A stretch of 64,000 bases of DNA from Syncephalis fuscata S228 (lineage: Eukaryota > Fungi > Zoopagomycota). The stretch lies in the NCBI GenBank assembly GCA_025786725.1, contig JAHLTZ010000005.1, positions 124,001 to 188,000 of the forward strand. The letters are read 5' to 3'. Position 1 is the stretch's first letter. Each line of letters begins with the position of its first letter. The notes beneath the pieces were generated by a model. It saw only the letters and a program-made list of their open reading frames with translations, was not told where the DNA came from and searched no databases. Of the stretch, positions 1-64,000 are shown piece after piece. A program made the translations under genes and the position numbers.

Positions 1-1050
1 CGCAATTATTAACTATACAACTGAATAAAATATACAGACATCGAACTTACATTATACATAAGCGCCAGTTCACCAAAACTATCACCTGGACCCACATCCA
101 CCACCTTGTTATCATTAACAAAGATATCAAATGTGCCGCTATCAACTACGTAAAAATTATCGCCTTCTTCGCCCTGTTTGATTACTACTTCACCGACAGA
201 TACCTTTTTTTCAAACATAGCATCCACCTAAATAATTACTATTAATAATGCATAGCTACTAAAACATAATAGGCATAACTGACCACAGGACGTCGCTGTT
301 CAACCTCTAGATTACGAAATAGTAAATTTGAGCCAATGGCCGTCATAATACGATGTCTAGCTTCATCGCTCTTTGGAATAACAATGGTCGGTCCGTCGTC
401 ATCTTTATCGGTCATCGATAATGATTCGGCACTAACTGATCCACGTCGATTGAACTTGAATGCCACATCATCTGATCCATGAGCAGCTTGGAAGCGTTGA
501 GTAAAGCTCTTTTTTCCTAGTCCTGTAGGTTGCTGGAGTACAGTAGTAGTATACCTATTTAAATAAATAAAAAGTCAAATTATTTAATTAGTTAATATAC
601 ATCAACCACATTGTACACTCTCTGTCTTACGCAAATGGATCTTTTAATTGGTTTCAATTCGTTAATAAACATTTGACTGTTAATCATCTATTAATTATAA
701 AACATTGCTATAATAATTACCTGGATCCGACGATAAACGACGAGGTAAACCAACACGTTGAGTATTATTCGCCTGTTCCACTACTTTATTAATTACACTT
801 TTTTATTAGCTACCATCTTCCACTTGCCTCTGCTAATGTGGCCGCCCTTTCTTTAAGCTGTTCCAAAAGAAATGGAATAGGTTCATTGGGCTGTTGCAAC
901 AATAAAGTTACCAACAATTCCTATTATAATTGTATGAATTAATTGTATAACTGCATTCCTAATTATCACTACCTTAAATAGTACATCCAATTGATGCTTT
1001 TCAATATATTGCCTAGACGGCGACTCTTTTTCTCTAATACGCGATTGCAT
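1..1050 (-). CDS. PKAR: cAMP-dependent protein kinase regulatory subunit (multi-exon; runs off the left edge of the window)
   Basis: ATG at 1050 gives [26 protein letters not shown]|[18 protein letters not shown] (dimerisation/docking helix). Inhibitor site RRGSVSAES and cNMP-binding motifs [11 protein letters not shown] and [10 protein letters not shown] follow. Confidence 0.93.
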
Positions 1051-1356
1051 CTTGCTGCTTGTTTTGAAATTGCTTTAATTATAGTAGGAATGTAAAGGAA
1101 AGGATGAGCAAGCGAACAACTAGCAATGTGAAGTTGTTGAAAGCCCGTCTGAGAGCGTTTACACAGTAGACTCCGCCGTTCGACGTGTTCGAAAGACGTT
1201 TAAACGTGAGAACTCGGCGGTTCTATTCACTAGACATGAATAGTAAAGTGGCCACACTTCATTGACAATAGCCATGGCCATATGACTCAATCAATTAATA
1301 GCACTCAAATAAAGGTATTTTCAATGTTCAACTATATACAACTACTACATACAAAC

Positions 1357-1395
1357 ATAACTAACTAACTAACTATCTATCTATCTATCTATCCA
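1357..1395. repeat. Compound microsatellite (ACTA)n(TCTA)n
   Basis: taactaactaactaactatctatctatctatctatctatc seen directly. Confidence 0.85.
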
Positions 1396-1478
1396 TCAAC
1401 ATAATAATATACACGTCATCTCTATATCATAGCAAAAGTCAGTGTTGGTGTCAACATTGAATATTCATTGTAAAACAT

Positions 1479-1998
1479 TTAAGAAGCATCATCGCGCTTG
1501 GCAACATATTCAATGGCTTGTCCCACTGTCTTGATGTTGTCGGCATCTTCGTCAGGAATTTCAATACTGAATTCGTTTTCGATATGCATCACCACTTCTA
1601 CCGTGTCCAAACTATCTAGCTTGAGATCTTCGGTAAATGAAGCCGACTTATTAACCTATCAATATTATCACGTCATTAACGACGCGTTACAATACTTGTT
1701 AGTTGACATTCCAACAAACACACACTCTATAACAATCGTCTATTCTCTCTCTCTCTATTTTTCTTGTTATCTATGATAGATATCTAGATTCACTACTTAC
1801 TGCATCGGGGTTAATGCCTTCAAACGCCTTAATAATATTGAAAACGCGATCGGTAATCTCCTCGCTGCTCAAACCCGTTGTTGCGGCATACCAACGCGCC
1901 GCCATTGCAGGAAGAATACGCGGGGCCAGTGGATTCGCTTGACGCTGCACTGAGCGCAGAAGAGCATGGCCTGCTGGTCGGAGACTACTAAAGTTCAT
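1479..1998 (-). CDS. ACP1: Mitochondrial acyl carrier protein (NDUFAB1/ACP1), 2 exons
   Basis: Exon 1 1998-1801 (presequence plus [14 protein letters not shown]), GT-AG intron 1800-1656, exon 2 with [29 protein letters not shown] containing the phosphopantetheine DSL motif. Confidence 0.95.
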
Positions 1999-2202
1999 GC
2001 TGGAATGTGAAGGACGTCAGCAACAAAGATCAAACAAATAGAAAAAGGAGAGGTGGAACCAATAAATGAGTGTGTAGCAAAAGGAAGAAAACACTTTTTC
2101 CTTCTGTTTCTCTAGTATTACCGGGAAAAAGCTACCTTTAGACCACAGTCGCTACCTTTTAGCAAACACATTGACATAGTAATAACTGTATCGTATATTC
2201 CT

Positions 2203-2436
2203 ATGGAGCCTCGATGTCCAGTCTGTCAAGCGCCACTAATAGCTGCGCTTATTCATTTTGAAGAACGCTTTACCATGTGTAGCAATACAGAGGTACGATA
2301 GATACTAATAGCAATAGTATTATAATTATTTAACATTTCCTATTAGTGTCCATTTCCATTTAAAGAGGACGATATTAATCTTTTTATTGCATCAACAAAG
2401 AGTAGTACGCCAAAATCAAAAGGAAAACGCAAATAG
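2203..2436 (+). CDS. 59-aa C4 zinc-ribbon microprotein, 2 exons (absent from the ORF track)
   Basis: 2203-2292 plus 2347-2436 joined by a clean GT-AG intron: MEPRCPVCQAPLIAALIHFEERFTMCSNTE|CPFPFKEDDINLFIASTKSSTPKSKGKRK*. Confidence 0.7.
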
Positions 2437-2537
2437 TAATAAGAATAGTAGTAACAGTAATCAATGCACGTATACATAAATGATGTAGATAGAAAGTAAA
2501 AAGTACAGCTATTATGTGATTAACACAGATTATTGAT

Positions 2538-5034
2538 CTAACTAGCCGCATTATCTAAATAACGTGCTAATTCCTATAGTAGATGAATAGTTAATTAATT
2601 AATTAATTATTATATAGTATTATTAATGCTACAACTATACTTGTACTTACCTCCTCTAAAATACCAACACTACTATTGGTTCGTTCAAATAATTGTTTAT
2701 AATTACGTAACGTGGCTTGAATAACTTGATCTCGATTACGATTGCCATCGCAAATTAGCTTTAAATCTTGTTCCATCTAATAGATATGATACAAATAATC
2801 GTTATTTACCAATAAACGCTATTAAATGACAATTACAATACCTGTCGACGTAGTAATGGTTTAGTTAAAGAGTGTTCGAGGTCAATACGGTCATAGCCGC
2901 GTACAAGTCCAATGCCTAATGTCGATGGATAAAAAAACCCATTTTGTTTAAATACATATTCTCTATCTATAACCTTCTTGATATGTTCGTGAATAGTCGC
3001 ATCAGTACCTAGTAATTAATAATAATAATAATTAATAAATAATATAGTGTCAATATACTCGGCTTACCAATACCATTGGCATCCATCATTGCAATAAGAT
3101 CAGCTTCACGTAGCAGAGCAGGTGCACTAGTTCTGCCTTCTGTCATCATTATTTCATTAGGCATAAATGTTTCGCCTTGCTCGAAATTTGGTATTAAACG
3201 CGTATTCCATTTCTCGTATGGATAAACATCGAGATAATTCTTTGCATCAACTATTAATCCTAAATAGCAATATTATATTAATATTAATATAACTAAAACT
3301 ACTAACTGTATTTACCTTTGGTCCAAAAGACTTCTCCAGTAATATCAACTTCTACTCGTGTTTCTCGTCCCCGTGCATCTTCCGAACAACAGGCTAGAAA
3401 TCGACGTGTAACAAATTCAAATACACTCTTTTCATGCTGTGTTAAATCAGCTGCATTTCCCGTTGGATGAATTGGTGGATGAGCTCGGTCATCGTCTTTT
3501 CCTTGACGGGGTGCTTTGAATCCACCATTGATTAAACTAAATAAGTTGTATTAACATTGTTTAATTCTATATATTGTATTAAACACCATGTTGTTACTTA
3601 CCGCTGAGCATAAGATCCCCATGATGGATCATTAACCTGTCGTTCAATCATGGTTGTAAATGGAAATGATGGATCAAATTTATTTGTTTCTGTACGTGGA
3701 TAACTAATAAGACCACGGATATATAGTGATTCAGCTGCCTAACACTATAGCATTTATAAAATGTCAAGTATAATATAACTTTACACTTACTGTCATCGCC
3801 TGACTTGATGACATATTTAGGAACCGTGAGGCATTTTTCTGTAATTCTACTGTGGTAAGTGGTAATGGCTTCCTATTTTCAGGTTTATATTATAATGATG
3901 GCAGTTTATACAATTGTATTTACCATTTAGAAGTTGCTCGTGATCGTACAGATAGCACGGTGGCAGTGGGCTCTTCCACACATGCTTCATACAATACCAT
4001 ACAAGAAAGTCGATCAAATAGATGGACACGGCGCCATAGAAAGCTAACCTGGGCATCTTCACGTTCCAGACGTACTTCAATCTTCCAAAACGTCTGTGGC
4101 ACAAAGTTTTCCACTTTTAAAAAACGATCTACTACAAATCCTAACGTAGGGAATTGACACCCACCTAGTCATCAATTAATAATATTAACAAATAGTTTAC
4201 TACTACTAGTTATTGACTACTGACCATAGCTAATAACGCGTTTACCAAGAAGTGGGAAGCGTCGTTGCAGTCTCATGGTTTGAAAGCGTGTAAATATGGC
4301 ACCAAGTCGTAGATCTATTTCACGGCGTGTATCCACTGCATTGACTAGTCGCATGTCTAATTCAGTAGGTGATTGGCAGGCTCGATTAATATCCCTATAA
4401 TCGCTCGATATTAATACAAATAACGTCCTTTGATAAAATAATGGTTATAAATACTGACCGAGCATTAACGACTGAGAATCGTGGTCGGCGTAGTATTAAT
4501 CGTGGGTTGGCCTGAAGACATGCTTGAGCAATCTCATAGGCAATGTTTTCGCCCTCTCGGTCACAATCGGTCCATAAATACAACTGTTGGGCACGTCGTG
4601 CTTTGTCAAGTAAATTCTTATGAACATCTTTCATATTCTATCATGGCTAGTATAAGTATATGTTATGTATCCTTTATTTCCATCTAATGGATATGACTGT
4701 TACTTACTTTTGAAATAGTACGCTGAATAGGTACTTCGAATAATATACTGGGTGGCCAGTTGGACCATTGGCGATACTCGGACGAGAAGTCATCTTCGGT
4801 AAGATGTCCAAGCACTGAAGTCATCACCATACTACAGACCTGAGTTCCTATACGATAGGTAAAATGAAAGTTTTTATTATACTTGGCACAGCTTTGTTCC
4901 TAATTGTAGACTTTAGTTACAGGTATGAATCTGCGCAACTGTAGCTATATTACCATTCTCATTTCACCTTGCGACAGAATCTGTGCAATTGACCTGGCCA
5001 TAGTTGGCTTTTCGGCCACATGAAGAATATGCAT
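2538..5034 (-). CDS. TOP3: DNA topoisomerase III (type IA), about 12 exons, short yeast-like C-terminus
   Basis: HVAEKP TOPRIM start, WTDCDREGENI, catalytic GLISYPRTET, AHPPIHPT, GIGTDAT; stop at 2538. Confidence 0.95.
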
Positions 5035-5051
5035 GACGGACAAAGATGAAA

Positions 5052-5084
5052 ACGCGTTTGTTACAGAAAAATAACAAGACGCGT
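5052..5084. promoter_or_regulatory. Two ACGCGT (MCB-like) boxes just upstream of TOP3
   Basis: ACGCGT at 5052-5057 and 5079-5084, within 50 nt of the TOP3 ATG. Confidence 0.4.
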
Positions 5085-5308
5085 CTGAATCAAATGTTAG
5101 TGCAACATTAAAGACACGTAAGTGTGGTAGCAAATCACCACTTTAACATTTCACAAATGGCTAAAATTTTTATTAATGAACAGTAATAATAAAATACTTT
5201 TATTCTTTCTAATTTATACATTTAAACAGCTATTGAATGATCATTAATAAATGGCTATTTAACACTATGAATTAAAGCATAAAATTATTCATATAGAAAT
5301 AATATGGT

Positions 5309-6944
5309 TTACTGTCTCAATATCAACGAAATCGTCACACCTATGGCTGCACCCCATTGAACACCTAATAGAAAAACAGCCATAAAAGTGGTCATCCAAA
5401 TATACCAGGCTATTCTATCACTGGACCAAAGTACTTGTACTTGATTCAATTGTCGTAGAAGACCACGGCAAGCCAGTAAGATAACTGCAGCCAGTACTGT
5501 TCGCGGCAGTGAATAGAATACTGGAGCCAGCCATAGTAGTGTTAGTATTACCATACCACCACTAAGAAGGCCGGTGACCTGTGTTTTGCCACCCGTGGAT
5601 GCCACAACAGCTGAACGAGTCAATGAGCCACAGCTTAAATAGCAGGAGAAGAAAGCACCACCTATACTTGATAGGCCAATGGCTACTAATTCCTGGCTTT
5701 CGTCAATGCTGTATATAAACTCATTAGCAAATGTTTTTGCAATAGACAAGGATATAACTGAGCCAATACAGGCAATCATAATGGCCGGCCACAATAATCC
5801 CCGTATGGCCAGTAAATTAGTAATGCCAATGGGTGATGCTAGAGGTGGTAGTCCAGTTGGTACAGATCCAACAACAGCAATATTATAGCGTGATTTCCAA
5901 TCCAGCATTGATGAAAGCATAATAGCGCCACTAATTGCTATTAACACATCAGGGATAGGTATACGTGTTAATGCTTGGCGCACTCGACGCAATTGTCCCG
6001 TCACTTCTCCAGAAAGCAGCCCAGTTACTTCAGTTGCTTGTCTACCAATGCTATTAGACACATTTGACTGTAATCGTTGCTTGCGATACTGTTCTAATCG
6101 ACCAAGTAACAACATAATAGCCAGTGTTGTGCATCCAATCACTGTAGTCGGTAGATGAATATTCCACCAATGAAAAATGACATATCGCCACGTATAAAGC
6201 AGTTCACCAATAACTCTGGGTTCCTTGGGGATACTGAGTCCAAATAGATTTGATAGCTGTGATGTACAGATGTGGAATGCTGAAGCGGTAGTAAATGCTG
6301 AGATAAATGCGTTAGGCATTAATGTATCAGAGAAACGGCCAATACGTAGCATGCCCATAATACACTGTGCCACGCCTACAAGAAACGATAGCGTTAAAGC
6401 GACGCTAACATACTCAGTGTTTTAAAAGCATCTAGGTCGACAAGCAATGCTACATCGTTTACTGCTTTGTGTGCACCATTTAGATATTGATTGACTGCTT
6501 GACCTAATAGTAAAGATGTTCTAAAGTGCCAAATTGAGTTATTATTGTAAATTGAATATTATCAACTTACAGGGCAAATGTACCAGTATTCATGTGTCGG
6601 CTCGTTCCTAAACATGCATAGATGCCCACTGGTATGGTCGATGCGTATAAACCGTAAACAGGTGGCAGTCCTAATACAATATATATATATATAAATATAT
6701 TATACCAATAGTTCAGTATTTAAACTAATAAATGTTTAATTGACTTACCGGCCAGCATGGCATAGGCCATACTTTGCGGAATAACAATGGTAGCTAGAGC
6801 TATTACAACAGTTAATACTATGTCTATTAGGTTCTACTAGTATTTACTTAGGCCGGCAATAACATCAGATACACCACATCGTTTCCAGTTATATGTAGGT
6901 AGCCATTTTAATATAGGTATGGCTCTATATAAACGTTGTGACAT
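5309..6944 (-). CDS. SLC26/SulP anion (sulfate) transporter, no STAS domain visible; one apparent frameshift near 6420
   Basis: IPILKWLPTYNW, DVIAG, IPQSMAYAMLAG, GLPPVYGLY, QELVAIG, GSLTRSAV, GGKTQVTGL motifs. Confidence 0.9.
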
Positions 6945-7317
6945 TGGACCCACTTTACAAACAGCGCCAGTATTATATAAACGCTGCGAGAAGAGGAAAA
7001 CAAGCTGTAATGAATATACTACTACTATGAAAATACAGTAACAGCTATAAACATATAAATGTGTGTGGAAATTGAATAAAAATGACTCCGGTATTTTTTT
7101 ATTGGTTGTAAAGTCAATTATTTATAGCTGTTTCTGCACGAGTGGAAAATGGTATCTGGAATGTGTACAGTTACAATGATTTATTGTGGAAAAATCAGCT
7201 AATTGCTATTACCAAATATGGTAATAGCGAAGTTAATATTCAATTGGAGGTATGATCCGTTTATCGAAAAATGATTGTCGCTTTTGTTATTTTCCCATAG
7301 TATTTCGAGTTTTAACC

Positions 7318-8819
7318 ATGAATGCTGAACAAGATGACGAAATGACTGCATTAAAAGTACGTTTTTTGGTATGAATAATGAGGCCTTGGTGATTAACGTC
7401 ATATTTACGACAACTAGGCCATTTATGGCGACGAATTTGAATATGCACGGAATGCGGCGGGAGAATATTCTGGCAAGTTAACAATTAACGTTAATGTGCC
7501 ATCCGATGCATCCGTGCTGGTTGCTGGCTCAATACAGCATGATAGTAGCAATGGTGTTCATAATGAAGATGCAGTAATACGTCGTATATCTTCATTGCCG
7601 CCAATTACACTGTTTTTTACACTGTCCGCTAATTATCCTAAACATACGCCGCCACATTTGACCATTGCTTGTATATGGCTTAGTGTGGAACAGCGTAATG
7701 AACTGGAGAAGCAAATGGTTAAAATATGGGAGCTAGAGCCGGATGTAGTAAGTGTAATGATAGTATGGTTATTGCTTTATATTTATTGGCCAATGTGATA
7801 GATTTTATTTCAATGTGCCGATTTGTTGCAGCAGGATATTATAAGTACAATTAATATTTCATTTCCACTTATATTAGCAGATGGTAAGTAGCAAATATCT
7901 AGTTTGAATAGTTAATCATTGATGTAATTATTAATGTATAATATTAGAGGTGGTACCGATGGTTATTAAAAATGATCAGGCAAAAGAGCAACAGCATTTT
8001 GACGAAACACGCCACTATTGCTCAATCTGTCTGGAGGGTAAACTGGGCCAAGCATGCCATTCATTACCTTGTGGCCATGTATTTTGCCGGGCTTGTCTAG
8101 TAGACTTCTTTACTTTATTGATCAAAGAAGGCAATGTAATGGCTGTGCAATGTCCAGATACGGCTTGTATTAAAAGTCGTAGCAAATTATCGCCCAGCGA
8201 TATTGAAACACTGGTTGGCCCAGTTTTATATCAGCGCTATCAAGATTTAATAGAAAAAAATGCGCTTGAAACAGATTCATCAATCACTTGGTGTCCACGT
8301 CGTACATGCCAGGGACCAGCACGTAAAGATACAGATTATGAAAAGCTGGCCATTTGCCGAAAATGCCAGTTTGCATTTTGCTTCTACTGTCGGCATTCGT
8401 GGCATGGCGTTGGCCAATTTTGCGCCATTGATAACCAACAGCGTATTGTAGAAGAATACGAGCAGGCCAATGTCGAAACAAAGCGACGTATGGAGCTTCA
8501 ATATGGTACTTCTACACTTCAACGCATTATTTCAGATGTTGAACGGCAGAGAGAAACAAAGCAATGGATTGAAAATAACACCACTGTCTGTCCAACGTGC
8601 CTTTTGAATATTGAAAAAGCATTTGGATGTAATCATATGCAGTGTTCGATGTGTGGTACGCATTTTTGCTATCTTTGCGGCTCATGTTTGACAGCCAACA
8701 GCGCATTATATCACTTCAATACACCAGGCAATAGATGCTTTCAACGATTGTTTGAAAATTTAGGAGCAGATGCTGATCAGCTTGCCTTTGAGATGGCCGC
8801 AGCCATGGATGATCGTTAA
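7318..8819 (+). CDS. RWD-RBR E3 ubiquitin ligase (RNF14/Itt1-like)
   Basis: MNAEQDDEMTALK|AIYGDEF RWD start, NYPKHTPP motif, RING1 CSIC..CGHVFCRAC, IBR WCPRRTC..FCFYCRHSWH, RING2 CPTC..IEKAFGCNHMQC. Confidence 0.92.
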
Positions 8820-9717
8820 AACAATGATGTCTATTATTGGCAGTAAATATTGATCAGCCAATCTATAGAATACATAATACTAAAATGTGAAAATAAAATA
8901 TACAATTATACACGCATTGATAAATAATACTGTTAATATTCTAACACTGTGGTTATATTGCTATGCTAGTGAAACTAAGCGCTATATCATATGTGAATGG
9001 ACGCATGAATAATATATGTATTGGATAGCAACACTAATTGCTAACAATAAACAACTATTATAGGGATATAGCCAGTAAATATTTATTAATTGTTGACATA
9101 CGATTGAAGGTATAAGCCAATAACTTTTTGTTAATAATTAGATGAATAAAGCATTCAGGTTTTATTATTAACTATATTTACTATATAATAATGTTATTTT
9201 ATTTAGTATCAATAGAAATTATATAGATTCTAGTTCTATCTTATCTCTATTTAGTTTCATACAAGTTATTTGGCTTATTATATGTAAACTGTAGTAATTA
9301 ATGACTAATAAGGAATAATTTATCATTAAAATAATATTAATTAATTAACACATTGTATTCTGGGAGTTAAGGTAAGCGTTAATATGCATCATAATTAATG
9401 TTATAGAATAACGCTAGAATAAGGTGTTGCTTAGTCATCTAAGTTATGGTTTCTAAAACTAGAAATGGAACAGTATTTCGAATAAAAACGGCAACAAACA
9501 TGCAAATAAACAGCCTATTGTTATTATTTTGAATATTATATTGCCAGTAATGCTGTGACGTTTCTAAATCAAAATAAAAATTAAAAGGGAGTTATTATGT
9601 CTAATCATAGTAATCAACAATTGTCTTAGAAACATAGCAAGCTAGTTGATATTAATTATTCTCCAGTCCTACAATTACAAATATATTATAAACGTGTACA
9701 TTCTTTTGAATAATCAA

Positions 9718-11769
9718 ATGTCGACTCCCTCCAAACTCAATTCTGCTTTTGATATTCCAGTTCTTTTCTATACCATTACTGGGGCCCTTGATTTTATTTA
9801 TGTTGTAGATTTAGCTATTTTTCTTTATCTTGCCCGTAAAGAACAGGCACTACAGTATCGTGGTAGATTTCTAGCATGTGTTCATGTTGCCAGCTCAATT
9901 ATTCTTTCAACGGTTACCTTTCTCACCATACCGATTAGAACACTATTTCCATGCAGTGCCCAATATTGGATGACGTCATTGGGAGTCACACTTTGGATTA
10001 CGAGTTTGGGACTCAAGTTCTGGCGACTAATTTATTTATACGAATTAAATCGTAATCGCGTTAATACAACGTATAAAAGACAGAGAGAAGTTCAGCGAAG
10101 TTCATCGCAAAACCATGCCGAGCAAATATCGCAGCTATCGACTAATACCAACTTTGGTTTGCGCAATCCCACTACTACGCATGAAACACACGATCCAAAT
10201 GAACGGTCAGCGTCGTCTCTGCCAAATACATTAAATACAAACGATACTGAGAACACCAATGATGCATCAGACAGTTCTCTGGAACGTTTGTTATCTTTTC
10301 AAGCTAGGCCAAGGAAAAATACACCGTTACCGGTTGCCCAAAATGAAGATATACAGTCTACAGCCTCTAGAATAGAAACAGGGGAAATGTCACAAACGTC
10401 AACTAATGCTTTTTCTGGCAATTGTTGCCCTAGCAGACAAAGTACCAACATTTTATCGCTTTTTCTGAAACAAACTAATAGGTATGTACGATGGCTGGTA
10501 CGTCAACTTGTTAGTATTCGAATGCTACAGCCAAAATACCAAGTCCATTTTGTTGGAGGGGTATTTTTTCTAAGTGTCGTAGTCACTACAGCACTTGCGC
10601 TTTTAAGCCCTAACCTTTCAGCAAGTCCAGGAATATCATTATTGGAATGCAACGCGTCATGGCCGCTTATTCTACCTAATATTGCCGTAACTGTATTTTT
10701 TGTAGTTATCTTTCCTATAATCGGTGTTATTATATGGAATACAACAGATGCCTATGGTATTCGAAATGAGTTTCTTATTCAAGGACTTGTAGGAGTATCT
10801 GGCATGTTTTTTTATATTCTGGTGCGTTATAGTAATGGACAAATATGGGTAAAGGCGCGACATAGCTTCCCCCCGCAACTTCTACCTGAATTTATTCGCT
10901 TTTGTAGTCATGTCATGGCCATTGCATGGCCTGTAATCTATTTACTGTATGAACGTCGTTTATTAAGAAAGGAAAGAAAAAAAGCGGCCATCAAAGTAGC
11001 TGAGTTGGTATCAAGAAGCTTAGTAGGCGAGGCTAGCGACTTCCAACTTTTTATGGAGGCATTAGATAACTCACATTTTCTAAAAGCGGTAGGTAGAGCA
11101 ATGGCCGGATATTTAAAGCTTAGATCTTAATGAATCTTCCAGTTATATCAATATTCTGTTCGTGAATTTACAAGTGAAAATCCAGCATTTCTTAAGAGAT
11201 TACGCAATTTAGAAGAACTACTGATCATTAGGTGCCCAGTCAATTCCACATCGTATTACAAAAATTTAATACAGCGACTGGCTATTTATGAAAGGCCTAC
11301 CGGTTCATTTCCAAGTTTATCTGCCAATGTTAATAGAGCACCGGAACATCACGTAAATGAACCACCTAATGGCATCTCACATCGTCGCTTGGGAACATTG
11401 ACTGAAGGCGTTCCAGTGGCACATATTGACGATGCTGGCACAACAAATGTTCGTTCGTCGGATGAAAGTAGCAATACTCTTGGTAATCAAATTAGGATCA
11501 GAACAACGCCTCAGCAATCTTTTGATAATATAGAAGATGCATTAAATGCCGAAGTACTAAACAAGGAGCTTGTTATGCTTTATAACGAATACATTTCTCC
11601 ACACGCACCCAACGAACTTAATCTCACAAGCGACTGTAGACATGCTTTGATGCAGGCATACGAACAAAACCAATTAACATTTGAGGCTTTTGAGCCAGCA
11701 CGTTATGAAGTTTTGCAGCTAATTTTTCTAAATACGTGGCCACGCATGCTTCGCTCGCAAATGCATTAG
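9718..11769 (+). CDS. 7TM-RGS protein (GprK/AtRGS1-type), intron 11089-11142
   Basis: Seven hydrophobic helices and DAYGIRNE before TM6. After splicing, YSVREFTSENPAF and YNEYISPHAPNELNL...FEPARYEVLQLIFLNTWPRM form an RGS domain. Confidence 0.85.
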
Positions 11770-12290
11770 ACTGTTAATATCCATATTACTTTAGTACATG
11801 ATAACTAATTTTAACTTGTATTTCTTGCACATATTGCTTCTAGCTTTCGTTTCGGAGGTGACTGCAGTTGTATTATACATTAATCCTTGGTAGAATAAAA
11901 TAACTATGTGATGATATACGCTATTCATTAAAATCATAGCACATCAAAATATCTATTTGTATTAAATGGCATACAAGTACAACGTAAAAAGCATTTTGTC
12001 ATAATTTGTGGCCAGCTATTTAGTACAACTAATAGATAAAGTTAAAGAAACATTGAACCAGGCATCCATTTCATACTAAATTAGATATTTAATGTAAATA
12101 TATCGCATCTCAATAGCGTGTAATACCATTTAATTACTATTTTGAAAACGCTTAAATGCACAGTATTAGTAATTTACACATCTAGAACATCAAATACTTG
12201 ACTGATAGTTTAATGAGCTATTTGATTTTTATATTTAAAATGGTTAGTGTGGAATAGTTTGTGTTGAATATTTGTAACTAATTTATTTAT

Positions 12291-14358
12291 TTATAACATC
12301 AATGATTCATATAAGCCACCACCGTATTTGTCCATCCAGCCAATAGCGACACTTGATAGACGACACGCAGAAGACATCCTCGTCTTTTGTCTACTTGGCT
12401 CTGAAAGTGTTATTTCGCTGAGGTCTAAAGGCTTGTCTTCTTTTCCATCTTCAGTTTTTCTGTGGATAAGATGACTCATCAAGCTGTAAATACGTCCGGT
12501 GTGCGCATCAACAAGCCAGCTTTCTCCAGATTCACCACCAAGCATCGCACAGAAAGATCCAAGAAAGGGATTAAACACCACATAGTATGGACAAGTGATT
12601 GAACGCAGCAGATTTCCATTGCGAGCATCCAATACATCGACTGACCTATAGTTCTGGACGGTAATCAGCTTTTCGCTGTATAGATTTGTAACACCTCTGC
12701 TAAGTATAGGCCGGCTCCACAATATGCGCCCTTGGTCAGAGCTATCGATTGGCAGTAATGGGCCATAATCTCTAGCATCAAACAAAGACTGTGCCGAGTC
12801 ATTTGGTGCAGACTTTCCTAATGCAAACAAAGATAATAAACAGCCAAATGTTTTATCATTGCGTGTAAATTTCTTTTTTTCGTTCCATACAGTAATTAGA
12901 CACATCTTCTCTGTGTACATATCGGCCCTAATGACGGCGTTCGGACAATACGGAATGCTGACCTGACCCGATAAAATCTTTTTACACTGATGTTGATCTT
13001 TTTGAAAATCAAATGCTTCCCATTGGAGATTTAATGATTTGTTGTCCCTGCCAGTGGCATGCAAGGTTTGAGCAGTTTCAGACGTAGGTGTGTTTCTATC
13101 TTCTATTGGGCTAGGCATTATCGACCACGTTAGCAATTGGCACTGGTTGTGAGATGCAAACTGGATGCAGGCATCTGAATTACGCATATGCATTTTTGGA
13201 CCTTTTATCAACTTGTTACCACTTAAATCAATTAAATCAAATACGCGGTATGAATCTTTTTCGTAGATATTACGTAAAAGTATCCAATCATTATAAATGG
13301 TGACCGGGTTGTCTATATGAAATTGTTGCTTGTTAGCGCTTCTATCCCCAAGATAAATAATATTGGGAGTCGAATTGCCAGTATTGGGCCATATTACAAT
13401 TGCATCGTGATCGCGAGCCTTCCAGTTCATTATACTTTTAGTGGTCGGGGCACTAGTAGAATGTTTGTCTAAGGTATTGAAAACTTTGGATTCATGTTCT
13501 TTAATGCGTTGCACATCTGTTTCAGCTAAATTCATTATTTTTAATGACATTGATAAATACTTTATATAATTGTTGTTGCTAATAGTTGTTACTTACCTAT
13601 TGAAGCACCAACAGATAAATGGCTTACATTGTCATCTGCATTTATATGAATATAGGCCACGACAAAGTTATATGTTTCATAGATAGAGCTGATGTAAACA
13701 TCATTGTCAAATGGAAGTGCCAGTAAAGGAATGGTCAGTTTTTTCCAAGCTAACTCCTTGCTGTTTTGTTCATTTTCTTGCTAAAATCATCATGCTGAAT
13801 GGACCAGATTTCTGATTCTTGTTTGTCTAATACCAATGCGTTCCACGGATTTATGGCAGTCAGTTCCAGTCGAGCGCGTTTATTGACCGGCAATTCGCAA
13901 ATCTGTCTTTTGAATCTGCCTGCCATAAAGTTGTGATTCGTTTGCCGACGCCGATAATAAGCGTAAAACCATCGAGTGGTACTGAAATTCGAAGCAGACA
14001 GCAAATCGTTAACAGGTAGTCTATATTCATCATTGCTATTACCATCTGCTGTAATAGTAGATGGCAATAAATGTCCTTGTTTTGTCTGGTTTGTATCGGA
14101 TGTAGAGTCTTTTAATTTTGTTGCAGTAGTTGTGTGCCAATTATACCGTGTAAGCCATTTTTGCTCGCGCTGATCACCCAGTGGAAACTCTCGCTTATAT
14201 TGTCGTTCCCAATAGCTAGGTCGATCAACTATCGCCTGGTGAATAAATCGACAGCTGTTGGCAAAAGCCATTAGTTCTTTGTCTCCCATAAAGCGACATA
14301 GGTGTAATAAAACATCGCGGTTTTGCCATAAACTTTTATTATGAGTATCTAAAGGCAT
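12291..14358 (-). CDS. Lineage-specific F-box protein, paralog 1 (one intron near 13560-13596, frameshift near 13745)
   Basis: LWQNRDVLLHLCRFMGDKELMAFANSCRFIH F-box-like N-terminus; clear paralog at 45593-47584. Confidence 0.75.
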
Positions 14359-15068
14359 AGTTAATTAGAAATAATAACTGTGCTAAAAGTGTAATATGAT
14401 AGACAGAGCGAACAATAGCTAGTGAAAATAATAAAAAGGACATGAGGTGGATGTAGGCTGCTTTGTTCTATTTACATTATGCAGTAACACAAATACGCTG
14501 TTGTGAGTCTAAATAAGAGTGTCTCTTAGATTGCTCGGCATAGATATATTAAGGTACTTGTGTAGCACACACTCACCATAAATATTTACATGATTTGCCC
14601 ACCTTATAATAAAGTATTGGTCTTCACTTTATTTTACCAATCAATTAGTTGTTTTATCCATGACAGCGTGTATCTTTTCGTAGCTCCTCTATCTTATATT
14701 ATAGCACTATGGCAGCTAAAACTAATGTATAATCCACAATATCTTGTAATTATATCATTTATTCACCAGGTGACAAGCACTTTTGTCTTAAATTTACTAT
14801 TACCATATTTGGTAATTATAAATTATATTTTTCACAGCCCTATATTTTAAGTGAACATTTTCTATTTGTTTCCTGGCGCTACTTTTATGTAATAAAAATA
14901 ACTATGTAAATGATTAGCTTTTATAAAAAAAATAAAAGCAGGATATTTAATCACTTTTTAAGCATATTCGTATAATTATAATTATTGCTTTTATTTCATT
15001 GTAATACTATTATTTATCATATTTACAATAACAAACTATTAGCTCTAATGTATTATAATAGTCATATT

Positions 15069-15143
15069 TATATTAAATACCACAATACATGATTATTAAC
15101 TTATGTAATAATGTTTTATAAAACAAGAATAAAATATTAGATT
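15069..15143 (+). repeat. ~75 bp direct repeat, copy 1 (copy 2 at 18754-18825)
   Basis: tatattaaata..a.aatacatgattatta...tgtttataaaacaa..aaaatattagatt shared between the two copies. Confidence 0.7.
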
Positions 15144-15209
15144 AAATAAATGATTGCTCTAAATTTATTTGAATCGTTATGTTTATTCGTTAATAAAGCA
15201 AATACATAA

Positions 15210-17171
15210 TTATGCTTTACAGTTGGATGGTAAGCTAGTATCGGCCGTCTTAGTAAGATCTTTAGAAGCGGCCTTATATCCAAGGCCTCGCTTGGCAAAT
15301 CCACGCCAGATTTCACAAGCATGTTTACCACCAGTCAATTGCTGTTCAGCTTGAATGATAGCATCTCGAGCTTGAAGGAATGTTGGATTGCACGGTTGTA
15401 ATTTTAAACCATCGATGATAATTTGCATTAACAGCGTATTACCCTTTGAAATGTCGGCCAAGTATTTGTTTGTTGGAACCCAAGCTTATTGACAAAGTTC
15501 CAATAGACCTCGTACAACATTGTGGCCCAAATTTCGCCAATATTATGTACCTCACCACCCCATTCAGGCTGATTTAGATAATCATAAGTCTTGGGATTTG
15601 CAGTTATGTCAGTTGAGTATGGATGATGACGAATATTTTTACCAACAACATATTTGCCCATTTCAACGTTTTTAGTAAATTTGTCTAACGCTTTCATCTC
15701 GATCCAGTAAGCAAAGAAATCACTCCATCCTTCGCCCATGCCTCTAGATTCTTGTGCCCGCAAGCATAAAGCATTTTTAGAACCACCAGTGAGTCGATTA
15801 GATACGCCATGACCATATTCGTGTGAAATGATATCATTTTCAAAATCACCGTCGCGGCCTGGGCTTACATTGTCAAAACCAAACATTGCCATCGTTGGTC
15901 GTTCACCATCAAGCGTAGGCAAAAAAAATGCATTGCCACGATAACCTGGAAAATCATAGCCTTGCAATGCTTGGGCGGCTACAGCATCCCCACCCTTGCC
16001 ACCTTTGTCACCGTTGTTTTCTTGGAAGTTGCCAGCAGCTTCATTGAAACCATATTGATAGAAAAGATCATGCATAATGTTGGTGATATAAAATAAATTG
16101 GTAACAGCTGCATTGATATTGTCTTTTGGAGCTTTTTTAGCGTCGTATGCAAAATCGAATTTTAGATTTTTTCCACCATCTGGACGAGTGCTATTTTTCC
16201 ACTTAGATTCGTCGTCATCGATCATATCATAATCATAATCTTCGACTTCATAGTTGGCCTGAGCAAACACATTGTTACCAACCGTAGTGGTAAACTGTTT
16301 GCTTCCCTGTGTGTGCCAGCCATTTGGCGATGCGGTCTTGTCAGCTGGATTCGTGACGGTTTGAAGTGGTGTATCGATAGGATTATTGTTGCCAAATTTA
16401 ACAACACTGTAGCTGGCAAAAGATATTAAATCACTCAGCGCGAGTATTTTGGTGCCATCAGCCGATACATGGGCCGAGAAATAATTGAGTGGTAGCTTGA
16501 CTGTAAATTCCCAAGCAGGTTCTACTTCATTGGCGCTTGTTTGAATGTATGATTGCGATGCCTTTACAGCAGACTTGGTAAAACCAACATTCTTGAGCAG
16601 ATATGACTGACCACCACCTGTAGACTTGGCCTGTGGTACAACTTGGACCTTGCTGGCATCGAATTGCTGTTGATGTGTGTGGCAAGTATACTCAAAGCAT
16701 CGGCTGGAGAAACAAATCCGGCGGTCTGGCCATGCCATGTTTTATGTGGTTGAGCTACCAACTGGTTAGCTGTGTTGGTCTTGAAGAAGCTGTTGTCATA
16801 GGCAATGATCTTGTTTGCTTTGTCGACATGAACACCCATGACACCATTGGAGACTTTAATGCCTTGATGGTTTGCTGAAGGTAGACATGGGTGGTACCGC
16901 TGAGCTTGGATTTGTGCGAGGTGGTCACAACAAAGTCACCATCCTTGATATGGAGCTGCGAACGAGCAAACTCAAGCGCAACTTCTTGTGCATTGTGAGG
17001 TGTAAATGACGCTGGTGGTTTGTAGCTGCCTAGATTGGGCGACAAAGTGCGAACTGCAGAATCGACGTTAATCTTGGGAATGATAGAGTCAACCTCAATT
17101 CGTTGGTTGGCACATGAAACGGCGGCAACAAATGCCAGAATCAGCGAAGCAATACGTAGATCGATGTGCAT
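15210..17171 (-). CDS. Secreted fungalysin metallopeptidase (M36), intronless, with about 3 frameshifts
   Basis: Signal peptide MHIDLRIASLILAFVAAVSCA, propeptide THVYLQQ, HDLFYQYGFNEAAGNFQ, zinc motif HEYGH, GMGEGWSD, CEIWRGFAKRGLG. Confidence 0.93.
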
Positions 17172-18019
17172 TTTGATAATAAAAAGCGAAGAGTTGTGAT
17201 ACGCAAATTGGTTAAAAACAATAAAGATTGGTTAAAAACAGTGGATTTCAAAAACAGTGTTAATCGTAAGTTAGATTGTCGTAGATGGATCGCGTAATTG
17301 GTAAGATGTTGAACGTAAGATTGATGATGTGTGGTTATAATGCCCTACAATAATACTTCAACAAACACAGCTTTTATAATGAATTCCACATCTACGCGAT
17401 GTAAGTTTTGATTTGCAATTCAATAAAACATAGTCACACATTACCGATAGGTTGGCACTGGATATACGTATAGCCAGTTGTTGGCCTGTATCAGCATATG
17501 TTATACACAATTTACTGGTATTGGCTAAGTTATATCCCAGAATATGTGTAGTACATTAGTAGGCCTCAAATCAAATGGTTCCACAACATGTGATTGATGA
17601 TGCGCATTAAATCATTACAACATCTAACATTTATTGCGTGTTACTTAGACTATATAAAGGCGAAAAGCAAAGGCAAAAGTTCATTTATGGGTGGTTCATG
17701 TATCTAATAGCCCTTTAATTTAATTAAAACAAGCCAGTAGCTAGTCATAATGATAGTCTAGGCCTGAAGTATAGCCCCATGGGCGGTTTGAATTTGATTA
17801 ATGGCAGTCAATTTGAAGTCTCATTATTTCTTGACACATGATTGCTTCCAATAATCAATCACGTCATAGCCGAACAAATGGCGAGTCCTTAATCAGTTTT
17901 AAGTTTCAAACGATTATATTCGTAACATTAGATTTATATAACAGCATCAGCAATTCAATAATGTATTGTCTTTTACTATTGAATAAATTATTGATTTACA
18001 GTCAGTGTATTTGATGTGT

Positions 18020-18710
18020 AAATTTGCACTATTTAGTTTTAATACATAATTTAATAAATCATTATCGACGTCATATATCGTACGGCTTAATATTACCTAT
18101 ATTCATTCATAAAAAAGGCCTTTTTATTTCTTTTGCTAATTTGTTTGCACAAAGTCATTTGAACTCCTTGTATGGACTATTTGGAAGCTTGAAAAATAAA
18201 AGTTGTGTTATTTTCAGCTAATAAGAAGACTGTTTGTAAATGTCAGCTTGGCTATTATAGATATGTCTGTTTTACCTAATGGATTTGATTCACCACAGGC
18301 AGCAAAAAAAGCTGATTGTTTAATTTTCAGCATAACTTTTAGTTCAGTTTTAATATGATTTTGTATTTTCTGTTCTAATTGGATAAACTTACTTTTGTAA
18401 GATTGTGTCAATAGGATAATATTTTGCATCATCCAGAAGCAATGCTTTAATATTACCGCTGTAACACAATTTATAATTTACTATTAGGCTTTTATGCTAT
18501 GAATCAAATTATATGAACTATCAATAGGTAGTCATTTCTATATTTACTACAATTAATGTTTTTGCTGTAGGTTAATAATTTGCTTTTCTATTACATTGAG
18601 TAAACTATTCACCCGTATGACCATTTTTATTTTGTTAAAAGTATAGGTTGTACCATTGTGTCAAATTTCAGTGTTATGCCGATACACCTGTTGTTTTGAA
18701 ATGTTTTTAC
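18020..18710 (-). pseudogene. Degenerate paralog of the neighbouring kinase-like gene
   Basis: Fragments LIH..IKPN with the same gcctaatagtaa exon/intron junction as the intact gene, GNIKALLLD, YNSQADIY, LPNSPY; many stops. Confidence 0.45.
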
Positions 18711-18753
18711 AAGTCATAAATGATCGATTTTAATAAATTATTAAGTTTAAATC

Positions 18754-18825
18754 TATATTAAATATCAGAATACATGATTATTACATTAGATTATAGTGTT
18801 TATAAAACAATAAAAATATTAGATT
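18754..18825 (+). repeat. ~72 bp direct repeat, copy 2
   Basis: Matches 15069-15143 by eye. Confidence 0.7.
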
Positions 18826-19154
18826 TAACAAGCTGTTACTAGCATGATAACATGCTTATATTTTGTAAGTGTGACTAAAAAATACATCAAACAGTTGAAT
18901 AGTCTGTTAATATTATATATGATTAGCCACAAAAATGATACATATATCGAATATTGACACTAATTACTAGCAAGCAGACAGCTATTACAAAGATGTAAAG
19001 ACTAAATCATTGACGTAAGTGTTGGTAAACATTGAAAGCCAACGCTATAGAATAGTATCAAAATAACGCATTGCCTGATCGTCTAAGCTACACGTTTTAA
19101 AATCATGATTATAACAACACAGTATGAATAAACAATGCATAGTTTATTTTAGCT

Positions 19155-20452
19155 TCAAACTAGAGATAGCGTTGTCATTGATGGATTGAGCCTACTAAAT
19201 ACTTGCTGATCACGTGGGAATACAAATTCCATTACCATCTCGTGAGCAGTGAATCGATTAACAGGCCTTGGTGCCAGTAAAAGTGTGATCCATAGGACAA
19301 TTGTAATAACATCATATCGATTAGCAATATTTTGAATTCTGGATCAATAGTAATTAGCTCATGCTTAATTTCATTTGCTTGGAATGCTTTGATGACATCG
19401 CTCTTGTATTTCTTTTGTATTTTTTTAGCATGTAATCCGAAATAATTATTATATGGAAGTTTTCCCATTAGCAGCTCATACAACACTACGCCAATTGACC
19501 AAGATTCAGATTTAGGAAAACTGCTTCGGTAGCCATCATGCATAAACGTTTCGGGGCTACAGTAGGAATACGTTTCGCACCGCAATGTACCCATCATACT
19601 GGCTTTTTCTTTAGTAGAAGTATAGAAATTGATAAGCTGGAGCGAAGCAAGGCCGGTTTCATTTACATCAATGATAATATCTAATAAAAGTGTTAAACAA
19701 TATTAAACATATTGCACAAACTTACTATTAGGCTGAATGTCCCGATGTACAATATTGTTGCAGTGAAGGTAAGCATTGGCTATTATAATTCAAATTATTT
19801 GTGTCAACATAAGCTATAATGGTAAATAAACCTACTTACCCACTAGCAATTGGCGGGTAATCATATAGGCTAACTTGTACCGATAATCAGTAGGATTTTG
19901 ATTTATAAATTGACGAAGACTAATGGCAGATTCTTTTCTTAAATAGACGGCACAGTTAAAACCATCAGTCGTATCAAACGTTTTTTCAACCCGTGAAAAA
20001 AGATCAAGAGACCAATATGGTAGATTGCATTGCTTATTTGTTGAACTTAAATCAAAGATTTTCTACAGTAATGTCAGTATATAGTACAATATGAATATAT
20101 ATATGTATGTATATATTAAAATGTTTACCTTTGTAATTTCTATTTCGTTATCGTATCTTTTATCTTTTTTCGCGCATTTTAAAAAGGCGGGTTTTTGGAG
20201 AAAGTTTACTTTGGCTGTTTTTATATTAGCATTTTTAGGTATCCATCTAATGTTAGTTACGCCAGTTGTCGGTGCAACTATTGGGTATTTTCTAAAAGCT
20301 TTTTGAGCTAAAGGACCTTGAGTAAATTCTATTTTTGCTACATTATTTTTAGTCAAATCAAGCTTAGTGGTTTGTGCAACAGAATTGGATGTTAAACAAC
20401 AAACAACAGCAGCTACAGAGACGATAGATTCTAAATGAATATTGAGATGCAT
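19155..20452 (-). CDS. Signal-peptide-bearing protein kinase-like protein (probable pseudokinase), 4 exons
   Basis: MHLNIHLESIVSVAAVVCCLTSNSVAQ, AFLKC, NEIE, LHCNNIVHRDIQPNN, LINFY at the DFG position, YCSPE, SESWSIGVVLYELLMGKLPY, and LLAPRPVNRFTAHE after a 1-nt frameshift near 19330. Confidence 0.85.
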
Positions 20453-20853
20453 TTTTCTAGTAAAATAAATGTGTGATGATAAATAACCAATTGATTGCCT
20501 AGAAAATAAAAACTGTTCATTTTTATAGCTCATATTTGATTTTGATTAAGCTATTGCTTTGTTGTAACAATGACATGTGATACTAGATCAATTTAGCAAT
20601 ATCGCCATATTAGTGATTTTAAACTCAACTACAAATATATTTGATTTCCGTAAAAAGAGTGTAGTTTAAAAGCAATAGTTTCTTCATGTTGTGATAATCT
20701 CAAAAAGTATATTGTCAATATCAATTATATCCATAAAAGCACATTTAAAAAATATGGCTGCAGCTAAAAATATCTTTGTCGTATTATCATTGACAATTAT
20801 TGCCATACAAACTAACACCATTTTATTATTATTGCAGTTAATATCCACTAGTT

Positions 20854-22489
20854 CTAAACAGAAGATGAAAGCGAGGAAGATCTATTTGCACGTAAAATGT
20901 TGCTGATAAAGAATTCGCCCGCTTTATAGGAAGACCGTACCAATGGACCACTTGCAACATACTTGAATCCCATCTGCTCACCAATCTTTTGCCAGTGCTC
21001 AAACTTTTCTGGTGGTACATACTCGGACACCTAGTAATGGTGATGTACAATAAATATATGGTTTATCCCCACTCTCCATTGTATCTCACCTTCATATGTT
21101 TACGTGTAGGACGCATATACTGTCCAAGGGTCAAGCAATCGACTTCAGATGCTCGTAAATCTACGTTTTATACCTTTATTAATACACACTATCAATATTA
21201 TAGTATTACTAGCTCACCTTTCATGGCCTGTAGTACTTCTTCATCTGTCTCACCACAGCCCAACATGATTGATGTTTTGGTAAATAAACCTGGCCTAACC
21301 TTCTTTGCATGTTCCAATACGCCGATAGACTGGCGATAACCAGCACGTCGATCGCGTACATACTTTTGTAGCCCCTCAACCGTTTCAATGTTATGTGCAT
21401 ACACGTCAAGTCCTGACAATGCTACTGTGGCTACATTGTCCAAATTACCTTGGAAATCGCCCGTTAAGCATTCTACGAGAATATGTGGTGCTCTGGATTG
21501 TAATACACATATTAACAATAAATCAATGCACATTAACTAGCAAGCTTACTTTTCTTTTAGGCGTCTAATAGTTTGGGCAAAATGCTCTGATCCACCATCT
21601 GGTAAATCTACATATTTTCTCATTAGACACCATTTATAGTACTTTCAAGTAATAAAAATAATAACAATAAACTCACCATCTCGATCCACTGATGTCATCA
21701 CAATATAATCAACACCCCAGCGAGAAATAGCATCGGCAGTGTTTTCTGGCTCGTTAGGATCCAACGGTTTTGGTGTTTTACTTGTTTTAACCGAACAGAA
21801 ACGACACGCCCGGTACATTCATCTCCCATCAACTATCCTGTCAGTTAGTACTTGCTATATTATTATGATATACAGTGCAATTACCATAATAGTGGCTGTA
21901 GCGGTCTGATGCTCTCCACCGCCCCAACAATCGGATATATTGGGACATTTGGCCTCTTCACATACCTAATAAACGTATAGAATAAGTTGTAAGTAATTAA
22001 ATAACAACTATTTACAGTGTGCAAATTAAGTTCACGCAGATTCTTGCGAATGCGTTGGAAATTCGATCCAGTAGGCACGCTCTGCTTTAGCCAAGAAGGT
22101 AGACGTTCTCTATTACATGAATCGCGTGTTAAATAAGTAATAACAACAATAAACATGATTGCGTCATACCTGGGACGTCGTGTAGTCGTTGTTGCTGTTT
22201 TGATTGTTTCCAAAGTATTAGCATCGGAGGTATTGCCAGTAATAAAGTCATCAAGCGTTGGGCCTTCTTCTAAACGACGCGAAAACTCCTGAAGACGTCC
22301 AGAAGACACCTCGTCTTTAGTAGAAGAACCAGTATAGAATCCTCTACTGGCAACAGCGCCTACACGAGTTGCCAAACAAGCCCGAGTCAACTATAATCAA
22401 TTGTTAGTATGAAGGAACAGATTGGCAGCAGCACTAAACAAGCATTAAACACCTACCAGTGTAGAACGAATTGAAACTGCAGTAAACAT
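20854..22489 (-). CDS. LIP5: Mitochondrial lipoyl synthase
   Basis: [13 protein letters not shown], radical-SAM CTRxCRFC (1-nt deletion near 21811), [27 protein letters not shown]. Confidence 0.96.
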
Positions 22490-22897
22490 GATTAGCGTGG
22501 AGGAAAAGAGTGTAATTTTGATTAACCGTGAGTATATTTTAAATCAAAACAGGCACTATTGAATTTAGGATCTATAGCTTTAAAATGGGATCAAATGACA
22601 AAAACAATTAAATAAACAAAAATTAGTATAAAAGAGTTATTAAACAGCTGCTTCTATAGCCAATCAGACCAAATAAATGGCATTTTGAACAATCAATTTG
22701 TTAATTATTCAACCCAAACATGAAATTATAACTAGCAGTTTATTAAAAGTATGATCTGCTTATTGGTAAAATAAAATGATATGTATATGTGTATATAGCC
22801 ACTAATAACAAACAAAAATATTGGATATACAATGATAGACATTGTTGTATAATTGTATACTAATTAAATGATGCGTATCTAAAATGAATAAAGCTTG

Positions 22898-24786
22898 CTA
22901 TTTGTTTAAGCCATCTTTTGTATCGGCGGCACTTGTACGCGATGCACGAAAACGAGTTGATCTAACCGGCGATAATAAAGGTTTATCCGTAGTGGTAGAA
23001 TGAGATGTACGTCTACTAGCATTCATACTTTGCGGCGGAGAAGTATTAGAAACTGTGGCCGTGGATGTATTATTGCTATTGTTATTATTATTATTATTAT
23101 TACTGCGCCGTCCATGAGATCGTTTGCCATGTGAATTGCCATGTTTTACTACTAATGTTCCAGTAGGTGGCCGTCTACAAGGTTATAACGTTTACTATTA
23201 TTCAGAAATGAATCTAATTTAACCGCTTACTTTGGATAATATCCCTGACGAGCCATTGTATTCATGGCAATTTCATGTCGGAAAGCGGCACACGGATCAT
23301 TCATCTGCCATATCTGTAATACATCAAATGTACGAGTATCTTTCTCGACAGAAGCCGAAACCGAAAGAGATGGTTTGGCTTCTTCATTTGCTTGAGCCAC
23401 CGGCACTACCGAATCCTTAGTTGAATCTGGTATCAATTGCCTAATGTGCATCGTTTCAACTAAAGGTGCGCTATTGCTAGATGACACAAGATGGGTGCTA
23501 AATGAACCAAATGGCTCATTCAAGTGAACAGTAGCTGCCGCATCTAAATACATTTCCATAGTAGATGGTTTACGGACAAGGGATCATCGCCTATCGATGC
23601 AGGTGACGACGTACGAAAAAAATCGGCCTGCTCATCATTAGATTGAATAGAAAAAGACGATGGCGAGGGCGGATCCTGTGCCGGTGATAAAGAACTAGCC
23701 GGTGTCAGCGTGGAACTGGAAAGTGTTTCCTCTTCCCAGGCCATTCGTACTAAATCTGACCCATCTTTGCCTTCTACACATATAATGTTTGGATTGCTAA
23801 CACTTAGTGCATCTAAAGAGATGGATGGACCAACACGGTAAGGGCGTCGTTGTCCAAAATAGCCATCTAGAAATATAGAAAAGTCATGGGCCGGCTGCAT
23901 CTCTTTACTTTCATGTGATATCGCATCTGTAGATAATAAATGAGGATTAATAGTAGGAATATTGGCGTTATTGGATCCTGTTGGATACAGTAAAGGTGCA
24001 GTAACTGTATTTGTTAAGGACTGGGATTAGAATAATGACATCCATTTCTATTTATTTAATTAATTAGTAGCTAGTAATAATTAATTATTGGGGTCAAAAT
24101 GCTTACGTTATATCGTTCGATTGGCTTAAATTAGTGGTTGCCGTATTATAATTAGAAAGTGCCAAAGACATTTCTGTCTGAAAAGATCGATTAGAAGATG
24201 GATCTTGATTAGGTAAAGATAATGTTTGTATAGTTTGAGGTAATCCATAAGCGTAATTTATGGAGGATTTTATAGAAGATGGCACTGACATGGTTGAATA
24301 ATGTTGCTGTTGACGCTGTTGTTGTTGATGATGATGGTGATAATAAAGGTGTTGTTGTTGATGGTGATGCTGTTGTTGTTGTTGTTGAGAATAATGACGG
24401 TGTTGTGGAGCATATGGATACGAGTGAGAAGAAACCATAGACATCCAACGATGAATGGGTCCGTGCGAGGGATTCGTAACAGTAGTTGATGGCGATGAAG
24501 TAAAAGGAGCAGAATGTGGTCGGTACTCCATGTCGTAAGGATACACAGATGCACCACTAGTAGGAAGAGAAGTAGGATTTGAACTAGCTACGCCAATCGA
24601 TGATTCTAAAATAGGCAATGAATGATGCTGATGGTGTTGCTGTTGCTGTTGTTGGTAATGATGCTGATATAGGTGTTTATGACTATTATTATTATTATTA
24701 CTATTATATGGTATCTGAACTAAACCCGATGGTGGTGGTTGGCGTTCATTCCAACCTTGAATAGGCTGTACAGCTAATTTATCCAT
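22898..24786 (-). CDS. Hypothetical Q/H/S-rich low-complexity protein, multi-exon
   Basis: Consecutive minus-strand ORFs linked by GT-AG introns and one frameshift near 23550; no recognised domain. Confidence 0.6.
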
Positions 24787-25817
24787 AGATAATAAAAGTC
24801 GAGATGTATAAAACACAGTAGCACCGACAATAAGACTTGCAAATCCTACAATAGACCGGAACGAAACAAGAACAAAGAAGAGAGCGAGTAGCGAAAGGAA
24901 AGGGAGAGAAGGGATATGTGTAACGATGATAAAACTAATGTAAACGACGAGCTGCGAACAATACACTTTCTTTTAAAGGGGCTCGACGCGTTGATCATGG
25001 GCCTCCTTTGGTCTATTATTGCATACCTGTATAAACTAGAATGGTGACGCCACAGAATAATATAGCTACCGATGGATTATAGACTGCATTAGTGTAAATA
25101 ACATTTAATGTTTGTTATGATTAGCTAACAAAATAGAATGCTTACATTTAATTTATTAACAATAACAATACAAAAGTAATAACAACCGTAGCAACACTTT
25201 CTATTGAGTGTTATTGTTGTTGTTGCTGTTAATGTAGAATCTATTTGAAACAATAGCCCATGCATTGCGTGTGGCTTGTAATAAGACCTTGGTTCTCGTT
25301 TAGACCATCAGGATATCCTCGACCATACCCCGTATTTCAGAATTACATAGGAGAGGTAGAAGCGAAGGCAACAGCCCAATGCATAATTCATTACAAGGTG
25401 GCACCATGCCATTCTTGCAGAGATATAATTAGAAAACAATCCAAACTTGTTATTTATTCGATAGCACGGATTATGTGCAAATAAATGAAATGTCATTGGT
25501 AATTGATAAACATTTACTATTTATATTTTCCAATATAATTAATGATTTATCAAGTCACATATTAATTATAATAAGTCTTAAAATTTATTATTATAATTAT
25601 TATATATATAATGTATAAAATCTAATACTACAATACTATCAATTGTATTCTTACTCTTATTATTGGCTATAAACACCACCACTTTGTATTATATATTATC
25701 ATTTAGAGCATTATTCTATTGAATATCACCATGGTAATAGATGGTTAATAGTAAACACTGGGAAATTTAATTAATGGATAGCAACTTTGAACCATTTACA
25801 TGAATTGACATGACAAA

Positions 25818-26468
25818 TTATTCGCCATACTTTAACACACGCACAAACTTTTGATAATCAAAATATCCATTCCGATCAATCATATCCCCTTTGAATAGAA
25901 TATCGACCTAACAGTATTACATCCACTTATTAGACTATGATCAGTATTAATTCTATTAAATTTACCTCATCATCGGTAAATCGGTCCCCCATGGTAGTAA
26001 GATGTTCACGTAAATGTTCTGCATGAATACGACCATTTCCATCTTCATCGAAGCATTCAAATGCCATCATAATGTCATGTTCAGGATCTGTCCCACTCAT
26101 TTTCTCGCCCATTAAGGTAAGAAACATCGTGAAATTAATACTGCCCGGTGCCTCTCGAATCATCGCATCGATATATTCATCTGATGGATTCTGGCCTGTA
26201 TATATATATTACACTTTTTGTTTGTTATTCACTTGTAAGCTTACCTAGTGAAGCGAGCATATCTTTAAGATCTTCTCGGTCGACAAAGCCGTCCGAGTCA
26301 TGGTCAAGAATCGAGAAGGCTTCTTTAAACTCGGCAATCTGCCGTTGGTCAAACATGGCAAATACATTCGAATTCTGACGCACTGCCCGCTTCTTCTTTT
26401 GCTTGCGAAGCGACTGCACACAGACAAAGCTCAGTATTTAGTGTATAAGCGACAAGTATACTCACCAT
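25818..26468 (-). CDS. RLC1: Myosin II regulatory light chain (EF-hand), 4 exons with an ATG-only first exon
   Basis: [60 protein letters not shown]. Confidence 0.95.
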
Positions 26469-26699
26469 AGTAAGGTTTATCGTAGAGTAGAGTAGAGTAG
26501 AGTAAAGATGCACAAGTAGACGGTAGAAACTAAAAGGTGGTTGAGTAGTAAGTAGTCCATACTTAATAGGCAGTGCGGTGCTATCAACACAACACGTGAC
26601 TGTATCAGCTGACATCACACTTTTTTACGCAATTGATCGTAATGAGTTGATTAGATTAATTTGTGTTGAAATGATCATTCACAATAAACATTAATGTAA

Positions 26700-27115
26700 T
26701 AACATTATCATTTCCATAAAATAGAATTGAATGTAACAGAGCATTGTATCAGTAATAATATTAAGCATTTAAATAAAGAATACAACATGCTATTTGTTTT
26801 CTTTATAACACTTGAGGCTGATCATTGTTGTTGTTGGCTATATGTAGAAAGATTAATTGAATATTAATAAAAAGACATCGATCACGATTCCATATCATTT
26901 TGCAGTTGTTATTGTTGTTACTACGTACAGCGTGGTTTTCTTGCGTCTGAATGGTCTTTTCTACTTTTCAATCCTGTACTGTTGCATCAGCATCATAATT
27001 AAATCATAACATTTTATTGTAAATAACATGAAGTACTATTTAATATGCGAGTTACGAATCTTTTTGTCCCAGTTTAAGGATAAAGATTCAAAGTACAGTA
27101 GCTCCAAACTTTTAA
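26700..27115 (-). mobile_element. Internally deleted Fanzor relic (copy of 52200-53085)
   Basis: Minus strand reads HAVRSNNNNNCKMIWNRD..INIQLIFLHIANNNN. Three collinear blocks match 52202-52362, 52823-52888 and 53027-53085. Confidence 0.8.
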
Positions 27116-27408
27116 TTGCAATAATATATTATAAATCAGTATTATCCATTGTAGTATAGTCATTTATTCTTTTTATTTATCAGTTAAAGTAACGATAAGT
27201 AAAAGTAAATAAATTTAATATCAATGAGTATAATAGTGTTGTCTCGCATAAGGAAGACTATTATAATATATTATAATAATTAGAATGAAGTAGATAGATA
27301 GAGTGAAATAGAAAGAAAGAAAAGCAAATAAATACAAAAGATCAACGAAAACAACGTGTAAATAAACCAACAACTAAATAAACATAGTAATTATAATGCT
27401 TGACTCTT

Positions 27409-29691
27409 TTAAAGCTGCACACTAGAAATATCCACATCCATATCCATATCATCGTCATCATTCCATAACTGAGGTGATTCAAGTCCATTTGGTAATTCAT
27501 CCAAATCAAGATCCAAATCAAAATCAATCATTTGAACAATACCACCATCTGATTCTAGGCCCATACCCGAATCACTACTAGGTAATATGGTATCTATATG
27601 TTTAATAGATCCATATTGACCAGTGGTTTTACGGTCTATTTGTTGTTGTTGTTGTTCGCTCACTTGTCGTTGTACAGCCGCATGAAGAGTAGCTAGTGCA
27701 TCCTTAGCATCAAGTGACTCGTCCAATGAAATTAAACTAGTCGTTGAAGGGGAATTAAGTCGTTTACGTAGTGTACTCGACTCTTTATCAACAAGCATGG
27801 TTGCTTTAATCTCAATAGGCTTGTCACTTTTGGTCGGTGATACCGATAAGAATGATGACACAGAAGTTGATGATCCAGAGGATGCTGTCAATGATAATGG
27901 CTTACATTGACTTGTTTCCAATGCCTCCAATGAATTAGAAAAGGACGGCATTCTAGGCAATGATGTAGATGGCACTGTAGTGGCAGCCACTGTATTGGTA
28001 CCATTATCAATTGCTGGAATAGCCGCAATAGGTGATGGTCGTTTAAAGAACAAAGAATGTAACATACGGGATCCAGGTAGTGAATTTCTAAATGGACGTG
28101 CTTGTTCAATAAATGAATTCATGGAAGATGGTATAGCCATAGCAGATGGTGATACAGTGATACAATAACTGCATCTGTCTCTTCATCATCTGCTGTAGCT
28201 ATAGCTGTAGCCATTAATGATGCATACTGTCTTTGTTGTCCTTGTCCTTGTCCTTGTTGTTGTTCAATAGCCCGATCAATTAACATACCATGCGTTGATT
28301 CGTTATTATCCGATGAATGTAATTGTGATAATGATTTACGGGTCCTTAATGAGGCTGGTGGTGACATACAAGACAGTGGACTTACAACAGGTGGTGTTGG
28401 TTCAACACGACGAGAACAACATTAGACATCCATAGATCAGCAATAGAAGGCCGTTTCTTTACTGTACGGGTCTTTTCTGTATTATTATTAGATTTCGTTG
28501 TTGTGTCGCCTATTATCGTCGAGACTGAGTCGCCCAACTTTGACGATGATGACGATAATGTCGATGACACTGACGATGACACTAGACTAACATCTGTCTC
28601 ACTATCATTATCGCCTTCTGGTGATAGTGATCGCTTTGTACCGCCATTAGTCTCTTCACTTGATGTTATATGCTTGATATCTGAAGTACAAATAAATAAA
28701 GGCTTATTTACTCGTAACACATCCATTGAGCTTGTTTCAGAATGACTTTTAGTTGACGATGTTGATGTTGATAATAATGATGATGATGATGACTTTTGTC
28801 GCTTTGTCCCAGAAGGTAATGGCTTAGGTGGAATATACCTTTATCACTATTACTTGTAGGAGTAGAACGAGACTTTGTTAAAGCAACTGTATCCATCAAT
28901 GTTGGATGTCGTCGTCTTGATGATGCAGTGTGGGTGATGTTGGTGATGTTGGTTGTGCACTTGAACGTGTTGCCATTGATCGAGTATTATTAGCCATGTT
29001 GTTGTTGTTGTTGTTGATGTCAAATGAGTTGACAGTTTAGTAACTGTAGCCAATCGAGTAGATGAAATGGTAGCACGAGCAAATCCTTTAGATGCAATAT
29101 CAGATGTTGTTGTTGTTGAACCCATTTTAGATCCTCGTATGCCATTTGTATTACCATCACCATTACTAATGGACCGAGTTGATCTATTACTATTATTGCC
29201 ATTGTTATTATTTAATGGTTCTGGTGTAATTGTGCCATCTCGACTGGGATGTGATCGTCGACGGCCATTTGATCCCATAAGCATGACAGCTGCAGCAGCT
29301 TTGGCTGCATCTCTCATTGTACGGGCCTTTTTACCATGATTTAATGTGCATTTGATGAATGCATACCGACCTTGGCCGGTGTGGTCGCATGATCATTTTG
29401 TAAAGACGCCATTGAACATTTACTGTTGCTATTCATTGACTTTGTTTCAATGCCGCGGTTTAATCGGCCTGGCTCTTCTGACTCAAGTGCTGATAGTCGC
29501 TTTGATCGACGACTTGATAGAACTGACGATAATCTTGCTTCATTATTGTCAGTAATTGTAGTTGTAGTGGCTGTGGTAGTCATTGTACCGCTGCCACTAC
29601 TTCTACTTCTGCGATGGTGATGGGTGGAGAACAAGTCGCGAACAGAAGGTGGCGCAACCACGTCTCGAGGTTTTCTTCGAATAGTTGCCAT
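27409..29691 (-). CDS. Large S/T-rich disordered hypothetical protein, broken by several frameshifts
   Basis: Chain of overlapping minus-strand ORFs from MATIRRKPRD to the acidic tail DLDLDLDELP..WNDDDDMDMD. Confidence 0.6.
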
Positions 29692-29978
29692 ATTGGTGAT
29701 GTTATGGATATTGCTGTTTTGGTAGTAAATATGCTCCGCTAATAAATATGCCCGTAAATGGAGTAGAAGTCAAAAACAGAAATGAAAATGAATATAGTTA
29801 TAATTAGAAGCAGGTAGATAGAGAAGTAGGTGGCTATATAGATAAGTAGATAAAAGTGTTAGATAAAGAGCTGGCTATGAGTCTAGACAATGCATAAACG
29901 CAGTAACACCAAACTATTAATATATTGGCAAAGTCATAAACAAAGGCTTTACCTTTTAGTTATATTATAATAATGAGT

Positions 29979-30055
29979 TAATAGTGTTAATAGTAGTAAA
30001 GTAGTGTTAATAGTAGTAAAGTAATAGTAGTAAAGTAATAAAAGTAATAGTAAAA
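29979..30055. repeat. Degenerate tandem repeat (taatagtagtaaag)n
   Basis: Unit repeated 3-5 times. Confidence 0.7.
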
Positions 30056-30491
30056 TGACCGTCGTAACAACGCTCAACCAATATCTAAATAGCCCGACAA
30101 TAATATTGCATTGACCAACAAACAAATACTCAATCAGTTAACAAGACAATAAACCTGGCAAGATGAAGAAGACAAACAAAGAGTGTGCGTGTAAAAGTGT
30201 GAGTGAGCAAGTGTGGCAATAGACCCTTTGATTCTTGTTTTACTTCTATAAATTGCATGGCGTTTATATTGGAATAGAAAAAACGAGTCAGCTGACCCAT
30301 TCGGTCATCGAAAGCGTGCAGTTTCACTTATCAGTCGTAATCACTCAATAATTAACAGAATGATGGATTTGAAATGATTAAATCATATGATTATTATTAA
30401 AGGTTTCAATGCTATTTATTAGTATGTATACTTTTAGAAAGATGACGATATAACTATACGCTCGTATGACATTGTGCTAACTATATCGTCA

Positions 30492-30890
30492 TTAGGCTAT
30501 TCGTAGCGATTCGTTAGTGTGTCCTATGCGTTTTACTGTTTTACTTCTTGAGTAACTGGATCTACCCAGCATTTGGCAGGTCGAATAACTTCAGCCACAG
30601 CAAAGTGCTTCTTTTTACTAAGTGGACGGCATGCTTCAATGCGGATAACATCGCCGAGTCGACACGACTCTTGTTCGTCGTGTGCAAAATATGTCTTATG
30701 TTTTGTAATCATCTACAAGTGAATAAACATATATATTATATTGAATTTGTATTTAACTAATCTATAGTTTGATGACATACGCGTCAAATACCTTTTTAAC
30801 CACCGGATGTTCGGATACTTTAGCCACGCGTACTTTAACGGTCTTCTGCATTGCAGTACCAATCACCATACCAATAAAGTTTTGACGCAT
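30492..30890 (-). CDS. MRPS17: Mitochondrial ribosomal protein uS17m, 2 exons
   Basis: [28 protein letters not shown]|[34 protein letters not shown]. Confidence 0.93.
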
Positions 30891-31148
30891 ATTGAAGTAT
30901 AGAAACACAGTTTGTGTATGTGCGTGGTGTGCGTGTGTGTCAATATAAAGAGAGAAAAAAGAAAATATTGAATATTTTGTGATAACAATTAGTAAAAACT
31001 TTAATAAAAACACTAATTAATTAATTAGTTAATAACAGCAGTCGTAATAATATATTGATAGCATAGCAGTAGTATAATTGTATTAATAGTTTAGTAATAA
31101 TAATAATAATAATAATAAATAGTAATAATTCTATAGATCTATTTGAAA

Positions 31149-33694
31149 TTAATCATGGACACCGCCACTACGACGACGACCCACAACGGAACGGCTAATC
31201 ATGTCAAGCATACGCTTCGGTTTAACCGATTGTAATCGAAATCGAGACTGTCCATCTTGGTCACTATTGGCCGTGTTCACTGCGCCATCTTTATCGCTTG
31301 TATTTAATAGAAACTGTCCTGCGTCTTCAGATCGTCGTTTATCGGCACCATTGACTAATGTTTCACTCGATGAGGCAGTTAATCGACGATAGTGTTGTCT
31401 AGATAAGTTTTCCAACTCTTCTATCTCAGCGGTTAATTCATCTTGTGGATCTATTAGTACACCAGTATTAAATCTACTATTATCAGACCAGCCTATTCTA
31501 GATTACCTAGACATTGGGCAATAACTTCATCAGATAAACGGTATCGACGTGCCAATTCTAGTGCCGATTCGTTCATTTCGTTTTTTAATAAAGGATCGGC
31601 TCCACGCATTAATAAATACTGACAAGCATCGGCATGTTGTTGTGATAGGGCCTCGTGTAATGGAGTCCATCCATTTTCACCAGGTAAATTAATAGAAATG
31701 CCGGCATCAAGTAGCATTGTTAATAATACAACATTGCCTTCTCGTGCTGCCAAATGCAATGCTGTGATCCACTGTTAATCAATAAATTGTTTAATTGATT
31801 AATAAGATGCTATTATTGTAGTCTTTCTACTTACAATTCATCTCGTTGTAGCCGATTAATACCCGTACGTAAAAGCAAAGAAATAACAGCGGATCATTTT
31901 GTACAAGTAATGCATGAGTTGCGTTTGAATTGTTTTATGATCCATTCTAGTTATTTTTACTATTAGTTACAAACTCGCACTATTTAGCAATTACACTCTA
32001 TTTACATACCGCTTTAGAATAGACTGCATACTTTGTTGATTGCCACGGGCTGCGGCCAGTTCAAATGGTAGAATGTAGTCGTGTGAATTGCTATCTTTGG
32101 CCATAGTTAGAATGCGTTCTTTGTGGCTAATTGATGTTGTTGTGGTATCTGAAGATAGTGTAGACGCATTGGTTGACCGTCCTCGTTGCGGTAAACGGCG
32201 TTGACGTAGACTTTGTTCTCCTGAACCGTCATCGCTCCAAGGCTGTGGTACACGGAAAGCGTAACGATCCAATTTGGACATAAGACATAGTTGAGGCAAT
32301 AGAATGCCATGTTCTGGATCTGCACCATAGTCAAGTAATAGTGCCACGGTGCGATTATCGTCGTAAGCACGTCGGCTGCAGGTAAGCATAAGTGCGGTGA
32401 GTCCATACCAAGATTGATTTACATTGGATCGCTAATACACCCTTATTAGTATACATCCTAAACTACCCTTACTGAACTTACCTTAATCATATAAGCAACT
32501 ACATTATACATGCCTGTAGCTACGGCAAAAAGGAAATAGCTAGGATATTGGAATGATTTACCCTTTTTTCCATTATTGCTGCTATCGTCTTGCTTTAGAA
32601 TAGGCGCGTTAAAGTCGGAAGGGAATCCACGCTCTAGCATAAGCAGTACAACTTGCTCCATTCGATTGCAAAATGCGTGCAATAAAATATAGTTGGCTTC
32701 CTTGCTATGCTTTTGGCGTAAATTAGCCGGTGATATCATATCAATAAGCGAACAAGTGAGCGGTACATTATGATCTCGTAGTGCTAGTCGTATTTCATTA
32801 AATATAGCTACGCTTTAAGGTAAGTTACAGGCTGTAGACAATGGTATTTATACTTGCCAGCCTTTGTGCGCTTCTTGTTCTTTTTTTTGGGCATTAATGC
32901 ATTAAGACGCTCAATGGTTGAGGTGCGATGGCGCATAATGATATCCTTGGATCGCATCTTTAACATATCTCGGCCTAATTGATAATAAATTACTATATTA
33001 TAAATTACTGTACAAATTACTTACTGTGACGTGTCCGTAGTCGATTCTTTTGTGGCTCACGAAACTTTTTATTATCTCGCAGTGCTTGATCAAGTATCTG
33101 TAGGTCAGATAGTCGTCGTCGATGCCAACGAGGACGTGTATCTCCACATAGAAATTCGCCATAAGTCAGAAAATTGCTTCTTTCCGAATCAATGGCTAAT
33201 GAACAACTGGTCGAAGAAGATGGCCTAGATCGTAGACTGCCAAACGAACTTGATGCCCGTAATGTCGGCGGTAAAGATCGAATACCCGATGTCGATAATG
33301 ACAAGCCATCACGTGGAAGATTGCCACGACGTGCTGACCGCAAGTATCATCGACATCAAAGCTTTTACGCTTCGACATGAATGAAACTTCCTTTGGTTGG
33401 GGCTGATGTGTATTTGAGCCAGTCGAGCAAGATGTATTGGTAGGTGCTTCTGTCGGCTTTTCAATAAATTCTTTAGTATTAATTCAATAGCAGGCGTGGT
33501 AGTGGTAGTAGAAATAGTAGAAGTAGCAGTGGTGGATTGGCTGCCCTCTTGCTCTATAGTCGCATTTTGGGAAAATTCGGTATAGCACATACCAGTGGTA
33601 GATTCATCTGAAGTCATATCGTTTGTTGTTGCCACGCCGCCAAGACTAGTAAAGTGGACACTGACGAGGTTTCCACGCTAACAGTTGTAGACAT
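31149..33694 (-). CDS. Ankyrin-repeat protein, multi-exon; N-terminus uncertain
   Basis: GLTALMLTC, TALHLAAREGN, GWTPLHEAL..LLMRGADP ankyrin repeats. Confidence 0.85.
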
Positions 33695-34634
33695 TGTTAC
33701 AACTGTTTATAATAATAAAGTAAAATTGCTTGCGTTTAGTTATATTTAGCTATGATGGCGGGTCTATAGTTTGCAGATGAAGAGGTAAACGACAAGATGG
33801 CCAACACTACAATATGCTTGCAGAAAAACTAGACGATAGGAGTGTAGTGCGGAGCGGAGTGCGGTGTGTCGTTTACAAGCAGCGTGCAACTAGCCGTGTG
33901 TACGTGTGTAATGGGGTGTACCCGTATGTGTGTGCGTGTGTGTAGGCGAGTGTGTGCGGCAGTGGAGTGTATATATGCGTGGTCGAGGTCCTTTGTCAGA
34001 CCTGCTTGCATCTGGAGCGTTGTGTAAATATAAGCCAGTCAGGCCAGGCAATGTTAGCGGGGTGAGTAGAGGAACACCAACGTGTGTTTAAATACAATGC
34101 TAGCAGGTTTGCCTAGAATAAAGTAATGGAGAAGTACGACAGCCTGTGCTTAATAAAAAACAGTAAAAGTAACGTATATTAGAATAAAATAGGAAAAGAA
34201 TGTGTTTATACGGAAATGGCTATAATGGCTCTAGACGCGTTTGGAAAGATGGCCTGAACAAGGCAACTTATACAAGCCTTTGACAGGTTTGTTCCAGTTA
34301 AGGTCGACGCTGCCATGAAGTTATCATTATCATTGACAGTATGCAATTCTATGCGGTTAATAGACGTGTATATGTGTATGTGTGGCTATTAGTTGTGAAA
34401 TATATTACAGGTCAAATAGACATGTTACAGTGTATGCCAGTAGTTTATTGTAAATCATTAAGACAGCATTCTAATAGCGTTAATAAATGAGCTGCAAGTT
34501 GTAGAGATTCAATGGCCGTATCACTATCAATAGTTGTCCTTCCAATATCTTGAACAAGCATGTTGGCACGTCGATAAACGCTAGCAAGAATAGCAAATTG
34601 ACATTGCTGTTACTGTAGCACATTGCACTATGAA

Positions 34635-34873
34635 TTAGCCACCAGGCAATGGATCCTTGATGGCCATTAGCCATGTGGTGCTGACTCGGTCTGGAGACCG
34701 CATGGCTTCCGGCAAGGAATGGCATGCTTTGACATTCCGGTTTTTGCTTTGCACGTCGCAATCTTGCCATGGCCAGAGCCTAATTTGATCGATATACAAA
34801 GGTCTATATTGACAAACTGATCGACTTACCATTGCAAGTTGAAGTCTTGTAATTTGTAAGTAGTAGATGTCAT
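34635..34873 (-). other. Candidate 62-aa spliced micro-ORF overlapping a multi-helix fold
   Basis: aacaATG, GTAAGT..TAG intron near 34829-34780, GC-rich second exon; nested inverted repeats at 34661-34775. Confidence 0.35.
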
Positions 34874-35699
34874 TGTTTATGCACATCAGCTGTAATAGTA
34901 GAGGAAAGTGATTAAAATGGAAAGCTACGCATTTGTCTTCGTTTATTTACTACGATCATTAGTCAGATTGATATCACTGGTAATTATATAAATCTACTAT
35001 AAAATGAATAAATTTGTATTTTATCAATAATGATATATTAAACTGATAATAAATAGTTTATTAGTGGGTAATTCGTTTAATTGGCTTATATTGTTGATGA
35101 CTATATTATGTAGAAATAGACGTATTAATTAATTAACTTTGTTTAATCGCGCTATTACCATTGTCTTATTTGTTAAACACCTGCTATTACGGCGCTAGTT
35201 CCTTAGTATTGCTAATTTCCTTTATGGCAATTGTAGCAATTCCAAGCGCTTTATCTTTACTATAGTAACTATTACTGGTCAAGTGGTTTGCATCAACTAG
35301 GAACTTGGATGCAATTACCTGCATTTGTTGCTGTTACTATTGGGCGCATTCCATAATAGTAAAAAAGACTGCTTTATTATATTACTTTATCTACTAGTTC
35401 GTCGATTCAATCTATTACAAAAATAAATTACAAGGCATACACCAATACCATTGGGGTAAGTGGAAATGGTGACTAAATGCTGCAAATAGTAAGCATATTA
35501 AGACGATAAGCGCTAAGTAGCTTACTTTGTCTTTTGTTCTCTGTAGCCTTCATATTCTGTTCATCGTTATCATTTACAGCTCTTCAAAGCAACACTACTT
35601 AGTATTACCACTGATCTGCTTATTGACAAGACGAACACCCGACTACTCTCTTCTCTTAATAAACAGTTTACCGAAAGGACTAAAGGATCTGCAATTACC

Positions 35700-37736
35700 A
35701 TGGACAAAAATAAACGGCCAAATCACTCAAAGGCTGGATTTCAGCTACGTACATCCAATCAGTCGGCAAAGCTCGACGAGCCAAGCTGGAGAAAAGGTGG
35801 GTTTATTAAACATTGTATGCAAGCTACTTATGGATATATGCTAGTAGGCCGCACAGATAACACAAAAGCTGTCTCATCCACCATGAGCATACACCCACTG
35901 TCCGCCCAAAACTAAGTAAAGATGCTTCTACGGATACCGGCTCACGCGGTGCACCCAATGCATGTTTATTTGTCGCCAGGTGAGAAATGGCTCTGTTCAG
36001 TTTATCCGGAATAGCATACATATACTAATAGTCATGCATATAGTCTGGTTGCCTCAAAGACCGAGTCTCAGCTAAAGACCAGCGTGACACGCATTTCTCC
36101 CAATGGGGCAAATTGCTTGATGTTAAAGTGTTTCGTGACTGGCAGCAACGACCTTATTCATTTGTACAATATGAAGTAAGTACCATACCTACTTAGCCAT
36201 GCATCATGTTTAGCCAGTCGTTGTCTTAGACCAAGGACACTGCTTTAGTCGCACTAAAGGAATCACAAGGCACGCTGCTTGATAGTCGTCCTATACGAGT
36301 GGAGCCGGCGCGTGTCAATCGTGCTCTCTTTATTGTTCACAAGAATGCACGAGAATTAAACGAGCCGGTAATTGATAGCATAGCAAACAAGACAATATAT
36401 ATTTAACTGTAGTATGATAGGAAATTCGTGAATTGGCCAGTCCCTACGGTGAAATTGAAACGCTAGATATTCTTCCATGGTCAGCAAGTAACCAGGAACA
36501 TGGTTTGGCATTTGTAAAGTTCTCCTATCGAGATGATGCCATTCAAGCATATTTGGTAATGATATTACAGATCACAAGTCTATAGCAATGAGCTTTTTAT
36601 TGATACCGATATAGGGCATTCGAATAAGCAATACTTGGTGTGTAGACTGGGCCAATCACGCCGAAAGACTTGTTCATCCTAACGATAAAACGAGTCTTTT
36701 TGTCGGTCAGCTTAATCCACGAGAAATTACCGAAAATAAACTACGTGACCGATTCAAACGATATGGTACAATAGCCGAAATATCGTTAATTAATCGGCCC
36801 TCATTTCATTCATGTAAGTTACCGATAATAGGACAATCATAGAGTATTTATTCTAATATACTGCCAATTAGTTGCTCGATGTGCATTTTCATTCATTCGA
36901 TATGAGGACCCCGAGTCAGCCACCAAAGCATTAGCAGCAGAGGTAAATATAAAGATTGGCATAAAGTAGTCACTAATACATGCTGCATTTACTTTAACAG
37001 GATGGCGCACAATGGCTCGGTTACTCTATTTCCGTTCAATATCGAGAACCGCGTGAGCAATTTATCTATAAACGGTCTTTAAGTAGTGGTCTATCCTCTG
37101 GACTACATCCATTTCCTACAACTGTTGGTCGCTACCGGCATACCATGATGGAAGAACCAAGTAGTGTTCGTATCAATGATCCAACCGTCTACACAATAGC
37201 TCAACCACCCACTGGTACGTAAATAATACTAAATATGCAATATACATATCTATTGACAATTATGGCTTATAGCAGGTCATCATACTATGCCTCCATTTAG
37301 CTATATACCACACCTCGATACATACTACTATCCCTATATGCCAGGTATGCATCCACCACATGCACCGGCCTACACATCCGCGCCATCTTTTGTTGCACCA
37401 GGCCAACTTAGCCAGGCTACAGACAATATGCCAATTTACATGTACACGCCACAGCAGCTTACATCAACGCCTGTGTCCTACAAATACTCCACTCCACAAA
37501 CACCAAATGACACTCCAACAGATGAATCGCAAACAACACCAGAGAGTTTTTCAACATGCAAGACATTAACGCCACGGTCATCGGACCAGTCGGCCGATAA
37601 TTCATCTAACAAATCTGGTATAACTGTGGCTAGTACAAATACAACACCGACAATTGCAAAATCAACACCTTATACGGTAGATGAGCTTTGCTACCAACTG
37701 AATACAATGAACATGGCGTCTCAAACCAATACCTAG
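35700..37736 (+). CDS. RIM4: Rim4-like multi-RRM RNA-binding protein with P/Y/T-rich tail
   Basis: RGAPNACLFVA|SL, VKVFRDWQQRPYSFVQY, LDSRPIRVEPARVNRALF, SLFVGQL; resembles the Rim4 GRPSxCxFVASL signature. Confidence 0.75.
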
Positions 37737-37970
37737 CAAATAACAGCGATATATGGTAGTTCAACAAGAATTCAACATTTGCAATCTATAGCCTAGCATT
37801 TATATCGCTATATCCACAGTAATAACAGTGCTACTATTGCGTATTTAGCGATGAATTAATCATCGTTTAATGTTTACAAAATACAAAAATAAAATTATGA
37901 ATTTGCTTTTTTTCACTTGTCACTCTTCCACGAATTCATCGGCCAATCTAGTTTACCACCACTCTTAACT

Positions 37971-38325
37971 ATGATCATTCCAGTTCGCTGCTTCTCATGC
38001 GGCAAGATTGTTGGCGATAAGTGGGAACATATTTCAGTTATTTGCAAGAGAACGTGCCTGAAGGGTAGGCAATACAATTTGCAACAACAGATTAGTACTA
38101 ATGATGAACTAACAGTGAAGCACTTGATCGTCTTGGTCTACAACGTTATTGCTGCCGTCGTATGTTGCTAACTCATGTAGATCTTATTGAGAAGTTGTTG
38201 CAATATAACGGTACGTACTATAAACCGTCGATAGCTACTGAATAACTAATATATATATATTATGTATGTATGTATGTATGTATATATAATATACAGCCTA
38301 TGCACGACGACGAGCACGTCATTAA
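37971..38325 (+). CDS. RPB10: RNA polymerase common subunit RPB10 (1-nt deletion near 38026)
   Basis: [41 protein letters not shown]. Confidence 0.96.
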
Positions 38326-38442
38326 TCTATTAAAAACGCGTTTCGGTACACAAGAATCCACCGTCATCGTATATTAAACGAACACATATTATTAAATTGA
38401 TTTATTGCTTGTTCAGTGTTTATTTATAGAGTATATTAATGA

Positions 38443-38940
38443 TTAAATGAATCGACTAGTAGTTGAAGGCGAGCTTTTAGCAATAGGACTAGATTTACTA
38501 TGGCTATCCTTTATCGCTTGATCTATAATTAACAATAAATACGAGATTACATTTATTATTATATTATTTCGTATATTTTAATAGCACTACAGTACCTGTT
38601 TGGATTGTTGCTACTTGTACAACTGCATCTTCGGACTTTCTAGATGCTTTATCCGATCTTTAAGTTGCATTATACGTAGATTAGCCTTCTCTACGTATTC
38701 CTTCTCTTCCATCCTCAAATTCATCAAGCCTATTGCTACCGAACCAACCAAGGACCACAGAAGAACCCGTCGACCAAAAAACATAACAAATTCCTTTTCA
38801 TACGCAGTATACCGGAATCGTTCAACTTTTTGCGTATGTACCGATCGGACACCGCCTAATAAGCTGGTACGTGTCAACATTGGCGCGCAGAATCTAGTCT
38901 GGGCTGCCATCACTGACCGCATCTTCATCGTTGAATGCAT
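38443..38940 (-). CDS. Small mitochondrial single-TM coiled-coil protein (DUF5321-like)
   Basis: Arg-rich presequence and LLWSLVGSVAIGLMNLRMEE..IMQLKDRIKHLE; a second exon ending SRFI* joins if one A is restored near 38638. Confidence 0.65.
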
Positions 38941-39158
38941 AGAATAACGATACAAATAAAGAAAATATAGTTTGAGAAAGAAAGAACGCTTTGTATAAAT
39001 TAAAGAGTAGCATCTACTTTTCCATTCCTTTATTACAAACAACACTTAATAAATTAGTAGTAACATTATAAGTGTGCTATTACTATTTAGCATAGATTAT
39101 AATGGCTATTTATTTGATGTAATAAGATAACCATTAGTAGTTCGTTGAATGACGCGAT

Positions 39159-39462
39159 TTATACGGATTTCTCTAGTTGTTCGATCCTTTGTTCCAGTGC
39201 TTCAATTTCATTCTCCTTTAATGTACGTACATGGTCGGCGTACATAGCTTCATATACCAAATGAAGCACTAGTGATGTGCCGGTAGCCATAGCAAAACAA
39301 GTAGTTAGCGGAATGCTATAACGCTGCCAAAAAGATAGCTGTCCAGGAATGAATATATGAAGTAGCGTTGCTGTTGTCCTATACCATGGCCATACAGTCT
39401 CCGGTAGACCCGCACTCTACCAATAGCCGCACATGCATAGCCGCTATAACTTTATGATGCAT
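39159..39462 (-). CDS. Small single-TM coiled-coil protein (Ina17-like); start uncertain
   Basis: SFWQRYSIPLTTCFAMATGTSLVLHLVYEAMYADHVRTLKENEIEALEQRIEQLEKSV*. Confidence 0.6.
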
Positions 39463-39693
39463 GAATACAAAACAATGTAGCAATAACGTAGCTAATATAA
39501 AGCAAAGAATAAAAGGTGTTACTTGTAGGTGTATGGACATCACAATGATTTCCCTCACACACGCACAAAGTCAATAATGGAATTGTTAAAAAAAGAAAAA
39601 AACTTAATTGCTTCACTTTTTCTACTTTCTTTTTGGTCCATCATTACCACAGGCTTTACGTCGATCAGACCGCGACCACGACCACGAACGACT

Positions 39694-42600
39694 ATGCCGA
39701 TTAATAGCAATGCTTCGACTAAGAAAAAGTCTTTTTACAAGAAGAAAGGCAGGCAGACAGGGGGGAAGTCTCGTGAATTCGCCGTAAAGAACGATGTCAA
39801 ATCATTGAGCGAATTGCCGCAAAGCACTAGTGGCCAACTATGTCAGCTACCAGTTGCATTCACACACGATGCCCGGTAAGCTATGTTAATAATAGCCAAA
39901 TAGCATAATAATAACACTTTGCTTTACTAGCATGTTCTTTGGCTCTACCGACCAAGAAGTACGCTTCTTTAGTGTGGCTACAGGTCAAATGACGCGCGTT
40001 TTATCCAAACGAATTGAAGACTATCATACCGCACCACTATCTGCAGCAATCCTTAATCATGCTAGTCCCGATCAGGTAAATGGCATTGTTTACTAGCTAA
40101 TCAACGAATAGAGTATCTAATAATGACTATAGTTGTTGACAAGTGCACTGGATGGTCAGATCAAAGTGTGGAATTATGAGGATCAAACCTGTTGAAAGTA
40201 AGTATTAATGAACACATTTGTGCATAATAGCTAATGAATAATGTAAATATGTTTATTTAATAGACATTAATATTTAATGATCCAGTTCATCATATTAATA
40301 TATCCAAGGGTCGTCCTAATGAACTGTTAGCACTAACATTTAATACAGATACTGGTAGGAACATAGATAGCTGTATAATATTATTTATTTAGCTATTAAC
40401 TATATTTTAGGTATAAGCAGTGTATATTGGCAGAAACTAGCTGATGCTACAAACCAATCACCCAAATTAATTACTCAAATACCAAATTACTGTCAAATGG
40501 CCTGGTCACCGATGGTAACGTTATAGCACTCGTATCAGAGCGTCAATTCCATATTGGCCTAATGAATAAAGAAGGCAGCGTTGAATGGAGAATGTAATAC
40601 AAACAACTATAAAATGGTTCAAACACTCACATAAATATAATATAGGATGAACTTGAAGTCAAGAGCTACTTGTTTGGCACTCCATCCAACTGAGGCATGT
40701 CTGGCCATAGGAGATGTAGCAGGTCGTATTCATTTATGGTAAGTAATAGCAACATTCTATTAGTAATGAATGACCATAGCCTTGTATAATATAGGTATTA
40801 CCAATCACCATCAGAAAATGAACAGATTCCTTCTACTACGTTGCACTGGCATTCATATGCTGTACAATCAATTAACTTTACATCAGATGGTAAATATCAA
40901 TTAAATATAGCTACTACCGTATAGTTACTAATGATTATTCCGTGTATATAGGTATTCATATGCTATCAGGTGGTACAGAAGGTGTTATGGTGATCTGGCA
41001 TCTACGCAGTGGTACCAAGCAGTTCTTGCCTCATTTAGGAGCAGATATTGCCTCAATTGCCGTATCACCCGATCAAAGCTACTATGCTATAGCTCAAAAA
41101 AACAATGTTATTCGTGTAGTGAATGCTTTGGATTTAACGATTAAACAAATGGTGCAAGGTCTTAAAATTGGTAGGCCATCTTTGTTAGAATACAGCAATC
41201 CACTAATATATATCTATTATCTATCATCTACTATTTATTATCTATTATCTATTATTTATTAGGTGCTTCGGATGAACAACGTTTATTATCAGGCAGTATG
41301 GCGGTTGAGCCACGTACTGGTCATCTTGTACTGAATGGCACAGCCGGTTCACTTCAGTTCTACAATCCATTAACCCAACGGCATATTCTTGATTTGGAAG
41401 TCATGCCCATTAGTCATTTGGCACGAGCACCACAACGGCAACAACATTTACAACCACAATCACAAAAAGTAATGCGTCGTAAAAATATACACGAACCAAT
41501 GGTAGACCACGTAGCATTTACCAAGGATGGCAAATGGATGATTACAGTAAGTATTAAAACTTGGTGCTGTTTTGTTAATAATAGTTTATTTACTCTATTT
41601 AATTGCTATGAAATAGGCTGATTCCCGTCATGGTTCACGTGCATCTTCAGAACAGTTTTTGAAATTCTGGTTCTTTGATACAAAGAAACAAAGGTATGAA
41701 TTGTTGCAATATAATGGATATGGTCATTAATATAACATATTATAGCTATCAATTAAGGACCCGTGTTGACACGCCACATCAAGGTAGAATTACATCTATT
41801 TCAACTACCGTACGAGATGGTGTTCCACTTGTTGTAACTACAAGTAAAGATGGTCGCTGGAAGGCATGGGGCACTCAGACAGACGATAGAACAAGTAAGA
41901 TTAAGCGAGAATGAACGGAAATGGATTGAGCTATAAAGTTTGATTATAATATAATATGGATATTAATACTCGTATTCAATATAGAATACTGGACCTGTTA
42001 TCATCCTGTGATTATCGTGGTATGATTGCTCGCTGGTCGGCCTTTTCCGATGATGGTTCCGTGTTGGCTGTAGCATTCAATGATGTAAGTTGGTTAATTT
42101 ATAATAGAAGCCCATTTAATAGTTTAATATAACAAATATCAATACGCAATTATACTCATTCTAGACGATTACTTTATGGGATCCTTGGTATGCCACCGTT
42201 AAATGTGTCTTGGCCTATTCGGTCAACAAACGGCCTATTCATCAATTGGGATTTGTGGCCGATACACCGTATCTTGTTGCAACATCTGAACATTATATTT
42301 ATGTGTGGAATCTATTAACTTGTTCAGGTTAGTTTGAAAGTACTTTTATTAGTAATTTGTTACTTATTCTACTACTGCAGTGCATTGGAGTATTCAAATG
42401 AAGGTTGAGCAGCTTGCCTTTGATTCAACATTGCCACAATTTACCGTTATTGGATCAATTGAGAACCAAGAAAGTGAGTTACAAACAGCTTACATTTGTA
42501 TATTCACTGATATATCATTTGCTTGATTAGAGAAATATTTGCTTACATTTGATCCTGCACATCCTACACCCAAGAGTGTCCAGCCTACACGTGCACAAGC

Positions 42601-43308
42601 AGTTATCTATGCCTCAATTGGTTCTGGTTCTACTAATGCCATTACTTCATTACCATCCTCATTGGTCATTCTGAATGATGATAACGAGATGCACGTCTAT
42701 TCATCATCGAAAAAGACAGATTTGACATCATTAGCCATCTCTGATCAACAAGAACAAGATAATATGGACGAATCAGAGCCTACCGGCTATTTACAAGTCT
42801 ATTTGGCAAGACTAAAGAGCAATCCTCTTCCACTGCCACTGCTATGGAAAATGACTACTTGGCTACCATTCAATCCAAGACATCAACAGAAGCAGACGAT
42901 CTTTGGACATTACCTGCCCATGTTATGCCCAGTGTTCACTCGGTCTATACTCACTTTATGTCTAATCTACTGACCAGTACTAATCATTCTAATGATGATA
43001 ACCCTGATTCAAATACCATGGATATAGTCTATCAACCATTGATACAGCAACAGTAAAAACAGCACTATCATCTGAATCATCTGTAATGACACCTATAACA
43101 ACATTTGTGGTAATAAATGAGGTAAGTAACTAGCCGGTTCTATTAGTATAAACTTGCTTTTTATTTGCTGTAATACTAATACTATTGATATTACTAATAG
43201 ACACCAGATGTACCATTATTACAGTCTAAAGATGATACGGCAACGGAACAAGATAAACCTGTGCTTACCATGTTAACAAGCTTGTTTCACAAACAACTGA
43301 GCGTATAA
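39694..43308 (+). CDS. UTP17: t-UTP WD40 protein UTP17/NAN1/WDR75, many exons
   Basis: TTLHWHSYAVQSINFTSDG..LSGGTEGVMVIW..QFLPHLGA, LKFW, TRVDTPH, FSDDGSVLAVA. Confidence 0.9.
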
Positions 43309-43644
43309 TTGGTTTAAAAATAGATTACATTAAATATAGTTATCATTAAATCATTGCATTGAACCATCCATTGTAGCCTATGTGTGCGTCTACAAGTATA
43401 TATCTGCTTTTATTCAGTTTATTATACAGAATTGAATGTAAAAGTTAGAAAGTTATAAATAAAGCAAAATACTATTTTTCCAACTGTATTATATACTAGA
43501 ATGAACGTGAAAATGATATTAGAGTAAAGAGAGGTTGGACAAGCAAGAGAGAGAGAGAGAGAGAAAAGAGGATCAATTGTGTGGTAGTTTGTTACGCAGA
43601 ATAATGATATGTTGTCAGGGATAATGACCATTATATCAAAATTA

Positions 43645-43812
43645 AAAGTTAAATGGTTACATTTAATAATATTCATATATTTAAACTGCATTTTTTGATT
43701 GAACATGATGGATGGTGAATAACATCAGCCATCAAAATACTCATCATTGTAGATTAATTGTCAAGTTTAGCCATTTAACCACCAAAACAAAACATTAAAT
43801 GGTTAATAAACT
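43645..43812. mobile_element. Short MITE-like copy of the TIR family
   Basis: 43655-43765 matches 47700-47900; the inverted terminal segment ends aactg|ta (CAGT end plus TA). Confidence 0.6.
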
Positions 43813-45592
43813 GTATAATATGACTGTAATATATTGGCACAAATAAAATAACTAAATAAACCATTGATATCAGTATTAAAATAACTGGCGTGCTGCATTC
43901 ATATTGGATGTAACTAATTGCAATAGCACAATATTTGCATAAAAGATATTTTATTTAATAAAGAACTGCTTGGATACTAATACAACAATGCAATCAAATA
44001 ATCAGATGGTGTATTATGGCCCTATTCTTGATGAATGTAAGCATTCCTTGGATTTATACCTATTTAGTACAACATAAGTAAACTGTCATGTAATCAATCA
44101 CAGCAATGCTGCTTGTTAAGCAATCACATTAATAAGCACTCGGAACAGTCATTTTAAATAACTATGATCCACAATAATGCCAGAAGGGAGGTTACTCGAC
44201 CTATAAAAATCACACTATAGCGAAAGAGGCCAGATAGTGTTGTTATTTGTACTTCTAGAATTAAAGGACTAAACATATAAACCCAACCCACAATTACCAA
44301 ACAACTGCACGACTACTACTTTTCTCTGCATGTTTATGGAGATAGTTTGTATACGTTGTGTCGTATAAATCCTATACACTTTCATGAAAATCAACTAGTA
44401 GGCGTCGTAAAACAACATTCAATCCTATCGTTCCATCCAAATCAATTTAAATACAAACGATATTTGTAGTGCCGACCTCATGTTGTCTATACATCCAAAT
44501 ACTTATCAATGTAACTAACACAAACACATAGCAAACTCCATATTCACTAAACAGAAGGCCATTTTACTATGCGCAATCTAATACCGTTTGCAGCGTGTTA
44601 AAACGCATGCCACGGAATCATATAGTGTCTAGTTGACTACATATGTACGAATGCTCACATAGTAAAAGGCACAACTGCATTGCACCACACATGTCAATTT
44701 ACTTAGCTTAATTATGCAAAACAGTAAGGAGCAGTAATCTTGTAGTTATTAAGCGTATAACGGACGTAAACCATATCAGACAACAAATAATAGTAAATGA
44801 AAAGGAGTGTAAATTACCTTGAGCGATAAAGAATAGCAAGAGAAGATAAAAGCACGACGTTTAGTTGGGGGAAACGGTAAAGCCATCTTATACATAATCA
44901 TTACGATAACTATCGTAATAAAACATGTCTCGCCTGAGACAGTCTAAGCCAATATGTCGCACAGTTAAGCTCTAATAAGTAAATATTCGTGTAATGTTCA
45001 ATAGACTACTTTTTCTGCCTGTAATAAAAAAGTCTTTATTTTCATTTTTTACATTGGCTGAATGGCAATAGTAGCGATGTATTTACAATGCGATAAAACA
45101 GATGATAGAGTGACGAGCATTTTTATGAACGTTGCAACATATGATTTATTGAATACGTATGTAATGCTACATCTGCCAGATATTCAATATAAAATTAGTG
45201 AGTCACTCGCCCTGGATACCAATCGTGTAACAAAAGCGAGACCAGTTTCACAAACATGTCATCACCATAATGACGATTTTGTATATTTATTGCAGTCGCG
45301 ACGACTTCATAAGCTTTATTACTAATTACAACGCCGGTTGATTAACTAGATTCGCGACAATCGGCCATTTAATAAATAATAATACAATTATCTAGTTTTG
45401 TATGTAATTCGTTGCGTTTATATGTAATTTTAATGTACATTGCACTCTAATAAACACACGCAACTGTGTAACCATTTTACTGTGAAAAGAATAAATTAGC
45501 TCACGGTTGTGCGTCTTGTCTTATTCTTACGACATATACTTTCCATTCTATTTGTCGTATAGCTTTGTTAACAAGACCACTTTTAGTTTACG

Positions 45593-47584
45593 ATGTCTTT
45601 AAGCACTAGCAATGAGCGTTTGTGGAAGAGCTTGGATGTTTTATTGTATCTGTGCAATTTCATGGATGACAAAACGTTGACACTTTTCGCCATGAGTTGC
45701 CAGTTTATATACCAAATAGTGACTGGTCGGTCATATATTTGGAAACAGCGATATTTCCAAACATTTTGTCTGAGCGATAGACGCGAACAAGAATGGCTTT
45801 CATGGTTTATCTGGTGTACAGACACTATAGCAAAATCAAGAATGGCTACACTTAGAATAAATAAGAAGCGAAAGCGTTTGCTATTGTCTGCCGTTACAAC
45901 CGTTACTAACAGCGATAGCGAACCTACATCGCTTGCTAGTGATTCTTCATTGATCCTGGTTTCGCTACCATTCAATGGTGCCATGCCTATCAACGTCGCC
46001 AACAGGCCAGTTACAATTTGATGGTAGGCCAATTTAACAGGCGGCAATGCCAACTGCCATTTAAAGAAGGCATGGAGCTGAAAATAATCAACATAAATCC
46101 ATGGAATGCACTAGTATGTGATAAAACATTTAAACGAATATGGCCAATTCATCATGATGTTTTCGATGAAGGAAATGAACACAGCGGCAAGAAAATAATT
46201 GGAAAAGAATGATTAGTATTTTATCGGCGCCTGATATTATACGTCATATACACTTTATTTGTGGAACAAACCGATTTGTTGTGGCAGGTGTTATGATGAA
46301 TGCATATGAAGATTTAAAAGCAACTTACGTCGGCGACCCAGTAGGTAAGTACTAATGATTAATAATAATAATAATAAGTATTTATTAATAATATTAACAA
46401 TAGTAAAATGGTCTAAAGCGAAAGCACGGCGTACCAAAAAGAATAAAGATGAAGCTTCTACTGATTCAGCGATCATTGAATCTTCAGAGAAGCAAGAATT
46501 TGATGCACGAGATGCCATTTTAGTATGGCCTATCGACAACAACTCACCTCCTAACATTATCTATTTTGATGGCGGCCCTGGAGAAGAATGGGTGGGTTTA
46601 TGCCAAAACTAGTTGATGCTTATAACGATTGGATGCTTTTTCGTATATCTAATATAAATTTACTGCGCTTTGAATTTCATTTATACAGTTGCAACGAAAG
46701 TCAATGGATAGAAGTTTCACTTGATGCTTTTGCATCCAGTTCTATTCAGGTTGCTTGCCGTGACCAATGCCAGGTGCTAAATTGGAAAATAACACGTAAA
46801 TTCCTCAAAACTAGCGATACTTCTACGTCCACTGCTGCACAAAATGTGGAAATTATTAGCAATGACTATCCAGCAATACGCGTTGCATGGAAACTGTCTG
46901 ATTTTCAAACAGGTCAGTCTCAATGTAAAAAGATATTGTCAGGCCAAATTGATTTTCCATATTACCCAAATGCCATCATCAAATCCGAGATATATACATC
47001 TAGAATGTGTTTAGTCATTCTACATGACGCAACTAAAGGCGAAGAAGAAATCTGTAATGGAACGTTTAAAGCATTGCTCTCTTTATTTGCACTAGGAAAG
47101 CTATCATCGAATAATTCACCAGAGTTTTTATTTGATGCCAAAGACTATGAGCAACTATTGCCAATCGATAGTTCAGAACAAGGACGTATATTATGGACTC
47201 GAACTATTGGCAACAATACCGTTACAAAGCTATACAGCGAGAAGCTGATCATTGTTCAAAATGTTAAGAAATATGATATACTGGATGCTCGAAATGGAGA
47301 TTTATTGCGTTCAATCGTTTGTTCACATCATTCAAATCTTGTTCCTTTGCTTGGATCTTTATGTGCAATGTTTAATGGGGAATTCAAAAAAAATTACCTT
47401 GTTGACATGCACACTGGTCTTATTTGTAAACCGTCAGCACGTCTTATTAGCAGACAAATGGAAGATATCTCAGCCATTTTCAAATCGCGATAGATACTTA
47501 AAGCATTTTAAATACTATGCATCAAATGCTATTGTTGGTCGAATTAACATGAATAATGGAGCATACGAAGCATTTATACTGTGA
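45593..47584 (+). CDS. Lineage-specific F-box protein, paralog 2 (5 or more frame disruptions; possibly a pseudogene)
   Basis: LWKSLDVLLYLCNFMDDKTL..; shares LLSLFALGK..LFDAxDY..LLPIDSSxQGRILW and an intron position with 12291-14358. Confidence 0.75.
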
Positions 47585-47789
47585 CTGGTAAACTTTAGTT
47601 GCAAACATTAAATAAAAGTCATTGATATTACTTTTATTTTCATGCCTTTTATTCACATTTTATTAATAGTTTGGTGTGATTTGGAGTCAAATGGCTATTT
47701 TTAATAACATTTGCGTAATTGAACTACACATTCAATCTATTGAACATGAGAACAAGTGGTGAGTTTTATTTAATCATCACATCATCACT

Positions 47790-48591
47790 CTTATTGCTTT
47801 TTGGGAGACAAATGACTAAAATCCAATAACATCCAATTTATTGAACATAATGGTGGGTGGTAAATGACATCAATCATCAAATACTCATCATTGTAGATTG
47901 ATTATCCAGTATGCATATATTCAGTATACATATATACCCTATTCATCTATATCATTCCCCTTCTGTCCCATACTACTATATATCATTATACAATATAGTA
48001 AACACGTTCTATTGTTATAGGCTTCAACTACATATAACTTGCTAAATAAATAAGATGAGATTTATTAGTAATAGCTTTAAAGCCAAAAGAGCAACGGCAA
48101 TAGCTAGCGCATAGTTATTAGCCAATAGAATAGTATGCAACATAAAGAATATACGGTTTAGAATGACAATTAGCTATGTTAAAGTTATTGAGCATATATG
48201 CATGAAAAGATGACCGACATTAGTCGACATTTGTAATAATAAAGCTAGAACAAAAATAAAATAGTTTTGGATAGAGGAAGACTAGACGAGTATAAATGAT
48301 ATATAAAAGATAAATGTATGGTAAGAAAGCATAAAAGCGATGTCAAAGTTATAGCGCATATAATGCAATGAGTGGGCCGAATGAAGTTATTGGAACATAT
48401 AAACAATGGAATGTATTTAATATAGCATAAAATGGAAATAATACAAGTAAATGATGGATATATGCATACTGAATAATAAATCTATGATGATGATTATTTG
48501 ATAATTGATGTCATTCACCACTTACCATCATGTTCAATAGCTTGAATGTTATTAAAATAGTCGTTTAACCAATTTACATTAAATAAAGCTG
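47790..48591. mobile_element. Nested MITE with ~100-120 bp terminal inverted repeats
   Basis: 47825-47925 is the reverse complement of 48453-48555 (attgaacat.atggt..gtgg.aatgacatcaat.atcaaata.tcatcat..tagatt.attat.cagtatgcatatat). Confidence 0.75.
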
Positions 48592-48714
48592 TTTATGAAA
48601 ACAGATTGTTTAATAATATTAAATGTCACACACATGTTATGCGATTGATGCATTTTATTTTGTTGACATAAAAAAGCCTAAAGTTTTAAAAAGTTAAAAT
48701 TAAAATATTTGGAT

Positions 48715-48910
48715 CTACTTTGTAGCCAATTAGCCATCATACAGCCAATTAAATTACGTCTATGCAATCAGCAGATACTGCAATGCCGTGTGGTTACTTG
48801 AAAGTAAAAATGTAAAATAAAATGAAGAAAAAAGCATTAATAAAAAATCAGCAACGTCATTAAAAATGATCATTATAATTACCTTATTATTTAAAGTCGA
48901 TAAACTTTAA
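48715..48910 (-). ncRNA. Candidate omega-RNA of Fanzor relic A
   Basis: Hairpins at 48891-48910, 48763-48782 and 48727-48751 directly 3' of the ORF; the G-U pairs work only on the minus strand. Confidence 0.45.
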
Positions 48911-48919
48911 GGAATGTTA

Positions 48920-49720
48920 GCTTCTTCAAAACCAATCTGGTAAATACCGCTTAATCGTAGACTATCAAGAATACGCTTGAAATTCAAAATAGCAGCCAAA
49001 TTACAATGCCGCAATCTTACACCAGTAAAAGTTTCATGTTTTTTTACAAGTTTGATTTGTGCACCTACAAACAAGCTAAATGTTAGAATAAAATATTTAT
49101 TTGTATTCAGTCTATAAATTATAGTACCTTATAACTCTATGACACTTTACTTTTGGATGATTACGACGCTGATACGGACGTGGATTATCGATTATTTGGA
49201 ATGTTTTAAACTTTGAGCTTGACAAGTGGGACAGGTTTAGAGCTGTTATACTCATCAACTAAAAGCACGTTAAAATCATTCTTTTAAAGCATACGCTTCA
49301 AAGTCAGCACCTCAAATAGGTTTTTGAAACTTTACATGACTTGCAGACCAGTTACCAAATATTAAAGTAGCATTACTATCAAACTTGAATCTAAGCTTAT
49401 TGATAAGCTTTGGTCAGCTTGCTGTCGTCTAATGTACAAACATAGCTTTAGTTTTCTGAACAGCCATTTTTGTTTGATAGGATGTATATTTGTTTGATAA
49501 GCGTAATATGATGCAAGGTATTGGCAGACAACAGCACGAACGGTGAATATTCCTCAAAGTTAGATATATTAGCAGATCTGGTTTGACATTGAGACAATAA
49601 TTTTTCTTTTCTTTGAGCATCGGGGCACCTTGCTTTCAATCCCAATCTGATTCTGCAATACTTCTTGTCCCGGTATCAAAATATTTTTGATTTAAAGTAT
49701 ATCTGTAGGTCATTGGCTCT
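48920..49720 (-). pseudogene. Fanzor1 (TnpB-like RuvC nuclease) relic A, C-terminal half, with intron 49065-49127
   Basis: YRYTLNQK, LFRKLKL..YIRRQQAD, LRFKFDSNATLIFGNWSA, VLLVDEYNSS, CPTC, NPRPY..CH..|RCTNQTC, LAAILNFKRILDSLR. Confidence 0.88.
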
Positions 49721-49904
49721 TGAATTATGCTGAAGTTATAGTGTGTGTATATGCAAAATAACTTTATAAAAACACAACTATTTAACCATTGGATTACATT
49801 AATAATTAGCAAGTTGTAAAATAATTCATTAGCTAATTTATTTGTAAAGCAATAATCCAACAAAATAACGGAATAGTGCTAAATATAATTTTTATTTGAA
49901 CTGT

Positions 49905-51738
49905 TTAACCTCTAACTGTTCCATAGTATGGAATAAAAACAGCACGGCCTGATGGTGGTTTATTGAATCTTGGATTAGGATCAAGTACAATATATCCGGA
50001 ATATGACCATGTTTTATCCTTTGCTATATTCTCCGGTGTACTAATTGTTACATCAAATTCGGATATTTGATTTGGATATAAATTAATAGATCCTGGAAGG
50101 GAGACGACAGCAAGTATAGATGGATTTAACGATATATTGTTAGTATGTGGTGTTCTTAAAATCGAGACATTCGGAATATGTGAGATTTTATACGATAATG
50201 ATGTGGTAGCTACAGGCGAAGCTCTGATGGTTGTTTTCAATAATCTGACGTTATCTCTCATATCAATTAAAGATGGAAAAACATGAATTCTTTCAGGATT
50301 CATTAGTCTGTTGAAATTAATCATGCCGGCACCTTGATGTGATGTAGGAGCATAGACATCTGTATTGCTGACTTTGACCGGAACTGCGCTGTTTTGCAAT
50401 ATAGTTTTAACGTATTCAACGTTGATCAAACGCTTGTCATAAACATTAGCTATCAATGCAGCTGCACCGGCAACATATGCAACAGCAGCTGATATATCAG
50501 TAAAATGAAATTGATTCATTTTTTCATGAACCATGCCAGTGAAAAGTCTGTGGCTTGGTGCCAAGATGTCAGGATAGAAAGGCGGCATGAATGGTTGGTT
50601 GTGCCGTGCAGTTGTGTCGACAGTAGCGCTGCCATCCTCAATGTAGCCATACTTTTCTGCAAAAATATATTTGTATCCACGGTTATCTTTATAGCCTTCT
50701 TCTATAAACAAAGCATCATCTGTACTAATATCGAATAAGGGTATTTCGCAGTTTTGTCTTTCTTTATAAGGACCGTTTACAATGATAAGCCCAGCCATTT
50801 TTGCTGCTTTAGCACGTTCTAACACAGTCGGCATTTCTGCTTTTTTATACCAAATAAGCGCAATGTCTCCTTGATGAAATCATTTAAATGTCTATTTAAG
50901 GTGCTTATATAATTGTTAGGAAAATATTCATTTCTTTACCAAAGTCATATTTCATGTTTAAACATGAGGATGCAAATTCAATACGACGCTGGGTTGTTTT
51001 TTCTTCAAACCAATGCGATAAATGATAATCTTGTCTGGCACCACCGACGCTTAATACAGGAAGATTTTGGTATGAAAAGTACTGTCGATTTCAAAATTTT
51101 TAGTCGTGGCTGCAACAATCATAATCACGCCTTGTCTTGCAACATCTTCTATTGTTGTTCTCAGTTCAGTGCCGGCTTCATCTACAACGGAATTTCCGGC
51201 AATACAATAATTTGCATTTGATCATTGACTGCAGTTCTTATAGCTTGCAACACCAATGAGGTTGAAGTTGGACCTTCGCAGCCAAATACGCGATAAGTAC
51301 CAAGTGTCGCCTCAGGAGCAACTCCAGCGAAGTAACCAGTTTTAGCAACGGCAATTCCAGCCATGTGTGTGCCGCGATTATTGCATTGAAGTTTATCTCT
51401 AATTTTATTGCTATTAATATCACAAATTTGCGATTATAGACGTAATTTCCTTCAAATGCATTAATTCCAAAATTAATGCCACTATCAATAATTCCGAGTT
51501 TTACGCCTTTTCCTTTGATACTCATAGCGTGAAGTGTTTCAACACCAGTGGAAACATAGTAAGGCGTCATATAGACTGGTCTACCAGTGATATAGGAATT
51601 GATATAAGGACCGATGGAACTAGTACTTGCGTAAAAATCATTTCCATATGTTGTAATACTGTCTACGCCAAAATACTGTGTTGAACAAAATAGCAATAGT
51701 GTAAAAATTGTCAATTGCTGTAATTGTTTTGATATCAT
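49905..51738 (-). CDS. Secreted subtilisin-like S8 protein with PA domain; catalytic His replaced; frameshifted
   Basis: Signal peptide, KGKGVKLGIIDSG, CNNRGTHMAGI, GVAPEATLGTYRVFGC, PDILAP, DISAAVAYVAGAAAL, HQGAGMIN. Confidence 0.88.
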
Positions 51739-52059
51739 TGTTACAATTAACTGTCGTATCGAAAAGTAATTGTATAAACTAGCTGAATGAAAAGTGTTGA
51801 AGAAAAGTAAGTAAAAAATGAGACGATATATATAGATAAAAATACTTTGAATAAGTACTTGGTAGTTATTGTCAATTCAAATAATACCATATAAAATATT
51901 GGCATGCTTTAGATACCATTTTAGGTTATCAAGCCAAACATTTAAGGCAGGCGTCCAAGTAATATTATAATAAAACATAACTGAATGGAAGTCACTAGTA
52001 GTTTTGTTTTTATTTGATTAAATTTTTATTTTAGTAGTTATCACGCGATGCTATCTCCT

Positions 52060-52195
52060 CTTTGGTTAAATTGTACTTTAACTCTCACATTATGAGTTCT
52101 CAAAGCGAAATTGCTTCCAATTGAAGTCAATGCTGTTATGCACAACAAGCATAGTTATAATATTTTCAGTTGACTACTTTGAAACTCACAAAACC
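52060..52195 (-). ncRNA. Candidate omega-RNA of Fanzor relic B
   Basis: Long stem 52092-52106/52176-52189 enclosing stems 52109-52122, 52125-52130/52170-52175 and 52131-52151, plus hairpin 52065-52082. Confidence 0.55.
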
Positions 52196-52485
52196 AATTA
52201 TTATTGTTGTTGACTATGCGTAGAAAATTGATAGAACATTAATAAAAGCCATATGGTTGTGATTCTATGTCATTCCGCAGTTGTTATTGTTGTTACTGCG
52301 TACAGTGTAATTTATTTGCGTCTAAATGGTCTTTTTTATTTTCCAATCCTCTACTGTTGCATTTTGGACATATCTGTGATGTAAAATCACGATTAATATA
52401 ATTATTATAAATATTGTTTATTAAACAACTAGTTGATAATAAAGTTCCACTTATTGCTTTTAAAGCTGCTTGATTTGCCACTTCT
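52196..52485 (-). pseudogene. Fanzor relic B (RuvC-II/zinc finger/RuvC-III remnant)
   Basis: INRDFTSQICPKCNSRGL followed by a degenerate H..NNNNC segment; the 26.9 kb copy keeps WNRD. Confidence 0.8.
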
Positions 52486-52800
52486 ATGAAAAACAAGATT
52501 GCTGGACTGGTCAATTGTTGCAGAAAGGTGCTCAAAACTGCTGGGCGACAACGACTTTTGGTGATTGTAGATATTGATGAATACAATACATTAAAAGTCT
52601 GTTCCAAATATAAGAAAAAAAAGATGGCAGATTTGTTTCTAAAAAAACACAACAGCACAATGCATAGCGTACTTGTTTGTCAAAACAATGGTTGTCGTAC
52701 GGTATGGCAACGTGGCATTAATGCCAGCAGAAACATGCACAGGATATTCAGTACAATGGCCAGTGGTGAACCAAAGCCTTTTAATTTCTTACCGTTTATT
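52486..52800 (+). pseudogene. Fanzor relic C (C-terminal RuvC/zinc finger)
   Basis: AGLVNCCRKVLKTAGRQRLLVIVDIDEYNTLKVCSKY..MHSVLVCQNNGCRTVWQRGINASRNM (RuvC-III Asp changed to Gly). Confidence 0.88.
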
Positions 52801-54506
52801 ATTATAATAAATCAAACTAACGCTGCTGCATCAACGTCATAATCAAATGTAACATTTTATTGTATGTAACATGAAATACTATTTAACGTTTATTAACACA
52901 TATCGGACATTGAAAATAGTACAGATTAATTGCCACTGGTTAATTTAATCAGAGTCAATGTAGCACTACAACAGCTAACACTTCTCAGTGTTAAAAACTG
53001 ATTGACGATTTATCATTCAAATTATAAATCTTTTGTCCCAGTTTGAAACTAGGAAGTCAAAGTGCAGTAGCTTCGTAGCTTTAATAACATACCACATTTT
53101 TATAAAAAATTTTGCTGATACTGGTTGGTTGTAAATTATACAACAATGTATATATAAGCTGTTACATGCTATTTATGTTTTCCAAATAGCAATACATATA
53201 ATAAAACTGCACACAATATTAAATTATCTGCTTGCTGTGTAAATAGATCAAACTTATTTATTACATTGGGTCTAACGTTTTTATATTAACAAAAAAAATG
53301 AAATTTGTAAAATTTGTTGATATGATTGTGCTGTTATTTATAAAATAGATTAATTATCTTAAATACGGAATATTTGTTATAATGGCTAATGTCACTCACC
53401 ATCTAGTTACATGTCAATAGATTGAATGCGTATTTCAATTGCGCAAATGTTATTAAAAATAATCATTTAATCCCCAAATCACATCAAATAGTTAAAACTG
53501 TTTAATTTATATATATATAATTGGAAAGAAAAAACTACTAATTTTTAAAACTGTACACAGATAAAGGCGCACAAATAAGCACCCAATGAATATAGCGTAA
53601 TATAAAACTTGGTATTTATTAATGCAAAAAGGGCTGTCTTCAATAGATATGAAACATAAAGGGAGCACACGTTCAGTGTTGTTGATATGGATGGCCATTC
53701 TATGCTACATTCATACCACTAAAAAATACATATTATATACTTTTATCAACTCTTTATAATTTAAAACTAACAATGAATTAAAACTGATTGGCATAGTAAA
53801 AGAGAACTACTATAATCCATCCGCTAATGTTGATAATGCTAAATAATACGACGAAATAAAACATAAACCAATGAGCGAGAAATGGATAATTGTCGTATGA
53901 TAACACTACTACTATAACTAGGGTATGTGTAATAATGCATGGAAGGAAGATAGGCCGTTTCAGAAACTAGTTCAAGCCACAGCGATAAGTATTAAAAGCA
54001 AATAGTAAAGAAAATAGATAAAGATAAGCCGCCATTTTCACGTGTTATTTACACGCATGGAATAATAAAGAGAAAAAATGAAATAATGGGCGCGCAAAGA
54101 GCAATAGTGAACCAACTATACGTATCATGGATAGTTAGTTAGCTAGTTGTCATCGGTTGTTGTTGTTGTTATTTTCACTATAACTATAATATGGTTGTTG
54201 TTATTACCACAAATAAATTTAATGATATAACTGGAAAGGGCACAAATATCATTGATTTAATTTATGTTAAATAATAATAGCAACCATAGTAATAGTTGCA
54301 CAGCATGATAGTGTTAAACATAGGACATGTGTATCACAACACCATCATCATCACCATCACCACCACCATCAAATCAAGACAATAAATGAATGCTGAAAAA
54401 GAGGCAGTTTAATACATGTCAGAAAATAAAGAAAACTCCATAGCCACCCACGAGAGGTAAGATATGTCGTTACATCGCTTACCAATCAAAGGGAGGGTAA
54501 GAATAT

Positions 54507-55598
54507 TTACATTATATTCGGATATGGCTTTGGTACAAGCGAGAAGCTTGGCGAGTCATCACCCATACGCCTATAAAGAGTAGTAGAAGTAATAAACAGA
54601 TGCATTGATTAGTAAGCTAAACACTAGATGGGTGGTTTAATAAACACTTACTTCTTCAATCGCTCGTTCTCAGCGTTCAATCGCTCTACCTCAGCAAGCA
54701 ATGTAATATGGCTATGCTTAAGCTGTTGGATAAACAGCACTGTCTTGCTGAGGATAGTAGCCTTGCTGACCTTCTTGCTGCCGCCACAGTTGGGTAGCTG
54801 TTCACGCAAATGCTCAAAACCATCTTTGATTTGAGCACGGCGCTTTTGTTCGGACTGGATGTGAATCTGGCGACGGAGCTCAGCGTTTAGAGCACATGCA
54901 CGTCTACAAAACAATAGTAAACAATAAACAGTCAGCTTTATGTATGTGTAAAAGTGTGAATGTACTTACGATCGGCTTTGCTCGTCCATGCTTTCTTCTT
55001 CTGGTGTATTTTGAGACATGCGAGCACGTTTGCGTGCTTCAGGATCGGTAGACATCTCGTAGTGACGACGGCTGTATTCATGGAATTCGGGGAAAGATGG
55101 ATGTGTAGGCGATACTTGGCTAGAGATACTGGGAACAGTAGGTGTAGTCATGGGTGTCAATTGTCCAGAGTAGATGTTGGCGGCGGCGGCAGCGGCAGCG
55201 GCAGCAGCATCCCCAGCAGATAAGGCGAGCTGCGGTGTCATAGGCTGTTGTGGAGTGCACACAGTAGGGAATGAGGCGGCAATAGGAGAATTGACAGCAG
55301 CTGTCACAACACCATAGCTGTTGGCCATAACATGACCGGCATTGGTCAATGGCATTGCACCTTCAAGTGACATGGGGATCTGGGCCATATTGTTGTAATC
55401 AACCATGTAGCTATTGTCGCCGGCACACGATGTCATAGGCAGATGATAGCCGCCATTGGATTGCATGGCAGATGAAGTGATAGCAGCAGCAACAGCTGCT
55501 ACAGCACTTTCAGTGTCCGTAACTTGTTGCTGTGATACAGCGGGGAAGTCTGTACGTGGAGACATTGGGAGAGCAGAAAGAGGCTGTGAAGCGTGCAT
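54507..55598 (-). CDS. bHLH-ZIP transcription factor (Max/Mlx-like), 3 exons
   Basis: RRQIHIQSEQKRRAQIKDGFEHLREQLP..KVSKATILSKTVLFIQQLK followed by a zipper. Confidence 0.9.
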
Positions 55599-56040
55599 AG
55601 TTATCCAGTTAGCGTAACGTATAATGCAGTTTTAGCAAAAAGATAGATTTAAAAGTTATCAAGTCTTGATAATTGCCGGCAAAAGAAGCGAGCAGTAAAA
55701 CAAAAATACTTATTGTCGTTAAGAGTGGCGATAATCGTCGTCGTAAAGATGTTAGTAGTAGTAGTAGTCGTATAATGTCGCAGACGGAGCGTAACGAAGC
55801 GACAAAATAAAAAGGTTTAACGGACACGGGTTTCAATGTGATATGCAAGTCAAATAATCCGTTTCTAAATGCTAGCAGTTTAAGCAAAAGCGAGTGCAAG
55901 CACAATAATCCAGTCGAGTCAATATAATATGATAGGGAATAATTCGTCACTCCAAGGTTGGAGACAGTAGTAGTAGTAGTAGTTCGTTGTCGTTGGTGGT
56001 GTTTTTTTGTTGGCGGAGAGCCGTCGTGTTGGTATAGAAT

Positions 56041-56067
56041 AGTGAGTGAGTGAGTGAGTGAGTGAGT
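56041..56067. repeat. (GAGT)n microsatellite upstream of the bHLH gene
   Basis: agtgagtgagtgagtgagtgagtgagt. Confidence 0.9.
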
Positions 56068-57533
56068 AGTGAACGAAAATGCCGTTGGCAAATAATCGTA
56101 CGGAAAAGAGAGAGGGAAACGAAGGAACAACGGTCAGAGGTGTACACGTGGGTTTTATATAACCTACTGCGACAACAATAAAACAATGACAACTGTAAGG
56201 AAGAGTGGCGCAAGGGGAAAGGTGGTCCAGGAGCTGTTATTGATATGTCTGAACAACGACCTTGAGCGACGTTTAACTAAAACTACGCACTGGTGGAAGG
56301 ATTGAAAACACAGCCAGAGATCCTATGTTCAAACACCGAATACACGTACCGTAGGAAGAGGACACGTTAAAGGTTATAAAAGTCGACGTAGAAAAAGAAG
56401 CGTCAATGAGTAGACGTGTAGAAGAAGTAGGAATAGTAGGAATAAAATAGGTTGAAAGAAAAAGATAGATAGAATAGTATAATCGTATCGTAAAACGTCT
56501 CTAAAGCAACAAGACAGGTTTAAGCGTAATAGTAATAATCGATGATAATAATCGTCTGTAGTAATAGGCACAACAGGTTGTGTATGTGTGTGCGTATGTG
56601 TGTGTTTGTGTGTGTACACTATAACAATTGCGTGAATGTAACTGACAGCCCAACTAACTATCACTCACAATGGAGGAAGATGTACGCACAAGGCGAGAAA
56701 ACAGAAGAGGAACGAGGGGCGACGAAAAAAGGAATAGGCCAGAAGGACAATAGGCCAGAAGCTATAAATGTACGAACTCAACATGCACTTCAAACCCATT
56801 CTGACAACATTACTAGAATAAAATAGGCAGACCCAGAAAGGATTTGAAACAGTCATAGTGCTTTTTCCATCTCTCTACTATGGGGCATGACATCCTATAT
56901 ACTCTGTTTGAAATGTAATAGTGAACATTCGGTTTTATTGACTGAGATTGAATTGGATTAAAGCGCAAATGGTAAATGGCTAAAGATACTGCCAGCAGGA
57001 TTAGCCCCGCCTAGAAGCGACCGCATGGCCGTTTCCTTTTCGAAAAAAACGCCATGCAAAGGAGATAGACCTGGGACACAGAGTACATATTCATGGTTGG
57101 TTGGTTTGGTTGTTGCTTGTTTGGTTCAGATGTACGCACAGACAGAGAAAACATCGCATAAAAAAGAATAAAAACGTATGTCACCCACCACAAGATATAC
57201 ATAAAATAGAATTCATTGAGTAACTCATAGGTTGCATCGATCGTGCCCCGTATGAAGTCTACCAATAGATAAGTACAAAACACCACATCCATCCACGCGA
57301 TAAGAGATGGACGAATGGCTGAGTGGCGTACTATCAATAGATAAAACGTCTCACCGACAAACTAAAAAGGGAACAATTAATCGTTGCCAAATAGAGATGG
57401 ACCACTTCAAATGAATACAAGCTAGTAAATCGTATTCATACAGAAAATGGCAATTAATGAACGGGTTACACAAAAAGAAAATGACTTGATATAGCGGTCA
57501 CTGTAGCAACAATGCTAGCTATAACAGCGGTCT

Positions 57534-58900
57534 TTACAGCCGACGTAGACCGCGTTTCTTATCGATTATACCGGCGGGTACAATAGCTGGTCGACGTTTT
57601 TCTATTCGATCCATCTTTCTAGGACGAATAGTAGCAAGTTTAATATGATTTCGTCGCGCCAAACGAGCATGATGGGGAATGCTGGACAAAGACGTGCCTA
57701 TTGTACTACCAGCAGCGCAATTAGTAGCATGAATTCGTTTTGGTGATAATGCCGCCATTTCAAGTGCCGTACTCTTGGCATCTTTATCGGTCCGTTTGCA
57801 CTCAGTGTCGACGTTGGCACTCCGAGCATTGGTAAGTACCTTATAGCTGTCATTACTCATATCACCCATGCCATTAACTAATGTGGCGGTCATTGTTGTT
57901 GTTGTGGTGGTGGTGGTGGTAGTTGTTGTTGTTGTTGTAGTTGTAGTAGTTGTTGTTGTAGGAGTTTGCGCTGTAGATGTTGATGTCGATGTCGATGGTA
58001 TAGTAGTAAGTAGTTCTTTACCATTGGATATGGTAGAATGGCTGTTATTGATATGGCTGCCACTGTTACTGCCACTGCTACTACTGTCATTATTGTCATT
58101 ATAATCAATGCTACCATCCTCTTCATCAACATTGCCGGTAGTTGCCGTCATTGGATCGTTATTCGTTTCAAATGCTTGGCGACCAACTTTTGATTGTGCA
58201 TGAATACTTGTCATCATGCTTGCATGTTTAGCATAATCCTCATATCGTTCTAACAACTGTCGGCCAGCTTCCTCGTTTAATGCCGACTCGGCATTTGGTG
58301 CAATCAATAAACATTTGACCGTCTAGTGCATATACTTATTAATACAAATTAATCAGTCATTTTTATTATTTCGCTTACCAACAAGACGTGGCCAATGCCT
58401 AGATTGGACTTCCAGTCCTTTTTAAGTGTATTAACGCAAATCTCACCCGAAGCTGAAACATTGGGATGGAATATTTTAGTGTCGAAATAACCTGTCCAAT
58501 GCATTCATAGCCGTATTAGTAACATGGCATTTAATTGCATTACACTGCACATCATGCAGAAACGAACCTGTCGGCGGTACATTTGGAAAATCGCTCTTTA
58601 GAACTAGCTTAACTCTAAAGTAGCCGTTCTCGTAAGGCGTGCCAACTACTCAATAACCAAATGTTGTATATAATTAATATCGCTAAATTGACAAACAACC
58701 TAGCGTTACCTGGTCCACGAATCCAAGCCTGAACATCAGTCAGTGTCTCCTCGTTAAGAATAATCCGAATATCCTCGGGAGGCTGTAGTGCTAGTTGCTG
58801 CAATTCCTTGGCCAATCGAGTAAACGCCCTATGAGGGATCTGGGCCTATATACGGAACAACGATCAGTTTCAACGAGTATTTGCTACAATCCCCTACCAT
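57534..58900 (-). CDS. UBE2S: Ubiquitin-conjugating enzyme UBE2S with a long poly-Thr linker
   Basis: [44 protein letters not shown]-terminal DKKRGLRRL. Confidence 0.93.
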
Positions 58901-59351
58901 ATTGCTTATGATGGCGGCAGCAGTGGATAACAAAGATCAGGTGGCTGTCTGCGTGTATAAGAGCCCACGCTATACACTCAAGTATAGTTACAATCTACGA
59001 TCTGGCTTTATGTCGGTTAGCCAATTGTAGGATGACGTGAAGATGAACAATAGTAAATAAAAAAGACACCAAATACAGATGTGACAAGTGCAAGTGAAAA
59101 GTAATAGTAAATAGTGGTAATAACAGTGGTAAAGTGTTACTAGGTCATTGAACAGAGCAATTGTCATTAGTAAAATGACAAAAGCTTGATCAATATTGAT
59201 ATCCTGCCATTCACTACTATTACTGTTACCTCCTTTCCTTCTACTCTATTTTCTTACTCTACCACTACCACTACTACTGCACTACCGGTTACCAACAAGC
59301 CGATTACTTACTTTTAACTAGTTCTGATTGTTATTTAACAATACTAGCAAT

Positions 59352-59782
59352 ATGATTGAGGTAGTCTGTAACGATCGTACGGGCAAGAAAGTCCGTGTCA
59401 AGTGCGAGTATCCTTTTCAACAGACTTTTGTAAACTATCAGTAAAGTATGCTTAACTTGTTCTTTTAGCGAAAGAGATACTGTCGGTGATTTAAAGAAGC
59501 TTATTGCGGCGCAAACTGGTACAATAGCCGAAAAGATTGTATTGAAGAAATGGTAAATAGTTATAGTTAGTAATATAAAAATACTAACAATTAATATTAA
59601 TGGTTATTATTATTATTATTATTAGGTATACCATATTTAAAGACCATATTACACTTGAAGACTGTATCCTTAATATAATTAAGATTATTATAAACTATTA
59701 TTTATTAATTAGTTGGTTATTGTATTAACTCGTATTAGATGAAATTCATGATGGCCAAAACTTGGAACTTTACTATGCATAA
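59352..59782 (+). CDS. HUB1: Ubiquitin-like protein Hub1/UBL5, 4 exons, with two U12-type introns
   Basis: Spliced: [65 protein letters not shown]. Confidence 0.97.
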
Positions 59783-60037
59783 ATGACTAGATATGCTATA
59801 TTTAGTGCCGAAAAGCAGCTAATGGAATAAATACTTTAACCGCCAACCAACCATTTATACTAGTATCGTTTATGTTGCAATCAATAAATAATAGTAACAA
59901 TAAATAATAAACAACAATGATGTAGCAATAATAAAATACAAGTAAAATAGAAAGCTATGATTGGCTTTATATTAATACTTCACTTTGACCTTTTTATCTT
60001 TCTCTTTTTCCCGACTGATCAGAGGCTATTACTCGTC

Positions 60038-61065
60038 ATGATGCTTGGACGGGTTTGTCGCACGACCAAGCTGCTGTCGAGTGCCACGGCGCCGACAACA
60101 GCTTTAAAAGCAATTGGCGGCAAGTAAATACATGTACTTTATGTTATGGCGGCTGACATTAGACACTTAATAGTAAATACACGTCGGTTGAAAACCACAA
60201 GCACAACAACGCCTGCAGGTGGGCGGCGACTACGGTTTCCTTCTATCGCGATGCCACATCCGAATCTCGACTACGATCCGGTACTTGATCACCCGCTACC
60301 CGACAGTGCCTACGAGATTGGTCGTGTTGAATTGGACGAAGACGGCGGTGAAGTTGACCCTATGGAAAATGAAAGCATAATCGGACGTCAATTACCGCCC
60401 AGCTTCCTTGAAAGCGCCGACGACTTTAATGTTGCAGACGAGGTTGAGTTGAGCGATTTGGAGATTCGTCAACTGCGTCGTCGCACACTATCGCTTCGCC
60501 GTACAGTTAATATGACGCGCAAAGGTAAAGTGCCATCCATGTCGGCTCTAGTAGTTGTGGGCAATGGACAAGGCGCGGCCGGCTACGGCGAAGGAAAGGC
60601 TGAAGACGTGCCAAATGCCATTATTAAGGCTACAAACCGAGCCATTAAAAATATGACGTTTATTGATCGTTATGACAACCGTACCGTTCATCATGACATT
60701 GAGCACAAATTCAAAGCGACACGTATTGAGTTACGTGCTCGTCCACCTGGTAAGACGGCGTGCTATTTGGCTAGAATAGCAACGACAGGCTATATAGTCA
60801 TTTTATTCTAACATAAACGTTATGCAAATATTAATATATAGGCTTTGGTAACCGATCTAATCCATATATTCACGAAGTCTGCCATTGTATTGGTATTGAT
60901 GATGTTAGTGGCAAGGTCCGTGGCTCACGTAATCCCATCAATGTCATTAAAGGCACGTTTGAAGCATTACAGCAACAAAAAGTGGCCGACGATATTGCAA
61001 GAGGACGTGGCCGTAGGTTAGAGGATGTTTATCATCAATACTATGGTGTAGCAGCCCGTAAATAG
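60038..61065 (+). CDS. MRPS5: Mitochondrial ribosomal protein uS5m
   Basis: VNMTRKGK..ALVVVGNGQGAAGYGEGK, RYDNRTV, LRARPPG|FG, KVRGSRNPINV. Confidence 0.93.
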
Positions 61066-61319
61066 CTTTAAAATACAATGAATTCAATACGAGCAACTAA
61101 TCAATACAGCTTTAATTTAATAACATATTGAACAGTGTCACTATTACTTCCAATGTATACAATAATTATTTTGTACACTAACATTAAGTAAAATACGTTA
61201 GAACAACAATAATTTCAATATTTAACAATTTTATTTGTTATCTTATGCGGCATTATATAGTTTGCCGCTATATTTAATAATATCGTTATTGATAAAACAG
61301 AACTGAACACAAATATAAA

Positions 61320-62081
61320 TCACATGACTAGATATACTAGAACACTGGCTAAAGCAGTAATACCATAGATACTAAATTTTGAAAAAGAAAGGCTACTTGC
61401 GCTGCTGCAGTCAGCACAACTTATGCCGGGAATATATAACTTAATATTGCCCATATAGGTTGATAAACGGCCGGCACTGTCGGTGATGTTGTTACGGCCA
61501 CGCTCATCATAAACGTATATCTGGTATGTTGCACTGGACAATGGCCAGCCAGCCGCATTTACATCCCATTTCGAAGTATCCCATGTGTATTGTGTTGGGT
61601 TTTGATAGCCAAAGGTTTGAAGAATAAAGTAGTCTTTGTTGTTGCGACACACCTCGAGGGTGACATTCTTGGGCTTGATTTTCAACGTATCTTCATTATA
61701 TTGCCATTCAAAATAAATTGGTTGGCCAATTTGGATTGCACCGGCCGTTTGCGTACTGCCTGCGAGAATAGGCTTGACCATTTTGATAATGGAAGGACCG
61801 TTCTCATCAGAATTAACATCGGTGCTATTGCTTGATGTCTTGTTGGTTTTCTGGCCGTTGTCTTTGATTGTGCTGTTTTGGTTGCTGCTACCATTGTTGG
61901 TAGTTTGGTTGTTGGCGGCAGTTGGGTTTGTTGCTTCTGCTCGTGAGTAAAGGCTTATCATGTGGTCAGTACTAGAAGCCATCGCCAGTCCCGTCGATTT
62001 ATGGTCCGATTGAGCACCAAATGCTATCAAAGCAATGATGCATGCCACCATGAAGATGCGGGCCAATAATGGTTGAAGCAT
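61320..62081 (-). CDS. Secreted, probably GPI-anchored protein (Psg1/YKL077W-like beta-sandwich)
   Basis: Signal peptide, N/T/S-rich linker, IGQPIYFEWQY..YTWDT..YQIYVYDERG, and SSAS followed by a hydrophobic C-terminus. Confidence 0.7.
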   Translation of the reverse strand: MLQPLLARIFMVACIIALIAFGAQSDHKSTGLAMASSTDHMISLYSRAEATNPTAANNQTTNNGSSNQNSTIKDNGQKTNKTSSNSTDVNSDENGPSIIKMVKPILAGSTQTAGAIQIGQPIYFEWQYNEDTLKIKPKNVTLEVCRNNKDYFILQTFGYQNPTQYTWDTSKWDVNAAGWPLSSATYQIYVYDERGRNNITDSAGRLSTYMGNIKLYIPGISCADCSSASSLSFSKFSIYGITALASVLVYLVM

Positions 62082-63204
62082 TCTTAACGTGATATCCTTT
62101 GAAGTTATGCAATAAAAGTAACGCGTTAGCGCTGCTAAACAACTTGCCACTAATAAAAATGCTATGCGATGCTGCTATAAAGAGAAGAATGAAACTGGAT
62201 GGAATCAAAATAAACTGATGCTACGCCTTTGAAATTTAAAGGGAAACCATTAACAATAACTAACAACAAGGCCTGCCCCCGCAAGGCCTTGTCAATGGTC
62301 AAGAGGCATTGTCGCTACCTGTTTTGAGATGTATTGTGCGTATCGCATGATGTTGTTAAAACAAATTAATACTTTATACTAGCTTGCATAGCAATGAGCT
62401 GCAATAGCATGCAGCTTGCCATGTGGAATAGAAACATTTGCTAAAAATTTGGATAAACTAATACTAATACCAATACTAATAATACTAATAATAACAATAT
62501 GCTAGTACGCAGCATTATTTATTCAGCATAGCTTACTCACATCTACAGCGCTGTTTCAGATTTACTGTAGCACTGATAAGCAGACTTTGCTAAGGACTAA
62601 AATAGCCAAATATTCTGGGTATTTTTACGGAATTCTCTAACACCCATGTGACTTCTTTGTATACACAACTGTTATTGATTGTAGCGCGATAATCATACGC
62701 TGTATGTTTGTTATTTATTGTTTGTAGGCCTGGCCCCCTAAGCTAATGAACATATAGCTATACAGCTATACCATATCCTCGTTGGTTTATAATGCCAACC
62801 CATAGACAATAAATGGCAAATATACAGCCTATCATTGCAATGCTACAGCTAATAACTTGTGCGGTATATTATCAAGTCATACGACCACTAAAAATAGCTG
62901 CGTTGAAATGGAGCAGCTGACTTATACTAAACACAAGTATTGGTAAACCATCGATGGACAACGATTGTATCAGACAATCAATAGATATCAATTATCATTA
63001 TCGTTTCAGGCCTATACAAGTATGACAGATGTGTCATATAAGTTGTTGAAGTCGTTTATTCGTTTGTAGTTTGGCCTATTATGTTACGGATTGCATGATA
63101 ATAAATGAACTTTACAACTTGTAATTATATTCATCTATTTGTCTATTATTTTAATTTTAAATGTTTGTGAACCCTGAAATCTGTTAGCTTGATTTGTTTT
63201 TACA

Positions 63205-63645
63205 ACAATTTATTAAAATTAATATGATCTGATGGTTAAATGATCAGATCTAATAATATTCACGCATTTGAACTACACATTCTTCTTATCAAACATGAAA
63301 CTAGGTGGCGAATGATATTAGTAATCAAAATACTATTATCATAGCTTTATTGTCTTGTATGTATATATACTCTATTCGTATATATATCATTTTATAATAT
63401 ACTAGGCATATTCTATATTATTTACGAATAGCGACAACATATTGACAATCCTTGCACTATTTATATATCACCTTTACTAATATAATATTACTTTACTGTT
63501 TAGTTCAATCAGTGCTGGTGTAAATAAAAAGTTGGATCATTGCCTTGATATATGAATAGGATAAGCGGCAGTTGTCAAATGGTCTTGCTCTTTACTGGAT
63601 ATATACCTAAATGTATTGAAATAGCAGCCCAATCACACTACTAAT
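63205..63645. mobile_element. Degenerate MITE copy of the same TIR family
   Basis: 63251-63345 matches 47702-47765 (ttgaactacacatt); partial inverted end at 63605-63645. Confidence 0.55.
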
Positions 63646-64000
63646 GTTAATTTCTTAAAAGTTCCAGTTAGTCTATATCTATAATTTTATACAACATACA
63701 TCATATAATCAGTATATGAATCAGCCATATGCAATATGACTTGTCTTCTATTAGTATTCATATTTACACTAAACATAAACAATGAATAGCGTATAATTAG
63801 TGTCTAATTAATTAATATACAATACCACTTGCCATCTATTAATACAGGCTATAGAACACGCACAATATATGGTACGTTCTAATATGTAATCAGCTGATAT
63901 ACATTGTCACCTACGAACTATTGATAATAATAAAGATTGAAATCAATTGTAACAGTAATAGTCAACTTGCTAATTAGACAACATAGATGACTAACAACAA

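Follow-up and report, generated by a model that had tools for sequence, protein, structure and literature searches.

In a 64,000-nucleotide stretch of the Syncephalis fuscata S228 genome (hereafter the window), the minus-strand segment 49752-48910 is very probably a non-functional, 5'-truncated Fanzor1 pseudogene. It belongs to the fungal clade that contains the Fanzor1 of Parasitella parasitica (PpFz1). Our high confidence covers the reading as a whole, including the decay of the gene, its duplication together with a subtilase gene and its partial homogenisation with sister copies. The relic is a dead representative of a nuclease family that is already characterised; it is no new enzyme and now performs no function. 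We found no paper that mentions Fanzor together with Syncephalis. We suggest the following history. The ancestor would have been a transposon-borne gene for an omega-RNA-guided RuvC nuclease some 650-770 aa long, and it would already have had an intron of about 60 nt, in phase 2, within the zinc finger, where it separated CHGLLR from C....C. The present copy retains just the final 40% of that gene. With the RuvC-I and RuvC-III aspartates gone and at least seven frameshifts plus stops acquired, it is incapable of producing a nuclease. The relic was duplicated along with the subtilase gene directly upstream, and later it and its sister copies became more uniform in part, most likely through gene conversion. 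The features are collected in Table 1.

Table 1. Features of the relic and its flanks in the window (coordinates count from the first letter of the window).
Feature	Coordinates	Strand	Remarks
5'-truncated, frameshifted Fanzor1 pseudogene	48910..49752	-	family profile positions 389-646 of 657, from just past RuvC-I to the C-terminus
Subtilase-type gene	49905..51738	-	stop codon 49905-49907; weak Peptidase_S8 and Fn3-like matches
Spacer between subtilase stop and relic	49753..49904	-	common to eight units of the window type
NVLLVDEYNSSK (includes VDEY, RuvC-II)	49283-49236	-	three-frame translation
RuvC-II glutamate codon (E of VDEY)	49251..49253	-	KNDFNVLLVDEYNSSK aligned with kkgfevylidEfrTsk; sole catalytic residue retained
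Zinc finger, first half (TCPTC), TCPTCQAQSLKHSK	49195..49236	-	entered only via a 1-nt frameshift
FKTFQIIDNPRPYQRRNHPKVKCHRVIR / KVKCHRVIR	ends 49129	-	directly before the intron
Phase-2 spliceosomal intron, 63 nt	49066..49128	-	GT 49128-49127, CTAAC 49087-49083, AG 49067-49066; between CH(R)VIR and CTNQTC
Zinc finger, second half (CTNQTCKK)	49041..49064	-	followed by a frame-shifting 2-nt deletion
HETFTGVRLRHCNLAAILNFKRILDSLRLSGI	downstream of the 2-nt deletion, to the stop at ~48910	-	three-frame translation
RLRHCNLAAILNFKRIL	~49015-48960	-	occupies the place of family RLWNRDLAAxLNF
Degenerate RuvC-III, RHCN	48997..49008	-	family WNRD; majority of local copies WHCD; catalytic Asp to Asn
Non-coding 3' tail, ~150 nt	48760..48909	-	common to most copies

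The assignment to Fanzor1 comes from a profile that links the relic to solved structures. A sister copy (C190, locus L031) retains an open frame of 175 codons, which is identical to KAI9593358.1. An exhaustive phmmer search with this frame retrieved 357 proteins (76 at E <= 1e-10), many of them 550-800 aa long. We built a profile of 657 positions (A1) from 22 full-length relatives. It matches PpFz1 (PDB 9CF0) end to end with E 5.3e-233, Spizellomyces punctatus Fanzor1 (SpuFz1, PDB 8GKH) with E 3.5e-110 and Guillardia theta Fanzor1 (GtFz1, PDB 9CER) with E 1.6e-28. When all 3,293 six-frame stop-to-stop pieces of the window were compared with A1, eight colinear minus-strand matches appeared at 49752-48925, covering profile positions 389-646 (E 3.1e-11, 1.6e-9, 2.6e-6, 3.2e-5, 0.005, 0.021 and 0.023, and one weak match). 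The only other significant locus in the window lies at 52474-52839, and the remaining matches have E of 0.14 or above. Through this profile link the relic has significant homology to characterised Fanzor1 proteins. The call of a Fanzor1 relic, made in an earlier note from the letters of this DNA, is thus borne out, since A1 matches the PpFz1 and SpuFz1 structures and the window pieces match A1. A chance resemblance in AT-rich DNA could be argued from the shortness of the motifs, their different frames and the silence of Pfam on the single pieces. However, a whole-window search gave eight colinear profile matches, down to E 3e-11, and the genome holds no fewer than 27 homologous copies, some reaching profile position 5, which leaves chance with a negligible probability. 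The likeness of the relic to Fanzor1 is far above chance level.

The choice of profile matters for such a search. The earlier note had proposed a check with Fanzor/TnpB HMMs, and the outcome is positive with the Fanzor1-specific profile (best E 3.1e-11) and negative with Pfam PF07282 on single pieces. Neither the single open pieces of the relic matched PF07282 nor did the sister ORFs give anything with Pfam. The gathering cut-off of PF07282 is 26.3 bits, while the full-length relatives of the relic score only 15-22 bits and the sister copy C314 reaches 24 bits (E 0.0013), still under the cut-off. The Pfam TnpB model misses the clade of the relic, so that a profile specific to Fanzor1 is needed for scans.

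PpFz1 is an active nuclease that cleaves DNA with a 5'-ATN TAM (Xu et al., Cell 2024, PMC11423790). PpFz1 (PDB 9CF0-9CF3) and the relatives of the relic belong to the same Fanzor1 clade, with the profile aligned from end to end. The signature blocks in common are GNWSAP..., LIDEfrTS..CP.C, NPRP......CHGLLRC....C and LWNRD.AAvLNFr.IL. Unlike PpFz1, the relic has only the C-terminal 40% or so, with frameshifts and only one of the three catalytic acidic residues left. PpFz1 has a large insertion that falls outside all positions of the family profile; nothing in the relic corresponds to it. SpuFz1 (8GKH) and bacterial TnpB (PF07282) have the core of RuvC and zinc ribbon in common with the relic, but their relationship to it is more distant. 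TnpB genes are not known to have introns.

The motifs that had been read from the letters are all in place. Three-frame translation of the minus strand at 48700-49900 recovers every one of them, spread over several frames, so that no single reading of the sequence gives them all. This holds for the RuvC-II motif VDEY, for the zinc finger CPTC..CTNQTC, whose halves lie in different frames, and for the degenerate RuvC-III, where RHCN stands at the WNRD position. RuvC-I is unrecognisable; the relic reads CVFIKLFC at the site where relatives read CVLIDPGRRDLLFC. Of the Asp/Glu/Asp triad of RuvC, the relic therefore keeps the RuvC-II glutamate, with RuvC-I absent and RuvC-III reduced to RHCN. The zinc-finger cysteines (CxxC ... 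C....C) are preserved as CPTC, the C of KVKCH and CTNQTC, though in different frames and split by the intron.

The relic is decayed throughout. There is no match to A1 positions 1-388 at this locus, so the N-terminal 60% of the protein, including the RuvC-I aspartate, is missing. Lesions were counted against a majority consensus of the relic copies. Seven frameshifting indels are private to the window copy when it is set against the majority of about 16 non-redundant copies. At several of its codons a stop stands in place of the CGA, CAA or CAG found in some sister copies. Even after splicing, an open frame that includes the N-terminal WED/REC domains is not found, given the seven indels, the stops and the missing positions 1-388. 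Near 49314-49312, 49286-49284 and 49171-49169, most copies have TGA or TAA and a minority have CGA, CAA or CAG. These minority sense codons at common stop sites suggest that the ancestor was open and that decay proceeded largely by C-to-T transitions. RIP-like mutation was considered as a source of the decay; the mutations are biased towards transitions and the excess of GC-to-AT changes is only moderate, which is not diagnostic.

Could the locus instead be a functional multi-intron gene that is merely fragmented by the six-frame listing of ORFs? Fanzor genes can be intron-rich (PMC10530073), and one intron here is real. However, neighbouring homologous pieces overlap in their coordinates and leave no inserted sequence for splicing out, so the frame changes are frameshifts and not further introns. 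Stops such as the TAA at 49286-49284 are CAA in sister copies. In addition, 388 N-terminal profile positions with the RuvC-I aspartate are absent, and the RuvC-III aspartate has become asparagine. We give a functional gene practically no weight and retain the pseudogene.

The one intron of the relic is genuine, and we consider it inherited rather than locally gained. The segment GT...CTAAC...AG (62-64 nt), with GT and AG intact, is found in nearly all of about 20 aligned relic copies. Its removal joins ...KVKCH(G)LL AG|G TGC ACA... in phase 2 to give CHGLLR-CTNQNC, and this junction matches the family consensus and PpFz1, both of which have CHGLLRC....C without a break. The copies, the gene of Syncephalis plumigaleata described below and the database models have the intron in common, which indicates that it is old in the clade. 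Splicing of the intron in vivo is predicted. The exons of the spliced model were each examined on their own. The earlier note had described a 63-nt GT-AG intron with a ctaac branch point that splits the zinc finger. The intron is real and restores the frame, but its limits are 49128-49066, one base off the 49065-49127 that had been given. The note had also taken the intron as a sign of adaptation to eukaryotic expression. This is not new, as Fanzor genes are already known to acquire introns (PMC10530073).

The conserved intron leaves its mark on the database. Among the retrieved proteins, 10 stop at CHGLLR or a few residues from it (two of them run 2-4 intron-derived residues further), 3 longer models continue into AT-rich intron nonsense, and 23 go on as CHGLLRC...WNRD. 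Thus, the intron explains why several database Fanzor1 models end at CHGLLR and hence have no RuvC-III.

One of these models belongs to the closest apparently intact relative of the relic, in S. plumigaleata. The gene (KAI8056096.1, P0013) lies at L043:3001-5361 (GCA_025201365.1, JAIXMF010000003.1). Exon 1 is an open frame of 631 codons that ends ...ICHGLL AG. It is followed by a 60-nt GT-AG intron (L043 4893-4952), with the same site and phase as in the relic. Exon 2 is an open frame of 136 codons, starts A TGC ACA (CTHQTC...) and contains RLWNRDMAACLNF. The motifs DPGRR, IDEH and WNRD of RuvC-I, II and III are all present. The deposited model (631 aa) stops inside the intron because AG|GTAA is read as a TAA stop. 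The gene and the relic are alike in the position and phase of the intron after CHGLLR and in the order of the motifs, but exon 2 in S. plumigaleata has an acidic, Asp/Glu-rich insertion that is absent from the relic. Judged from its reading frames and motifs, the two-exon gene looks like an intact Fanzor1. The corrected gene is the realistic candidate for an active Fanzor1 in Zoopagomycota, and we regard it as the most useful by-product of this analysis.

The S. fuscata genome itself is rich in relics of the same family. The 861-bp relic stretch has at least 27 relatives, 80-88% identical, in the 29.4-Mb assembly, and many of these copies sit just 3' of subtilase paralogues. Some are longer (C24, C316, C201, C68 and C223) and reach profile positions 5 to 65, with the N-terminal part present and decayed. 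Copies of the C190 type extend further upstream than the relic and carry a degenerate RuvC-I (LLDTERKDL). The earlier note had raised the prospect of an intact relative elsewhere in the genome that could be a new RNA-guided nuclease. This expectation failed: among the best 67 of 129 candidates from the A1 genome search that were scored, no intact member of the family was found, and the long matches contain multiple stops (best 243 bits). C24 and C316 were examined as large open frames and proved to be fragmented near-full-length relics. The tblastn search for intact copies that had been suggested fared no better. The C190 frame was compared with the ten best PF07282 loci and was related to the relic family only at C316. 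At these ten loci, where an intact relative was also sought, each had only a C-terminal frame open over some 50-131 aa, with no Fanzor homology upstream of it. Since no intact sister copy was found in these searches, the relic cannot be revived from one in its genome, and there is little to gain from the relic locus itself.

Other Fanzor clades are represented in the genome as well. It has 87 PF07282 sites, about 26 of them above the cut-off, which come from these other clades. Nine loci (L022, L024, L026, L028, L030 and L037-L040) have a C-terminal frame only, at profile positions 551-650. Over the genome, Fanzor 3' ends far outnumber 5' parts.

The subtilase-type gene lies on the same strand as the relic, which begins about 150 nt past the subtilase stop codon. 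We read the genomic context at loci L002-L020, L031-L036 and L041-L042. Eight units have one and the same junction of relic, spacer and subtilase, which indicates that the relic and the subtilase gene were duplicated together. The subtilase family (window 49905-51738; L002-L009, L032 and L033) is dispersed and fast-evolving, with 52-57% amino-acid identity. Several of the paralogues are broken by stops or frameshifts. Beyond the 3' end of the relic there is an ORF of 301 aa at 46588-47493 on the plus strand, with no Pfam match. It has a 48%-identical paralogue at L033:5961-6497 on the minus strand, in the matching relative position beside the C112 unit, which suggests that the duplicated block reaches past the relic.

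In some units the relic occurs twice. In C112 and C109/C13, a second partial copy (profile positions 465-649) lies inverted on the far side of the subtilase gene. The resulting inverted arms are about 650 nt long: L033:618-1265 and 4994-5638 (C112), C109 743-1372 and 3980-4844, and C13 331966-332830 and 335436-336065. The arms are 98-100% identical within a unit and 82-92% identical between units. Their outer ends are asymmetrical, with the A arm lacking the last 110 nt or so. Their inner break (near window position 49524-49528) is common to several units, which points to an old arrangement that has been kept uniform, probably by gene conversion. A transposon with long terminal inverted repeats and the subtilase as cargo was considered and rejected, as the full-length C68, C201 and C223 have no inverted partner and the outer ends of the arms are unequal in C112 and C109. 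We saw no transposase at the loci that we read, nor was a target duplication established. Other units have the inverted relic copy upstream of the subtilase gene; in the window this place is taken by a remnant of a different Fanzor clade. It is an open frame of 122 aa at 52474-52839 on the plus strand (IDEYNTLKVC...WQRGINASRNM; PF07282 E 2e-4; A1 positions 543-646), and at the DNA level it does not resemble the relic.

Relic sequences from different units resemble each other more closely than their surroundings do. Relic identity between units is 85-90%, against 57-79% for the C-terminal exon of the subtilase gene. In window coordinates, 48800-50000 (the relic and the last 100 nt or so of the subtilase CDS) is 83-93% identical and 50000-50900 is 57-79% identical. 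For the two units with intact C-terminal exons, the relic has a Jukes-Cantor distance of 0.13-0.16, while dS of the subtilase is 0.37-0.43 (dN/dS 0.44-0.83). Divergence below that of the adjoining synonymous sites is unexpected for neutral junk of equal age. The near-identical inverted arms indicate that gene conversion acts on the relics, which makes conversion between loci the most economical explanation. We consider inter-locus gene conversion the likely, though not proven, source of the excess similarity. Together with the inverted arms around subtilase genes, this similarity of the relics makes a compact and manageable example of concerted evolution, in which dead transposon DNA lies beside the fast-evolving protease family of a mycoparasite.

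A different account of this similarity has to be weighed. The block could be a non-autonomous, 5'-deleted derivative, that is, a guide-RNA or right-end module that was spread later by homing-type repair or trans mobilisation; or it could be 3' UTR or regulatory DNA of the subtilase gene. The contrast between relic and adjacent coding exon, in identity (85-90% against 57-79%) and in distance (0.13-0.16 against 0.37-0.43), is in line with this account, as is the extension of the high identity into the last 100 nt or so of the subtilase CDS before it drops. The nine other Fanzor loci that were checked have only the C-terminal 100 aa or so, and the copies have a 3' tail in common up to about 48760. 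The guide RNA of a Fanzor (omega or fRNA) is encoded 3' of the gene, so the tail is where it would be expected, as is the right end of the element. However, RNAalifold on the aligned copies gave no conserved fold in the tail (-3.6 kcal/mol, with negligible covariation), and none of the genome candidates that were scored is an intact Fanzor1 of the same family able to act in trans. The single junction in eight units means that relic and subtilase were co-duplicated. The arms within a unit are 98-100% identical, and gene conversion alone can yield the excess similarity. The outer ends of the inverted arms are also asymmetrical, with the A arm short by about 110 nt. On balance we judge later spread or a regulatory role improbable, and prefer a co-duplicated pseudogene with gene conversion between loci.

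It is equally doubtful that the truncated block and its tail form a selfish or co-opted module that moves or converts among subtilase 3' flanks. If true, this would explain how dead DNA came to be about three times less diverged than neighbouring synonymous sites. The module would then be a remnant of homing, directed by a guide RNA, into paralogous sites, or its inverted arms would shuffle a cassette with a secreted protease. Two pairs of relics on different contigs, C109 with C13 and C66 with C317:375384-376234, are about 100% identical. They represent haplotigs left uncollapsed or segmental duplications of very recent date.
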